A DNA stretch of 64,000 nt, taken from the NCBI GenBank assembly GCA_041742355.1, contig JBGSIV010000214.1, forward strand, positions 8,409-72,408. Direction: 5' to 3'. The position numbers were made by a program, and so were the translations under genes. Under the pieces are notes generated by a model. That model saw nothing but the letters and a program-made list of their open reading frames with translations. It made no database searches and was not told where the DNA came from. Source of the stretch: Candidatus Zixiibacteriota bacterium. GTDB lineage: Bacteria; Zixibacteria; MSB-5A5; GN15; FEB-12. This document shows positions 1-64,000 of this stretch, in pieces (position 1 is the first letter of the stretch; the number at the start of each line of letters is the position of its first letter).

Positions 1-330
1 CAGACGGCGGAGGCTCCGCTCAACCGATTCCATTATGTGCTTGCGTGACAAGCCCCTATCGTTGGGGTTGTCCGACATGGGCCAGAAAAGTTTGCTTGAT
101 ATGACGAGATCCCCCCGGCGGTGGTCCTTAAGAATTTGTCCGATAACCTCTTCCGCTCCACCTCGGGCATACGCGTCAGCCAAATCGATGAAGTTGACTC
201 CCAGCTCGATGGCCCGGCGGACGATGGGCTGTGTCCGCTCGGCTGCCACTGCTCCCCCGTATGTGAGCCATGCTCCAAGGGCTATCTCCGAAACCTTCAA
301 GCCGCTCCGACCTACCCGCCGGTATTTCAT
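1..330 (-). CDS. Aldo/keto reductase (Kv-beta-like), N-terminal part; runs off the window edge
   Basis: Manual translation from ATG at 330: MKYRRVGRSGLKVSEIALGAWLTYGG...GVNFIDLADAYARGGAEEVIG...SSKLFWPM...GLSRKHIMESVERSLRRL, typical AKR motifs (D-x4-Y, K). Not in the ORF track because it has no stop in the window. Confidence 0.9.
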   Translation of the reverse strand, partial: MKYRRVGRSGLKVSEIALGAWLTYGGAVAAERTQPIVRRAIELGVNFIDLADAYARGGAEEVIGQILKDHRRGDLVISSKLFWPMSDNPNDRGLSRKHIMESVERSLRRL

Positions 331-452
331 ATCCTACTCCAGACTGTCAGAATGATGTTGTAATCTGCTCGAAAGTACGAAAAAGCGACGTCACAGGCAA
401 ACTCCATCTACGATTCTCCGGTTGTCACTAGGCCGGCCGGGTGAATACGTTC

Positions 453-480
453 TTGAGCCCCGCGCGGGAATCCGTATATT
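453..480 (+). promoter_or_regulatory. Putative sigma70-type promoter of the men operon
   Basis: TTGAGC-16 nt-TATATT upstream of the ATG at 537. Confidence 0.5.
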
Positions 481-536
481 GCTCACCCGGCCCGTCCGCG
501 AGAACCCCTCCGGAAGGACCCTGAACTGGAAGGTGC

Positions 537-1277
537 ATGGAACAGCAGATAGATCGAAATTCGGACCAACCGGCTCTCCCGTCCAAGGGAGAGTCGCCGC
601 GCATGTTTGACCGGATCGCTCATCGTTACGACCTGATCAACCGCGTTTTGACATTTCGCATGGATGTGGGATGGCGGCGCGCCCTCGGCCGGCAGTTCCC
701 GGGCCACGCCGACCTGGCGATTCTCGATGTCGCCACCGGTACCGGCGATGTCCTCCTGTTTACGCTCGAGCGCCACCGCAATATCGGACTCGCTGTTGGC
801 CTCGATGTCGCCCCGCGCATGATGCAATTCGGCGTGGACAAAGCCCGCCGCCAGGGGATGGCCGGTCGCGTGCAGTTCGTGCAGGGGGATGCCCTCGCTC
901 TTCCCTTCGCCGACAACTCCTTCGACGTCGTCACCATCAGCTTTGGGATTCGCAACGTCACCAATGTCCCGGTGGCCCTGGCCGAAATGCGGCGCATCCT
1001 CAAGCCGTCCGGCAAGGCTCTCATACTCGAGTTTTCCTTCCCGAAGAACCGCGTCCTGCGCGCTGCTTACCTGGCCTACCTGCGACACGTACTGCCGCGT
1101 GTCGGTGGCCTGCTTTCGGGGGATGCTATCCCGTACCAATATTTGGACAAAACAGTCGAGGGTTTCCCGTACGGCGAGCAATTCTGCACCATTATGACCG
1201 CTTCCGGCTTCGAGGAGGTTCGGCAGACCCCTCTGACTTTCGGCATCGCCACTGTTTACAGCGGGGCGAAAAAGTGA
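537..1277 (+). CDS. menG: Demethylmenaquinone methyltransferase (UbiE/MenG)
   Basis: MFDRIAHRYDLINRVL, LDVATGTGD SAM motif, ISFGIRNV, YQYL; heads the men cluster. Confidence 0.92.
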   Translation: MEQQIDRNSDQPALPSKGESPRMFDRIAHRYDLINRVLTFRMDVGWRRALGRQFPGHADLAILDVATGTGDVLLFTLERHRNIGLAVGLDVAPRMMQFGVDKARRQGMAGRVQFVQGDALALPFADNSFDVVTISFGIRNVTNVPVALAEMRRILKPSGKALILEFSFPKNRVLRAAYLAYLRHVLPRVGGLLSGDAIPYQYLDKTVEGFPYGEQFCTIMTASGFEEVRQTPLTFGIATVYSGAKK

Positions 1278-1300
1278 TATCGTGAGCGCATCCGATTGAA

Positions 1301-2695
1301 ATGAAGATTATGCCAACCGCATCTGCCGATATGAGCACCCTGGATCCGGCCACAGCTATCGCGGGACTGGGCGAGAAGATCGTTCACGCCCTGCGCGACG
1401 CTACTGGCCGTGAACAGCATGTTGTTCGGGTCGAAGTCCCTGTCGGCGCGACGGACCCATCCGCATGGCTTGCGGCGCAACGCCCGGGCCGACGCTCTTA
1501 CTGGTCTGATCGCGACCGCGCCATCGCTCTCGCCGGTGTCGGTTCCGCCATGACTCTGGCCCTGAACGAACAGATCGGACTGCAGGACCTGTTCAGCCGG
1601 ATTCGATCCCTGCTGGCCGACAGTTCCACTGACACTCGGTTCTTCGGCGGCCTCCGCTTCGACGGCACCCGCCCGATCGCCGAACACTGGCGGACCTTCG
1701 GCCCGGGGCAGTTCATCCTGCCCCGCTTTGAACTGGTGGCCCGCGGCGACACGGCCGTTCTCGCCGCCAACCTGGTGCTGCCCGATGATCAGGGCCGGGC
1801 CGATGAAATCCTGTTCGCCCTGAGGCAGATCACGTGCGACAGGCCCCGCCCCGGAACCGGACAACACAGCATCCGCAGTCGCATCGACAACCCCCGGCGC
1901 GAACTCTGGTTGGCCCAGGTGCAGGAGGCGATCGACTCGATAGGCCGGGGCGAAATAGACAAAGTCGTACTCGCTCGGGAAAGTCAGTTCGACCTCGAGC
2001 AGCCGGTCGACCCGATTGCCCTCATCGCCGCTTTGCAGGCGGCGTCCCCACACTGCTATGTGTTCTGTTTCGAACCGGCTGACCAGACCGCTTTCATCGG
2101 AGCCTCCCCCGAACAGCTGTATCGCAGAGACGGCCGTCTGGTCCGAAGCGAAGCTCTCGCGGGTACCCGTCCCCGCGGCGCCGACGATGACGAAGACCGC
2201 CATCTCGGTGAGAAACTCATGAACAGCCGGAAGGAGGCTCGCGAACACGCATTTGTCGCCAACGCCGTCCGTCACGTCCTCGCCGAGCGCTGCCGCTCTC
2301 TCCGGGGCGGCGACGAGCGCTCCCTCGTCAGGCTGGCCCGCGTCCAGCACCTCATCACTCGCTTCGAGGGTCAGCTCAATGACAGGACGACCGACGCCGA
2401 TCTGATCGAGGGCCTCCATCCCACTCCGGCAGTCGGCGGCGTTCCGACGCACACAGCCAGGGCGAAGATCCGCGACCTCGAGACTTTTGACCGCGGCTGG
2501 TATGCCGGCCCGATCGGGTGGGTTTCCCGCGATTCCGCCGAATTCGCCGTCGGCATTCGCTCCGCCCTCGTCGGGCGCGACACTCTTCGGCTGTTTTCCG
2601 GCGCGGGTATAGTCGAGGGCTCCCATCCGGACAAAGAATGGGACGAAATCGAAAATAAGATCTCCGGGTTCCTCAAATTGATAGCGACCACATGA
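1301..2695 (+). CDS. menF: Isochorismate synthase
   Basis: KVVLAR, GASPEQL, ALAGT, LHPTPAVGG, RGWYAGPIGW, GAGIV chorismate-binding motifs. Confidence 0.92.
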   Translation: MKIMPTASADMSTLDPATAIAGLGEKIVHALRDATGREQHVVRVEVPVGATDPSAWLAAQRPGRRSYWSDRDRAIALAGVGSAMTLALNEQIGLQDLFSRIRSLLADSSTDTRFFGGLRFDGTRPIAEHWRTFGPGQFILPRFELVARGDTAVLAANLVLPDDQGRADEILFALRQITCDRPRPGTGQHSIRSRIDNPRRELWLAQVQEAIDSIGRGEIDKVVLARESQFDLEQPVDPIALIAALQAASPHCYVFCFEPADQTAFIGASPEQLYRRDGRLVRSEALAGTRPRGADDDEDRHLGEKLMNSRKEAREHAFVANAVRHVLAERCRSLRGGDERSLVRLARVQHLITRFEGQLNDRTTDADLIEGLHPTPAVGGVPTHTARAKIRDLETFDRGWYAGPIGWVSRDSAEFAVGIRSALVGRDTLRLFSGAGIVEGSHPDKEWDEIENKISGFLKLIATT

Positions 2696-4452
2696 ACACC
2701 GGACATCCTCATATCAACAGCCTGTGGGCCGACCTGATTATCGAAGAACTTGTCCGCAACGGTATTGACTTCTTCTGCCTCTCCCCCGGTTCGCGCTCCA
2801 CTCCGCTCGTTGCGGCAGTCGCCACCCATCCACAGGCGAAGAGTCTCATGCACTTCGATGAACGCGGGGCCGCCTTCTGCGCCCTCGGGTACGCCCGGGC
2901 TACCGGCCGCCCGGCGGTGGTGATATGCACCTCAGGCACCGCTGCGGCCAACTACTGTCCGGCCATCGTCGAAGCCTCCGCCGATCACCTACCGATGCTC
3001 GTGTTGACCGCCGACCGGCCGCCGGAACTTCGGGCGACCGCAGCCAACCAGACAATCGACCAGGTGAAGATGTACGGCGACTACTCCCGGTGGTTTTTCG
3101 AACTCCCCTGTCCCGACCGCGCCGTGCCGCCGCGCGTAGTTCTGACGACCATTGATCAGGCTGTCTACCGCACGGCACAACGCCCTGCGGGACCGGTTCA
3201 CCTGAACCTGCCGTTTCGCGAACCGCTCGCCCCGATCGGTCCGGAAGAGGATTTCGGTTCTTACCTTGCCGATACTGAACGCTGGCGCGCGACGAATGCT
3301 CCCTTGACGCGCTACCACCAGCCTACGACAGTGTGCGAACCCGCCCGCCTGGAGGATGCCGCGCAGCTGGTCAATGCCGCCGAACGGGGTCTTATCGTGG
3401 TCGGTCGGTTGAGAGACGCCGAGGATCAGGCCGCAATCACCAAAGTCGCCCGTGCACTCGGATGGCCGGTGCTTGCCGATATCGGCTCCGGCCTCCGCTC
3501 CCGCGACAGGAACAGCCTCACGGTGCCGTACGCCGACCATGTGCTGTGCTCCGATTCCTTTGCCGATGCGCATGCGCCCGACACGGTGCTTCACTTTGGT
3601 CCTCCAGTCACTTCGAAACGAATCTGGCAGTGGCTTTCGTCGTCGCGGCCGCAGACGTATATCCACATCGCCGACCACCCGGAACGGCAGGATCCCGAAC
3701 ACCGGATCACGCATCGGTACGACTCCGATATCGAGATGTTCTGCAATTTTCTACTACCGTTTGTCACGGGTAAACCCCGTACGGCCTTCCGCGACTCTTG
3801 GCATGCCGCCGCAGCCCGGGCGGCTGCCGCTATCGAACAGGCTCTGCGGCAGGACAACTCACTCTCTGAGCCATTCATCGCTCGAACGGTCACGCAGTGC
3901 GCGGCCGTCGATTCGTGCCTCTTTGTCGCTTCCAGCATGCCGATCCGCGATATCGACATGTTCGCCGATCCCGACGGCGTTTCGGTACCGCTCGGCGCTA
4001 ATCGCGGCGCTAGCGGTATCGACGGTACCGTCGCTTCGGCGGTCGGTTTCTCCCTCGGCCACAACAAGCGCTGCACACTCCTGATTGGTGACCTCGCCCT
4101 CCTGCACGACCTGAACTCGCTGGCGCTCGTGAACAGGAGCGCCAGGCCGATGACCATTGTCGCAGTCAACAACGACGGCGGCGGGATTTTCAGCTTCCTC
4201 CCGATCTCCCGGCGGACCGATCTCTTCGAGCCGTACTGGGGGACGCCTCATGGCCTGAGTTTTGAACACGCCGCCGCGATGTTCGGGTTGCGTCACACCC
4301 GAGCCACGACTCCGGCCGAGTTTGAGCGGGCCTACCGGGAATCCCAAACCTCCGATCGTTCCCAGCTCATAGAAATCCACACCAACCGGGATGCCAACTT
4401 CCGGTTGCATAACACCATCACCGCCGGCGTCGCCGATGCGTTAGATCGTTGA
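2692..4452 (+). CDS. menD: SEPHCHC synthase
   Basis: SPGSRSTPL, DERGAAF, TSGTAAAN, NRGASGIDG, GDLALLHDLNSL, NNDGGGIF. Confidence 0.95.
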   Translation: MNTGHPHINSLWADLIIEELVRNGIDFFCLSPGSRSTPLVAAVATHPQAKSLMHFDERGAAFCALGYARATGRPAVVICTSGTAAANYCPAIVEASADHLPMLVLTADRPPELRATAANQTIDQVKMYGDYSRWFFELPCPDRAVPPRVVLTTIDQAVYRTAQRPAGPVHLNLPFREPLAPIGPEEDFGSYLADTERWRATNAPLTRYHQPTTVCEPARLEDAAQLVNAAERGLIVVGRLRDAEDQAAITKVARALGWPVLADIGSGLRSRDRNSLTVPYADHVLCSDSFADAHAPDTVLHFGPPVTSKRIWQWLSSSRPQTYIHIADHPERQDPEHRITHRYDSDIEMFCNFLLPFVTGKPRTAFRDSWHAAAARAAAAIEQALRQDNSLSEPFIARTVTQCAAVDSCLFVASSMPIRDIDMFADPDGVSVPLGANRGASGIDGTVASAVGFSLGHNKRCTLLIGDLALLHDLNSLALVNRSARPMTIVAVNNDGGGIFSFLPISRRTDLFEPYWGTPHGLSFEHAAAMFGLRHTRATTPAEFERAYRESQTSDRSQLIEIHTNRDANFRLHNTITAGVADALDR

Positions 4453-4456
4453 GTAT

Positions 4457-5251
4457 ATGTCAGATTACAACCTTCATGTCCATTCTGCCGGCGATCCGAA
4501 GAATCCGCCGGTCGTCCTGCTGCACGGTTTTCTCGGCACCGGCGCCGATTGGCGCGAAGTCATGGATGCGCTGTCCGACCGGTTCTACTGCCTCGCCCCG
4601 GACCTCCCCGGTCACGGCGAGACGGTGATCGATGGCCCGGACACGCTCTATACCGCCAACGCGACCGCGCGTCTGCTGGCCGGTTACATCAACGGCGAGC
4701 GCCTTCAGACTCCCGACCTGATCGGCTACTCGATGGGCGGGCGCCTGGCATTGTACCTCGCGGTCAACTACCCGGATTATTTCCGCCGCATGGTTCTCGA
4801 ATCAAGTTCGCCCGGTCTTAGCAATCCCACCGAGCGTGCCGCTCGGCGCGATCAGGACCTGGCCCTGGCCAGCCGCCTGGAATCGGAGTCCTTTGACAAG
4901 TTCCTCAGGGACTGGTACGATCAGCCGATCTTCGCTTCGCTGCAGCGTTACCCCGACAGGCTGAAAACGCTCATCGCGCAACGTCTGAGGCAGAACCCAC
5001 TCAAACTCGCCGTGTCCCTCCGGCACTTCGGCGCCGGCATCCAGGAACCTCTCTGGAACCGGCTGGCCAAGACTCCGCCAACCCTGTTGATTGTCGGCGA
5101 ACATGACGCTAAATTCCAGCAGATCGCCACGCGCATGGTGTCGGCCATGCCGGATGCGACCGTCGGAATCGTTCCCGATGCCGGACACAATGTGCACCTT
5201 GAGCAGCCGGAGCGGTTCGTGCGAATTGTGAAAGAGTTCTTGCGCAAATAG
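4457..5251 (+). CDS. menH: SHCHC synthase (alpha/beta hydrolase)
   Basis: [32 protein letters not shown]; follows menD. Confidence 0.92.
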
Positions 5252-5261
5252 AGAGGTACCT

Positions 5262-6083
5262 ATGCCCAGCGTCAACTGGACACCCACCGGCGCCTACACC
5301 GATATCAAGTACCACAAGGGCGAAGGCATCGCCAGGATCACGATCAACCGCCCCGATGTCCGCAACGCCTTTCGTCCGCTGACGGTCAAGGAGATGCAGG
5401 ACGCCCTCAAAGATGCGTGGGAGGATCCGCAGATCGGCGTGATCATTCTCACCGGAGAGGGTGACAAGGCGTTCTGCTCCGGCGGAGACCAGAAAATCCG
5501 CGGCGAATCGGGTTACACCGACGAGAGCGGCGTCAACCGCCTCAACGTGCTGGAGTTCCAGCGCCAGATACGCACCTGTCCCAAACCGATCATCGCGATG
5601 GTGGCCGGCTACGCTATCGGCGGCGGCCACGTCCTGCACCTGCTGTGCGACCTGACTATCGCCGCCGACAACGCCGTTTTCGGTCAGACCGGGCCGAAAG
5701 TCGGTTCTTTCGACGGCGGCTACGGCTCCGCCTACATGGCCCGCATTGTCGGACAGAAGAAGGCCCGCGAGATCTGGTTCCTCTGCCGTCAATACAATGC
5801 GCAGCAGGCCCTCGACATGGGCCTCGTCAACACCGTGGTGCCGCTTGCCCGCCTTGAAGAGGAGACGATTCAGTGGTGCCGTGAGATCCTGGCCAATTCT
5901 CCGACCGCTCTGCGTTGTCTGAAAGCGGCCCTCAATGCCGACTGCGACGGCCAGGCCGGGCTGCAGGAACTCGCCGGCAACACCACCATGCTGTACTACA
6001 TGACGGCCGAGGCGCAGGAGGGGCGCGACGCCTTCAAGGAGAAACGCAAACCCGACTTCTCCAAATTCCCCCGCCAGCCGTAG
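5262..6083 (+). CDS. menB: 1,4-dihydroxy-2-naphthoyl-CoA synthase
   Basis: [43 protein letters not shown]. Confidence 0.97.
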
Positions 6084-6163
6084 GCACGAAGAGCAGGGAG
6101 GCACGACGTGAGGAGCGAGGCGATGAGTGAGGCGAACAGGGGCTTCGGCAATCACTCGGATTC

Positions 6164-6259
6164 TGTCAGCCCGGCGAAGGCCGGGGGAAGCAATCTCTCT
6201 GTTGGCCGCGCCGCAGGCACCGGGAGAGGTTGCTTCGTCGCTCCGCTCCTCGCAATGAC
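6164..6259. repeat. Composite TGTC/GTC-tagged palindromic repeat between menB and menA
   Basis: TGTCAGCCCGGCGAAGGCCGGG hairpin; GAAGCAATCTCTC...GAGAGGTTGCTTC arms; end TTGCTTCGTCGCTCCGCTCCTCGCAATGAC, also seen at 20984-21017. Confidence 0.75.
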
Positions 6260-6301
6260 TGCCAACGCCGCGTTGCGGGTAATGCCTCGGAGGTCGGCCC
6301 C

Positions 6302-7180
6302 ATGACGTCGCCCGCAGTCTGGCTCATGGCGTCGCGCCCGAAGACGCTCTTCGCCGCGGCCGCCCCGGTGGTGATCGGCACAGCTATGGCCCTCGATATC
6401 GGCGGAATTCACTGGCCCTCCGCCCTGGCTGCCCTTGTGGGAGCACTCCTGATTCAAATCGGCACCAACTTCGCCAACGACTACTCGGACTTCAAGTCCG
6501 GCGCCGATCGGGGAGAACGTCTCGGTCCAACGCGGGTCACCCAGGCCGGGCTCGTCACGCCCTCACAGATGAAGTTCGCGACCGCTCTGGTATTTGCTCT
6601 TGCCCTGTTAGTCGGTGCCTACCTCGTCTATCGTGGCGGCTGGCCCATCGTTGTCATCGGCCTCACCTCGATTCTCTTCGGCATTCTCTACACGGCGGGA
6701 CCCTACCCGCTCGGCTACAACGGGCTCGGCGATCTTTTCGTCCTCATCTACTTCGGCCCGGTCGCGGTCGGCGGCACGTACTATGTTCAGACGCTCCAGG
6801 TCACCCCGGCCGTGCTGATCGCCGGACTCCCTCCCGGGCTTTTCTCGGTGGGCATCCTGACAATCAACAACCTGCGCGATATCGACAACGACCGCCGGGC
6901 CGGCAAGAGGACTCTTGCGGCGCGCTTCGGCCGCACCTTTGCCCGAACCGAATACGCTGCCGTCATCTTAATCGCGTTGCTCGTTCCCGTCGTCCTCGTG
7001 CTCATGACCGGAGCCCACTACTGGTCCCTCGCGGCAGCCCTGACGCTGCTGCCGGCGATTCCGGCTTTTCGCACCGCCTGGCGCGCCACCGACGGCCCCA
7101 GCCTCAACAACCTGCTCGCAACCACCGGCAAGCTCCTGCTGTTGTACAGTGTGGTCTTTTCCGTGGGGTGGCTGCTATGA
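6302..7180 (+). CDS. menA: DHNA polyprenyltransferase
   Basis: WLMASRPKTL, NFANDYSDFKSGAD, INNLRDIDNDRRAGKRTLA; hydrophobic; start taken at ATG 6302. Confidence 0.95.
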   Translation: MTSPAVWLMASRPKTLFAAAAPVVIGTAMALDIGGIHWPSALAALVGALLIQIGTNFANDYSDFKSGADRGERLGPTRVTQAGLVTPSQMKFATALVFALALLVGAYLVYRGGWPIVVIGLTSILFGILYTAGPYPLGYNGLGDLFVLIYFGPVAVGGTYYVQTLQVTPAVLIAGLPPGLFSVGILTINNLRDIDNDRRAGKRTLAARFGRTFARTEYAAVILIALLVPVVLVLMTGAHYWSLAAALTLLPAIPAFRTAWRATDGPSLNNLLATTGKLLLLYSVVFSVGWLL

Positions 7181-8292
7181 GGATTGCCCGGATACAAATC
7201 TACCGCTACCGTCTGCCGTTGCGGCGGCCGATCACGCTGCGCGGGAACCGTCTGGAAACCCGCGACGGTCTGGCGTTGAGAATTACGACCGATACGGGGG
7301 ATTTCGCCTGGGGCGAGGTCGCGCCGCTGCCCGGCTTCAGCCGCGAAACGCTTTGGGATGCAGAGCGCCAGCTGCGCGAACTGCGCACCGGACTGCGCGA
7401 CAGCCTCATCCCGACCGGGCTGGAGAGACTCGATGGCGGCTTCGGCAACTGGCTTGGGCATAGTCGGCTCACGCCGTCGGTCTCAGTCGGTGTAGAGACC
7501 GCCGTGCTGCAGCTCATCTCTCGCAGCAAGGACCGCCCGATGCGCCGTCTCCTGTGCGACAACGCCCGGGACAGTATCGCGGTCAACGCCCTGCTGGCCG
7601 GCGCAGAAGACGACATAGTCGAGAAAGCCGCGCGCCTGGTCGCCGGGGGGTACACCGCGTTCAAGCTCAAGATCGGCGGGCGGCCCCTTGATGACGACAT
7701 CCGCATTGTCCGCCGTGTTCGCGAAACGATCGGTCCGCGCCCCCGTCTTCGGCTCGACGCCAACCGAGGCTTCGATCTTCGGACCGCGCTGCGCTTCGGC
7801 GACGCCGTCCACCTTTACGATATCGACTACATCGAGGAGCCCGTGCAGGACTTCCTCGAACTCCTCCAGCTGACCAACCGCGGGGGGTTCCGGCTCGAGG
7901 TTGCTCTCGATGAAAGCCTCCAGACGATTTCTCCCAAAGCGCTCATGCAGATGCGCGGTATCCGCGCCGTTATCCTCAAGCCCTCGCTCCTCGGATTCGA
8001 GTGGTCGATGTGGTTTGCCCTGCGCGCCCAGAAACTCGGCATGATTACGGTGATGAGTTCGACCTATGAATCCAGCCTCACCCTCGCGATGCTGGCCAAA
8101 ATCAGCGCCTGCCTCAACAATGGAACCGCCGGCGAGGATGTCGCGATGGGGCTTGGCACACTCGATCTCTTCGAACGCGATCTCACGGTCGAATCGCTGC
8201 GGGTCGACCACGGCCGGGTCGACCTCACCACGGTCCCGCCAACGGTCTTCGAGCTGGCGCCTGATCTGATCGAGGAAATCGACCATGACTGA
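7177..8292 (+). CDS. menC: o-succinylbenzoate synthase
   Basis: GEVAPLPGFSRE, KLKIG, LRLDAN, YIEEP, ALDESL, LKPSLLG; ATGA overlap with menA. Confidence 0.92.
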   Translation: MRIARIQIYRYRLPLRRPITLRGNRLETRDGLALRITTDTGDFAWGEVAPLPGFSRETLWDAERQLRELRTGLRDSLIPTGLERLDGGFGNWLGHSRLTPSVSVGVETAVLQLISRSKDRPMRRLLCDNARDSIAVNALLAGAEDDIVEKAARLVAGGYTAFKLKIGGRPLDDDIRIVRRVRETIGPRPRLRLDANRGFDLRTALRFGDAVHLYDIDYIEEPVQDFLELLQLTNRGGFRLEVALDESLQTISPKALMQMRGIRAVILKPSLLGFEWSMWFALRAQKLGMITVMSSTYESSLTLAMLAKISACLNNGTAGEDVAMGLGTLDLFERDLTVESLRVDHGRVDLTTVPPTVFELAPDLIEEIDHD

Positions 8293-9796
8293 TCTTCCCC
8301 TGCCGCTCGATCAGGCGGTTCGCAGCCAGCCAGACCACCCCGCTCTCGTTACACCGGCGCAGGTCTACACCTACGCCGATCTTCATCGCCTCACCGATGC
8401 GTTCGCGGCACACTTGATCGCGCGGTTGCCGAATGACCCTGCCCCCCGCCGAATTGCCCTGATGCTTGACCCGGCCGACACAGTGGTCGCGTGTGTGCTC
8501 TTGTGGGCCTCGCTGCGGCTCGGCCTCTGCGCCGTGCCGATCGACTGCCGTCTCCCCACGCGCATGGTCCGGCCGATCCTCCAGGACAACGATATATTCC
8601 CGGTCTACTTCAATACCCCCGAGTCCGATCAGCCTGTCCCCGGCGTCAGCTGGAGCGAGAGTCTTTCGACACCGAGCAGTCCAAACCTTCGTGGTGAGTC
8701 AATTGCCCGGCCCGCCGAGCACGAGGCCACCGGCCTCCTGACCTCCGGCTCGACCGGCGATCCCAAGCTCTGCGTGCACTCACTGGGGAACCATGTCTAC
8801 AATGCCTTGGGATCGAACCAGAACATACTGCTCCGCCCCGGTGACCGGTGGCTGCTGTCGCTGCCGCTGAACCATGTCGGTGGCCTGGCGATTCTCTTTC
8901 GTGCGGCGCTCGCCGGCGCCGCGGTAGCTGTCGCCGGGCCGGAAGACGAGCTGATCGACAGCATCGCCAACCTCCGCATCACGCACTGCTCGATGGTCCC
9001 GACGCAGCTCCACCGTTACCTGCACGCCGGTGGACGCCGCGAAACGCTCTCCGCCCTCCTTGTCAGCGGAGCGTCCACCCCCCCGGCGTTAATCGCGGCG
9101 GCCGTTGACCGCGGCCTGCCGCTCCGTACCTCGTATGGCCTGACGGAAATGGCGTCACAGGTGACCACCACCGAGCCCGGCGCCCCGCTCACCCGCCTGT
9201 TTACATCGGGCCGGCTTCTCCCTCACCGTGAACTGCAATTAGACCCGGCGGGCGAAGTTCTCGTCCGCGGCGAGACCCTCTGCCTCGGTTACCTCGAGCG
9301 GGGAACGGTAATGCCAGTCACTGGTTCCGATGGTTGGTACCATACCGGCGACACAGGTATTCTCGACCCCGATGGCTACCTGAAAGTCACGGGCCGCCGG
9401 GACAACATGTTCATCTCGGGGGGCGAGAATATCCAGCCCGAGCTGATCGAACGAGTTCTCATTGAGTTTCCGGGAATTTCCGAAGCGGTGGTCGTGGCGG
9501 CCCCCGACGATGAATTCGGCGCGCGACCGTTCGCGTTCGTCGCGTTTGATGAGCGCGATCCCCGCGACTTTGACCAATCCACCCGCCTGATCCGCGACTA
9601 TATCATGCTGACCGGCGCGATGGCCGACACCCCGATCCAGGTAAAAACGCTGCTCAAAGACCGGCTCCCGCGGCACGCTATCCCGGTGCGCTTCGCGATT
9701 ATCCCCCCGGCAGCCCGCCAGGGGATCAAGGTCAGCCGGGCCGTGCTGACCAGTCTTGCCCGCCAATACTACCGGCCGGAGAAGTCGGAATCCTAA
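8285..9796 (+). CDS. menE: o-succinylbenzoate-CoA ligase
   Basis: TSGSTGDPK, LPLNHVGG, SYGLTEMASQ, GRRDNMFISGGENIQPE. Confidence 0.92.
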   Translation: MTDLPLPLDQAVRSQPDHPALVTPAQVYTYADLHRLTDAFAAHLIARLPNDPAPRRIALMLDPADTVVACVLLWASLRLGLCAVPIDCRLPTRMVRPILQDNDIFPVYFNTPESDQPVPGVSWSESLSTPSSPNLRGESIARPAEHEATGLLTSGSTGDPKLCVHSLGNHVYNALGSNQNILLRPGDRWLLSLPLNHVGGLAILFRAALAGAAVAVAGPEDELIDSIANLRITHCSMVPTQLHRYLHAGGRRETLSALLVSGASTPPALIAAAVDRGLPLRTSYGLTEMASQVTTTEPGAPLTRLFTSGRLLPHRELQLDPAGEVLVRGETLCLGYLERGTVMPVTGSDGWYHTGDTGILDPDGYLKVTGRRDNMFISGGENIQPELIERVLIEFPGISEAVVVAAPDDEFGARPFAFVAFDERDPRDFDQSTRLIRDYIMLTGAMADTPIQVKTLLKDRLPRHAIPVRFAIIPPAARQGIKVSRAVLTSLARQYYRPEKSES

Positions 9797-10194
9797 GCAA
9801 TTCCCTCAAGCGCCGCCCGCAGGCCATCCGGCAGCACCCGCGCGTTGAATCCCTGTTTATCGACACAGGCGTGCACCGAATTGCCGCTCGCCACAACGTT
9901 GCCGTCGGCATTCACCACGGTGTAGTTTAGCGTGAAGGAGGTCTTTCCGATGTTGCCGGCGGCGATTTCCACGGTCACCTTGCTTCCCACATACAGCGGG
10001 CGCTTGAAATCGCACTCGGCGTGCACGATCAGCACGACGTAGTCGGCCTCGTGGATTATGTGGTAGAATTCGAATCCGACGGAGGCCATGAAGTTCTCGT
10101 ACGCTTCGTGGGTCAGCCGGAAGTAATTGGCAAAAAACAGGACTCCCGCCGCATCGGTATCATGAAGCTTTACGCCGGTCTGGTACGTATACAT
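9793..10194 (-). CDS. Hotdog acyl-CoA thioesterase, probable DHNA-CoA hydrolase (MenI function)
   Basis: HDTDAAGVLFFANYF 4HBT motif; convergent on menE. Confidence 0.75.
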   Translation of the reverse strand: MYTYQTGVKLHDTDAAGVLFFANYFRLTHEAYENFMASVGFEFYHIIHEADYVVLIVHAECDFKRPLYVGSKVTVEIAAGNIGKTSFTLNYTVVNADGNVVASGNSVHACVDKQGFNARVLPDGLRAALEGIA

Positions 10195-10309
10195 ACTTGT
10201 TGCCCTCGCGAAAATATCGTGCGCGCAGCGAGCGCGCCATGTATATTGGCTGCCTATGTATAACGCAATTAAGGACTAAGCGCAAAGCATAATACCTTAC
10301 AGGAGTACC

Positions 10310-12205
10310 ATGATGTCGCCTCAGTCACGTCTCGCAGTCCGTACCCTCCTTGCCGCCCTCGCGCTGTGCCTGCTGTCGGCCGGCGTCTTCGCCGCGGATG
10401 ATGTCGTCCCACAACGCACCGATATCGCCGAGCAGTACCGGTGGCGCGTCCAGGATATATTCCCGACCGATGAAGCCTGGGAAGCTGCCTATGCCAGCCT
10501 CGAGAAGAGTGTCGGCCTGATCGAGCCTTATCGCGGGCGCCTCGGCGAGTCCGCCGCGGTCCTCCTTGAGTGCTTCGGCAAGAAGGACAGCGTCGAACTG
10601 ATCATCGACAACCTCTATGTCTACGCCTACCTCCGGCTTGACGAAGATAACCGCGTCAGTAAGTACCAGGAAATGGGCAGCCGTATCGGCCAGCTGTCGT
10701 CGAAAATTTACGAAGGCATGTCCTTCATCCAGCCCGAGATTATCGCCGCCGGTGAAAAGAAGATCATGGGCTTCGTCGCGAGCACCCCGGCGCTTGCTCC
10801 ATACCGGCACTCCATGGAGGACCTCTTCCGCCAACAGGCGCATGTCCTGTCCGACAAGGAAGAAGCCTTGCTCGCCATGGCCGGACCGGCCACCGGCGCC
10901 GCCAGCGACATCTTCAACATGCTCGACAACGCCGACATCGACTACGGCTCTGTCACCGACTCGACCGGTCAGGTCATCGAGCTCTCCAAGGAGCGCGTGT
11001 ACAAGCTGCTCGACTCCCCGGACCGCGACCTGCGCCGCCGCGTGAGCGACCAGTACAACGGGACGTATGAGAAGTACCAGAACACCCTGGCCGCCGCTCT
11101 GGCCGCCTCGGTGAAGAAGGACTGGTTCTATGCCCAGGCCCGGGGCTACAAGACCTGCCTCGAGTCCTCGCTCAACAACTACAATATCCCAGTCGACGTC
11201 TTCCACAACCTGCTCAAGGCGGTCAACGAGAATCTCGCCCCGCTGCACAAGTGGGCGTCGCTGCGCAAGCGCATTCTGAATGTCGACACCCTCTACACGT
11301 TCGACCTCGGCGTCCCGCTCGGACTCGAGAGCGAAACCGAGTACACCTGGGAGCAGGCCCGTGACATCGTTGTCAATGGGCTTAAACCCCTCGGCAATCA
11401 GTACGTCGCCGACCTGAACACGGGGCTCACCTCCGGCTGGGTCGATGTCTACGAGACGCAGGGCAAGGGCTCCGGCGCCTACTCGTGGGGCACCTACAGC
11501 TCGCACCCCTATGTCCTGATGAACTTCAACGGTACCCTCGAATGGGTGTTCACGCTGGCTCACGAAATGGGCCACGCCATGCACAGCTTCTATACCAACA
11601 AGAACGAGCCGTACGTCTCCAGCGGTCATTCCCTCTTCCTGGCCGAGGTCGCCTCGACCGGCAACGAAGCCGTCCTCATGAAGTACCTCATAGAGAATAC
11701 GACCGACCGCCAGGAGAAGATGGCCCTGCTCAACCACTATATCGATCAGATCATCGGGACCGTCTACACCCAGTGCTTGTTCAGCGAGTTCGAGCTGGCT
11801 CTTCACGAACGGATCGAACAGGGCGAGGCCCTCTCGGCCGAATTCATGCGCCAGACCTACCGCGACATTTACCAGAAATACTGGGGCCCGGAACTCGTGA
11901 TCGGCCCGGTCAACGACCTCGGCGGCCTGCGGATCAGCCACTTCTACCGCCAGTACTATGTCTACCAGTACGCGACGTCGTACACCGCCGCGCAGGCGAT
12001 CTCGCAGAAGGTGCTTGAGGATCCCAAGTACCTCGACACCTACATGGAGTTCCTCGCCACCGGCAACTCGGATTATCCGGTCGAGATTCTCAAGAAGGCC
12101 GGTGTCGATCTGACCAAGCCTGAGGCGACTCAGCGGACGCTGAAGTTGTTCGCCGAGCTGGTCGACCAGATGGAAGCTCTGCTCGCCGAAAGCGGCAAGG
12201 GCTGA
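10310..12205 (+). CDS. pepF: Oligoendopeptidase F (M3B) with signal peptide
   Basis: GKGSGAYSWG, TLAHEMGHAMH, AEVASTGNE, HFY..YYVYQYAT; N-terminal signal peptide; AGGAG SD. Confidence 0.93.
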   Translation: MMSPQSRLAVRTLLAALALCLLSAGVFAADDVVPQRTDIAEQYRWRVQDIFPTDEAWEAAYASLEKSVGLIEPYRGRLGESAAVLLECFGKKDSVELIIDNLYVYAYLRLDEDNRVSKYQEMGSRIGQLSSKIYEGMSFIQPEIIAAGEKKIMGFVASTPALAPYRHSMEDLFRQQAHVLSDKEEALLAMAGPATGAASDIFNMLDNADIDYGSVTDSTGQVIELSKERVYKLLDSPDRDLRRRVSDQYNGTYEKYQNTLAAALAASVKKDWFYAQARGYKTCLESSLNNYNIPVDVFHNLLKAVNENLAPLHKWASLRKRILNVDTLYTFDLGVPLGLESETEYTWEQARDIVVNGLKPLGNQYVADLNTGLTSGWVDVYETQGKGSGAYSWGTYSSHPYVLMNFNGTLEWVFTLAHEMGHAMHSFYTNKNEPYVSSGHSLFLAEVASTGNEAVLMKYLIENTTDRQEKMALLNHYIDQIIGTVYTQCLFSEFELALHERIEQGEALSAEFMRQTYRDIYQKYWGPELVIGPVNDLGGLRISHFYRQYYVYQYATSYTAAQAISQKVLEDPKYLDTYMEFLATGNSDYPVEILKKAGVDLTKPEATQRTLKLFAELVDQMEALLAESGKG

Positions 12206-12245
12206 GAAGCGCGACCTCATAGAAGACGATCACAGGCAATCGTAT

Positions 12246-12274
12246 AAGGCACGATCCAGCTCGGATCGTGCCTT
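12246..12274 (+). terminator. Hairpin after pepF (REP-like arms)
   Basis: AAGGCACGATCC-AGCTC-GGATCGTGCCTT followed by TGTCTT. Confidence 0.55.
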
Positions 12275-12583
12275 TGTCTTTCTGAGTATAGCCGGGGCAT
12301 GGCTGGGACAAAATGAAAGCTGAGAGGCTGTCATCCCGGGCTTGAAGGGCATCCATTCGATGGCCTGTACTGCCTCCGCCACAGATCCCTCCCTGCAATC
12401 TCCTTTCAACTACCCCTCCCCCAATGAGGACAAAATGAAACCCGATTTCACTTGGTAATCATTTCCCCTCCAAAGACTTGCTTTTTCCCCCGAATGGCTG
12501 TATTACAAGGAACCGTCCCCAAAAACCGACCGTTATCAGAGGTAATTGTTCGTCTATCTATAATCAAAGAGGAGTACTACAAC

Positions 12584-13084
12584 ATGATGATCTCACAGAC
12601 TATGGCGAAAGCCCTCAACGACCAGATCGGCGCTGAGCTCGCCTCCGAGTATATCTACCTGGCGATGGCCTACAAGTTCGAGGACATGAACCTGCCGGTT
12701 TTTGCCAAGTGGTTCTATAAGCAGGCCGAGGAAGAGCACCGTCACGCCCTCAAGATCGGCAAGTACCTGGTCGAGCAGGGTGTGTCCGCGGTAGTCCCGG
12801 CGATTCCCGCCCCCCAGGCAAACTGGAAGTCGGCGCAGGAAATCTGCGACGGCGCGGTGGAGCACGAGAAGTACATCACCAAGCGCATCCACGACCTGGT
12901 CAAGCAGGCCCGCACCGAAAACGACATCGCCACCGAGCAGTTCCTGCAGTGGTATGTCGGGGAGCAGGTCGAGGAAGTCGCGACGACCACCCAGTTGGCC
13001 GAGATGGTCAAGCACGCCCAGAACGCCGGCCAGCTCATGATGCTGGAGGGGCGCGTCTGGCGCATGGTCGAGGGACGGGACTGA
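12584..13084 (+). CDS. Non-heme ferritin
   Basis: LNDQIGAELASEYIYLAMA, QAEEEHRHA, HEKYIT, FLQWYVGEQVEE; GAGGAG SD before ATG 12584. Confidence 0.92.
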   Translation: MMISQTMAKALNDQIGAELASEYIYLAMAYKFEDMNLPVFAKWFYKQAEEEHRHALKIGKYLVEQGVSAVVPAIPAPQANWKSAQEICDGAVEHEKYITKRIHDLVKQARTENDIATEQFLQWYVGEQVEEVATTTQLAEMVKHAQNAGQLMMLEGRVWRMVEGRD

Positions 13085-13110
13085 GCCGGTCCATTTGAAA
13101 GGCACGTTTC

Positions 13111-13141
13111 ACGGCCGCCTCTTCGGGCGGCCGTTTCTTTT
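13111..13141 (+). terminator. Rho-independent terminator after ferritin
   Basis: ACGGCCGCC-TCTTCG-GGCGGCCGT + TTCTTTT. Confidence 0.8.
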
Positions 13142-13186
13142 GCCGGCGGCGCCCGGCACCCACGCCTGACTGCCGCCCCTTTTTTC

Positions 13187-13214
13187 TTGATACGCCCGGG
13201 TTTCGCTGTATATT
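13187..13214 (+). promoter_or_regulatory. Putative sigma70 promoter
   Basis: TTGATA-16 nt-TATATT upstream of the carboxypeptidase gene. Confidence 0.55.
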
Positions 13215-13273
13215 ACTTCAGTACCGTTCGACAATACTTACAGACCCGCCACAACACATAAAGGCTGCCGGAC

Positions 13274-16015
13274 ATGAAAACACTCGGGTTCCTGCTCTCG
13301 GTACTGGCGATGCTGTCACTCCTCCCCACTCCATCTTCGGGCGCGACCGAACACTACCTTCGCTTGACGGTCGAGTCCCGGGACCAAGTTTCCTTTCTCT
13401 CCAAAGTCATCTCGATAGACAACGTGCAGGACGGCCTCGTGCTCGCGTACGCCACCGATGACCAGCTTGCCGAACTTCAGCGCCTGGGCTACACGTTCGA
13501 AGAACTCCCCCACCCCGGCAGCCTGATTCGCCCCGAGATGAGCCGCAGCGCTCTCGATGTCTCCGCGTGGGATACGTATCCCACCTACGACGCGTATGTC
13601 GCCATGATGTACCAGTTCGAGGCGACTTATCCCGACCTCTGCCAGATTGTCAATATCGGCTCGACCGGCGAGGGGCGCGCCCTGCTCTTTGCCCGCATCT
13701 CGGACAACGTCGGTGTCGAGGAAGACGAACCAGAGGTCCTCTACACCTCGACCATGCACGGGGACGAAGCCACCGGTTATGTCCTCATGCTCCGCCTGAT
13801 CGACTCCCTCCTCTCCACGTACGGCACCAATGCCGAGGTGACCGGGATGATCGACAGCCTCGATATCTGGATCAACCCGAATCACAACCCCGATGGCACC
13901 TACGCGGGCGGCAACAACACTGTCAGCGGGGCGACGCGCGGCAACGGCGCACTGGTCGACATCAACCGCAATTTCCCCGATCCCGATAACGGCCCGCACC
14001 CCGACGGCAACGCCTGGCAGCCCGAGACGATCGCCATGATGAATTTCGCCGAGACTCGCACGATCGTTCTCTCGGCCAATTTCCACGGCGGCACCGAGGT
14101 CGTCAACTACCCGTGGGATACCTGGTCGCGCCGGCACCCCGATGATGCCTGGTTCCAGACGGTCAGCCACCAGTATGCGGATTCGTGCCAGAAGTATGGC
14201 GCCGCGGGGTACATGGACGGCTACAGCGACGGCATTACCAACGGTTACGACTGGTACGAGGTGCAGGGGGGCCGCCAGGACTTCATGACTTACTGGTACA
14301 GTTCGCGCGAGGTCACGATCGAGATCTCCAACACGAAGCTCATCCCGGCCTCCCAACTTCCCGCCCACTGGGTCTACAACCGCGTCTCGCTTTTTGACTG
14401 GCTGCGCCAGGCGCTTACCGGTGTGCGCGGCATAGTCACCGACGCCGCCACGAGCCTTCCGCTGCACGCGATGATCTCGGTCATCGGCCACGATTTAGCG
14501 ATCGACAGCTCGTATGTCTTCACCGATTCCGTTGTCGGTAACTACCACCGGATGATCGCGGCCGGGACATGTGATCTCGTCTACTCGGCCCCCGGCTATG
14601 TCCCGGATACGGTGTTTGACATTGTGGTCACGGCCAACGCCCCTGCCGTCGTCCTCGATGTTCAGCTTCAGCCGTTGCCGTCGGTTCCGGTGCTCCTGCT
14701 TGAGAGCCATTCGATCGCCGGGGTCGACCCGGGCGAGTCGGTCAACGCGCTGGTTACGCTGCGCAACGAAGGCCCGGTGGCCGCCACGAAGGTTTCCGGC
14801 ATCCTGCGCACCGGTGATCCGTATATCATCGTTACCGACAGCACCGCGTCCTTCCCCACGATCGCCGCGCTCGGCGGGACCAGTGTCTCGGTCAGCCCCT
14901 TTGTCTTCGACGTCTCCCCGGCCTGTCCGCAAGAACACACCGTTACCTTTGTTCTCCACCTTACGGCCGATGGCGGCTATGACGATTCCCTGCTCTTCTC
15001 GGTGATTGTCGGACAGACTGTCGAGGATTTCGAATCCGGAGGTCTTGCGGCCTTTCCGTGGCAACAGGCAGGGTCTGCCTGGTGGTCGGTGACCGGGGGC
15101 AGTGTGTACGAAGGTTCTTTCGCCGCTCGATCCGGGGTCATCGGCCATTCTCAGTCCACCAGTCTCACGGTCACGCTGGACGATCTTCTCCAGGGGCCGA
15201 TTTCCTTCTACCGCCGCGTTTCTTCCGAAGCCGGCTGGGATTTCCTTGAGTTCTATCTCGACGGCGTCCGTCGCGCGCAGTGGTCCGGCGAACTCCCGTG
15301 GCAGCAGGTTTCATTCGAGGTCACCCCCGGAACCCACACGTTCCGCTGGACCTATGTCAAAGATGGCTCCGCTATAGGCGGTTCCGATGCCGCCTGGATC
15401 GACTTCATCACTTTCCCGCCGGCCAATCAGGATCTCGATGGCGATGGCGTGCCGGCTGACATTGACAATTGCCCTGCGCTGAGCAACCCCGACCAAGCGG
15501 ATGCCGATCTTGACGGCCGCGGTGATGTTTGTGACAACTGCCCCAGTATCAGCAATACCGACCAGGCCGATGTTGATTCGGATACGGTCGGCGATCTCTG
15601 CGACAACTGCCCCGCCGTCAGCAATACCAATCAGGCTGACGCTGATTCGGATACGATCGGTGATCCGTGTGATAACTGCCCGGCAGTGAGTAATACGGCT
15701 CAGGCGGACGTTGATTCCGACACGGTCGGCGATTCCTGCGACAATTGCCCCGAGATCAGCAATTCCGATCAGGCGGATGCTGACCTTGATGGCATAGGCG
15801 ATGTTTGCGACTACGTCTGCGGCGATGTCAACGACGACGCGAGCGTGATTGTCAGCGATCTGACGTATATGGTCAACTACCTCTTCAAGGCGGGGCCGGC
15901 GCCGACCAATCCCGCCGCCGCCAATATCGACGGTCAGGGTACGGTCAATGTCGGCGATGTCACTTATCTTGTGAATTACCTCTTCAAGGGTGGCCCGCCG
16001 CCGGTGTGCGGGTAG
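13274..16015 (+). CDS. Secreted M14 zinc carboxypeptidase with thrombospondin type-3 repeats and a C-terminal dockerin-like domain
   Basis: Signal peptide; HGDE, NPDG, NRNF, FHGG, EVTIEIS; five DNCP..N.DQAD.D repeats; CGDVN...[18 protein letters not shown] / [17 protein letters not shown] duplicated motif. Confidence 0.88.
15431..15811 (+). repeat. Intragenic 69-bp (23-aa) tandem repeat encoding TSP3 Ca-binding units
   Basis: GAYAAYTGC (DNC) at 15464, 15533, 15602, 15671, 15740. Confidence 0.9.
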
Positions 16016-16020
16016 GGAAG

Positions 16021-17360
16021 GGGATTGCGTCGTTCCCCTCGGGATTGGGTTCGTTTGCGCAATTGAGGGTGGCCGTCGATGTCGGGTTTCTCGGCGCTGA
16101 AGCGCCTCGGAACCCCGACCTACTCCCTCGACCCGGCCTACACCCGAGATAAATTGAGTTCGTTTGCGCATGTTTCGGAGCGCTGCCGTATCTCTTGTCA
16201 AGCACCCAAAGCGGTGCTTGACCTACCGCTGACGTAATTGGGTTCGCTTGTTCACCTGGCCGGTTTTCATTCTTTCTGTGTCAGGCTCCAAGGAGCCTGA
16301 CCTACTTCCAAGGACAAAGTTCGTTTGCGACCGCTCGGGGGTGACACAAGGCCACCCCCTACGCGGGCGGAGGGGGCAGTCGGTGTGCTCGCAGGGCGTG
16401 TCGGTCGCCGGGTGGACGTGTCGACAGATTGGGTTCGTTTGCGCATGTTTCTCCTGTGCGTTCATAGCTCTCCGATGTCTTTCCATACTTGCCTCCCAGT
16501 CGGGTTTCTCGGGGCTTGCGCCCCTCGGAACACCGACCTACGCCTCAAAAACACCGACCTACCGTTGGGTTCGTTGGCGCAGATTCCGTGTTCCTGGTTC
16601 TCCCTTTGTCAGGCTCTGAACTACGTCGATTAACGGCCGGTATCCTCAAGATCAGGACCACGGGGGGCCTGACAGACGAGAGGAGTACTCGTATCGGGCG
16701 GCCCGCAGCAGAGCTGCGGGTTACCAGGTCAAGCAGGAATGTCATTCCAAGCTGCCCGCAGCAGAGCTGCGGGTTACCTACTGTCAGGCTCCAAGGAGCC
16801 TGACCTACGGGCCGGAGAGTGGGTTCGTTTGGTAGTCCCGGCATACGGTAGAGTCAGGCTTGACTGGGCCCCGGCCTCCGCCGGGGTGACAGAGGAGAAG
16901 CCGGGGTGACAGAGGAGAAGCCGGGGTGACAGGTATGCATTCTCCTCCTTCGTCGGGCTGACAGCCAATGGACCTGGCCGCACGATTACTCTGCCTTCTG
17001 CCTTGCGGACGCTCTGTTCTATACATGCTGTGGACCGATCCTCTATCTCTGTTGGTTTGCCGGTGATTTTGCGGGGCATTCGCGGCCGATGTGGACATCG
17101 GCCGCGCACTTCGTCGCACACATTTTGCCGGTCGTTCGCGGCAGATGAGGACATCTGCCGCGCACTTCAGCCGGTGATTTTGCGGGGCAATAGCGGCAGA
17201 TGTGGACATCGGCCGCGCACTTCGTCGCACACATTTTGCCGGTCATTCGCGGCAGATATGGACATCTGCCGTGCACTTCCGAAGAGTCACACGCTCTTCC
17301 TCGCTCCGCTCGGGGTCGCGCAAGACCCCGCGGAACGGGGGTTGGGCTTCGTTGAGCGCA
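16021..17360 (-). repeat. Mosaic REP-like repeat island 1
   Basis: Tagged hairpins at 16081-16123, 16197-16226, 16280-16305, 16338-16362, 16499-16541, 16702-16724, 16755-16777, 16783-16808, 16869-16891, 17081-17276 (x4), 17279-17336; ATTGGGTTCGTTTG-like motif at 16044, 16153, 16237, 16315, 16428, 16564, 16818, 17341. Confidence 0.9.
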
Positions 17361-17448
17361 TCGCTTCTGGATCTGGCTTCCTGTCCGCGTGTACGCTATA
17401 TTGGCCGATGGATCGGAGTATAAGCCGCATGATTGGAGTTTTGGCCAG

Positions 17449-18390
17449 GTGACCGGATCGACTCCACAGCCATTTGAACCGCGCCTCGACCGGTGCGAGT
17501 GCTGTCCGCGCGGCTGCAAAGCCGACCGCGCCTCCGGCGTCCTCGGCTGGTGCAAAAGCCCCGCCGGACTCTCGATCGGCTCGGTCTGCGCCCACCGAGG
17601 CGAGGAGCCGGTAATATCGGGCACGCACGGTATCTGCAACATCTTTTTCACCCGCTGCAACATGCAGTGTGTCTACTGCCAGAACTACGACATCTCCCGC
17701 ACGAAGGAGCCGATCCTCGAGACGGAGATGGCTTTCGATGATCTCATACGCCGCATCGAACGCCACCTCGACGCGGGCTGCAAATCGGTCGGGTTCGTTT
17801 CCCCGAGCCACTACTATCCCCAGATGCTCGGGGTGATTGACTCGCTCACCGCCCGCGGGCGTAAACCGGTGTTCGTCTACAACACCAACGGCTACGATCG
17901 GGTGGAGGCGATTCGGAGGCTCGAGAATGTTATCGATGTCTACCTGCCCGATTTCAAGTACAGGGATGACGCGCTCGCCCGCAGTTTTTCCCATGCTCCG
18001 GGCTACCCGGAAATCGCCGCCGCCGCGATCGGCGAGACGTTCCGACAGGTCGGCCCCGACATCGTGCTCGATGAGGACGGTCTCATCACCCGCGGGCTTA
18101 TCATTCGCCACCTCGTGCTTCCCGGCCAGGTGCAGAACAGTATCGATGTCCTGCAGTATATCGCCACCAACTACTCCCCCGATTGCCACATCTCGCTCAT
18201 GTCGCAGTACTGGCCCACCCCGGCGGTCGAGAACCACCCCACGCTCGGCCGGCGGGTTACGGAGGAGGAGTACGACCTCGTGCTGGAGGCGATGGAGGAT
18301 CTCGGTTTCAGCCGCGGCTGGGTGCAGGAACTCGACTCCAGCGACCATTACCGTCCCGACTTCATGCGCGATCATCCGTTCGAACCATAA
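17449..18390 (+). CDS. Radical SAM protein, PflX/PFL-activating-enzyme-like
   Basis: CECCPRGCKADR, HRGEEPVISG, CNMQCVYCQN (CxxxCxxC), VYNTNGYD, YLPDFKY, IIRHLVLPG, SLMSQYWP; start uncertain (GTG 17449). Confidence 0.85.
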   Translation: MTGSTPQPFEPRLDRCECCPRGCKADRASGVLGWCKSPAGLSIGSVCAHRGEEPVISGTHGICNIFFTRCNMQCVYCQNYDISRTKEPILETEMAFDDLIRRIERHLDAGCKSVGFVSPSHYYPQMLGVIDSLTARGRKPVFVYNTNGYDRVEAIRRLENVIDVYLPDFKYRDDALARSFSHAPGYPEIAAAAIGETFRQVGPDIVLDEDGLITRGLIIRHLVLPGQVQNSIDVLQYIATNYSPDCHISLMSQYWPTPAVENHPTLGRRVTEEEYDLVLEAMEDLGFSRGWVQELDSSDHYRPDFMRDHPFEP

Positions 18391-18485
18391 GCCCTGTCCC
18401 GCTGTTACACGGAAAACACGACGCCGGGCCGTCTTAGGCCGGCAAGGACTATCAACCGTCAGGCAGACGTGAAAGGGCTATCATC

Positions 18486-18962
18486 ATGGCCGACGACATC
18501 AAGAAAGTGCTCCGCAAATTCGAATACGGCGTGTACGTGGTCACCATGGGCAAGGGGGAAGACGGCAACGCCTTCACCGCGAGCTGGGTCACGCAGGTCA
18601 GTTCGGAACCCCCGATGGTCGCGATCGCCGTGCACAAGAAGCGCCAGTCGATCCCGATGCTCAAGGAGCACGGCGCGTTTGTCCTCAACCTGATCGGCGA
18701 GGGGCAGGACGGCGTGGCGAAATCGTTCTATGGCCCGGCCGAATCGGGTTATGACAAGCTCAAGGGCCGCACAGTTCGCGAATCCCCCGCGACCGGTACC
18801 CCGGTCCTAAATGGGATCCTCGGTTATCTCGACTGCGCGATTGTCACGACGGTCGATGCCGGCAACCACGTGCTGTTTATCGGCGAAGTGAAAGCGGCCG
18901 GTCTTGACACCGACTCCGACATCCTGACCGGGACGAACTCGGGGTTACGGTACACAGGGTAG
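18486..18962 (+). CDS. Flavin reductase-like protein
   Basis: YGVYVVT, TASWVTQVSSEPP, GNHVLFIGEV. Confidence 0.9.
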   Translation: MADDIKKVLRKFEYGVYVVTMGKGEDGNAFTASWVTQVSSEPPMVAIAVHKKRQSIPMLKEHGAFVLNLIGEGQDGVAKSFYGPAESGYDKLKGRTVRESPATGTPVLNGILGYLDCAIVTTVDAGNHVLFIGEVKAAGLDTDSDILTGTNSGLRYTG

Positions 18963-19110
18963 CGGCATGACAGGAAGCCTGGTGCGATGTTTCTCGGATG
19001 CTGTCAGGTGGGGACACCTGACAGCACTGACGATTTCCATCTCTGGCTCCATCTCTGGCTCCACCTCGCGCTCCAACTCCTGCATCAGCATGCCTGATTC
19101 GGCCTGTCCG

Positions 19111-19161
19111 TACACTCTGTTCTATACTTACCGGGACGTCGGGGCAATCTCCATCAGTTCG
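19111..19161. repeat. Isolated copy of the island 'P' module
   Basis: TACACTCTGTTCTATACTTAC...GGGGCAATCTCCATCAGTTCG, nearly identical to 36201-36252; core also at 17009-17024. Confidence 0.8.
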
Positions 19162-19450
19162 TCAGTGAAACTGGACAGAAATGGCGGCGGTTTTCCAAGT
19201 CAGCTTTGACTCCGTCAAGGCAATGACCGCTATGAGGATAGGGGTGATGGAGCGGGTTGAAAATGGCTCGATTCAGGGCATTTGTCAGTGGTCGAGTTTA
19301 TTGAAGAAGGTCGGAGATTTGCGGGTGGCCGGGTGCCTGTTATTCGTGCCGCGACCACGGTCGGTTTGATGCGGGCCGGCCCCGGCAGAAGAGGAGCCGA
19401 GCGTGGAGCTGGGGCAGGAGAGTGGACCTGTTGCGGTAGTAGGTTCTCTG

Positions 19451-19966
19451 TTAGTCGAGTCTCACTTCGATTTCATCGAGCACACGCCAGCCCGCCCCAT
19501 CGGGAACGATGCAGGTGAAGTAGACTTCATCCGCCTTCACTGGCGCAAACGACATTTCATCGAGCACGAGTTTCTCGCTCACCCGCATCGTCTCGACCAC
19601 AGAGAACCCGGTAGCGACATCCTCTCCCGGCAGAAACCGCAGCAGCATCCGCCGCTCATCCATCTTGCGCGGCGCCCCGGCCTCGTCCTTCGTGGTGACC
19701 TGAATGAAGCTGAAATCGATATAGAATTCGTACTCGGTTTCGTACGACGGCAGATCGAAGGTCTTGCGCTGCGCTTCCGGCAGCGAGGAGCGGATCGGCT
19801 CGATCACGAGCAGGCTGTAGCAGGTATCGCACAGCCGTTCCCAGTCATCGAAGCCGGTCAGGTTTTCATCGAGGATGCGCGCCGCCTGCATGGAGGGGAT
19901 CGACGCGTTGAGCGCCATGAGAAAGTTGCGCACGAGTTGGTCGACAGTTGTGGTCCAGGTGCTCAT
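19451..19966 (-). CDS. Hypothetical protein
   Basis: 171-aa ORF with protein-like composition, 4 nt downstream of the preceding minus-strand gene. Confidence 0.7.
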   Translation of the reverse strand: MSTWTTTVDQLVRNFLMALNASIPSMQAARILDENLTGFDDWERLCDTCYSLLVIEPIRSSLPEAQRKTFDLPSYETEYEFYIDFSFIQVTTKDEAGAPRKMDERRMLLRFLPGEDVATGFSVVETMRVSEKLVLDEMSFAPVKADEVYFTCIVPDGAGWRVLDEIEVRLD

Positions 19967-19970
19967 AGGG

Positions 19971-20501
19971 TCATTTCACCCGCCAGAGGACGAACCGAGC
20001 GCGCGTCTCGCGCACTTTGGTGTCGGGATCGGCCAGGGTCAGGCGGAAGTCCAGCGTGTCGGGGTGCGGAAAATCGACGGTCACCTGGTATCCTTTGTTC
20101 TTGAAGGTGCGGTCGGCCACGAGGCGACCGTCGCGGATCTCTCCCCGGTACTTGGCGTGTTTGCCCCAGTTGTCCCATATTTCCCAGGTAATGGAATCAG
20201 TCTGAGGGTCGTGCCGCAGGAGTCCGGAATCGGCGTAGTTGAGGAAGTACTTGGTGCCGGTCATGGAGGTTTTGATGAGGTCGCGGCCGGCGTCGTACAC
20301 GAACTCGCCCTGTCCTTCCAGTTCGACCTCGACATCCGTTACCGGCATGAGGAACATTCCTTCCCCTTCCCAGGATCCGACCAGGCTCTTCAGGTCAAAC
20401 TTCTTCTGTCCCCCTTTGGCCAGCGGCGATCCCGCCCCGATTCCGACTGCCAACAGCAGGGCTGCTGCTGCCGCCATGAGTATAGCTCTTTGTTTGTTCA
20501 T
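19971..20501 (-). CDS. Exported hypothetical protein, possibly a beta-barrel (lipocalin-like/DUF1579-like)
   Basis: Signal peptide; LKSLVGSWEGEG (GxW) motif; TATATT and GAGGA upstream. Confidence 0.7.
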   Translation of the reverse strand: MNKQRAILMAAAAALLLAVGIGAGSPLAKGGQKKFDLKSLVGSWEGEGMFLMPVTDVEVELEGQGEFVYDAGRDLIKTSMTGTKYFLNYADSGLLRHDPQTDSITWEIWDNWGKHAKYRGEIRDGRLVADRTFKNKGYQVTVDFPHPDTLDFRLTLADPDTKVRETRARFVLWRVK

Positions 20502-20560
20502 GCGTCCTCAATATAGGCGGGCGGCCGCCCGAAGCAACTTACAAAACTCACCAAAGGCAC

Positions 20561-21068
20561 CGGCCGCGCACACCCGCAGGGTCACACGCTCTCCCTCGCT
20601 TTGCTCGGGGTCGCGCAAGACCCTGCGGAACGGGGTACCTCCGGGGCGGAGACAAGCCCCGCCCCTACGCGGGGGGTGGGAATGGGTTCGTTGGCGCGTA
20701 TGCAGGTTTTCTTTCCCAGTCGGGTTTCTCGGGGCTCACGCCCCTCGGAACACCGACCTACTTGCAGGATCACCGACCTACGCCTCAGGAACGCCGATGG
20801 CGGCCTCAGGGACACCGAGCTACTCGGATCGCCGGCGTAGATGGGGTTGCTTTCTCGATTTCCAAGTCAGGCTCCAAGGAGCCTGACCTACTTCCTGTCA
20901 CCTGTGTGACCGGGTTGATCGGATACCTATCTGACCGGTTCCGTCCGAATCTCTTCCCACCGCAAGCGGTGGGGCACCCAAGAGAGATTGCTTCGTCGCT
21001 CAGCTCCTCGCAATGACTGCCAGCAATCGTGCACGGGTTTTTTCAACCGGCCGCAAGCGGTGGGGCAC
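20561..21068 (-). repeat. Mosaic REP-like repeat island 2
   Basis: Half F 20561-20571, E 20574-20631, D 20643-20668, N motif 20681, B 20719-20761, C 20866-20891, GTGC hairpin 20956-20977 and 21051-21068, ...CTCGCAATGAC half-repeat 20984-21017. Confidence 0.9.
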
Positions 21069-21172
21069 CCGGCGGTTCATACACCGGCGGTCGTCGAATT
21101 CATGGCGCACACGAATTGATTTGTCTAGTGGTACACCGAACGGGCGAGGCCGTTCAATTGATTGTGCCGGAT

Positions 21173-22693
21173 TCAGTGGCCGACCGCGGCATGGTGGGCG
21201 GCGGTTCTTGATCGGTTCGACTCGATTCCCGCCAGGAATCCGACCAGCGCCTCCCGCACTTCCAGCATGCTCTGGATCCGGTCTTCGCGCTTCTTCACGA
21301 GCATTTTCGACACCAGCCGTTCGAGCCCCTCCGGTATGCCCGGCGCGTATGTGGCCATCGGCGCGGGTGTCGCCACCATGTGTTGCGCCAGAATCCCGGT
21401 CGTGTCGCCGGCGAACGGCGGGCGTCCGGTCAGCAGTTCGTAGAGCGTGATTCCAAGGGAGTAGATATCCGAGCGGGCATCGAGCGCCTCGCCGCAGCAC
21501 TGCTCCGGGCTCATGTAGGCCGGTGATCCGAGGGTCGCCCCGGCCTGGGTCAGAGTTGCGGCCGCGGCCAGTTTGGCGATCCCGAAGTCGGTCAGTTTGG
21601 GTTTGCTGTCGTTGGTCATAAGCACATTCGCGGGTTTGATGTCCCGGTGGATGATGCCTGAGTCGTGGGCGATCGCCAGTCCTTCGGCCACGGCAGCCAC
21701 GATCTCCGCCGCGGAGGTCGGCTCGAGCCGCCCGCGATTTTTGAGAAGGTCGGCCAGCGTGCCGCCGTCGACATACTCCAGGACCATCCACACGGCGTCA
21801 TCCACCGCGACGAAATCATATACCTGCACGATATTCGGATGCGACAGTCGGGCCAGGGCCCGCGCCTCGAGGGTGAAACGGGCGGTGTACTGCTCGTTCC
21901 CCAGCAATCGTCCGGAGAGCTGTTTGATGGCCACGGTCCGTTCCAGCACCCGGTCTTTTCCCCGGTACACGACGCCCATGGCTCCCTCGCCCAGTTTGTG
22001 CTCGAGCGAGTAGCGTTCGTTGAGCCCGATGGAGTTGGCAACGATGGAAGCGGTTGTATGAGTAGAGGTGTTCAAGATCGCTACGGGGGTCTCCATCGTG
22101 GCGGTCGATGAGTTCCGGGTCGCCGTCAGTGACTGCACGCGCCGCTGCAGCCGTTCATGTCGGTCCGGATCGAAGGTCAGCAGTGCGGCCCAGCGGTACA
22201 TCCGGCGGCTGCGTGTCCAGTCGGTCACCAGGAGGGCATCGGCCTGTTGTTCCCAGTTACGCGAGAGCCGCTCACCGGCGGTGAGTCGGTCCGGGAGTTG
22301 CAGGCAGAACTGCCGTCGCATCAACCTCCCTGTGCCGATACAGACGGTCAGCATGAGAACGAGGTTAATGACCCGGGCGGTGCTGTTCGGCTTTTCCTTC
22401 TTCACCAGTCCGAAGAGTTTCCCCTGTTTCGATGGTGGAAAGGCTTTGTTCACGCCGGCACTGAGTACGGGCAGCACGATGAGCATGACCAGTAACGCGA
22501 GTATTGCGGTGGCCAGCCAGGCTCGACCGCAGGTGACAACGGCGTAGCCGAAAGCTATCGGTCGATAGAAAAAGTCGCGCCAGCCGTAGCCGGAACACCC
22601 GGCCGGCAGATCGACCACAGTCTCATCGGGAGCGGTTGTGCGCGTCGTTGTCGGGACCATATCAGTGTTGTCGGCATCCGTTTCTCGGGGCAT
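21173..22693 (-). CDS. Hanks-type Ser/Thr protein kinase with N-terminal membrane segments
   Basis: GEGAMGVVY, VAIKQL, HRDIKPAN, DFG, GSPAYMSPE, DIYSLG; start uncertain (ATG 22693 has a GGGAG SD). Confidence 0.9.
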   Translation of the reverse strand: MPRETDADNTDMVPTTTRTTAPDETVVDLPAGCSGYGWRDFFYRPIAFGYAVVTCGRAWLATAILALLVMLIVLPVLSAGVNKAFPPSKQGKLFGLVKKEKPNSTARVINLVLMLTVCIGTGRLMRRQFCLQLPDRLTAGERLSRNWEQQADALLVTDWTRSRRMYRWAALLTFDPDRHERLQRRVQSLTATRNSSTATMETPVAILNTSTHTTASIVANSIGLNERYSLEHKLGEGAMGVVYRGKDRVLERTVAIKQLSGRLLGNEQYTARFTLEARALARLSHPNIVQVYDFVAVDDAVWMVLEYVDGGTLADLLKNRGRLEPTSAAEIVAAVAEGLAIAHDSGIIHRDIKPANVLMTNDSKPKLTDFGIAKLAAAATLTQAGATLGSPAYMSPEQCCGEALDARSDIYSLGITLYELLTGRPPFAGDTTGILAQHMVATPAPMATYAPGIPEGLERLVSKMLVKKREDRIQSMLEVREALVGFLAGIESNRSRTAAHHAAVGH

Positions 22694-22920
22694 AACGCTC
22701 CCCGGCAGGCGGATATCCCGGCTTTTCGGCCTCCCTGGCCGGCGGTTTGTACGGGCCGGGTCACATTTGCCGACATCCGACCGTAACTCCTTAATTTTCA
22801 ATGCAATAGATATCATTGAGGATGGGTTTTTTGTTGCTCTTTAAGCATATAATGTGTACTATTGCCCGTACCGCGAATATGGACGTGAGAACTGCAAGAT
22901 AGAAGGGAAACACTGCTGCC

Positions 22921-25353
22921 ATGGCAATGGAACGGCAAAAGATAGAACCGGTCTTTCTCGAAGAGGAGATGAAGAGCTCCTACCTCGATTACTCCATGTC
23001 GGTTATTACGAATCGGGCCCTGCCTGATATTCGCGACGGCCTCAAGCCGTCGAACCGACGCATCCTGGTAGCGATGAATGATCTGAATCTCGCTCCTGGC
23101 CGCCCGCACCGTAAGTGCGCGAAAATCTGCGGCGATACCTCCGGTAACTACCATCCCCACGGTGAGCAGGTTGTGTATCCGACCCTGGTGCGCATGGCGC
23201 AGGATTTCAACATGCGCTATCCGCTGGTCGACGGCCAGGGGAACTTCGGCTCGATCGACGGTGACGGCGCGGCGGCCATGCGGTATACGGAAGCCCGCCT
23301 GACTCCGATAGCCATGGAGATGCTCGAGGATCTCAAGAAAGAGACTGTCGACTTCATGGCCAACTATGATTCCACGCGCGAGGAGCCGGTTGTCCTGCCA
23401 GGCAAGTTCCCGAACCTGCTGTGCAACGGGACCTCGGGTATCGCGGTCGGTATGGCCACGAATATTCCGCCGCACAATCTGAGCGAGATCGGCGGCGCAA
23501 TCATTCACGTGATCGAGAATCCGGAATGCACCAACGACGATCTGATTCGCCTCGTGCCTGGGCCCGATTTTCCGACGGGCGGCATTATCAATGGCCGCGA
23601 GGGGATTCGCGAGGCCTACCGTACGGGGAAGGGGCATGTGTATGTCCGGGCCCGCGCTTCGGTCGAACGGATGAAGACCGGCAAGGATGCGATCATCGTT
23701 TCGGAAATCCCGTTCCAGGTCAACAAGACCAACCTGCTGGAGAAGATCGCCGAGCTGGTGCGCGACAAGAAGATCGACGGCATTTCCGATCTGCGTGATG
23801 AATCCGACCGCGACGGCATGCGCATTTACATCGAGCTCAAACGCGACACGCAGCCGGATGTTGTCCTCAACCAGCTCTTCGCCCACACGACGATGCAGAC
23901 GACCTTCTCGGTCAACATGCTCGGGCTGGACCATGGCGTGCCGAAGCTGCTGTCGATCAAGCAGCTCATCACGGCATTCATCGAGCACCGGCACGAAGTG
24001 GTCGTGCGGCGGACCAAGTACGATCTGCGCAAGGCGGAAGAGCGCGCGCACATTCTCGAGGGCTACCGGATCGCGCTGGATCATATCGACGAAGTGATCG
24101 CGCTTATCCGCAAGTCGAAAGACACGCCGTCGGCGCACGCCGGCCTCATGAAGAAATTCGGGCTTTCCGATATCCAAGCCACAGCAATCCTCGAGATGCG
24201 GCTCCAGCGCCTCACCGGCCTCGAGCGCCAGAAAATCGAGGACGAGTATCGTGAGCTGATCCAGAAGATCTCCGAGTACAAGGCGATCCTCGAGTCCAAG
24301 GCCCTGCGCATGCAGATTATCAAGGACGAGATCAGCATGCTGATCGACAAGTACGGCGACGCCCGCCGGACCGAGATCCAGGATGCGGCCGAGGAGCTGT
24401 CGGTCGAGGATCTGATCGCCGAGGAAGAGATGGTCATCACCATCTCCCATGAAGGCTACGTCAAGCGCCTCTCGGTCACCGGTTATCGCCGCCAGCAGCG
24501 CGGGGGCATGGGCGTGCGGGGTATCGAAACCAAGGAAGACGACTGGGCCGAGCACCTCTTTGTCGCGTCGACCCACGACTACGTCCTGTTCTTCTCGAAC
24601 AAGGGGCGCTGTTACTGGCTGAAGGTGCACGAGATTCCGCTCGGCGGGCGGCTCGCCAAGGGCAAGCCGATCGTGAACCTTGTCCAGATGGAGAAGGGCG
24701 AGATCATCACCGCCTTCTGTCGCGTGCGCGAGTTTGTGGCCGACAAGTATATCGTTTTCGCCACCAAGCAGGGAGTGATCAAGAAGGTGTCGCTCGACGC
24801 TTTCTCGCACCCGCGCGTGACCGGGGTCAACGCGATAACGCTGCCGGTGGAAGACGAGCTGATCGAGGCCTCGCTGACCGATGGCTCGTTTGACATCGTG
24901 ATGGCCACGCGCAAAGGCATGGCGATCCGGTTCAACGAGGAGAAAGTCCGCGCCATGGGCCGCACCGCGTACGGCGTCAAGGGGATCAACCTCGAGAAGA
25001 AGGACTACTGCATCGGCATGGTCGTGGTGAAGCGGGACAGCACGCTCTTGACCATTTGCGAGAACGGCCATGGGAAGCGCACCTCGATCGACGACTACCG
25101 CATCACCAACCGTGGCGGCAAGGGGATCATCAACATCAAGACGACCGAACGCAACGGCGAAGTGGTGGCGATCAAGGAAGTGCTCGACCAAGACGAGCTG
25201 ATCATCATCAGCCGCAAGGGAGTGACCTGCCGTCTCGCGGTCAAGAGCATCAAGACGATCGGCCGCAATACCCAGGGTGTGAAGCTCATGCAGATGCGCG
25301 AGGACGACAAGGTGATCGATGTCGCGCATGTGGTGACGGAAGAGTCGCAGTGA
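22921..25353 (+). CDS. gyrA: DNA gyrase subunit A
   Basis: [26 protein letters not shown] (catalytic Tyr), GyrA-box-like QQRGGMG. Confidence 0.97.
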
Positions 25354-25377
25354 TGCGACGCCCTATCTGATTCATTC

Positions 25378-25402
25378 GAACGGGCCCGGCGAGGGCCCGT
25401 TC
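25378..25402 (+). terminator. Hairpin after gyrA
   Basis: GAACGGGCCC-GGCGA-GGGCCCGTTC. Confidence 0.6.
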
Positions 25403-25610
25403 TGCTTTCAGCCGGTCGGCTTCCCTATTCAAACCGGGTGCCAATCCCACCTATCGAACCAATCCAAGACTTTAATGTCTTTGTTGACATCCTCCGACAA
25501 CATCTCTACCTTCAATGCAACAACAGGTTATCACATAACGTGCCCCTTCTTTCGGGGGGTCTGTCGTTCCGGCAATCGTCGCGGTGGGGGCACAATCAAG
25601 GGAGTCCTCC

Positions 25611-28058
25611 ATGAAGCGCATCTTCTCTCTCCTGTTCGCGCTCCTCATCGTGCCGGCAGCCGCACTGGCCGAGGGGGAGCTGGCGCTGTTCTCCGGCCAC
25701 TATGGAATCCTCTTCAATAGCGGCGTATCCGGCGTAACCTCAGGTGACCTCAACAATGACGGTCTGGTCGATCTCGTCGTCGATGTCGATGGCGCCTATG
25801 GTTTCTACGTCGCATACGCCTATCCCAACGGCGCTTTCGCCCCTCCGGTCCTTCACCCGACCGTCGAAAACGTCTACTCCATTGCCCTCATACACCTCAA
25901 TGCCGATACCTACTTGGACATTGTGGTCGGCACCGATGATGGGATGCTCGTTTTCCTGAATGACGGTTACGGCAGTTTTCCCTCCTCCTCCCATTATCCG
26001 AACCCCTGGGATTTCGAGGGACTTGTCGGGGTTGACTATGACGGGGACAGCGATCTCGATTGCGTCGCCCTCGGATACAGCCGGCTCTTCTTCTACGCCA
26101 ATGATGGTGAGGGCGCACTTGTTCTGACCGACAGCATTCCCTACGCGTTCGGTGGAAACCAGGGCCTCGTTACCGCCGATTTCAATACGGACACCTATCC
26201 CGATCTCGCATTCAGCGGCTATGAACGTGACTCCGTGTACGTCCTCCTGCACAACGGCAGCAATGGCTACCTGCCGGCGGTCCCGTACGCTTCGGGGGAC
26301 AATCCGACCAAGCTCATACTTGCCGATGTGGACAACGACAACCGGGCGGACATAATCGTCGGCAACCGTCTTACCACTGAATTTCGCGTTCTTACCGGCA
26401 ATTCTGACGGGTCCTTTGATCCGGCGAGCGCCTATGTCGCCGGCACCGATCCAATGGCGATTGCCGCCGGCGATTTCGACAGCGATGGCTGGACGGACCT
26501 CGCTATCGCCTGTTTCCAAGCCCAACGCCTTACCATAATGCACAATAACCAGGATGGTACATTTGCCCTTGCCGGTTGGTTTGACAACGAATACGCGGTA
26601 GCAGTGGACGCCGGCTATTTCGATGGCGATACCCACCTGGACCTCGCAGTCACGGCGGACGATGGGTACCTGCGTGTGCTTTTTGGCGATGGCACCGGTG
26701 ATTTTCCGGATGTGACGGCCTGCCGCACCGACAAACCGGTATACGGGTACTCGACCGTCGACGTCGATGCCGACAGCGATATCGACGTTGTCTATACTAA
26801 TCGTGACGATCGGTCCCTGAATGTCCTTCGTAACAACGGGTCCGGCAGCTTCTCGGTGCCGGATGTGACCACCATCACCAACGCCCTGCCCGACGATCTC
26901 TGCATGGCCGACGTCACGAACAGCAATGGCGTCGACGCCATCGTCGCCGATGGTGATCGCGACACCCTCTACGTGCTGTTCAATGACGGCAGCGGCGCGT
27001 TTTCGCTGACCGACCACCTGGCCACAGGGGACAAGCCGATTCGACCGGTGGCCGCACATCTCAACGGCGATAGCTTTCTCGATCTGGCTGTCGCCAACAG
27101 CAACGGCAACAGCATTTCAGTCTTCATCAACAACCAGGATGGCTCATTCGCCGATCGAACCGACTACCCGGTCAGAGAAGATCCGAGAGCGGTCACGGTC
27201 CTCGACGCCGATGGTGATGACGACCTTGATCTCGTTGTCGCTTCACGCACGTATCCTGATCCGTCGGTCGATATACTCATCAACGACGGCTCCGGAGTAT
27301 TTTCGGACGGCGCTTCCATTCCGCTTGACGGGCGTTATCCTGAGAATGTGTTCGCCCTTGATCACGACGGTGACAGTGATCTCGATCTGTTCGTGCTGAT
27401 TGAAGAGGATACGGTCATGGTTTTCACTAATCAGGGAATGGGGAACTTTGCCGGACCCGAGTGGATTCCGATCCCCGTTGATGGGTACGCTCTCTCCGCC
27501 GATGATGTCGATAAGGACGGCGACCTTGATCTGGCCCTCGCCCACGGTTACTATTTTGCGACGCTTCTCGGAAACAACGGCGACGGCACTTTCGGTCCCC
27601 CCATGACGTGGTATACGGGTGATCCCACTTACGGAATCGCGCTGGCCGATGTCACCGGTGATGACTGGCCCGACATGCTTACGTTTCCGGGCGACTATAC
27701 GTATGACAGCTCGATCTGCGTATTCGTCAATCAGCAGCAGCAGATTCCTCTCGGTGTCGACGATGATCCCGATCAGCTCCCCGCCACGTTTTCTTTGGGC
27801 GCCTACCCCAATCCGTTCAATGCGTCGCAGACCATTGCCTTCACGCTCCCCAACCGGAGCCTTGTCCGGCTTGACGTTTTCAACGTCCTCGGCCAGAAAG
27901 TCAGGACGCTCGTCGACGGCATGCTTTCCGCCGGCGAGCATCGGACGACATGGAATGGCCAGGCCGACGGTGGGCGGACCGCGCCGACCGGCCTGTACTT
28001 TTATCGGCTCGTAGTGGATGGAACGAAGGAGACGCGCAAGGCTTTGCTGCTGAAATAG
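25611..28058 (+). CDS. Secreted FG-GAP/VCBS repeat protein with a C-terminal FlgD/T9SS-type domain
   Basis: Signal peptide; many DxDxDGxxDL repeats; C-terminal YPNPFN...VFNVLGQKVRTL...WNG...GLYFYRL...LLK. Confidence 0.88.
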   Translation: MKRIFSLLFALLIVPAAALAEGELALFSGHYGILFNSGVSGVTSGDLNNDGLVDLVVDVDGAYGFYVAYAYPNGAFAPPVLHPTVENVYSIALIHLNADTYLDIVVGTDDGMLVFLNDGYGSFPSSSHYPNPWDFEGLVGVDYDGDSDLDCVALGYSRLFFYANDGEGALVLTDSIPYAFGGNQGLVTADFNTDTYPDLAFSGYERDSVYVLLHNGSNGYLPAVPYASGDNPTKLILADVDNDNRADIIVGNRLTTEFRVLTGNSDGSFDPASAYVAGTDPMAIAAGDFDSDGWTDLAIACFQAQRLTIMHNNQDGTFALAGWFDNEYAVAVDAGYFDGDTHLDLAVTADDGYLRVLFGDGTGDFPDVTACRTDKPVYGYSTVDVDADSDIDVVYTNRDDRSLNVLRNNGSGSFSVPDVTTITNALPDDLCMADVTNSNGVDAIVADGDRDTLYVLFNDGSGAFSLTDHLATGDKPIRPVAAHLNGDSFLDLAVANSNGNSISVFINNQDGSFADRTDYPVREDPRAVTVLDADGDDDLDLVVASRTYPDPSVDILINDGSGVFSDGASIPLDGRYPENVFALDHDGDSDLDLFVLIEEDTVMVFTNQGMGNFAGPEWIPIPVDGYALSADDVDKDGDLDLALAHGYYFATLLGNNGDGTFGPPMTWYTGDPTYGIALADVTGDDWPDMLTFPGDYTYDSSICVFVNQQQQIPLGVDDDPDQLPATFSLGAYPNPFNASQTIAFTLPNRSLVRLDVFNVLGQKVRTLVDGMLSAGEHRTTWNGQADGGRTAPTGLYFYRLVVDGTKETRKALLLK

Positions 28059-28081
28059 ATTCGCCGATCCGGCACACGCAT

Positions 28082-28109
28082 GAAGAGCCCGCCGAAACGC
28101 GGGCTCTTC
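28082..28109. terminator. Hairpin between convergent genes
   Basis: GAAGAGCCCGC-CGAAAC-GCGGGCTCTTC. Confidence 0.7.
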
Positions 28110-28152
28110 TCATATTCTCCAGTTTGCCAGACGGCGTACGCCGCAATTCTCG

Positions 28153-30450
28153 TTAGAACCGCGTGGTCAGGCCGATGCTCGGCAGCACGCCGGCATCGTA
28201 CACGTATCCGTCCGGCGCGCTGATAATCGGATTCGCCCGATTGGTCACATTCGCCACCGACCCGTACACTTCGGTACCTCCGAGGTTGATGGCGACGCTC
28301 AGGTTAAGCGACACGTGCACAGGAAACCGAGCCGCATTCTCAGTCCGCAGTGAGGCTTCGTAGTATTCGCGGCTGTAGCGATCGTCTCCGTAGATATCTT
28401 CGCTCGAGGGCAGCGGGGTGTAGGCGTAACCGGACCGTACGTTCAGTTCCGCTCCCAGCCGCACCCTCGCGTTCATATCGTAGCGCCCCCGGGCCATGAA
28501 GCGGTGTGGCGCGTTCAATTCGTAGGGTACGGTCACTCCCGAGGTCGTTTTCACCGCGTGCGTGTAGCCGTAGTAGCTGTCGAGGTGGAGTTTTCCCCGC
28601 AGCAAGCCATCGGCCGCCACGGAGACATCGCCGCCATAGAAGTCGTTGCGGCCCGCGGATACTGACCGGAGAAATCCCTCCTCGGCGACGGCTACGCTGA
28701 CCTGGCTGAAATCCGGCTCGACGACCGGCAGGTGGTCGATCCGTTTGCGAAACGCCGACAGGGTCACCGGGCCGTGTTCATACTGGGCGCTGAGAAGGGC
28801 CGTGCGAATCGGCAGCAGGGAGTTGTAGTCCATCTGGATAATCGGCTGGTAGGGTTCCAGGACGCGGCGCGCGGGATCTTCCACGAACGTTCCCGCGAAG
28901 AGGTTCACCCGCTTGTTGTCTCCGACCGGGATTGTCACGGCCTGCCGCACGGTCAGCCACTCGCTGCGCGCCAACGCGCCGTAGTGTCCCGCCCGCACCC
29001 CTGATTCCATTTGCACGTTTCCCAGCCGCCAGCGCACCGAGGCAAACGCGGCGTTGTCGATCCGGCGGCGCGTGCCGTGATAGTCTCCGTACAACTGGTT
29101 GAGTTCCGTCTGATATGCGTGCGGGATATCGCTGGCCGCGTCGGGCGGCAGGAAGTTCCAGTTCTCCTGTGTCAGGTCAATCCGCTGTCCCATCACCGAT
29201 CGTAGCTGATCCCCCACGGTCAGTTCGATCTCGCCGAGCATCAGCGTCGCTTCCGCGCCGAATACCGCCTGCGTTCCCGAGGCCTGCAGATTGAGAATGG
29301 GCTGTGTTTGTGCGGCGGTTGCCTGGACCGGCGAGGCTTCGTAGCGTTCGTCGGTCGAGCGGACCGCAGCTTTCAGGCGAATCAGCGCTCCCGGCCGAAG
29401 CGACTCCAGCCGTCCGCCCACGTAGTGCTCCGAGGTCGCGAGCACGGTGCTCGCGCCGAGCGGATTTCGCGCGGAGGGCTCGGTGCGGTACTTCAGGCCG
29501 TCGCTGACATGATACTGATCCACCACAAAGTGAGTCGCCTCGCCCAGGCGAATCCCGGTCGAGGCGAATATATCGCGGAAACTTGTCGGCGGAATCGTTC
29601 GTCGTCCGCTGTCGACGTCGAATCGGTCGACAATCTCGTCGAGCACCGACTTTCGCACTGCTCCGGTCGAGAACCAGCAGCTTCCCCCGGCCGACCATGT
29701 TCCTCCGGCTTCGATCGCCGACAGGTTGATTTCTGCATCGGAGTGTGATTCGAAGCGCTTGTGCGTTTCGAATTCCACGGCCGAGGGCGCGTCCAGCCGC
29801 GCCGGGGTGCCCTGCGTCCGGACCGTCATTTCGTCGATCACTCCCGCGGGAATGACGGAGAACATCCCGTAGTGGTTCGGATTGCGCCCGATTTCGATAT
29901 CATTGATGTAGTAGGTGGGCGAGGTGCCGTTGATCCGCAGCCGCGACGAATGCGCGGAGCCCTCGCGGATCACCTGCGGCTCTTTGACCGCGCTGACCGG
30001 ATTCGAGGGCAGAAACGACGCCCTGGCGCCGTCGGCAATTTCCAGCTGCGAGAATTCAGCTTTCGGTTCATCGAGGACCGCCAAGGGATAAACCTCGATC
30101 CGCCCCACATCGACCAGCACGGCTTTCAGTTTCACGACGACGGTTGTCGAATCCCGGTCGAGGAAGAACTGCTTTTCGTACTTGGCGTAACCGATCGAGG
30201 AAATTTCCAACGATATCGTTTCGGCGCGTGAGGCGGGGATCTTCAGCACGAATCGCCCGTCCAGCCCGGTCGGGACTCCCCCGATAACCGTGCTGTCATC
30301 GTTGCGGGCGAGGACCGTTGCCCCGACCACCACGCCGCCGTCGGTCCCGAGGACTTTGCCCGAAACCACGCGCCAGGCGGCTGAAACCGGGGAAGTAGAT
30401 CCGATAACAGCCAGGAAGATCGCCAGAAGGACTTTCATCGATTTTGCCAT
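28153..30450 (-). CDS. TonB-dependent receptor-like outer-membrane protein
   Basis: Signal peptide, carboxypeptidase-regulatory-like N-domain (VSGKV...GATV...DGRF...SIGY), plug-like segment, C-terminal Phe; AGGAG SD. Confidence 0.75.
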   Translation of the reverse strand: MAKSMKVLLAIFLAVIGSTSPVSAAWRVVSGKVLGTDGGVVVGATVLARNDDSTVIGGVPTGLDGRFVLKIPASRAETISLEISSIGYAKYEKQFFLDRDSTTVVVKLKAVLVDVGRIEVYPLAVLDEPKAEFSQLEIADGARASFLPSNPVSAVKEPQVIREGSAHSSRLRINGTSPTYYINDIEIGRNPNHYGMFSVIPAGVIDEMTVRTQGTPARLDAPSAVEFETHKRFESHSDAEINLSAIEAGGTWSAGGSCWFSTGAVRKSVLDEIVDRFDVDSGRRTIPPTSFRDIFASTGIRLGEATHFVVDQYHVSDGLKYRTEPSARNPLGASTVLATSEHYVGGRLESLRPGALIRLKAAVRSTDERYEASPVQATAAQTQPILNLQASGTQAVFGAEATLMLGEIELTVGDQLRSVMGQRIDLTQENWNFLPPDAASDIPHAYQTELNQLYGDYHGTRRRIDNAAFASVRWRLGNVQMESGVRAGHYGALARSEWLTVRQAVTIPVGDNKRVNLFAGTFVEDPARRVLEPYQPIIQMDYNSLLPIRTALLSAQYEHGPVTLSAFRKRIDHLPVVEPDFSQVSVAVAEEGFLRSVSAGRNDFYGGDVSVAADGLLRGKLHLDSYYGYTHAVKTTSGVTVPYELNAPHRFMARGRYDMNARVRLGAELNVRSGYAYTPLPSSEDIYGDDRYSREYYEASLRTENAARFPVHVSLNLSVAINLGGTEVYGSVANVTNRANPIISAPDGYVYDAGVLPSIGLTTRF

Positions 30451-30666
30451 AGTTTTTCCTCTCCTCCTGCCTTAGCACAAACGGTGTGCCGAAAACGGGA
30501 AAGGATCATGAGAGGCTATGACCTTGTGTACCAGAAACTTAGAATATTGCAGGGACTTGCAGGACCATGAAGAGGAATGCCTGATGTGCAGAACCGGTCA
30601 CAGGAGGAAACGCAGGATATCGCGAGTTTATTTGCCGGAATTTGCTTTCCCCCATATATTTGCCCG

Positions 30667-31596
30667 ATGCCGTACCTCGGAGAAACCGCTGCCCTGGCCA
30701 CGTCGTTCTTCTGGTCGTTCACCTCGATCTTTTTCGCCGAGGGGGGGAAGCTCATTGGTTCCTTCAAGGTCAACAACATCCGCCTGGTGATGGCGGTGGG
30801 GATCTACGCCGTTATCCTGACTCTTCTTACCGGCGCTCCTTTCCCGGCCGACATCAACGGGCAGCAGCTCTTCTGGCTGGGTCTCTCGGGACTCGTGGGT
30901 TTGGTTTTCGGTGACAGCTGCGGTTTCAAGGCGCTTGTCATGATCGGCCCTCGCCTGACCACCCTCCTCTACGCCACCACCCCGATCTGGACGACGATTG
31001 TCGCGTGGGTGTTCCTGGGCGAACGGCTCACGGCGCTCGATGTCCTCGGCATCGTGATCACCGTGACCGGGATTATCTGGGTAGTCACCGAGCGCCGGTT
31101 TGGTCCGGCGCTGCCGAATGGAGTCGCGACCGGCCACCCCGATGCAGGCTCCTACTTCACCGGGATCCTCCTCGGACTCGGCGCCGCGCTGGGGCAGGCG
31201 GTCGGGCTGGTGCTAGCGAAACAGGGGATGCTCCACGCGGGGGGGACGATCGAACCGATCGAGGCTTCCGCTGTTCGCATGGGCGTCGCCCTCATAGGGA
31301 TCTGGATCCTGTCGGCCATTCGCGGCCAGATATCCGCCACGATATCCGCCGTTCGCCACTCGCGGGCGATGGCGTTCACGTTCGGCGGCGCCTTTTTCGG
31401 TCCGTTCCTCGGGGTGTGGATGTCGCTGCTTGCTGTCGCCCACATCGCGGCGGGTATCGCGTCGACCCTCAATTCGATGACCCCGGTGATGATTTTGCCG
31501 CTGCTGATATTCTACTACAAGGAGCGCCCCACGCTACGCGCGTGGCTCGGCGCGATTGTCGCGGTCGGGGGGGTTACACTCCTCTTTCTGAACTGA
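30667..31596 (+). CDS. DMT/EamA family transporter
   Basis: About 10 TM segments with two EamA repeats; MPYLGETAALATS start 6 nt after TATATT. Confidence 0.88.
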   Translation: MPYLGETAALATSFFWSFTSIFFAEGGKLIGSFKVNNIRLVMAVGIYAVILTLLTGAPFPADINGQQLFWLGLSGLVGLVFGDSCGFKALVMIGPRLTTLLYATTPIWTTIVAWVFLGERLTALDVLGIVITVTGIIWVVTERRFGPALPNGVATGHPDAGSYFTGILLGLGAALGQAVGLVLAKQGMLHAGGTIEPIEASAVRMGVALIGIWILSAIRGQISATISAVRHSRAMAFTFGGAFFGPFLGVWMSLLAVAHIAAGIASTLNSMTPVMILPLLIFYYKERPTLRAWLGAIVAVGGVTLLFLN

Positions 31597-32534
31597 TGGC
31601 CTACCTCGACTACACATCGTTCGCGGCGTTCCTCGCCCGCCATGCCGCCGTACTCCCGGCGGTTTCCGAACGGCTGGTCGGTGTCTACCGGAGACATGAC
31701 TCCGGCTACTGTGCCATCACGCGCTTCTTTGCGTCGGGCGGAATCGATCCTCGCCGGGTCGCCCTTCGCTATCGTCCGGATCCGTTTGTTTTCGACGATT
31801 CCGTGATTGAGTCCTATGCCCGCAATATCGAATCGGAACTGCGTGCCGCCGGGCGTTTGTATGTCGGCCCGATGGCGACAGCAGTCGTGGAGGAGTATTT
31901 CAGCACACTGTCGCCGCAGCTGCTCCTGCAGCCGTGCGACTACGGGCTCTTTGCCGGATCCTGTTTTGCGCTGGATCATCCCGATCCCGTTTTCGGTGAC
32001 AGCGCTACTCTGCGCGAGTACGCCCACCGCTATCGGTCGGTGCTCCCCCAGTGTATGGGGGTGTGCGGCCTGCTGGTAACCACTGAATCAGATGGTTCGC
32101 GTCGGGTGATGGCGGTCAATCGGGCGGGGCATCTAGCGTCGCTGACCCATTCGGTTGGTCCGTCGGCGGCGGGATCGGTTGACTTCCGGGCCGGCTGGAC
32201 CACGCTTCAGGAGCTTATGTACGAGACGATGGCGGCCGAGATCGCCGAAGAACTTGGTCTGGGTGCGCACGAGTACGCGATCACACCGCTCGCGTGCGCG
32301 AGGGAGATGTTCCGCGGCGGCAAGCCGCAGCTCTTCTGCCGTATCGATACGGGGCTCTCTTCCGGAGAGGTTCTCGACCGGCTTGCCGTCCTGACCGGGC
32401 GCCCGGAATTCACTGACAGCTATTTCTTCCCGCTCGATTCGGAGAATCGCATGCTTCCCGACGATTTGGTGCGGCTCAACCACGAGGCGGCGATGAACTG
32501 GTTTTTGGTGGAAGAGCACGCCTCGGGGGCATAA
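31596..32534 (+). CDS. Hypothetical protein with a degenerate Nudix-like box
   Basis: TGATG coupling to EamA; PSAAGSVD...AAEIAEELGL, REMFRGGKPQLF. Confidence 0.65.
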   Translation: MAYLDYTSFAAFLARHAAVLPAVSERLVGVYRRHDSGYCAITRFFASGGIDPRRVALRYRPDPFVFDDSVIESYARNIESELRAAGRLYVGPMATAVVEEYFSTLSPQLLLQPCDYGLFAGSCFALDHPDPVFGDSATLREYAHRYRSVLPQCMGVCGLLVTTESDGSRRVMAVNRAGHLASLTHSVGPSAAGSVDFRAGWTTLQELMYETMAAEIAEELGLGAHEYAITPLACAREMFRGGKPQLFCRIDTGLSSGEVLDRLAVLTGRPEFTDSYFFPLDSENRMLPDDLVRLNHEAAMNWFLVEEHASGA

Positions 32535-32560
32535 AAAAACCCGCCTCGAGCGAGGCGGGT
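32533..32560 (-). terminator. Terminator of the rpoN-hpf unit (possibly bidirectional)
   Basis: ACCCGCCTCG-AG-CGAGGCGGGT with an A-tract on the left. Confidence 0.8.
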
Positions 32561-32594
32561 CTTCGTGGTGCAGATTTGTTGCGTCAGCCGGAAA

Positions 32595-32954
32595 TCACAT
32601 GTCCACTTCATCGACATCGGTCTTGGGGCGGGCGAGGGAAGCTTTGACATCGGCGACCTCTTCCGGCTTGCGGTCTTTGAGCTTTCCCTTGTACTTTTTG
32701 AGCTGGGTCTTGACCTTGTCGACCGCGACATCGATCGCCGTGTACATGTCGTCGGTTTCGCCCCGGCCTGCGATCAGGCTGTTGAACACGTTGACTTTCA
32801 GTTCGGCCACGCGTCGGTGGCGCTCGGCGTCGAGCACCATTTCCGCCGAGACGATGTGGTCGAAGAATCGGGTCAGGCCCTCCATTGATTCTTCGGCCTT
32901 GGCTTTCATCTCGGGGGTGAGATCAAAGTGACGGGCGGTTACCTGTTTCTTCAT
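32595..32954 (-). CDS. hpf: Ribosome hibernation promoting factor (HPF/RaiA)
   Basis: VTARHFDLT, DMYTAIDVAVDKVKTQLKKYK; downstream of rpoN. Confidence 0.92.
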   Translation of the reverse strand: MKKQVTARHFDLTPEMKAKAEESMEGLTRFFDHIVSAEMVLDAERHRRVAELKVNVFNSLIAGRGETDDMYTAIDVAVDKVKTQLKKYKGKLKDRKPEEVADVKASLARPKTDVDEVDM

Positions 32955-33220
32955 GATTGACTCACTCCTTTCCCAACAGGACGTGGCAGTGAATACGGGT
33001 TACGGCTCTGTATATTGAACTCTGTGCACCACAGAGAGAACCGCTCCAGCAGTGGGGTTGGGCCGCTCGGGCCCTCTGTAAGTGATACGGAATAGGGGAC
33101 AGATCGGTTCGAATCCGTGCGGCAGAAGCAGCGTTTGCGCGCTTGCGCGTTTCCATCCGATGGATCTCTTGTTGCATGGCCGCTGCCGCCTCCGCAGCCC
33201 GCGGCCGGTACCCACAGTGC

Positions 33221-34633
33221 CTAGCCCACCCGCTTGCGCAGCCGGGCCGGCTGTAACTTCAGCTCTTCACGATACTTGGTGACGGTCCGCCGGGCAAGCT
33301 TTATCCCCTCCTTATTCAGGATGCGGAATATCTCCTGGTCGGAGTACGGCTTGTCGGCCGGCTCGCCGGCGATGATTTCCTCGATCCGCTGCTTGACCGA
33401 CCGCTTCGAGACGTCGTCACCGTTCTCGCTCGCGATGCCCGAATTGAAGAAGTACTTGATTTCGTACACGCCCAAGGGGGTCTGGACATACTTGCCGTTG
33501 GACACGCGGCTGATGGTCGCCACGTTCATTTCCACCATCTGGGCGATATCTTCCATGATGAGCGGCTTGAGGAATGCCGCGCCGTGTTCGAAGAAGTCAT
33601 GCTGGCGGTCGACGATTGCTTCCATGACCCGGATCATGGTTGTCCGCCGCTGGTTGATGGCGTTCAGGAGCCACCGCGCCTGTTCCAGTTTCTGGCGCAC
33701 GTAGTCGCGGGTTTCCTGGGTTGCGCCCTTGCCGCGCCGCATCAGGCTCTTGTATCCGGAATTGATCTGGAGGCGGGGAATGTGGCTGTCGTTGTGGTAC
33801 ACGAGGAATTCTTCCCCGACCCGGTCGACGATCAGATCCGGGATAACCGGCATAGCCGCCGGATCAAACCGTCCCTGCGCCGGTTTCGGCGACAGCGACC
33901 GGATCATCTCCATGGCCGCCTGTGCTTTCTCTTCCGGCACGTTCATCATTTTGGCCACCTGGTGGATCGATTTGCGGTCGAGCTCGTTGATGTGCTCGTC
34001 GACGATCCGCCAGCCCAGCGTTCCCTCGAGCCCGCGTTCGCGCAACTGGATCATCAGGCATTCCCGAAGATCCCGTGCGGCTACGCCGGTCGGATCGAAG
34101 CGCTGGATCATCTCCAGCACGCGCTCGATCTTCTCGACCTCGGTGTTCAGCTCTTTGGCCATTTCCGGGACGCTGATGGTCAGGTAGCCGTCGGGGGCCA
34201 CGTTGCCGATGATATACTCGCCGATCAACTGCTCTTCCTGGGACAGCTTGAGCAGCATCAACTGTTCGTTCAGGTGGTCGTACAGGTTGGTCGAGGCCGC
34301 CGCGGTTCCCTCGAACCGGTCTTCGTCAGATTCCCGGTGCTCCCGCACCTTGTATCCTTCTTCGTCGTCGAAGAGGTACTCTTCCCAGTCGACTTCCTGC
34401 TTTTCTTCCTTGGTCTCGGGCGTCGCCACCTCGGACTCGGCATCCTGCTCGATTTCCGGCTCCAGCTCGAGCATTTCGATTTCCTCGAGCATGGGGTTCA
34501 TTTCCAGTTCCTGGCGGATTTTCTGTTCGAGCTTGAGCGCCGGCATTTGCAGCATCTGCAGCGACTGGATCAGCTGCGGCGCCATGACGAGGCTGGTCCC
34601 TAACCTTTGACTGAGTCCGATATTGAGCTTCAT
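33221..34633 (-). CDS. rpoN: RNA polymerase sigma-54
   Basis: Gln/Leu-rich region I, ELEMNPMLE, DPTGVAARDLRECL, ARRTVTKYRE RpoN box. Confidence 0.97.
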   Translation of the reverse strand: MKLNIGLSQRLGTSLVMAPQLIQSLQMLQMPALKLEQKIRQELEMNPMLEEIEMLELEPEIEQDAESEVATPETKEEKQEVDWEEYLFDDEEGYKVREHRESDEDRFEGTAAASTNLYDHLNEQLMLLKLSQEEQLIGEYIIGNVAPDGYLTISVPEMAKELNTEVEKIERVLEMIQRFDPTGVAARDLRECLMIQLRERGLEGTLGWRIVDEHINELDRKSIHQVAKMMNVPEEKAQAAMEMIRSLSPKPAQGRFDPAAMPVIPDLIVDRVGEEFLVYHNDSHIPRLQINSGYKSLMRRGKGATQETRDYVRQKLEQARWLLNAINQRRTTMIRVMEAIVDRQHDFFEHGAAFLKPLIMEDIAQMVEMNVATISRVSNGKYVQTPLGVYEIKYFFNSGIASENGDDVSKRSVKQRIEEIIAGEPADKPYSDQEIFRILNKEGIKLARRTVTKYREELKLQPARLRKRVG

Positions 34634-34769
34634 AATTCTTACCTGTCGTCTGGTTCACCCTTGCAGGAACAGCAGTAACGCGCTCCCTGCCAATAGTATC
34701 GGTTCTCTCTCGGCGGGTGTTTACGACGGCGTGCCGGATCGTTCATTTATTACACAGATGAGCCCGGTA

Positions 34770-35519
34770 TCAATTGAGTCGAAACTTCTCTCCCAGATAG
34801 ATCTTCCGTGCTTCCGGATCATTCGCCAGATATTCCGATGTCCCCGCTTTGAGGATCTTTCCATCACACATAATGTACGCCCGGTTGCAGATAGACAGCG
34901 TTTCCCGGACATTGTGGTCGGTGATCAACACGCCCAGACCCCGTTCCACGAGGCGGGCGATGATACTTTGAATATCTTCCACCGCGATCGGGTCGATTCC
35001 GGCGAAGGGCTCGTCCAGGAGCATGAACTTCGGACGGGTGACCATGGCGCGGGTGATTTCGACCCGGCGTCGCTCCCCGCCGGACAGCGTGTACGCTTTG
35101 GCCTTGCGCAGGTGGTTGATGTCCAGTTCGTTGAGCAATTCATCGAGGCGCATCCGGCGCTCCTTGCGCGAGAGCTTCTGGAACTGCAGGATCGCCTGGA
35201 TATTCTCCTCGACCGTCATTTTGCGGAACACCGAGGCTTCCTGCGCCAGGTATCCGATTCCCCGCCGCGCCCGTTTGAACATCGGGTTGCGGCTGATGTC
35301 GGTCCCGCCCAGGTACACTTTTCCGCCATCCGGCCGGATGAATCCGATGATCATGTAAAAGGTCGTGGTCTTGCCCGCGCCGTTGGGGCCGAGCAGGCCG
35401 ACGACTTCGCCGGGGTGTACTTCGATTGACACACCCCGAACCACCGGCCGTTTGCGGTAAAACTTGGTGAGGTTATCAGATGACAGAATCATCGGTGTAT
35501 CCGCTTGCTGAGCTGTCAT
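34770..35519 (-). CDS. lptB: LPS export ABC ATPase
   Basis: [51 protein letters not shown]; precedes rpoN. Confidence 0.95.
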
Positions 35520-35710
35520 GTTGTTAATATATGCCTGTTCAAACGTTTTATCCAGCATAATTTTTGCTAATACAATTCATCGTTTTAAGATTAAGACTGA
35601 AAGGCACTTAATATTTCTACTCCAGAGAGGGTGCGAAAATTCCCGTTATTTCTCCCATTTTTTCAACAATTTTTGGGGGTGATTTGATCGCGGGGGGGGA
35701 AAAGGGGTTG

Positions 35711-36473
35711 ACGGGTTGGTTTCCGCAGGGTCACATCCGCCTCCGGCGGACAAGACCCTGCGGAACGGGGAACTTCCAGGGCGGAGACAAGCCCCGCCCC
35801 TACGCGGGCGCGGAGTGACGCATCGACGAATTGGGTTCGTTTGCGCGGTTTTCCGGTTTCCGTGTGAGTCTTGCCGTCAGGCCGCAAGCGGCCTGACCTA
35901 CATCTAACCTATGCATTGGGTTCGTTTGGTAATCCCGGCATACGGTAGACTCGGCGTGACTGGGGCCCGGCCTCCGCCGGGCTGACAGGAAACAAGCCAG
36001 GGGTGACAGAAGAGGATTCCAAGTCGCCTCCGCGGGAATGACAGGAAAGAAGTCGGGGTGACTCGTAGTGGGCTTTGGCCGCACATTTGCCCTGCCTCTT
36101 CTCTTCTCGACACGTTGCCCCTCCTCTTGCCGGAACCTGGCCTCTCTTGTTGCCGAAATGCGGCATCTCCTGTTGCCGTCACGGTAACTCCCATTCTCGC
36201 TACACTCTATCCTATACTTACTGTGGACCATGGGGCAATCTCCATCAGTTCGCTGTCGATTTTGCGGGGGGGATTCGCGGCCGATGTGGACATCGGCCGC
36301 GCACGGCATGTGGGTATCAGCCGCGCACAGAGCGGGCCGCGCGGTGTTCCGCAGGGTCACACCCTCCCCCTCGCTTCGCTCGGGGTCGGGCAAGACCCTG
36401 CGGAACGAAGAAATCAGCCGTGTCCACCCGCAGGGTCACACGCTCGCTACGCGAGCGCAAGACCCTGCGGAAC
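35711..36473 (-). repeat. Mosaic REP-like repeat island 3
   Basis: E 35721-35766, D 35779-35803, N 35830, C-type 35876-35901, N 35915, G 35966-36062, P 36201-36252, F 36276-36304, E 36346-36406 and 36428-36473. Confidence 0.9.
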
Positions 36474-36507
36474 GAGCAATCGGGCCCGGCGGAGCGGGTT
36501 ACGGTCT

Positions 36508-37503
36508 CTATCTCTTTCGGGCCCGGATGCGAAGCTGGCGAAGGTACATCACGACCTCGTGCCGCGTACAGAAATCCGCCAGTCCCCCCTCGCCCGGTAC
36601 GAGCGGGCGTCTTCCCATCGGTTTGATCCGCACCGGATCGAACCCGAGCTCCTCCAGCACCGGACGGTACCCCGTCTCCATGTGCGGGTAGGTCTGTTTC
36701 AGAATCGCGATCATCTCCGGTGGGCACCTGGGCGTGATCGTATGATCCGGCAGCAACTCGAACGCGTAGAGTGTCCCGCCCGGTCGCAGAACACGGTAGG
36801 CCTCCCGCAAGGCCGAATTCGCCTTTGACTCGATATTGCTGATTCCCCCCATGCTCACCACCGCCGCGACGCTCTCCGAGGCGATCGGCATCTGGGTGGC
36901 GTCGAACTGCGCAAACCCGAGGTTCGGCCACAACGGTCTCCCCGTTTCACCCTGAGTCCTCCTAATGTGACCCTGAGCCCTCTCAATGTCACCCTGAGCG
37001 GAGTCGAAGGGTGACTTCCCCCGCATCCGCCGCGCGAACTTCTGCCACTGCCGCAGCGGCCACAGCCCGATATCATTCATCACGACATGTGCAGCCGGGT
37101 TTACAGCCAGGACCATCGGGGTCGCTCCGCCTCCCGGGCCGACGGCGATTTCGACAATCGGCCCGTTGGTCGCCGCGATTCGGCGGATCCAATCGACGTA
37201 CTTGTCGTACTCGGGCCACTGGTTGACCATGTAGTCGTAGTTGCGCTCAATCAGCTTTTCCGGATCGACCCGGCGCCGGCGGAATATCTCGTCCCGTGTC
37301 GTGTCGTCATCCCAGCCGTTTCCGTCGCCAAGGTGGAACCGGGGGATGCCATTCTCGACCGGGTAGGAGATGTCCCCTTCCTTTGTCCGCAGCACGCCGT
37401 TGGTCCAGCGGCCATCGGGGTCGGACTCGCCGACGTAGCAGAGGCGGCGGTACCCCTCAGGCGTGACAAAGAGTGATTCCAGCGGATCATGCAACTGCTT
37501 CAT
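36508..37503 (-). CDS. Class I SAM methyltransferase with a Trm112-like N-terminus and an in-frame repeat insertion
   Basis: YPVENGIPRF, EIAVGPGGG, FDATQMP, EAYRVLRPGG; GGGAG SD before ATG 37503. Confidence 0.8.
   Translation of the reverse strand: MKQLHDPLESLFVTPEGYRRLCYVGESDPDGRWTNGVLRTKEGDISYPVENGIPRFHLGDGNGWDDDTTRDEIFRRRRVDPEKLIERNYDYMVNQWPEYDKYVDWIRRIAATNGPIVEIAVGPGGGATPMVLAVNPAAHVVMNDIGLWPLRQWQKFARRMRGKSPFDSAQGDIERAQGHIRRTQGETGRPLWPNLGFAQFDATQMPIASESVAAVVSMGGISNIESKANSALREAYRVLRPGGTLYAFELLPDHTITPRCPPEMIAILKQTYPHMETGYRPVLEELGFDPVRIKPMGRRPLVPGEGGLADFCTRHEVVMYLRQLRIRARKR
36945..37015 (+). repeat. TGTC-tagged palindrome plus two degenerate 21-bp tandem copies, inside a CDS
   Basis: TTTCACCCTGAGTCCTCCTAA / TGTGACCCTGAGCCCTCTCAA / TGTCACCCTGAGCGGAGTCGAAGGGTGAC. 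Confidence 0.85.
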
Positions 37504-37671
37504 AAGCTCTCCCATGACGGCTAAATCATAGACCCGCCTCTCTATGACAAAGTAACGCAAAATCACATCCTGCGCAATCGTCAATCTCCGAGCGTTACAA
37601 CCCTTGCCCCTCTTCCTCCCACCCCATATATTCCCCGCAGTGAAATTGAACTGATCCGGAGGAAATGGACC

Positions 37672-39330
37672 ATGAAGCCCCAAACTGTCCGCGCCCCGCG
37701 CGGCACTAAACTCCACTGCAAAGGCTGGCACCAGGAAGCCGCCTTCCGCATGATCCAGAACAACCTCGACCCGGAGGTTGCGGAGAAACCCGACGACCTG
37801 ATTGTCTACGGCGGTCTCGGCAAAGCCGCCCGCAACTGGGACTGTTACGCCGCTATTCTCAAGTCGCTCAAGTCCCTTGAGAACGATGAAACCCTGCTCA
37901 TTCAGTCCGGCAAGCCGGTCGGCATTTTCCGCACCCACGACTACGCCCCCCGCGTCCTCCTGGCCAACTCCAACCTCGTGCCCAAGTGGGCGACCTGGGA
38001 CTATTTCCGCAAGATGGACGAACTCGGGTTGATCATGTATGGCCAGATGACCGCCGGAAGCTGGATCTATATCGGCAGCCAGGGGATTATCCAGGGCACG
38101 TATGAGACGTTTGTTGCCGCCGGGCAGAAGCACTTCAAGGGGAACCTTGCCGGGCGGTGGATTCTCACGGGCGGCATGGGCGGTATGGGTGGCGCCCAGC
38201 CCCTTGCGGCCACGATGGCCGGTGCGTCGATCCTCGTGGTCGAGGTCGACGAGGCCCGGATCGATCGTCGTGTGAAGCAGGGTTTCTGCGATGTGAAAGT
38301 GAATGATCTCGACGACGCCCTGAAGCTGATCGAAAAGCACACGAAGAGCAAGAAGCCGATTTCGATCGGCCTGGTCGCCAACGCCGCGACGGCTTTCGCC
38401 CAGCTCCACCGCATGGGGGTTTACCCGGATATGATCACCGACCAGACCTCGGCTCACGACGAGCTCAACGGCTACATCCCCGAGGGGATGTCACCGTCCG
38501 AGGCGGCCGCGCTGCGCAAGCGCGATCCCAAGGGGTACATGCAGCGTTCGTACAAGGCGATGGTCAAGCACTGCGAGGCGATGGTCCGCTGGCACGAAGA
38601 CGGTGCGGTGGTGTTCGACTACGGCAACAATCTCCGCGGCCAGGCCGAGAAGGGTGGTCTCGACGACGCTTTCGCCTATCCCGGCTTTGTCCCGGCCTAT
38701 GTCCGTCCGCTCTTCTGCGAAGGCAAGGGTCCGTTCCGCTGGGCCGCTCTCTCCGGCAAGCCGGAGGATATCCAGGTCACCGACCAGATTGTCAAGAGGC
38801 TCTTCAAGGAGAACAAGCCGTTGATGCACTGGATCGACATGGCGCAAAAGCGCATTCCGTTCCAGGGGTTGCCGGCTCGGATCTGCTGGCTCGGCTACGG
38901 CGAGCGAGCGCAATTCGGCGAGGTTCTCAACGACTATATCAAGAAGGGGAAGATCAGCGCCCCGGTCGTAATCGGCCGCGACCATCTCGATACGGGCTCG
39001 GTCGCCTCGCCGTACCGTGAGACCGAAGCGATGAAAGACGGCTCCAACGCGATCGCCGACTGGCCGCTTCTGAATGCCCTCCTGAACACCGCTTCCGGCG
39101 CGTCGTGGGTGTCGATCCACCATGGCGGCGGGGTTGGGATGGGCAACGCTATCCACGCGGGGCAGGTGATTGTCGCCGACGGCACGCCGATGATGAAGAA
39201 GCGCCTCGAACGGGTGCTGACCAACGATCCCGGCAGCGGTGTCATGCGCCACGCCGATGCCGGCTACGACGAGGCGATCCGGACGGCGCGGAGGAACAAG
39301 ATCAAGATCCCCATGCCGAGAAAGAGCTAG
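37672..39330 (+). CDS. hutU: Urocanate hydratase
   Basis: [50 protein letters not shown]. Confidence 0.97.
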
Positions 39331-39358
39331 CCCGAAGACCGGTGAATCGGGACACTCT

Positions 39359-40804
39359 GTGCACATCGACGACACGACAACTACTTCCCGCCCCCGACGA
39401 ACCGGGGGCGGGATATCTCTGCCTGCATCGGATCGCTGGGCGCTGATAGTGATTGCCCTGTTCGGTCTGCTCCACCTCTACAATATCACCGCTCCCCCCA
39501 ACGGCTACCATGCCTGGCGTGAGTCGGACACCGCTGTGGTCGCTCTCAATTACTTCCAGTTCGATCGGCCGCTGCTGTCGCCCATGACGAACGAACTGCA
39601 TTCGATGGCCGACGGCCTCCGGATGGAGGTCCCGGTCTACTGCTGGCTCTCTGCGTGGGGGTACGAGCTGGTCGGGTTTACGCATGTCGTCCCGCATGTT
39701 GTCACGCTGCTGTTCGGCTGCCTTGGCCTGTTCGCGTTTTACCGCCTGGTGCGCAGCCTGAGCGACGACCAAACCGCTTTGTTCAGCCTGATCGCGCTGG
39801 CGCTCTCGCCGCTGTATTTCTACTACAGTTTCAAGATCATGCCCGACATTACGATGCTCGGCCTGACGTTGTGTGCCGCCTGGCTGTATGTCGCTTCGGT
39901 CGACGGCAGAGACATCTGGCGGTTGATTCTCGCCGCGCTCTGCCTCGGTCTGGCCGCCTCGATCAAACCGTTCGCGCTGGCGATACTCCTGCCGCTCCTG
40001 TGGGTCAGCCTCAGACGCCAACCGGGCCGCGCAAGGTCGCTGGGGAGGTTCGGGCTTTTCGCTCTTATCGCCGCTGCGCCTCCGGTCCTCTGGATGGCGA
40101 CCACGGGCTGGCTCATGGAGCGAACGCCGGTTCTCGGATCGTTTGCGACCTACCTCTTCAGTGAGTTGTTCCTCAAACGCTTCCTGCTCCAGTGGCCGTG
40201 GGATCTCTTTGTCGGGTGGGTGCTCCTCCCGCCGTTTCTGTTCGGGCTCTGGCGCGCAGTCCGGCGTCAGGCGCCGCCGTTCTTCCTCTGGTGGCTTGCG
40301 GCGGGTGCGGTGGTTGTCATTCTCACCGCCCGCTACTCGCGCATTCATGATTACTATTCGCTCATACTCACGCCCGCCCTTGCCGCTCTCACCAGCCTTG
40401 GCTTTGTCCACCTGTGGCGGGCGCGGTACGGGCGGGTGATCGCTGTCGTGCTCATACTTGCCGCGCCTGTCGGCATTGCCCTGCGGGTGAAGGACCGCTT
40501 TGCGCCTGATCCCGCGTACCACGAAATTCGCCGCGCCGCCGAGCAACTTATCCCGGCTGACACGCCGGTGATTGTCGCCGACGATACCCGGGGGGCTGTG
40601 CCGCTCTACCAGTTGAATCGCCGCGGCTGGTGGCTTGACTCGGTTGACGACACGGCGCAGGTTTGGTGGTGTGTCGAGCAGGGGGCGCGGTATCTTGTCC
40701 TCGAGCGGCCATTGGAGCAATCGGCCGCGCCGGTCGCACATTATGTTGAACGCGAGCCCTACCGGCTGGGACCACTGTATGCCTACCGCCTGTCCCGGCC
40801 ATAA
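39359..40804 (+). CDS. GT-C fold membrane glycosyltransferase (ArnT/PMT_2-like)
   Basis: Polytopic; HAWRESDT first loop, E.P.Y, IMPDI, KPF, HDYYS; start uncertain. Confidence 0.8.
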   Translation: MHIDDTTTTSRPRRTGGGISLPASDRWALIVIALFGLLHLYNITAPPNGYHAWRESDTAVVALNYFQFDRPLLSPMTNELHSMADGLRMEVPVYCWLSAWGYELVGFTHVVPHVVTLLFGCLGLFAFYRLVRSLSDDQTALFSLIALALSPLYFYYSFKIMPDITMLGLTLCAAWLYVASVDGRDIWRLILAALCLGLAASIKPFALAILLPLLWVSLRRQPGRARSLGRFGLFALIAAAPPVLWMATTGWLMERTPVLGSFATYLFSELFLKRFLLQWPWDLFVGWVLLPPFLFGLWRAVRRQAPPFFLWWLAAGAVVVILTARYSRIHDYYSLILTPALAALTSLGFVHLWRARYGRVIAVVLILAAPVGIALRVKDRFAPDPAYHEIRRAAEQLIPADTPVIVADDTRGAVPLYQLNRRGWWLDSVDDTAQVWWCVEQGARYLVLERPLEQSAAPVAHYVEREPYRLGPLYAYRLSRP

Positions 40805-40817
40805 GGAGAATTGCCGT

Positions 40818-41786
40818 ATGTCAAACACCCGGACTGTCCGTTTCATGGTGAGCCTCGTCGCGGCTGCCGCGCTCTGTCTGTCCTGCGACGAAAAAGTCGA
40901 ACGCAAGGGATTCGATCAATCCCCCGTCCAACTGCCCGACTCATGCGTTCCCTATGTCTTTAGTATCGATTCTCTCCCCTACAACCAGCTCCCGAATATC
41001 GGCTACAATCTCGACGCCCTCAACGATACGGCTGTTGCGACCGATCCGCTCGGTGTTGTCATGTACCGGTACAAGGACGCGATGTACTACCATCCGGTCG
41101 AGCTGGCCCACCGGTCGTTGCGGCTGCTTGCGGCTTTTCACGGGACCGGCGACTCCACCTGGCTGAAGCAGTTGCTTCGTCATGTCGATCGCACCCTGCG
41201 CGAGGCCATTGAGATCGATGGCGCGCTGTACTACCCGTACCACTACGACAACTGGGTGAATCAGCAGGAGGAGGGCTATCTCCGGGCGCCGTGGTTTTCC
41301 GGTATGGCGCAGGGGGAAATTCTCGGCGTGCTCACGCGCACGTTTCTGGTCACCGGCGACTCGCTCTACCTGAGGGCTGCCGACCGGACTTTCGCCACGA
41401 TGCTCCGCCCGCAGGGGGAATCCGTTCCCTGGACCGTGTTCTTTGATTCTCTCGGCTGCTACTGGATCGAGGAGTACCCCACGCCGATTCCGAGCAAGAC
41501 GCTCAACGGCTTCATTTTCGGATTGTATGGTGTCTACGACTACTACCAGTTGACCAAGAGTCCGGAGGCTTATGAGGTGCTGCAGCAGTCGCTTCGCACG
41601 ATCAAGAACTATATCCCTTCGTTCCGGCGGCCGGGCAAGCCAAGCCTCTACGGCCTTCGGTTCGGCCACTTCGCGGGTGATTACCACATGATCCACATCA
41701 ACCAGTTGCGTATGCTCCAGCGCATGACCGGCGACCCGGCGTTTGGCGAGTGGGCCGATTCCCTCGAATCGGACTTCCGGGAGTAG
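40818..41786 (+). CDS. D-glucuronyl C5-epimerase family lipoprotein
   Basis: Lipobox-like LSC; WFSGMAQG, WIEEYPT, LNGFIFGLYGVYDY, DYHMIHINQL resemble the GLCE C-terminal domain. Confidence 0.85.
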   Translation: MSNTRTVRFMVSLVAAAALCLSCDEKVERKGFDQSPVQLPDSCVPYVFSIDSLPYNQLPNIGYNLDALNDTAVATDPLGVVMYRYKDAMYYHPVELAHRSLRLLAAFHGTGDSTWLKQLLRHVDRTLREAIEIDGALYYPYHYDNWVNQQEEGYLRAPWFSGMAQGEILGVLTRTFLVTGDSLYLRAADRTFATMLRPQGESVPWTVFFDSLGCYWIEEYPTPIPSKTLNGFIFGLYGVYDYYQLTKSPEAYEVLQQSLRTIKNYIPSFRRPGKPSLYGLRFGHFAGDYHMIHINQLRMLQRMTGDPAFGEWADSLESDFRE

Positions 41787-41814
41787 ACAACATCGGCTCC
41801 AACGGAGTTTGAGA

Positions 41815-41842
41815 TTGACGGCTGATCGCCCGCTCGTATATT
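41815..41842 (+). promoter_or_regulatory. Putative promoter for leaderless hutI
   Basis: TTGACG-16 nt-TATATT, ATG 6 nt downstream, no SD. Confidence 0.65.
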
Positions 41843-41848
41843 CAGATC

Positions 41849-43117
41849 ATGCCACCAAAGAAAAAAGTCACGCTGCTCATTAAGAACATCGGGCAACTGG
41901 TCTCCATGGCCGGCCCGGCCCCGCGTCTCGGCCCGGCCATGAATGATATCGGCCTGATCGACCATGGCGGTATCGCGGTCGCCGGCGACGAGATCATCGC
42001 GGTCGGCAAGTCGGAAGATGTCGAGCGCCATTCGCCGGTGGCCGAGAGCTGCACGGTTATCGACGCCAAGGGGGCGGTTGTCACCCCCGGCTTCATCGAC
42101 CCGCACACGCACCCGGTTTTCTCGATGACCCGGGAGAATGAATTCGAAATGCGGATCCAGGGCAAGACCTACATGGAAATTGCCCAGGCGGGCGGTGGTA
42201 TCCGCGCCTCGGTCCGCGATCTGCGCGGCACCGACAAGCAGATCCTCGCCGAGCACACCAGGAAGCGGGTCACCCGCATGCTCCGCTACGGCGTCACCAC
42301 GATCGAGGCGAAGTCGGGCTACGGCCTGTCGACGGAGTCGGAGCTTAAGCAGCTCGAGGTTATCCGCGACCTCACCCAGCAGGTTGCGATCGAGATGATT
42401 CCGAGCTTCCTCGGCGCCCACGAGGTTCCCGATGAGTATCGCGAGAACCCCGAGGCGTATGTCGACCTGCTGGTTGAGGAGATGATCCCGGCGGTTGCTT
42501 CGGCGAAACTGGCCGAATTCTCCGATATTTTCACCGAGGTCGGCGTGTTTGATATCGAGCAGTCCCGGCGTATTCAGACCGCCGCGAAGAAAGCCGGCCT
42601 GAAGCTCAAGTTCCACGCCGATGAACTCAATCCTTTCGGCGGAGCCGAACTGGCCGCCGAACTGGGCGCGATCTCGGCCGACCACCTCGTGTACATTTCC
42701 GACGCCGGGATCAAGGCGCTGGCCGAGGCGGGCACGGTTGCGGTCCTTCTGCCCGGCACGACGTTTTCGCTCGGGCATTCGAAGTATGCGCCGGCGCGTA
42801 AGATGATCGAGGCCGGTGTCACGGTCGCCCTTTCGACCGACTGTAATCCCGGCTCCAGTTACACCGAGTCGTTGCCGTTTATCACCTCGCTGGCCGCCCT
42901 GCATTTCCGCATGACTGCCGCCGAGGCCCTGACCGCGGTGACGGCCAACGCCGCCTGTGCGGTCGGCCGCCAGAAGACCCTTGGACGGCTCGAGCCGGGG
43001 ATGAAGGCGGATATCGTGATCTGGGACATGCAGAACTACCGCGAGTTGCCCTATCACTACGCGGTGAACCTGGTTTCGCGCGTGATAAAGAGTGGTAAAG
43101 TGGTGGTGAGCCACTAG
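41849..43117 (+). CDS. hutI: Imidazolonepropionase
   Basis: PGFIDPHTH, GGGI, EAKSGYGL, HADEL, SADHL, TDCNPGSS. Confidence 0.96.
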   Translation: MPPKKKVTLLIKNIGQLVSMAGPAPRLGPAMNDIGLIDHGGIAVAGDEIIAVGKSEDVERHSPVAESCTVIDAKGAVVTPGFIDPHTHPVFSMTRENEFEMRIQGKTYMEIAQAGGGIRASVRDLRGTDKQILAEHTRKRVTRMLRYGVTTIEAKSGYGLSTESELKQLEVIRDLTQQVAIEMIPSFLGAHEVPDEYRENPEAYVDLLVEEMIPAVASAKLAEFSDIFTEVGVFDIEQSRRIQTAAKKAGLKLKFHADELNPFGGAELAAELGAISADHLVYISDAGIKALAEAGTVAVLLPGTTFSLGHSKYAPARKMIEAGVTVALSTDCNPGSSYTESLPFITSLAALHFRMTAAEALTAVTANAACAVGRQKTLGRLEPGMKADIVIWDMQNYRELPYHYAVNLVSRVIKSGKVVVSH

Positions 43118-43148
43118 GTTTTCGAAGAGGTTATGTCATCGATGGGGT

Positions 43149-43298
43149 GTCTGGTGGGGTCACCTGACACCACGGAGAAGTCAATTGTCAGGATCATGTG
43201 GCCGTGGCATTGGCCTGGATCTGACACCTATATTCTGTCATCCCGGGCTTGACCCGGGATCCAGTTTTCTTGTAGGTCAGGACCCTTGTGGTTCTGAC
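43149..43298 (+). repeat. Small cluster of tagged palindromes
   Basis: GTCT-GGTGGGGTCACCTGACACCAC (43149), TGTCATCCCGGGCTTGACCCGGGATCCAG (43236), GTAG-GTCAGGACCCTTGTGGTTCTGAC (43272). Confidence 0.75.
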
Positions 43299-43327
43299 AT
43301 GGACCTAAGCCGAACGGTTGATATAAC

Positions 43328-43825
43328 ATGGACGTCAAACACACGATCAGAATCTCTTGCCTCCTCCTGCTGGCGCTGTCTCTCGCCTCTTGCGGTGTGT
43401 ACACGTTCAACCCGGCCGGCAAGTCGAGCATCAAGGCGATCTCTATAGAGCGGTTCGAGAACAAGACAGTCGAACTTCAGGTCACCGACCAGCTCACGGA
43501 TGACGTTATCGACGCCTTCATTGCCGATGGCACCTTGAAGGTCGTGCCGGAGGGGGTTGCCGACGCCCTTCTGCAGGGCACGCTCATCAACTACCGCCGC
43601 GCTCCATACCGGTTTACGGAGGGGGATGTGGTCGAATCGTACGCGGTGACGATGGAATTCCAGATCACGCTGACCGACCCAAAAGACAACGCCGAGATCT
43701 GGACCGAGCGGATGAGCCAGCTCGGGACCTATGAGATTGCGAGCGAGACCGAGGAGGACGCCCAGCGGGACGCGATTGCTCTGCTGGTCGAGGCGATCAT
43801 TAACCGGACGACGAAGAGCTGGTGA
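43328..43825 (+). CDS. lptE: LptE family lipoprotein
   Basis: LASCGVYTF lipobox, ISIERFENKT, C-terminal W; FCB-type LptE pattern. Confidence 0.75.
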   Translation: MDVKHTIRISCLLLLALSLASCGVYTFNPAGKSSIKAISIERFENKTVELQVTDQLTDDVIDAFIADGTLKVVPEGVADALLQGTLINYRRAPYRFTEGDVVESYAVTMEFQITLTDPKDNAEIWTERMSQLGTYEIASETEEDAQRDAIALLVEAIINRTTKSW

Positions 43826-44000
43826 AGTAGTCCGGGGACACGAAACAAGGTGCCCTATCGTCTGGAGTGGGATCGGTCTTAGCCCCGGGGCGTCGCCGAT
43901 GCCGCAGAGTTCTTCGCCCCCGTTCGGACGATTCCCCTCCGTCGCCCCAACGCCCCTTCAATTGTATAATATTCACCGGTCTGCCGACCCGGTATATAAG

Positions 44001-44029
44001 TTGACAGCCCGCGCCGGGTGCCGTATCAT
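44001..44029 (+). promoter_or_regulatory. Putative sigma70 promoter
   Basis: TTGACA-17 nt-TATCAT upstream of ATG 44051. Confidence 0.65.
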
Positions 44030-44050
44030 CGTGCTGGAAGGACTACATTA

Positions 44051-45061
44051 ATGCTCAAAAACTTGTACCGATTCCCGCATCCATGTCATGCTTCGACTCC
44101 GCTCAGCATGACATACGTTGTTGCTTTCCTCGCCGCCGCCGTCTTTATCGGCGTCACCCTCTTTGTCGGCGCCTCGGCGTGGTCGGCGGACGTCAACAAG
44201 AACGCCGGCACGAGCGGCTTTGCGTTCCTCAAAATCGATGTCGGCGCCCGGGCGGTCGGCATGGGGGGTGCGTTTACCGGCCTGGCCGACGATGAGTCGG
44301 CGCTCTACTACAACCCGGCCGGGATTGCCCTCTTCGAGGAACCCCGCCTGATCGCCGGTTACCACAGCTATGTGGCCGACATGCAGTCCGGTTTCCTCGG
44401 TTATATCCGGCCGTTCGGCGGCAACAAAGCGTTTGGCGCCTATGTCAGCTATCTCAACTACGGCGATTTCACGGAGACCGACATGGAGGGGAACACCCTC
44501 GGCGAGTTCGGCGGGAGTGACCTGCTGTTTGGTCTGACCGGCGCGTTCCGCCCCCGCTACGGGCTCGCGTTCGGCGCGACGGTCAAGTTTGTCTATGAGA
44601 AGCTGCAGGAGTTTTCGGCGACGGGGCTCGCCGCCGATCTTGGCGCCCGGTACGCCACCAACCGCGACCGCTATATTTTCGGGCTGGCGATCCAGCACCT
44701 CGGCGCCCAGCTCTCTTCCCTCGGCGATGAGAAGGATGACCTTCCGATCACGGTCCGCGGGGGAGTCGCCACACGTCCCAAAGGCCTGCCGCTGACGCTT
44801 GTCGGCGATGTTATCGTCCCGATCGACAACGATCCGGTCCTTGCGTTCGGGGCCGAGTATGTCGAGTTGAAGCCCCTTTACCTTCGCCTCGGCTGGAACA
44901 GCTTCGGCAGCAACTACCGCACGGCCGATTCCGAGGATTCGTGGGCCGGGCTCGGCGTGGGCGTCGGGTTCGATATCAAGGAGTTCCATGTTTCATACGC
45001 CTTCACGCCCGGCGCCGAGCTGGGCGACAGCCACCGAATCACTTTTACGGGGGGTATTTAA
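44051..45061 (+). CDS. PorV/PorQ family outer-membrane beta-barrel
   Basis: FLKIDVGARAVGMGGAFTGLADDESALYYNPAG, LGDSHRITF; alternative start at 44108. Confidence 0.85.
   Translation: MLKNLYRFPHPCHASTPLSMTYVVAFLAAAVFIGVTLFVGASAWSADVNKNAGTSGFAFLKIDVGARAVGMGGAFTGLADDESALYYNPAGIALFEEPRLIAGYHSYVADMQSGFLGYIRPFGGNKAFGAYVSYLNYGDFTETDMEGNTLGEFGGSDLLFGLTGAFRPRYGLAFGATVKFVYEKLQEFSATGLAADLGARYATNRDRYIFGLAIQHLGAQLSSLGDEKDDLPITVRGGVATRPKGLPLTLVGDVIVPIDNDPVLAFGAEYVELKPLYLRLGWNSFGSNYRTADSEDSWAGLGVGVGFDIKEFHVSYAFTPGAELGDSHRITFTGGI
44083..44114. repeat. TGTC-tagged palindrome in the 5' part of the PorV-family gene
   Basis: ATGTCATGCTTCGACTCCGCTCAGCATGACAT; core TTCGACTCCGCTCAG shared with 36987-37015. Confidence 0.85.
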
Positions 45062-45064
45062 GGA

Positions 45065-45523
45065 ATGAATCTGCGCGTCCTCACCGTCACGCTGTTGCTG
45101 ACAGCCGTTTTGGCCGCCCTGCTCGGCTGCGGCAATTCCAAGCCACCCGGCCCCAAGGAAGCCGTCATAGCCATGTTCGGGGCTATGGAAAAAGACGATA
45201 AGGCGAGTCTCGCCCACCTGCTCGACCTTGCCGAGCTGATGAGGAATATCAACGAGGACTATGCCCTGCAGACCGACCAGCCGCGCCGCTTCACGAACCC
45301 GGAACAGATCCTCGATGACCTCACCGGTAACGGGGTGACCAAGCAGCGGTGGTTCTCCCACCAGCGGATTGTCAACAAGGTCGATATAGAAGGCCAACAG
45401 GCCACGGTCGAAGTCACGTTCCAGGACAAGGTCACCAACAAAGCGTACCTCACGAAGTTCGGCCTGCACGTTGTCAACGACCGGTGGAAGATCTACAGCT
45501 TCAACGCGTATTCGACCAACTAG
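45065..45523 (+). CDS. Hypothetical lipoprotein (NTF2-like/DUF4878-like)
   Basis: LLGC lipobox; PKEAV..F; ATVEVTF; WKI at the C-terminus. Confidence 0.75.
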   Translation: MNLRVLTVTLLLTAVLAALLGCGNSKPPGPKEAVIAMFGAMEKDDKASLAHLLDLAELMRNINEDYALQTDQPRRFTNPEQILDDLTGNGVTKQRWFSHQRIVNKVDIEGQQATVEVTFQDKVTNKAYLTKFGLHVVNDRWKIYSFNAYSTN

Positions 45524-45694
45524 CGTCGCGGGCTGTCCCGGCGGCGACATCTCACGGATAGAATTGATGCCCGGCGTCTCTCCGACGCCGGATCGGGTAG
45601 AGCGACTACCTGTTCGTTGCCGTTGCCGACACTTCCTGACATAATGCTGGCGTGCTGTGCTCGCGACGAATCGCATGCGAGTGCGTGCGAAGGC

Positions 45695-45794
45695 AAAAAA
45701 AAAGAAGCCTACCACACGATCAACCAGGGACAGAGGGGGAAATCCCCGGCAGTCGGACTACGTGGTAAGCTTCGAATTTTTCCTACTCTGACTG
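45695..45794 (-). ncRNA. Candidate small RNA of unknown family
   Basis: Upstream TTGACA-17-TATACT; 12-bp closing stem GAAGCUUACCAC/GUGGUAGGCUUC (G-U pair only on the minus strand) followed by U9; no credible ORF. Confidence 0.6.
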
Positions 45795-45799
45795 CCAAA

Positions 45800-45841
45800 A
45801 GTATAAGTACCCCCCTTCCGTTTGTCAAACACTTATCCACA
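45800..45841 (-). promoter_or_regulatory. Near-consensus sigma70 promoter with an adjacent perfect DnaA box
   Basis: Minus strand TTGACA (45828-45823)-17 nt-TATACT (45805-45800); TTATCCACA at 45833-45841. Confidence 0.7.
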
Positions 45842-46229
45842 ATTCGGCCGGTTCAGCAAAAATTGTGAAGCACTGATCCGGGGTTGCAGTCGACCTGGAG
45901 TGCTTCCGTAAGCCCTTAATTCTTAAATTCTTAAGTGAAACGAACGGATTACCCCGCCATATTTGCCTGTCCACGTTCGGTAAGTGGCTACGGATCTTTC
46001 CCGGACTGCGCCGTACCTACCGACACCCTATTGGCTTCTTCGTCTGCGCCTGATCCTTCGCCCCTATCGGAGAACCGCACTTCTGTGTCGAGCGCATTAC
46101 ACGCGCCCGCCCCGCTGTTCGTCTAAAAAGTGGGATTACTCTACAATTGCAGTTGTGCCGGGAAATGGCCTAATGTATATTGGTCGACCGACGCGATGAT
46201 ATCGGTGATTTCGAGGAGAGAAGGACACG

Positions 46230-46712
46230 ATGAAAAAGATTTCTGTGGTATTGATTGCTGTGTTTGTGATCGGGGTTGTGGGGCTTTCCTGCAGAGAGGA
46301 TGTGTTTCTTCCGCCGCTGCCGACCCTGGTGGGCGACTATGTCGGCACGTACACGTTCAAGAGGGGCGAAGGCGTTAATGCCGTTAGCGTCACCCAGGCT
46401 GTCACGTGGGTATTCGGCGAGACTTCGTATAATATGGTTGCGGATAGTTCGTCCGATCTCTTTAACGAAACGGCCTGTTTCTGCAAGAATTTCGGCTCCT
46501 ACGCGTTGACGGACCGTGTTCGTCTGGAACCCGGCAGTGACCGTCCCGCGCCCGATTATCCGTGCACGAGCTGTGACCCCGAGTTGTCGGCCCAGGGGCT
46601 GTTCGCCCTGGAGCGCCCGAGCGGCGGGATCAAGCTGACGCAGATCGAGCTGATCGACGGTGAGCAGATCACCAAGACGGTGGAGCTGCAGCGCGTTACT
46701 CCGACTGAGTAG
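46230..46712 (+). CDS. Hypothetical lipoprotein
   Basis: MKK + hydrophobic stretch + LSC lipobox; LVGDYVG; Cys pairs; followed by a terminator. Confidence 0.75.
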   Translation: MKKISVVLIAVFVIGVVGLSCREDVFLPPLPTLVGDYVGTYTFKRGEGVNAVSVTQAVTWVFGETSYNMVADSSSDLFNETACFCKNFGSYALTDRVRLEPGSDRPAPDYPCTSCDPELSAQGLFALERPSGGIKLTQIELIDGEQITKTVELQRVTPTE

Positions 46713-46736
46713 CCCTTTGGGGCCAAAGATATGTGC

Positions 46737-46771
46737 AAGCGGCAGGCCTGGAGCCTGCCGCTTTTCTTTTT
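46737..46771 (+). terminator. Rho-independent terminator
   Basis: AAGCGGCAGGC-CTGGA-GCCTGCCGCTT + TTCTTTTT. Confidence 0.8.
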
Positions 46772-46962
46772 CCTCCCCCGGCAGAAAGTGATTTACCTGA
46801 CGGACCTTTTTGCCCATGTTACGGGCCGGGTTTAGAATCTGAACGAATGTGAGGTTCTCCCGCGGCCCGAGCACAACCGATCGGGCGCCGTCGCCCACCA
46901 CATCATGGCAGCTGCGGGAGTACCCAGTGCGCGGCCACGTGCCGCGGGGAGGGATCTTCGTC

Positions 46963-48501
46963 ATGCTGTCCAAGATATTTTCCGCCTCAACGCTCGGTGT
47001 CGACGCGTACACGGTCGAGGTCGAAGCCGACATCCAGCAGCAACTGCCCGCTTTTGTGACGGTCGGTCTGCCCGATGGCGCGGTGCGCGAATCCAAAGAA
47101 CGCGTGACCTCGGCCATCAAGAACTCCGACTTTGTCTTCCCGGCCAAGCGGGTCACTATCAATCTTGCGCCGGCGGACATCAAGAAGGAGGGATCGGCTT
47201 TCGACCTTCCGATCGCGGTCGGCATTCTGGCCGCCACCGGTCAGATCCTCCGCGACCGTTTCGACGAATTCGTGATGGTCGGTGAGCTCTCGCTCGATGG
47301 CGCCCTGCGGGCGGTGCCGGGGGTGCTGCCGATGGCCATGAATTTCAACCGCGACAACGGGATCAAGGGGATCATTGTCCCCAAGGACAACGCGCGCGAG
47401 GCAGCCATGGCCGACACTATCCCGGTTTTCCCGGTCGACTCGCTCAAGGACGTCATCGCTTTCCTTGAAGACGAGTCCTCGATTGCGCCGTTCAAGGTCG
47501 ACATCGAGTCGGTTTTCAACGAGGCCTACCACTACGCCATTGATTTCGCGGATGTTCGCGGCCAGGAGGCGGCCAAGCGCGCGCTTGAGGTATCCGCCGC
47601 CGGCGGCCACAACATCATCATGATCGGACCTCCCGGGTCGGGCAAGACCATGCTGGCGCGACGCGTGCCGACAATCTTGCCCGACCTCACGATTGAAGAA
47701 GCGCTCCAAACGACCAAGATACATTCTGTCGCCGGACGGCTGCCGGCCGGCGCGGCCCTGATCGCCACCCGCCCGTTTCGTTCGCCGCACCACTCGATTT
47801 CGTATGCCGGGCTGGTGGGCGGCGGCGCGATTCCCAAGCCGGGGGAGGTGTCGCTGGCCCATCACGGCGTGCTGTTTCTGGATGAACTGCCGGAATTCAA
47901 GAAGGACATCCTGGAGATGCTGCGCCAGCCAATGGAGGACAATGACGTCACGATCTCCCGCGCCAGCACGACTATTACCTACCCGGCGGCGTTCATGCTG
48001 GTGGCGGCGATGAATCCCTGTCCGTGCGGCTATTTCGGGGATCCGTCACACGAGTGCAACTGCTCCTCAAGCGAGATCCAGCGCTACATGTCGCGCATCT
48101 CGGGGCCGCTCCTGGATCGGATTGACATTCATATCACGGTTCCGTCGGTGAACTTCAAGGATCTTTCGAGCGAAACCTGCGGGGAGAAGTCGTCGGTCAT
48201 CCGCGCCCGGGTCAATCGCGCCCGCCAGCGCCAGATCGACCGTTTCAAGGGGGAGAAACAGATCTACTGCAATGCGCATATGGAATCGAAGGATATCCGG
48301 AAGTACTGCGAGATCGATGAGAAATCGCAGTCGCTGCTCGGGACGGCGATCACGCGGCAGGGGCTTTCGGCGCGGGCGTATGATCGGATTCTGAAGGTGG
48401 CGCGGACGATCGCGGACCTCGCCGATTGCGATCGGATCGACATGGGGCATGTGGCGGAGGCGATACATTATCGGACGCTGGATCGGCAGTTGTGGTTGTG
48501 A
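46963..48501 (+). CDS. comM: ComM/YifB Mg-chelatase-like AAA+ ATPase
   Basis: VGLPDGAVRESKERV, NLAPADIKKEGSAFDLPIA, GPPGSGKTMLA, LFLDELPEF, NPCPCG, SGPLLDRID. Confidence 0.93.
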   Translation: MLSKIFSASTLGVDAYTVEVEADIQQQLPAFVTVGLPDGAVRESKERVTSAIKNSDFVFPAKRVTINLAPADIKKEGSAFDLPIAVGILAATGQILRDRFDEFVMVGELSLDGALRAVPGVLPMAMNFNRDNGIKGIIVPKDNAREAAMADTIPVFPVDSLKDVIAFLEDESSIAPFKVDIESVFNEAYHYAIDFADVRGQEAAKRALEVSAAGGHNIIMIGPPGSGKTMLARRVPTILPDLTIEEALQTTKIHSVAGRLPAGAALIATRPFRSPHHSISYAGLVGGGAIPKPGEVSLAHHGVLFLDELPEFKKDILEMLRQPMEDNDVTISRASTTITYPAAFMLVAAMNPCPCGYFGDPSHECNCSSSEIQRYMSRISGPLLDRIDIHITVPSVNFKDLSSETCGEKSSVIRARVNRARQRQIDRFKGEKQIYCNAHMESKDIRKYCEIDEKSQSLLGTAITRQGLSARAYDRILKVARTIADLADCDRIDMGHVAEAIHYRTLDRQLWL

Positions 48502-48522
48502 GGGGGGGTGAGAGAATAGGAT

Positions 48523-48551
48523 GTAGGGCACGACCCTTTAGCGGTCGTGCC
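48523..48551 (+). repeat. GTAG REP, left of RAYT
   Basis: GTAG-GGCACGACC-CTTTAGC-GGTCGTGCC. Confidence 0.9.
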
Positions 48552-48571
48552 TCGTGATTCCTGGTGGCGGC

Positions 48572-49075
48572 ATGTCAATACTCCTTCGGTACTTCTCGCC
48601 CGGACAGATGTATTTCATAACGACGGTCACGGAGCACCGCCGCCCAATCCTCGTGTCGAACAGCTCCCTGCTTGCTGCCGCCGTGGGTCGCGTGAAACGC
48701 GACTTACCGTTCGAGGCTATTGCGTGGTCAGTGTTACCTGACCACTTTCATCTTGTCATGAACCCCGGCACCAATGACCCTGCCATGATCATAAAGCGGA
48801 TCAAACAGATCTTTGGATATAAGTATCGACACCTGGTGGGGGCTTATCGTGGCCGCGTATGGCAGAGGCGCTACTGGGACCACATCATCCGAGATGAGGC
48901 CGATCTGAACAGGCACATAGACTACATCCATTATAATCCCGTCAAGCACGGGCTGGTCGCCACACCCATTGAATGGCCACTTTCCTCGTTCGTGCGGTAT
49001 CAGGCGCAGGGGGTTTATCCATCAGATTGGGGAGTGCGGAAGGAGGTACTAATTGACGGTGATTTTGGCGAATGA
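48572..49075 (+). mobile_element. REP-associated tyrosine transposase (RAYT, HUH/Y1)
   Basis: YFITTVT, LPDHFHLV (HUH), VWQRRYWDHIIRDE, IDYIHYNPVKHGLV, WPLSSF; flanked by inverted GTAG REPs. Confidence 0.93.
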
Positions 49076-49083
49076 GAGACAAT

Positions 49084-49112
49084 GGCACGACCACTGAAGG
49101 GTCGTGCCCTAC
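49084..49112 (-). repeat. GTAG REP, right of RAYT (inverted)
   Basis: Reverse complement GTAG-GGCACGACC-CTTCAGT-GGTCGTGCC. Confidence 0.9.
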
Positions 49113-49448
49113 AGGAACTTGAGGTCACAATTTGTGACCTCAAACAGGGGTCGTGGCGGAAGACGTTACGCGCCAAGAGCTTTCACCGAGCACGGCGCCA
49201 TCATGCTCGCCGCCGTCCTTAACTCCCCACGGGCCATTGAGGCCAGCATCTATGTTGTCCGGGCCTTCGTCCGCATGCGCGAATTGCTCTCCGTTAACAA
49301 GGAATTCGCCGCCAAACTCGCTGATCTTGAACGCCGTGTAACCGGCCACGACGAGGATCTCCGAAACATCGTCGCGGCCCTCCGCCGCCTCATGACTCCG
49401 CCGGATCCGCCCCGGCGAAAAATCGGATTCGACTCTGACAACGGGTAA
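49113..49448 (+). pseudogene. 5'-truncated ORF6N-domain DNA-binding protein
   Basis: Begins at LRSQFVTS..GRGGRRYAPRAFTEHGAIML..LNSPRAI..VVRAFV and ends KIGF; the usual N-terminal IRGQKVMLD...RFP.DFMF part is absent and the frame abuts the REP. Confidence 0.75.
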
Positions 49449-49509
49449 CCAAGTTGGCGCCGAGATCCGATGTGTATAAGGCGACGAGCTGTCGATACTA
49501 GTAATTGTG

Positions 49510-50346
49510 ATGAAATCCAGGTTATCATTGCAGCGCGGTGTATGCAAGCGTCTTGCGTTTGCTCTCGTTACCGTGCTGCTATCATTCGCCGCCTCAAGTA
49601 ACAGCTGGGCGGGAGAGTTCTCCATCTATCGCTCCGATACGCCCAATGAGTACTCGATTGTTTACCAGGGTTATCAGTGCCGCGACGGTGTACTGGATTA
49701 CCACGAATGGTCGTTCTCTGTGCCGTCGGATTCACGTGCTCGGGTCGCCATTGTCTCAATTGAGGGAGACACCCTCTTTACAGTGGATACGGTTCTCGCA
49801 GCCGGTGCCCACAGAGCAATCTGGTCTCTCGACAGCTCTCGTCAAGCGACACAGGATACGGAGGATCTCGTATGGTTGTGTATTGAGACCGGAAGCCAAA
49901 GCACCTTCCCGTCGGGGCGCCGCAAGATCAGCAGCAAAATCATATCGGCTACCGTCGAGAGAGATGCCTCCCCCTCGGGCGGTGGAACGCAGGGGCAGAC
50001 ATGTCCCGCTCTCGCTCGCTGGCGCTATGGCAATGACGTCCCGACGGGATTCTCGATGTCGGTGGCGTACCCCAACCCGTTCGCCGGATCCTTTCCCCCG
50101 GCATTCGCGCTGCCATGCCTGTGCCAGATCAGCCTGATCGTCAAGGATACCGCAGAGAACATCGTGCACGCCTATGAAGAATGCACCCTGCCCGGCGGAC
50201 GCTACCAGCCATGCTGGGATTGCCCGGAAGGCCCGCAAGACACCATTCCCTCCGGCGTCTATTATTATGAATTGACGGCGGCCACCATTGCCGGCCCACA
50301 TCGTAGCACGTTTTTTGTCCGGATGCCCTATCTGCTCCTCCGTTAA
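49510..50346 (+). CDS. Exported protein with FlgD/T9SS-CTD-like domain(s)
   Basis: Signal peptide; YPNPF...GRYQPCWD...PSGVYYYEL...LLR; weaker first copy FSVPSDSRARVAIVSIEG...AGAHRAIW. Confidence 0.65.
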   Translation: MKSRLSLQRGVCKRLAFALVTVLLSFAASSNSWAGEFSIYRSDTPNEYSIVYQGYQCRDGVLDYHEWSFSVPSDSRARVAIVSIEGDTLFTVDTVLAAGAHRAIWSLDSSRQATQDTEDLVWLCIETGSQSTFPSGRRKISSKIISATVERDASPSGGGTQGQTCPALARWRYGNDVPTGFSMSVAYPNPFAGSFPPAFALPCLCQISLIVKDTAENIVHAYEECTLPGGRYQPCWDCPEGPQDTIPSGVYYYELTAATIAGPHRSTFFVRMPYLLLR

Positions 50347-50422
50347 CACAGTGCTCGCCTTTCTGTCACCACATGGCCGCCTCACCCACTATATTGCGAG
50401 GGATCCGCAATTAGGAGAATTT

Positions 50423-50836
50423 ATGGCTCAGCACCCCGTTCCCGGCGTCCTGCACCACGTCGAGCTCTACGTGAGCGACCTCGACCGTTCCATCGCATTC
50501 TGGGAGTGGTTTCTCCTCCCCCTTGGCTACACGCTCTACCAATCCTGGCCCAAAGGCCGCTCCTATCGCCTCGGCCACACCTACCTCGTCTTCGTTCAGG
50601 TCGAAGAACGTTTCGCCGACATTCCCTACCACCGCTGCCGGGTCGGCCTCAACCACCTCGCCTTTCACGCCGAGTCCCGCGATCACGTCGACCGCCTCAC
50701 CGAGCAACTCCGCGCCCGCGGCGTAACGATCCTCTACCCGGATCGCCACCCGGTCGCTTCAGGATCATACGCTGTCTTCTTCGAAGATCCCGACCGCATC
50801 AAAGTCGAACTGGTCGCCCCGGACACCACCGAGTAG
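50423..50836 (+). CDS. VOC/glyoxalase family protein
   Basis: LHHVELYVSDLDRS, GLNHLAFHA, FFEDPDRIKVELV; AGGAG SD. Confidence 0.92.
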   Translation: MAQHPVPGVLHHVELYVSDLDRSIAFWEWFLLPLGYTLYQSWPKGRSYRLGHTYLVFVQVEERFADIPYHRCRVGLNHLAFHAESRDHVDRLTEQLRARGVTILYPDRHPVASGSYAVFFEDPDRIKVELVAPDTTE

Positions 50837-51024
50837 CCCGAAACCCTGCTGCACGTTGTTCGGTGCGGCGGTTCCCCTGCTCACGCCGTAGTCCCGGCCG
50901 GATCACTCCCGCCAACTCCTGTCAGGCTGTCCTCCGGCCACCCCCAAAGCCCAAAATTCTTCCCCCACCCCGCCGAAAATCCCCTACATTGTCGCCGTTA
51001 AATTGACTGAACCAGGAGTCTGCT

Positions 51025-53712
51025 GTGGACATACATAAACTCGACCGGATCTTCAATCCCCGCCGTATCGCCCTTATCGGCGTGACGATCAACCCCAATT
51101 CGGTCGGCGGCAAAGTGCTGGCCAACCTTGTCGCGGGCGGTTTCCGCGGCGTCGTCTATCCCGTCAACCCCGAGAGCGAAGCGGTCATGGGGATTCCCTG
51201 CTATCCCGACCTCGCCTCCCTGCCGAAAACCCCCGATCTTGCGGTGATCTGCACCCCCGCCGAGAAAGTCCCGGCCACGGTGAAAGCCTGCGGCGAGGCG
51301 GGCATTCTCGGAATTATCATTCTCTCCGCAGGATTCAAGGAAACCGGCCCGGAGGGCAAAGCTCTCGAGGATCAGATCCGCGCCTATCACCGGCTCTTTC
51401 CCGGCATGCGCATTATCGGCCCCAACTGCCTCGGCATCATTGTCCCCGAGCGCAACCTCAACCTCAGCTTCGCCGGATCGATGCCCAAAGCCGGCAACGT
51501 CGCATTTCTCTCCCAGTCCGGCGCGCTCTGCACGTCGGTTCTGGACTGGGCAATGGAAGGGAAGATCGGCTTCTCGCATTTCGTCTCGATCGGCAACACG
51601 ATCGACGTCAATTTCGGCGACCTCATCGACTATTTCGGCGCGGACGAAACCACCCGCTCGATCATTCTTTACATCGAGTCGATCAGTAACGCCTCCCGTT
51701 TCATGACCGCCGCGCGCGCGTTCGCCCGCACCAAGCCGATCATCGCATTCAAGGCCGGGCGTTTCCCCGAGTCGGCCGCGGTGGCCGCCTCGCATACGGG
51801 CGCGCTTGCCTCCGAGGACGCCGTGTACGACGCCGCTTTCCAGCGAGTCGGCCTCGCCCGCGTCTTCAATGTCGCCAACATCTTTGACTGCGCCGAGCTG
51901 ATCGGCCGCAACCGCATCCCGACCGGCCCCAACCTCGGCATTGTCACCAACGCCGGCGGGCCGGGGGTGATCGCCGCCGATGCGCTCATTGACGCCCACG
52001 GCTCCCTTGCCCGCCTCTCACCCGGGACGATCGACCAGTTGAACAGTGCGCTGCCCTCGTCGTGGTCGCACGGCAACCCGGTCGATATCCTCGGCGACGC
52101 TACGTCAAAGCGCCTTGAAAAGGCGGCCCAGATTGTTCTCGCCGACCCGGGCGTCGAGGCGCTGCTCGTCATCCTCACGCCGCAGGCCATGACCAATGTC
52201 ACCGCCTGCGCCAAAGTTATCGGCAAACTGGCCGCGACCACTCCCAAGCCGATCCTCGCCACCTGGCTGGGGGGGGTATCGATGAGAGAGGGGATGCAGA
52301 TCCTCTCCGACAGCGGGGTGGCAACCTATCGCACACCTGAGCAGGCGGTTCGCTCGTTCATGACGCTCGTGGACTATGGGCGGAATTTGCAGATACTCTA
52401 TGAAACCCCGCGCGATGTCCCGGTTGAATTCCAGCTTGACCGCGCCCGTCTGCGCGACGCTTTCATCGCCCAACGATTCAACAACGGCAATATCCTGTCG
52501 GAGGATGTCTCCAAGGAGCTGCTCGAACTCTACGGCATTCCGACCACCCGGCCCTTCCCGGCCGCGACGGCCGACGAGGCCGTGCAGCGGGCCAACCAGA
52601 TCGGCTACCCGGTGGTCATCAAGATCCTTTCACCCGATATCACGCACAAGACCGATGTCGGCGGTGTCGCGCTCCACCTCGAAGATGAGATCATGGTTCG
52701 CGCCGCGTTCGACCACATGATGCTTTCGGTCAGGGACAAGGCGCCGACCGCCCGTATCGACGGCGTCACGGTCCAGTCGATGATCGACGCCCGCGACAGT
52801 ATCGAGATGATCCTCGGAATCAAGAAAGACGCCACGTTCGGCACGGTCATGATGGCCGGTATGGGTGGTGTCGCGGCCGAGCTCCTCCGCGATCGCAGCC
52901 TCGGTTTCCCGCCGCTGAACGAACGCCTCGCCCGGGGCATGCTCGAATCACTCAAGATCTGGCCGCTCCTGAACGGCTACCGCGGCCGCCCCGCCGCCAA
53001 TGTCGACCGCCTCATCGAGATCCTCATCCGCCTGTCCTATCTTGCGGCCGACTACCCCGAAATCACCGAGCTGGATATCAATCCCCTGCTGGTTACCCCG
53101 CGCGATGTGGTCGCTCTCGATGCCCGCGTGGTCATCGACCGGTCGCTGGTCGGCGCCACGATCGAGCCGTACTCACACCTCGCGCTGCGTCCCTACCCGG
53201 AGAAGTATGTCTCGCAGGTGACACTCAAAGACGGCACCGAGGTCACCCTCCGCCCGATCAAACCCGAGGACGAACCCCTCTGGCTGGCCCTCTTGTCCAG
53301 CTGCTCCAAGGAGGCGATCTACTCCCGCTTCCGCTACTTCTTCCACTGGAATTCGCACGATGTCGCCACCCGTTTCTGCTACATCGACTACAACCGGGAG
53401 ATCGCCATCGTTGCGGAGATCGTGGAAGACGGGGTCCGCAAGATCATCGGTGTCGGGCGCCTCATCAGCGACCCCGACCACGAAGAGGTCGAGTACGCCG
53501 TGCTGATTGCCGATGCCTGGCAGAAGAAAGAGGTCGGCAGCATCCTGACCGACTTCTGCATGGAGGTTGCCCGGCGCTGGAATCTCCGGCGCATCGTCGC
53601 CCAGACCACGACCGACAACCGGCCGATGATCTCGGTCTTCGAGAAGCGCGGCTTCGAGATCTCGTTCGCCGACGGCGGTACGTCGGTGTATGTCGCGAAA
53701 GAACTGATCTAG
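51025..53712 (+). CDS. NDP-forming acyl-CoA ligase / GNAT fusion (Pat/YfiQ-like)
   Basis: CoA-binding domain, GPNCLG, SQSGAL, SHTGALA, ATP-grasp HKTDVGGV, DINPL, C-terminal GNAT (LRPIKPED, IDYNREIA). Confidence 0.92.
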   Translation: MDIHKLDRIFNPRRIALIGVTINPNSVGGKVLANLVAGGFRGVVYPVNPESEAVMGIPCYPDLASLPKTPDLAVICTPAEKVPATVKACGEAGILGIIILSAGFKETGPEGKALEDQIRAYHRLFPGMRIIGPNCLGIIVPERNLNLSFAGSMPKAGNVAFLSQSGALCTSVLDWAMEGKIGFSHFVSIGNTIDVNFGDLIDYFGADETTRSIILYIESISNASRFMTAARAFARTKPIIAFKAGRFPESAAVAASHTGALASEDAVYDAAFQRVGLARVFNVANIFDCAELIGRNRIPTGPNLGIVTNAGGPGVIAADALIDAHGSLARLSPGTIDQLNSALPSSWSHGNPVDILGDATSKRLEKAAQIVLADPGVEALLVILTPQAMTNVTACAKVIGKLAATTPKPILATWLGGVSMREGMQILSDSGVATYRTPEQAVRSFMTLVDYGRNLQILYETPRDVPVEFQLDRARLRDAFIAQRFNNGNILSEDVSKELLELYGIPTTRPFPAATADEAVQRANQIGYPVVIKILSPDITHKTDVGGVALHLEDEIMVRAAFDHMMLSVRDKAPTARIDGVTVQSMIDARDSIEMILGIKKDATFGTVMMAGMGGVAAELLRDRSLGFPPLNERLARGMLESLKIWPLLNGYRGRPAANVDRLIEILIRLSYLAADYPEITELDINPLLVTPRDVVALDARVVIDRSLVGATIEPYSHLALRPYPEKYVSQVTLKDGTEVTLRPIKPEDEPLWLALLSSCSKEAIYSRFRYFFHWNSHDVATRFCYIDYNREIAIVAEIVEDGVRKIIGVGRLISDPDHEEVEYAVLIADAWQKKEVGSILTDFCMEVARRWNLRRIVAQTTTDNRPMISVFEKRGFEISFADGGTSVYVAKELI

Positions 53713-53904
53713 CGGCGCAGGCCGCCTGCGTCCAACCCGGCCGAACACAATCGGCCGGGTTGGGGATTCGACGCCACCGCTCGCCCCTCCGCCACGGGAA
53801 ACGAATCCCACTCGTTCGTGTTGTACTGGCATACGTCCCGGCAAACCCCGAGGGTTTGCTTCCGGGCGACCGGTAATTGCCGATTGAGTGCGAGGAGTCG
53901 ATCG

Positions 53905-54954
53905 ATGAGTGATCAGGAAACGACACGGCGCCAGCCGAATTTCAGGCCCGATGCCATAACGCACGAGCCGCAGTCGTGCAAGCTGGACGCCGATGGCCGG
54001 CGGCAGGTTGTCCACCTGCGCCAGTTTTCCGAGGGGATTGTCAGGCTGGTCGAAACTATCACGCCCGCAGTAGTCAAGCTGACGGTTGAGTTCGAAAGCT
54101 CCCGTAACCGCCAGGCTGCCCGCCACGGCACCGGTTCCGGCGTAATCATCACACCCGACGGCTACATTCTGACCAACAGCCATGTCGTCCACCGCGCCCG
54201 CGATATCGCCGTGACCTTTTTGGACGGCAGCACGGTCCCGGCGCAGTTGATCGGGGAGGATACCGGCACCGACCTTGCGGTCATTCGGGCGGCCGGCTCC
54301 GGGCTTGATTTTGCCGGTTTCGGAAATTCCGGTGAACTCCGGCCCGGCGAGATGGTCATCGCGATCGGCAGTCCGCTCGGCTTCGATGCGACGGTCTCGA
54401 CGGGTGTTATCAGTTCGCTCGGGCGCGGGCTGCGCGCGCAGGACGGCCGCCTGATCGAGAATATCATTCAGCACACCGCCCCGCTCAATCCCGGTAATTC
54501 GGGCGGGCCGCTCATCAACCTCGATGCCGACGTGGTCGGCGTCAACACGGCGATCGTGGCGGCCGCGCAGGGAATCGGCTTCGCGGTTCCCTCGAACACG
54601 GCCTCACTCGTTGTGTCTCAGCTGATCGCCCACGGCCGGGTCCGCCGCGCCTACCTTGGCATAGTCGCCGGCACCCGCCAGCTGGACCGCCGTCTCGCGC
54701 GCTTCCACAATGTCCCCAACGATTACGCCGCCGAGGTCATCTCTGTGGCCGACGGCTCCCCGGCCGCCGCCGGGGGACTGAAATCCGGCGACCTCATTGT
54801 CACTCTCAACGACCGCCGGATGGGGTCGGTCGACGATCTCCACCGCGCGCTCACCGAAATTCAGGTCGGTAGCGCCTTTACCCTCAGTCTTATCCGCGGG
54901 CGCCAACTGCTGACGATGGATCTGGTGGCCGGAGAACTTCCCGCCCAGCAGTAG
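53905..54954 (+). CDS. HtrA/S1C serine protease with one PDZ domain
   Basis: GSGVII, LTNSHVV, DLAVI, NPGNSGGPL, C-terminal PDZ; no signal peptide visible. Confidence 0.9.
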   Translation: MSDQETTRRQPNFRPDAITHEPQSCKLDADGRRQVVHLRQFSEGIVRLVETITPAVVKLTVEFESSRNRQAARHGTGSGVIITPDGYILTNSHVVHRARDIAVTFLDGSTVPAQLIGEDTGTDLAVIRAAGSGLDFAGFGNSGELRPGEMVIAIGSPLGFDATVSTGVISSLGRGLRAQDGRLIENIIQHTAPLNPGNSGGPLINLDADVVGVNTAIVAAAQGIGFAVPSNTASLVVSQLIAHGRVRRAYLGIVAGTRQLDRRLARFHNVPNDYAAEVISVADGSPAAAGGLKSGDLIVTLNDRRMGSVDDLHRALTEIQVGSAFTLSLIRGRQLLTMDLVAGELPAQQ

Positions 54955-54980
54955 TGAGAGCACCCGGTTTCCGGGGCCGC

Positions 54981-55011
54981 AAAAAACGCCCGGGGGGGAT
55001 GTCCCGGGCGT
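54981..55011 (-). terminator. Terminator after the MCP gene
   Basis: ACGCCCGGG...CCCGGGCGT with an A-tract on the left. Confidence 0.65.
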
Positions 55012-55064
55012 CGCGAGGAAGTGACGGCAGCCTCTGCACGAGGCTGCCTTTATGCAGAAAAGGA

Positions 55065-57521
55065 TTAGCGGGCCGCAAGCTGGAAGGACTCGATTATTTT
55101 GCGCAGTTCATCCGCCTGTCGGTTGAGTTCTTCCGCCGCCGAGGCCGACTGTTCCGATCCGGCGGCAGTTTCTCTCGTGACCGAGGAGATGTGTTCGATA
55201 TTGCGCGAGACCTCTTCGGCGGCGCCTGACTGCTGCTGGGTCGCCGACGACATCTGCTGGATCATTTCCATTACCTGGTGAGAGATTTCCACGATTTCGC
55301 TCAGGCTGACGCCGGCTTTGTCGGTCATCGCCCGCCCCCTGTCCACCTCCTGCATCCCCTGTTCCATGGACACGACCGCCTCTTCCGTCTCTGTCTGGAT
55401 CCCCTTGATCATCTCGGTGATCTCCCCGGTCGCCTTGCCGGTCCGCTCGGCCAGTTTGCGGACCTCGTCGGCCACCACGGCAAAGCCCCGGCCCTGATCT
55501 CCGGCCCGGGCCGCTTCGATAGCCGCGTTGAGAGCCAGAAGATTGGTCTGGTCGGCGATGTCGTCGATCACCTTGGTAATTTCCCCGATCTGGTCGGCAC
55601 TGGTCGCCAGCTTCGCGATCGATTCGGCCGACTGACGCACAACTTCCGAGATCCGCTGCATCCCGGCAATCGATTGCGTTACCACCTGTCCGCCGGTGCC
55701 GGCGGTTCCGGCCGCGGTGCGTGAAGCCGTCGACGCCTCCTCGGCGTGTTTGGACGACTCGATGATGTTCGCCGACATCTCTTCCACCGCCGCCGAGACC
55801 TGCGCAATCTGTTCGGCCTGGTTCTTCGCTCCCAGCGACATTTGTTCCGAGGCCGTGGCGATTTCATGTGCGGCCGAAGCCAGTTCCCGCACCGCCTCCT
55901 GCAGCCGGTGAATCATCGCTGTCAGGTTTTCGATCATACTTCGGAATGACAGTCCGAGCACATCCTTATCCGAGGCCGGCTGGACGCTCATGGTCAGGTC
56001 ATTCTGCGCCACCTTTTCGGCCACCGCGGCCAGGCGCTTCATGTAGTCAATCAGCTTGCGAAAGGCCTCGGCGAGGATGCCGATTTCGTCTTTGCCGAAG
56101 ATATCGATGCGCTGGTCGACATCGCCCAGCGATATCCGTTCCGCGACCGCCGCGATGGCTGATACCGGCCGTGAGATGGATCGCGCCGCGAGCCAGCCGA
56201 CCAGCACCACCACGCCCATGAGGATCAGGCTGATCACAACGACAAACCACTGCAGTGCTGTGGCGGCTGCGAAGGCCTCCTCTTCGTCGAACTCCGCGAG
56301 GATCGCCCAATCCAGTCCGGGAATCTCGAGCGGGGCATACGCAGAGAGCACCCTGACCCCGCGGTAATCGTCAACCAGTTCGACGGCGCTCCGGCCGGCC
56401 AGTGCCTCCCGAGCCGCGCTCGTCTCGATGACATGAAGCCCGATGGAGCTCTGCTTCGCCCGGATCAACCCCGCGGTCTCGGCGTCTACTCCCGAGGCCT
56501 CGATCGCCTCGAGATACGCCTCCGGATCCTCCAGCAGAAATCGGCTCTGGCTGCGCATCCGACGGTCGGCTCCGACGAGGTAGGTTTCGCCGGATCCCCC
56601 CAGCCCGATCGCCCGCCATTCCTGGTCGCTCGTCATCACTCCGTTGATCCGGTCGATCGGCAGCTGGAAGATCAGCACGCCGATCATTTCCTGGCCGTCG
56701 AACACCGGCGATCCGATAAACCCGGCCTGATCTTCGTACGAAGGCCGGTAGGGTTGGAAGTCGCTCACCGCGACGTAGTCCCGTTCGCGAGCGGCCGAGA
56801 CTTCCGCAAACACCTGGCCGAGCCCCGAACTGGCATACGGACCGTTCTTCAGCGAGGTGGAGAAATCCAGTTCCTTGAAAACCGTGTATACGATGTCACC
56901 GCTCTCGGCATCCACCAGAAAGATATCGTAGTAGCCGAACTCCTTCAGGAAATGCCGAAGGTGCGGATGGTACTTCTCGTGCACCGCGCTCCAGCGCGAG
57001 CCATCCTCGGCCCGCTCCAGGGCGTCCTTGCTCCCGAGCGGATTCGGATTTGCCTTGATATAGCTGTACTGGAGAACAACGGATTCGTCATCCAGTCGAT
57101 CGACAATCGACTCCGCGTCCGGCGACCGACCCTCGTTACGCTTCTGGTACTCGTCGCTGAAGTCCGCCGTGTAGTAGCTTCGCAGTTGATCCCGGTACTG
57201 CTGCACTGCCCGGGGATCCACCGGCCCTCCCCCGCCGCCATCTCGGCCAACCTGGCCGAACGCCCCCTTGAACTCCTTCATGGCTTCGATGACCATGAGG
57301 TCATCGGAAAAGGTCACAACCTGCTGCCTGAGCGTGGCAAAGTAGTCTTCGATCTGGCTGGCCTTCAACTCGCGCAGCGACACCAGTTGCTCTTTTGTCC
57401 GCTCCTCGATCGCGGCCCTTGATTTCTGCAGGCTGACGATACTCACGATGAGCATCGGAATGAGTCCGACCAGCAGGAAGTACAGCACCAGCCGGACATT
57501 CAATCGTACGTTGTTTAACAC
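55065..57521 (-). CDS. Methyl-accepting chemotaxis protein
   Basis: Two TM segments, large Cache-like periplasmic domain, [49 protein letters not shown] before GTG. Confidence 0.93.
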
Positions 57522-57753
57522 GAGACACTCCTCCTTCTCGGAAACTCAGCCCCCGCCCCGGAGTGGCTGATTTCGGCCGCGAGATTGTGGCAGCGCATAC
57601 CCCGCATCGGATCGCGCCATCGGTTACGTTGACGTGCCAACCGTCGGCACGTGCAGTGCGCGGCATCGGGCTCTTGCTATCCCTGAGTCAGGTATCGTCA
57701 GGATACAGGTTAGGTCTAGGGGAGTATTGAGGGTAAGAACGGGTGATGCTGTT

Positions 57754-58773
57754 TCACCCCTCGACGGGGAGTTCGTTCAGCCGTTCGAGGCAGTCGCAGC
57801 CTGATTCGGCGGGGCTTTCCGAAGTCATGACCATGCCTCGGAGAACCGTGGCGAGGCTGTCGCCGCTGCAGCGTGCACCGAGTTTCCGGCGGATTGCCTT
57901 GCGTTGTGTCCGGACAGTTTCCTCGCCGGTGTGCAGGCTCCGGGCGATCTCCTTGGTCGAGAACCCGTTGCGTATGAGGTTGCAGATCGTCACCTCGCGC
58001 GGACTCAACTGCGGGTACCTCGCCTCCAGTGTCTGGAGAAACGGCGCGGTGATGCGCGCCAATGATTGACTCAGCAGATCCATCGTCACCTGGCGCTCGG
58101 CATCCAGGCCGGTTCGCAGATCTTCCAGGAGCGGTAAGATCGCCCGGTCCATGTTCGCCCGTATCTGGCGCACGATCCTCCCCCGGCCCGCTGCCATGCG
58201 TGACAGCACCTCCTGCAGGGCCGCATTCTTCCGGCGAAGGCTCTCCCGGTCCCGCGCCAGTTGGTCATTCGCCTTCTCGAGCGCCTCTTCTGCGCGCCGG
58301 CGTGCGGTGATGTCACGGCAGCTGTAGAGCAGTCGTCCGCGCCCGATCTGTACCTCTTTGACGCTCACCAGGAGAATGTGCTCGTCGCCGGCCTTGTCCC
58401 GGATGGCCGTCTCGATATTCGCCAGTTCCCCTCGCTCCCGCAGGTCTTCCGGCAAAAAGATCGCTTTGCCGAACACCTTCTCTACCGTTCCCAGTGCCAT
58501 CACTTCCTCCGCCGAACACAGGAATGAATGGGAGACGTTCGGGCACGCCCACACCAGACGTCCGGCCTCGTCGGCCACCAGGACCGCATCCGAGATGGAG
58601 AACAGCACCTCGCGGTACAACTCCAGCGACTCGGTTTCATCGCTGTTGCACGCGCGTTGGTCTCCCGCCGCGATGTCTTGTTGCGGCGGAACGATCTCCT
58701 GCGGCGGTTCGACACCGGCGCGGCCCCGTCTGGTCAGTTCGCTCCCCCTCCCTGAAAGGGTCAGCTTTACCAT
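57754..58773 (-). CDS. PAS + LuxR-type HTH transcriptional regulator
   Basis: ISDAVLVADEAG...CRDITARR PAS; LSPREVTICNLIRNGFSTKEIA...TVRTQRKAIRRKLG; start uncertain. Confidence 0.85.
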   Translation of the reverse strand: MVKLTLSGRGSELTRRGRAGVEPPQEIVPPQQDIAAGDQRACNSDETESLELYREVLFSISDAVLVADEAGRLVWACPNVSHSFLCSAEEVMALGTVEKVFGKAIFLPEDLRERGELANIETAIRDKAGDEHILLVSVKEVQIGRGRLLYSCRDITARRRAEEALEKANDQLARDRESLRRKNAALQEVLSRMAAGRGRIVRQIRANMDRAILPLLEDLRTGLDAERQVTMDLLSQSLARITAPFLQTLEARYPQLSPREVTICNLIRNGFSTKEIARSLHTGEETVRTQRKAIRRKLGARCSGDSLATVLRGMVMTSESPAESGCDCLERLNELPVEG

Positions 58774-59001
58774 AGAAAATCCGGGCCATTAGCCCACGTT
58801 TCGGCGATTATACTACTTTTCGTATCGGCATTGTCGCGTTCTCTCTTCACCTGATTCGCATGCGATCGGCGACCAGGCGAACGGCCGCCCCCGTCTCGAG
58901 TATAACCGCTGCAGGATCCGATTTGCGAAATCAGCCCGCGACCACGTACTTTCCTGTGCGAGCCCGCGATCGCCTGTCGGCAGAGAAGAGATAATGAGCC
59001 C

Positions 59002-60096
59002 ATGAAACCCGAGTCGCCGAATCATATAGTCCCCACGACGTACTGGCACCCGCTCAAGAGCGGGCGGATCCAGTGCGACGTCTGCCCCCGCGGCTGCAAA
59101 CTTCACGAAGGGGAGCGGGGTTTCTGCTTTGTCCGCATGCGGCAAAACGATCAAATCGTGCTCACCACCTACGGCCGCTCCAGCGGCTTTTGTATCGACC
59201 CAATCGAGAAGAAGCCCCTGAACCACTTCCTCCCCGGCACACCCGTGCTGTCGTTCGGCACCGCCGGCTGTAACCTCGGCTGCAAATTCTGCCAGAACTG
59301 GGATATCAGTAAGTCCAAGGAGATCGACACTCTTGCCGATCAAGCCTCTCCGGAGTTGATAGCCCGCGCCGCCGATGAACTCGGCTGCCGCAGTGTCGCT
59401 TTCACCTACAACGATCCCGTCATTTTCATGGAGTACGCCATCGATGTGGCCAAAGCCTGCCATGAACGCGGCATCAAGACTGTCGCCGTCACCGCCGGCG
59501 AGATGATGCCCGAGCCGCGCCGGGAATTCTACCGCTATATGGATGCCGCCAATGTCGACCTCAAGGCCTTTACCGAGCAGTTCTATCGGGAGATTTGCGA
59601 CGGCGGTATCCGCCCTGTGCTCGACACCCTCACTTTCCTCCGGCACGAGACCGATGTCTGGTTCGAAATCACCAACCTCGTCATTCCCGGGCACAACGAC
59701 TCGGACGATGAATTCAAGCGCATGGCGGAGTGGATCGTTACCGAGCTCGGCCCCGATACCCCCGTCCACTTCACTGCTTTCCACCCCGACTACCTTATGC
59801 AAAACACGCCGTCGACTCCGCCGGCCACGCTGACTCGCGCCCGAGCGATCGCCCGCGGCGCGGGCCTTCGCTACGCCTACACCGGTAATGTCCACGACCC
59901 CGAGGGGTCGTCCACGTACTGCCATGGTTGCGGCCAGACGCTCATCCGGCGCGACTGGTACACTCTCGGCGAGTGGCATCTCACGGCCGACGGCTGCTGC
60001 CGGACGTGCGGCGAACGGTGTGCCGGCGTGTTCGACGGTCTTCCGGGCGATTGGGGTGCGCGACGCCTTTCGGTCCGTCTTCAGGATTTCGCCTGA
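59002..60096 (+). CDS. amrS: AmmeMemoRadiSam-system-type radical SAM enzyme
   Basis: CDVCPRGC, DPIEKKPLNHFLPG, GCNLGCKFCQNWDIS, AFTYNDP, YTGNV, C-terminal CxxC pairs. Confidence 0.88.
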   Translation: MKPESPNHIVPTTYWHPLKSGRIQCDVCPRGCKLHEGERGFCFVRMRQNDQIVLTTYGRSSGFCIDPIEKKPLNHFLPGTPVLSFGTAGCNLGCKFCQNWDISKSKEIDTLADQASPELIARAADELGCRSVAFTYNDPVIFMEYAIDVAKACHERGIKTVAVTAGEMMPEPRREFYRYMDAANVDLKAFTEQFYREICDGGIRPVLDTLTFLRHETDVWFEITNLVIPGHNDSDDEFKRMAEWIVTELGPDTPVHFTAFHPDYLMQNTPSTPPATLTRARAIARGAGLRYAYTGNVHDPEGSSTYCHGCGQTLIRRDWYTLGEWHLTADGCCRTCGERCAGVFDGLPGDWGARRLSVRLQDFA

Positions 60097-60365
60097 GACC
60101 ACCCGCCCCCTCTTTTCTTGCTTGCATCTGTTTGCGGCATCGCTGTATATAGTTTTGTTCCTGTCCGGGGGCGGACCCCGGGCCACCCAATTCCCTGAAC
60201 CGAACACGGTGGCATCGGCCGGCGATGCCCGAAGCGACACCGGATACCGTGATGAAAAGCCAATTCACTTGCGGCAACCTCATCGTTCTTTCGGCGAATC
60301 TGACCACGAGATAGATCTGAAATACAGCGGGCTCCGGCGATTGCCGGGGGCCACGGAGGTGACGA

Positions 60366-61931
60366 ATGGCACGTGAACGCTGGGCGACCAAGATAGGACT
60401 CATTCTCGCCATGGCCGGCAACGCGGTCGGCCTCGGCAACTTCCTCCGCTTCCCCGTGCAGGCCGCGCAGAACGGCGGCGGCGCTTTTATGATCCCGTAC
60501 TTCACCGCGCTGCTGCTGCTGGGTATCCCCCTCATGTGGGTCGAATGGGGTATGGGGCGCTACGGCGGCAAGTTCGGCCACGGCGCCACGCCCGGCCAGT
60601 TCCACGCGATGTGGCAGCACCCGATTTCCAAGTACCTCGGCGCCCTGGGGCTCTTCCTCTCGCTGGGGACCATGATCTTCTACGTCTATGTCGAATCCTG
60701 GACCCTCGGCTTTTCCTTCTTCTCCGTCACCAAGCAGTACTTCGGGATGGAGACTTTCGACAACATGCGCCACTTCCTCTCCAGCTACCAGGGAACCACC
60801 GAAGGCTACTTCAGCAGCATGTGGCCCGCCTACGGATTTCTGCTGGTGACACTGGTTATCAACTTCTATGTCCTCGCCAAAGGGGTGGCCAAAGGGATCG
60901 AGCGGTTGGCGCTCTTCGCCATGCCCGCGCTCATTATCTTCGCCATTATCCTTGTGATCCGGGTGATCACCATCGGCACCCCCGACCCGGTCAATCACCC
61001 CGACTGGAATGTCGCCTCCGGCTTTGCCTTCATCTGGAACCCTGATCTCTCGCAACTGCATTCTCCCAAAGTCTGGCTCGCGGCGGCCGGCCAGATCTTT
61101 TTCACCCTGAGCCTCGGCTCCGGCCTGATCCAGGCCTATGCCAGCTACGTTCGCGAGAACGACGATATCGCCCTCGGCGGTCTGGCCACCTCTTCGCTTA
61201 ACGAAGGTGTCGAAATCGTCCTTGGCGGCAGCATTGCCATCCCGATCGCCGCGGCCTTTTTCGGCCTTGCCATGACCCAGGATATTGCCGCCCGCGGCGC
61301 CTACGACCTCGGCTTTGTCTCGATGCCGATCATCTTCACCAAGATCCCCTTCGGATCGCTCTTCGGCTTCATGTGGTTTCTCCTGCTCTTCTTCGCCGGG
61401 ATCACTTCGTCGGTGGCTATGTCCCAACCGCTGATTGCTTTCCTCAAGGAGGAATTCAGATTCAACCACCGCAAGGCGGTCGGCGTCCTCATCGCCATGG
61501 TCTTCATCCCTATCCAGTTGTGCGTGTTCTTTCTGGCCAAAGGCTTCCTCGACGAAATGGATTATTGGATCGGCACCTTCGGTCTCGTGGTGTTCGCCCT
61601 GCTGGAGGTGATCGTCTTCGCCTGGATTTTCGGCATGGACAAGGGCTGGGCCGAGATCACGCGCGGCGCCCAGATCAAGGTCCCGCGCATTTTCTACTAT
61701 GTCATCAAGTATGTCACCCCGGTCTACCTGCTGGTTATCATGATCTACTGGATCTACATCGACGCCATACCGGTACTTCTCATGCACGGCGGCGATCCGG
61801 CCAACACCCCCTGGCGCTGGTTCGCGCGCGGGGTGATGCTCCTGCTGTTCATAATCATCCTCTTAATGGTGCGCCGCGCCTGGCAGCGCCGCGATGTCCT
61901 CTCCACCTTTGACTCCCCGGAGGCGTCATGA
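60366..61931 (+). CDS. Sodium-dependent transporter, NSS/SNF family (LeuT-like)
   Basis: RERWAT, AGNAVGLGNFLRFP, NGGGAFMIPY, GQIFFTLSLG, FFAGITSS. Confidence 0.95.
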   Translation: MARERWATKIGLILAMAGNAVGLGNFLRFPVQAAQNGGGAFMIPYFTALLLLGIPLMWVEWGMGRYGGKFGHGATPGQFHAMWQHPISKYLGALGLFLSLGTMIFYVYVESWTLGFSFFSVTKQYFGMETFDNMRHFLSSYQGTTEGYFSSMWPAYGFLLVTLVINFYVLAKGVAKGIERLALFAMPALIIFAIILVIRVITIGTPDPVNHPDWNVASGFAFIWNPDLSQLHSPKVWLAAAGQIFFTLSLGSGLIQAYASYVRENDDIALGGLATSSLNEGVEIVLGGSIAIPIAAAFFGLAMTQDIAARGAYDLGFVSMPIIFTKIPFGSLFGFMWFLLLFFAGITSSVAMSQPLIAFLKEEFRFNHRKAVGVLIAMVFIPIQLCVFFLAKGFLDEMDYWIGTFGLVVFALLEVIVFAWIFGMDKGWAEITRGAQIKVPRIFYYVIKYVTPVYLLVIMIYWIYIDAIPVLLMHGGDPANTPWRWFARGVMLLLFIIILLMVRRAWQRRDVLSTFDSPEAS

Positions 61932-62053
61932 CCCTCACCACCGGCGGTATAATCTTCATGGTCGTTGCCTGGGGGCTGATGATCGCCCTGTGCGCCTACT
62001 GCATGACCAAGGTACTGCGCAATCAGGGTTCCCAGTCCCCGCCCGAGGAGTAG
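61928..62053 (+). CDS. Small single-TM protein, probable NSS transporter accessory subunit (MetS-like)
   Basis: ATGA overlap with the transporter stop, GGAGG SD; MTLTTGGIIFMVVAWGLMIALCAYCMTKVLRNQGSQSPPEE; below the ORF-track cutoff. Confidence 0.75.
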   Translation: MTLTTGGIIFMVVAWGLMIALCAYCMTKVLRNQGSQSPPEE

Positions 62054-62082
62054 TCCTCCGGCGGGAATTTCCCGGCGCGCTG

Positions 62083-62110
62083 TGTCAACGTTCCGGCCGG
62101 CTCAGGTGTC
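62083..62110 (+). promoter_or_regulatory. Possible ECF-sigma promoter
   Basis: TGTCAAC-17 nt-TGTC upstream of the lipoprotein-ECF-anti-sigma unit. Confidence 0.35.
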
Positions 62111-62144
62111 ATTACCGGCAGAAACCTGAAACCCGGAGTTGACC

Positions 62145-63179
62145 ATGAAACGATCGATTGCACACGTCCTGACTGGCGCTCTGCTTGGCGCAGTAGTGCT
62201 GGTTGCTGTCGGCTGCCTCGAGCGAACCGAGAAGATCACGGTTGCCGCGGACGGCTCGGCGCATATCGAAGTTCAGATCAAGGGGGATGCGCAGGCGCTC
62301 GACGGCCCGCAGGCCTTTCCCGCCGCTCCCGAGTGGACGATTGTCGAAGACCGTATCGACACCACCGACAACAAGCTGCAGATGATCCTGCGCGCCGAGA
62401 GGGACGTACCCTACGGATTGGCACTACCTGAGTCATTCGCCCGAAGAGGATCGGCCAATTACGATCTCGACCTGCTTTTCCCGACCAGCATCACTGTGCG
62501 CACGGAAGGCAACCGCACTTACTACGAGTTCCGCCGAAGCTATACCGCCCGGCGATTCGCCGCGTTTGACCTTACCGGGATCCCGATGCTCTGGGATAAG
62601 GAGCTTGAAGAGCGGGTGCTCGACACCGGCCTCGTCAACGCTTCCGAAAACGACCGCCGGCAGTACCTCGGCCAGTTGACCCAGGCCCTGGCCTATCGCT
62701 TCTGGCGGATGAACCGCGAGGCCCTCGCCCACCTGGTTCAGAAGCGCGTGTTGGAACCGGCCCTCATGGACTCCGTCGCCACCCGTGCCGCCGCTCAGTT
62801 CGATGAAACCATCACACCCGATTTTCTCTACGGCGTCATGCAGGGACACGACGAAACCATAGCCCTGACTCTTGACAGCCTGGAGCAGGCCGCCAGCGGC
62901 TACTTCGAGTCAGCCTTGAGAACAGTCGCCGGCAGATCCGGAGACGCACTTTCCGATCAGTTCGCAGAGGCTCTGGAACTTATCAAGAAAGAGTACCGCA
63001 TCGCCGAGATGATCAGCGGCCAAGAGTTCGCCGTCGAGCTGCAACTGCCCGGCACCATTCTCACCAGCAACGGCGTAGTCGAGGTTGACGAGCAGGGCAA
63101 AGTGAATTGGTTCTTCAAGGGGGAGGATCTCCACGACGCCGATTTCCCCATCTATGCGCTTTCAGTCGTTACCCGTTAG
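62145..63179 (+). CDS. Hypothetical lipoprotein
   Basis: AVGC lipobox; EKITVAADGS; LPGTILTSNG (LppM-like ends). Confidence 0.7.
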   Translation: MKRSIAHVLTGALLGAVVLVAVGCLERTEKITVAADGSAHIEVQIKGDAQALDGPQAFPAAPEWTIVEDRIDTTDNKLQMILRAERDVPYGLALPESFARRGSANYDLDLLFPTSITVRTEGNRTYYEFRRSYTARRFAAFDLTGIPMLWDKELEERVLDTGLVNASENDRRQYLGQLTQALAYRFWRMNREALAHLVQKRVLEPALMDSVATRAAAQFDETITPDFLYGVMQGHDETIALTLDSLEQAASGYFESALRTVAGRSGDALSDQFAEALELIKKEYRIAEMISGQEFAVELQLPGTILTSNGVVEVDEQGKVNWFFKGEDLHDADFPIYALSVVTR

Positions 63180-63193
63180 GGATGGGGTCACGT

Positions 63194-63700
63194 ATGACGG
63201 ACGAAATCTCCGCGATTATCCACCGGCTGTCGGACCGCCTCTTCGGCCTGATCAACCGGATCGTGCGCGACCGGGATCTGGCGCTGGACCTGACCCAGGA
63301 TGTCCTGGTTCGGGTCCTGCCTCGGTACCGGGCGGACCAACCCGAGCAGTTTACCGGCTATGCCATGCGCTCGGCGTACCACGCCGCCCTCAACGCCGTG
63401 CGCGATCGCAAACGCCGCACCCAGGTGCTCGACCGTATCGCGCTGGAATCCGAGCGCCCCGCGCCGTTCACCGACAGCCTGGAAACGGCCGAACTGCAGG
63501 GCCAGATCGAGCAGGCTCTGCTGCGCTTGCCCGACAAACAGCGCGAGGCCGTTGTCTACCGCTTCTATGGCGACCTGACTGTTCCCCAGATCGCCGTCGC
63601 GATGAACATCTCCGATGGCGCCGTGAAAGTCCACCTCTCCCGGGGACTCCAGCGGCTCAGCGCCCATTTGACGTCAGTAATGGAGGATGAGAATATATGA
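63194..63700 (+). CDS. ECF RNA polymerase sigma factor
   Basis: DLTQDVLV region 2; LPDKQREAVVYRFY...IAVAMNISDGAVKVHLSRG region 4. Confidence 0.9.
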   Translation: MTDEISAIIHRLSDRLFGLINRIVRDRDLALDLTQDVLVRVLPRYRADQPEQFTGYAMRSAYHAALNAVRDRKRRTQVLDRIALESERPAPFTDSLETAELQGQIEQALLRLPDKQREAVVYRFYGDLTVPQIAVAMNISDGAVKVHLSRGLQRLSAHLTSVMEDENI

Positions 63701-64000
63701 CCTGCAAAGAATACCGTGACCTCATGGCCGCCGCGACACTCGGTGATCTGGCCGAGGCCGAACGAGTGGAGTTCGAGCGTCACCTTGAGACTTGCGACTC
63801 GTGCCGCGCCGAGTACGAGCGCATGCGACAGCTCACCCGGTTGCTGGCCGACGGGCCGGCCGGCTCGCTGTCGGAGGTCGATCGGCTGCGGCTCGAAAAC
63901 GCCGTTTACCGCCGTCTTGCCGAGTCGGCGACCGTTGAACCGCGGTGGTCCCGGACCATTTTGCGGGTCGCGGCCGCGGTTGTGCTGCTCGGCCTCGGCT
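63697..64000 (+). CDS. Zinc-finger (zf-HC2) anti-sigma factor, partial
   Basis: ATGA overlap; MTCKEYRDLM...RHLETCDSCRAEY (HxxxCxxC), TM segment beginning at the window edge. Confidence 0.85.
   Translation, partial: MTCKEYRDLMAAATLGDLAEAERVEFERHLETCDSCRAEYERMRQLTRLLADGPAGSLSEVDRLRLENAVYRRLAESATVEPRWSRTILRVAAAVVLLGLG

What the first reader, a model, noticed from the sequence alone, without database searches (positions are those of the whole stretch)
16044..16835. Array in which a fixed non-palindromic motif alternates with different GTAG hairpins
Seen: motif N (ATTGGGTTCGTTTGCGCA and variants) at 16044, 16153, 16237, 16315, 16428, 16564 and 16818. Between successive copies sits a hairpin ending in CTAC (GTAG tag on the minus strand), and the hairpin family changes from unit to unit: B GTCGGGTTTCTCGG..CCCGAC, C' GTCAAGCACC..GGTGCTTGAC, C GTCAGGCTCC..GGAGCCTGAC, D GGGGTG..CACCCC, then B again. 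N often starts 9-13 nt after the CTAC (16226, 16305, 16808, 20668, 35901). Known: BIMEs and REPINs are made of inverted pairs of one REP family. Here several families lie head-to-tail with a constant partner motif. Inference: an undescribed cassette-like system in which N is a recombination or protein-binding site and REP units accumulate, possibly through RAYT/HUH activity.
Basis: partly seen in the sequence, partly recalled or inferred. Interest (0 to 1): 0.8.

Follow-up and report, generated by a model that had tools for sequence, protein, structure and literature searches.

The report
Packaging-hijack cassettes of Zixibacteria
The repeat array is a gene-less member of a cassette family that shares its upstream sequence (likely a promoter) with the bacterium's inherited virus-like capsid genes and elsewhere carries a gene predicted to be a small DNA-packaging protein, so these cassettes likely steer the host's particles to package their own DNA.

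Summary
The array is real and genome-wide. Motif N is the commonest 12-mer (117 exact copies), co-oriented in 113 of 113 neighbouring pairs, intergenic, and the junction at which hairpin modules are exchanged. It is not a RAYT site. N marks the 3' end of an unnamed gene family (40,716 clusters; no Pfam, NCBIfam or solved relative). The family's N-terminal 49 residues match phage genes lying just before large terminases, and it is predicted to self-assemble side by side. Two intact genes here run straight into N arrays. A 65-bp head precedes both genes and 27 of 43 arrays (here at 17078). The same head precedes the portal and protease-like genes of a single-copy capsid cluster found in 40 of 41 genomes searched; the cassette gene is in only 24 of 41. 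Best reading (0.5): selfish cassettes that would give a GTA-like particle a sequence-specific small terminase and packaging sites, with REPs hitchhiking. Binding, packaging and the route of spread are untested. The scan earlier noted the Zixibacteria capsid cluster, and similar cassettes with other small-terminase families, on other DNA; I found no note of this family.

The parts
13274..16015 (+). Host gene at the N end: M14 carboxypeptidase with TSP3 and dockerin domains (not part of the cassette)
16018..16039 (+). Terminator-like hairpin of the host gene; the first N follows 5 nt later
   Evidence: read; the strict terminator scan did not call it
16045..16056 (-). N copy 1 (3' end of the cassette; cassette sense is the minus strand)
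16081..16123 (-). GTAG-tagged hairpin, family B
   Evidence: read; family counts
16154..16165 (-). N copy 2
16197..16226 (-). GTAG-tagged hairpin, family C'
16238..16249 (-). N copy 3
16280..16305 (-). GTAG-tagged hairpin, family C
16315..16330 (-). Degenerate N copy
   Evidence: not found at 3 mismatches
16337..16362 (-). GTAG-tagged hairpin, family D
16429..16440 (-). N copy 5
16499..16541 (-). Second family-B hairpin
16565..16576 (-). N copy 6
16608..16808 (-). Compound unit: hairpins P, Q, Q and a second C
16819..16830 (-). N copy 7
16840..16931 (-). Module M.L with tandem partial repeats; M occurs only beside N (16 of 16 copies)
17014..17078 (-). Cassette head U (likely promoter or operator), shared with both intact cassette genes and with the portal and protease-like genes of the capsid cluster
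17082..17354 (-). Further J/K and O hairpins, a partial head and an N-like copy at 17343: probably a second, decayed cassette in tandem
17389..18390 (+). Host gene at the head end: radical SAM protein (not part of the cassette)
19117..19180 (-). Another head U with no N within 1.1 kb
35830..36273 (-). Second cassette in the window: head at 36273, two N copies (35830, 35915), modules C2 and M.L

Best explanation
The array is a gene-less copy of a dispersed cassette (head U, then a gene predicted to encode a ring-forming small terminase, then repeats of motif N) that likely parasitises the phylum's inherited GTA-like capsid system: the head, shared with the capsid genes, would switch the cassette on together with them, and the protein would bind N and draw the host's large terminase there, so that cassette DNA is packaged and transferred preferentially. 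Gene-less copies keep head and N and would use the protein in trans. REP-type hairpins from at least 12 families have been taken into the space between N copies and are reshuffled at N; they likely gain transfer by sitting at packaging sites. SHOWN: the anatomy; linkage of N to the gene's 3' end; sharing of the head with the capsid genes; conservation of the cluster; patchiness of the cassette; module switching at N. PREDICTED: small-terminase identity and oligomer. INFERRED, untested: promoter function of U, binding to N, contact with the large terminase, particle production, packaging bias, and how copies reach new sites.
For: (1) Both intact genes in G000 run into N arrays in sense, and one has in-frame N copies. 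(2) N-like motif near the gene's 3' end on the sense strand in 29 of 46 genome loci, 1 antisense, 1 of 136 control windows. In metagenome loci chosen only by the protein's head motif: 29 of 48 sense within 900 nt, 5 antisense within up to 1500 nt, 2 of 42 upstream. (3) Across 41 genomes: N and gene 21, N only 3, gene only 3, neither 14 (kin are not independent). (4) The 49-residue head matches viral ORFs (hhalign 99.1%) that directly precede a 600-640 aa gene in 10 of the 13 viral loci printed. 2 of 5 such genes tested hit terminase large subunit at E about 1e-13. Weak hits to five small-terminase PHROGs, best 8 of 103 members at E 3e-4. A short member's model aligns with HK97 small terminase at Z 7.5-8.0, rmsd 2.7-2.9, 82 residues. 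(5) Four copies are predicted to pack side by side: score 0.73, best control 0.00; this mark was reached by 20 of 30 solved homo-pairs and 1 of 23 single chains; runs agree in at least 64% of contacts; pLDDT at least 71. The job is unlike the two-copy calibration. (6) Head U: 50 hits in G000, 31 followed by sense N, 0 by antisense N. It precedes the portal and protease-like starts next to the genome's only large terminase match. A matrix trained only on 12 relatives' protease-gene upstream regions scores 49 of 50 G000 heads at 10 or more (0.4% of 2930 gene upstreams) and 14 of 35 cassette-gene upstreams (1 of 172 controls). (7) Cluster genes are single-copy in 40 of 41 genomes; the cassette gene is in 23-24 of 41, with up to 9 matches, and none in single-contig G014; its distances do not track the terminase's (rho 0.08, p 0.27, n=15). 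(8) Known GTA small terminases lack a DNA-binding domain (PMC6854486 Discussion; PMC11841831 passages), which leaves room for such a cheat.
Against: Homology to small terminases is firm only for the 49-residue head. The fold match is tied with unrelated helical hairpins, and the 199-aa model found no terminase. Viral loci with the same head mostly lack N (1 of 16), so the head alone does not specify N. In vitro, sequence-specific binding of pac-type small terminases is often weak or undetectable (PMC9611059 passages). The cassette head is closest to the own genome's capsid promoter in only 6 of 13 cases, three of them ties or near-ties; it is clear only in G000 (0.79, 0.85) and G039 (0.77). 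10 of 43 arrays have no detectable head, and 12 of 50 heads have no N despite room; some precede unrelated genes. No integrase, transposase or target duplication explains new insertions. Whether other phyla that carry the gene have a matching capsid cluster was not tested. No particle has been shown for this phylum in my calls.
Confidence: 0.5

Rival explanations
1. Host-serving accessory: the cassettes are the GTA-like system's own dispersed packaging start sites and specificity factor, kept because they spread packaging starts around the chromosome.
For: Shared head with the capsid genes; many sites per genome; no cassette-family gene inside the clusters, and the cluster's own 95-aa candidate has only weak small-terminase leads and none in PHROGs, so the cluster may need an outside one.
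Against: The cluster is in 34 of 34 good genomes, but gene and N are both undetected in 14 of 41, including single-contig G014. N counts range from 0 to 117 within one genus. No concordance with terminase distances.
Confidence: 0.17
2. Brake or decoy: the protein poisons or titrates terminases (of the resident particle or of invading phages), or N acts in the transcript as a protein-binding RNA word between hairpins.
For: The head would drive a transcript through N and the hairpins in sense. The N end faces a host gene's 3' end in 28 of 35 arrays with a called gene. Satellite proteins that act on terminases are known (PMC6739421, PMC11417361; search listing only).
Against: A pure inhibitor needs no gene-linked, strictly oriented site. 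No Rfam family reached a meaningful score.
Confidence: 0.13
3. REP/BIME-type mosaic: RAYT or Ssn nucleases build and move the arrays; N is only a short homology that permits shuffling, and head and gene were captured incidentally.
For: Five RAYT genes, two flanked by hairpin families also seen in arrays. Most families also occur away from N (B 46 of 78 in arrays, C' 11 of 60, C 18 of 34). Identity switches at N.
Against: In most relatives N is mostly solitary and follows the gene or its head. Head-to-tail dimers are rare among REPs and most REPs have no partner repeat (PMC3733652 passages). It does not explain the shared head or the gene linkage across habitats.
Confidence: 0.13
4. N is the imprint of a peptide repeat, or the array is an assembly artefact.
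For: 49 of 70 N-like hits in the 98 metagenome and viral loci lie inside the ORF, with one frame commonest (27 of 49). No contig spans the whole array.
Against: The other hits fall in two further frames (15, 7) or outside ORFs (21). Only 9 of 174 array copies lie in called genes. 41 of 43 unit orders are distinct. Contig pieces reproduce the junctions.
Confidence: 0.03

Closest known systems
Phage satellites that bring their own small terminase and pac site (SaPIs/PICIs; lateral transduction, PMC12829572 passages)
   Same: A small-terminase-type gene with nearby cis sites, predicted to redirect someone else's large terminase and capsid.
   Different: One gene only; no integrase, replication genes or att sites seen; many copies per genome, mostly gene-less; the presumed helper is a vertically inherited host cluster, not a temperate phage.
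Gene transfer agents (RcGTA type; PMC6854486 Discussion, PMC11841831 passages)
   Same: The partner cluster is single-copy, syntenic and near-universal in the order, with portal, large terminase and major head protein.
   Different: Known GTA small terminases lack a DNA-binding domain and have no known sites. Here a separate, patchy gene keeps a phage-type head and carries oriented repeats. The cassette is not itself a GTA.
HK97 small terminase (PDB 6z6e, 8pop; PMC11331095 passages)
   Same: Three-helix core of like shape; predicted side-by-side oligomer; basic N-terminal part.
   Different: 6-7% identity, Z tied with generic hairpins; HK97 binds one 15-bp site in cos, not tandem dispersed sites.
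GTAG- and CGTC-tagged REPs, BIMEs, REPINs (PMC3733652 passages)
   Same: The hairpins are of these types, intergenic, often near 3' ends of genes; RAYT genes are present.
   Different: Many families lie head-to-tail around a constant non-palindromic partner that belongs to another gene, under a shared head.

Membership tests
Phage small terminase (TerS) | Sequence homology to described TerS families above curated cut-offs | tested here: inconclusive
   No Pfam or NCBIfam hit; sub-threshold hits to five TerS PHROGs; 49-residue head shared with ORFs in the TerS position.
Phage small terminase (TerS) | Helical-hairpin oligomerisation core forming a ring | tested here: inconclusive
   HK97 TerS Z 7.5-8.0, rmsd 2.7-2.9, 82 aligned, tied with unrelated hairpins; side-by-side tetramer 0.73 vs control 0.00; ring closure not modelled.
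Phage small terminase (TerS) | Gene adjacent to a large terminase gene | tested here: not met
   G000's two genes are on C113 and C185, its only large terminase match on C120; no family member in the cluster regions of 13 genomes.
Phage small terminase (TerS) | Binds its packaging site and the large terminase | not tested
PICI/SaPI phage satellite | Integrase, att sites and primase/replication module | tested here: not met
   ORF lists around both G000 genes and the window array show none by inspection; those flanks were not scanned against family libraries.
PICI/SaPI phage satellite | Own TerS and pac site that use a helper's TerL and capsid | not testable with these tools
   Inferred from anatomy and the shared head only.
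Gene transfer agent (partner cluster) | Single-copy, syntenic, vertically kept head and packaging genes | tested here: met
   40 of 41 genomes, 34 of 34 good ones (one of the 40 terminase matches is a weak partial hit); conserved order and flanks in 13 genomes; portal and major head protein. No tree or dN/dS was computed.
Gene transfer agent (partner cluster) | Particles that carry host DNA and transfer it | not testable with these tools
   No culture or particle data.
REP/BIME/REPIN | Tagged short hairpins, multicopy and intergenic | tested here: met
REP/BIME/REPIN | Inverted pairs or alternating orientation of one family | tested here: not met
   Tagged families are nearly all co-oriented with N (B 46 of 46, C 17 of 18, C' 9 of 11); same-family neighbours 2 of 88 vs 11.6 shuffled.
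REP/BIME/REPIN | The repeat flanks a RAYT gene | tested here: not met
   N absent from the 5 RAYT loci; met only for some cargo hairpin families.
Rfam RNA families | Match at gathering score | tested here: not met
   window 15900-21100: two chance-level hits far below gathering.

The most novel reading that the evidence does not exclude
One of the largest unnamed bacterial protein families (over 40,000 clusters at 50% identity, reaching Acidobacteriota, Planctomycetota and Myxococcota) is a class of one-gene satellites of domesticated gene transfer agents. Each copies the host's capsid promoter, restores a sequence-specific small terminase and seeds oriented packaging sites, which REP elements of many nuclease families then colonise as second-order hitchhikers.
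Probability: 0.35. Interest if true: 0.92.

Novelty: categorically new. Interest (0 to 1): 0.78.

Why it matters
A standing puzzle is why GTAs, which package host DNA without preference and cost the producer its life, are not overrun by cheats, and what makes some of them package with bias. The review passages read (PMC11841831) ascribe randomness to loss of the small terminase's DNA-binding domain and bias to chromosome architecture. These cassettes look like the predicted cheat, and they give a protein, a 12-16 bp site and a promoter that can be tested directly. They would also give a function to a very large family of hypothetical proteins and explain a recurring low-complexity tail in their annotations. 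Each part (REP hairpins, small terminase, GTA-like cluster) has known relatives; the combination was not found in my searches.

Tried and rejected
Literature: the N motif text gave 18 listed papers, none on bacterial repeats by title. Head-peptide terms gave 0 (the HGGxSTG label is recalled). 'Zixibacteria' with 'gene transfer agent' gave 0. Solitary, orphan or dispersed small-terminase searches listed nothing on such cassettes. Subscription papers and supplements were not searched; the additional files of PMC3733652 may list some hairpin families.

Rfam: nothing. Sigma-70 and terminator scan of 15950-17450: none, so U is promoter-like by position only. Pfam, NCBIfam, PDB sequence and fold searches of the 199-aa member: no family. 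No homologue in the annotated phage collection with the G000 query.

Catalytic tyrosine: a Tyr is near-invariant in the close alignment but not in the diverse one, so a HUH- or recombinase-like role was set aside. The cluster's 95-aa gene is not detectably related to the cassette protein. Concerted evolution of head and own capsid promoter is not general. No RNA holder was listed. Chi/KOPS-like role rejected by reasoning: sites are clustered in intergenic arrays and vary from 0 to 117 among close kin; replichore bias could not be tested on 310 contigs. A viral scan with the diverse alignment and a genome search with the head alignment could not be run. Hairpin coordinates in the window are read by eye and may be off by a base or two.

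Full report
OBSERVATION. N is the most frequent 12-mer of the 4.37-Mb genome (117 exact). At up to one mismatch there are 177 sites in 64 clusters, and all 113 adjacent pairs lie on the same strand. With relaxed neighbours, 43 clusters have two or more copies. Only 9 of 174 array copies fall in genes called by my own simple gene finder, and the N end faces a host gene's 3' end in 28 of 35 arrays with a called neighbour. In three same-genus genomes the same two flanking genes are separated by roughly 60-200 bp without N, so the 1.37-kb element is lineage-specific. Contig pieces from other runs reproduce most junctions, but none spans the array. Relatives' proteins are labelled Zixibacteria; the window's genome is of the same order.

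MODULES. Each unit is N, a 20-40 nt linker and one or more hairpins from at least 12 families, both GTAG- and CGTC-type. Most families also occur away from N; two (M 16 of 16, L 19 of 23) hardly do. Among 169 sites, 247 pairs share only the downstream module and 82 only the upstream one; in both sets identity falls to background right at N. 41 of 43 unit orders are distinct. One pair of modules travels together (C2 then M, 11 vs 1.35 shuffled), and same-family neighbours are depleted (2 of 88 vs 11.6). N is therefore the junction of the mosaic. Whether a protein or plain 12-16 bp homology drives the exchange is not known. The five RAYT genes have their own hairpins and no N.

N BELONGS TO A GENE. 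In relatives N is mostly solitary, and in several it overlaps the 3' end of a 130-200 aa ORF on the other strand. G000 has two intact members, each running into an N array in sense, and one decayed start. The link holds in 29 of 46 genome loci and in 29 of 48 metagenome loci of 40-72% G+C picked only by the protein's head, with few antisense or upstream hits. N-like words occur in all three frames and outside ORFs, so the peptide-imprint refutation fails. Gene and N co-occur across 41 genomes (21/3/3/14). The family is very large (40,716 representatives at E 0.001, 23,799 at 1e-10). It has no curated family, and its nearest Atlas clusters are from Acidobacteriota, Planctomycetota and Myxococcota. 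G032 independently shows N-hairpin-N mosaics.

THE PROTEIN. It is all-helical (pLDDT 90.5 and 88.3). Its first 49 residues match viral ORFs that directly precede a terminase-sized gene in 10 of 13 viral loci printed, of 18 found. Two of five such genes tested hit the large-terminase PHROG, and one of two small ORFs tested has a sub-threshold Terminase_4 hit. The short model's best-covering low-rmsd matches include HK97 small terminase and a viral small terminase (rank 3, E 0.28), none above the noise for helical hairpins. Four copies are predicted to pack side by side (0.73 vs 0.00, with the caveats given there). I take it as a likely small-terminase derivative. In P22 the pac site lies inside the small-terminase gene (PMC9611059 passages), which is the precedent for N at the gene's end. 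Against: viral loci with this head mostly lack N (1 of 16).

THE HEAD LINKS IT TO A CAPSID SYSTEM. A 65-bp head precedes both genes and 27 of 43 arrays (6 truncated by contig ends, 10 without). Of 50 heads, 31 are followed by sense N, none by antisense N, 7 reach a contig end and 12 have none. In the window it lies at 17078-17014. Two heads precede the portal start (C282) and a protease-like gene (C120), next to the genome's only large-terminase match. 'Protease-like' is my recalled reading of position and motif; PHROGs gives unknown function. These genes are single-copy in 40 of 41 genomes at about 45-70% identity, in a conserved order with portal, major head protein and a structural gene, and with no cassette-family gene. 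A matrix built only from 12 relatives' protease-gene upstream regions recognises 49 of 50 G000 heads and 14 of 35 cassette-gene upstreams, against 0.4% and 1 of 172 in controls. It also marks the untrained G002 site and sites in five further genomes. In G000 and G039 the cassette head is nearly a copy of the genome's own capsid head sequence, but this is not general (6 of 13 rank first).

MECHANISM. A universal cluster with a patchy, multi-copy, phylogenetically discordant add-on is what a parasite of the cluster would look like. Known GTA small terminases lack a DNA-binding domain. I infer that the cassette is expressed with the capsid genes, that its protein binds the oriented N repeats and recruits the host's large terminase, and that cassette-proximal DNA is thus over-packaged. 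Gene-less copies such as this array would use the protein in trans, and REPs would accumulate where packaging starts. How copies reach new chromosomal sites is unexplained; the REP cargo and its nucleases are one candidate. Confidence 0.5; rivals are a host-serving accessory (0.17), a brake or decoy (0.13), a plain REP mosaic (0.13) and an artefact (0.03).

KNOWN SYSTEMS AND NOVELTY. It works like a satellite's TerS-pac hijack but fails PICI membership (no integrase or replication genes seen). It fails BIME/REPIN membership (co-oriented, mixed families, no RAYT beside N) and fails the gene-position test for a phage TerS. My searches found no paper on the motif, the family or a Zixibacteria GTA. 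Papers seen: passages of PMC3733652, PMC11331095, PMC9611059, PMC11841831 and PMC12829572; outline and Discussion of PMC6854486; listings only for the rest; no supplements. Earlier scan notes describe the Zixibacteria cluster, Zixibacteria REP mosaics read as ordinary and similar cassettes with SPP1- or Mu-type small terminases in other genomes. I reached the small-terminase idea, but one note there (a control sequence shared with a tamed particle gene set) preceded, and probably prompted, my look at what the head precedes. Searches by this protein, by this place and by the combined words returned nothing. These notes are leads, not support.

VERDICT. Real, not an ordinary REP cluster, and tied by several independent lines to an unnamed small-terminase-like family and to a domesticated capsid system; the packaging function itself remains a prediction. 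Interest 0.78.

Noticed in passing
L063-L080, L032-L060 (G032, G029) and L006-L012 (G012): A perfect or near-perfect DnaA-box-like 9-mer (label recalled) lies about 55 nt beyond N, after an AT-rich stretch, in most printed copies of these genomes; G000's copies were not checked for it.
   Followed up: no
window 48572-49075 (L003) and L001, L002, L004, L005: Five RAYT-type genes, each flanked by a different hairpin family; one has an internal stop.
   Followed up: partly
L297:1331-1621: A short PEP-CTERM-type gene (label recalled) sits on the opposite strand between the large terminase and the head in G000 and in 7 of 13 relatives' clusters.
   Followed up: no
L355:15882-16157 and orthologues (alignment A5): A 75-105 aa gene at the far end of the capsid cluster, found in 11 of 13 genomes, with weak small-terminase leads; unrelated to the cassette protein.
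   Followed up: partly
L356-L360: Five further genomes reached through cassette loci, three of whose records are titled Ignavibacteriaceae and two 'uncultured bacterium', carry the same portal-terminase-protease block at 53-62% terminase identity with the same head; they may be mislabelled Zixibacteria.
   Followed up: partly
G000:C111:2715 (L304): A head precedes a 115-aa gene unrelated to the cassette protein, so heads can capture other genes.
   Followed up: no
L277-L294: A group of viral contigs whose small-terminase-position gene has a cysteine-rich insert right after the shared head.
   Followed up: partly
L296:2977-3945; L102: Family members without the usual context: one directly after a PriCT-2 gene on a cyanobacterial plasmid; one in G023 with a repeated C-terminal part.
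   Followed up: no
window 20540-20900: A hairpin cluster (B, C and others) with a single two-mismatch N at 20681; no head was found beside it.
   Followed up: no
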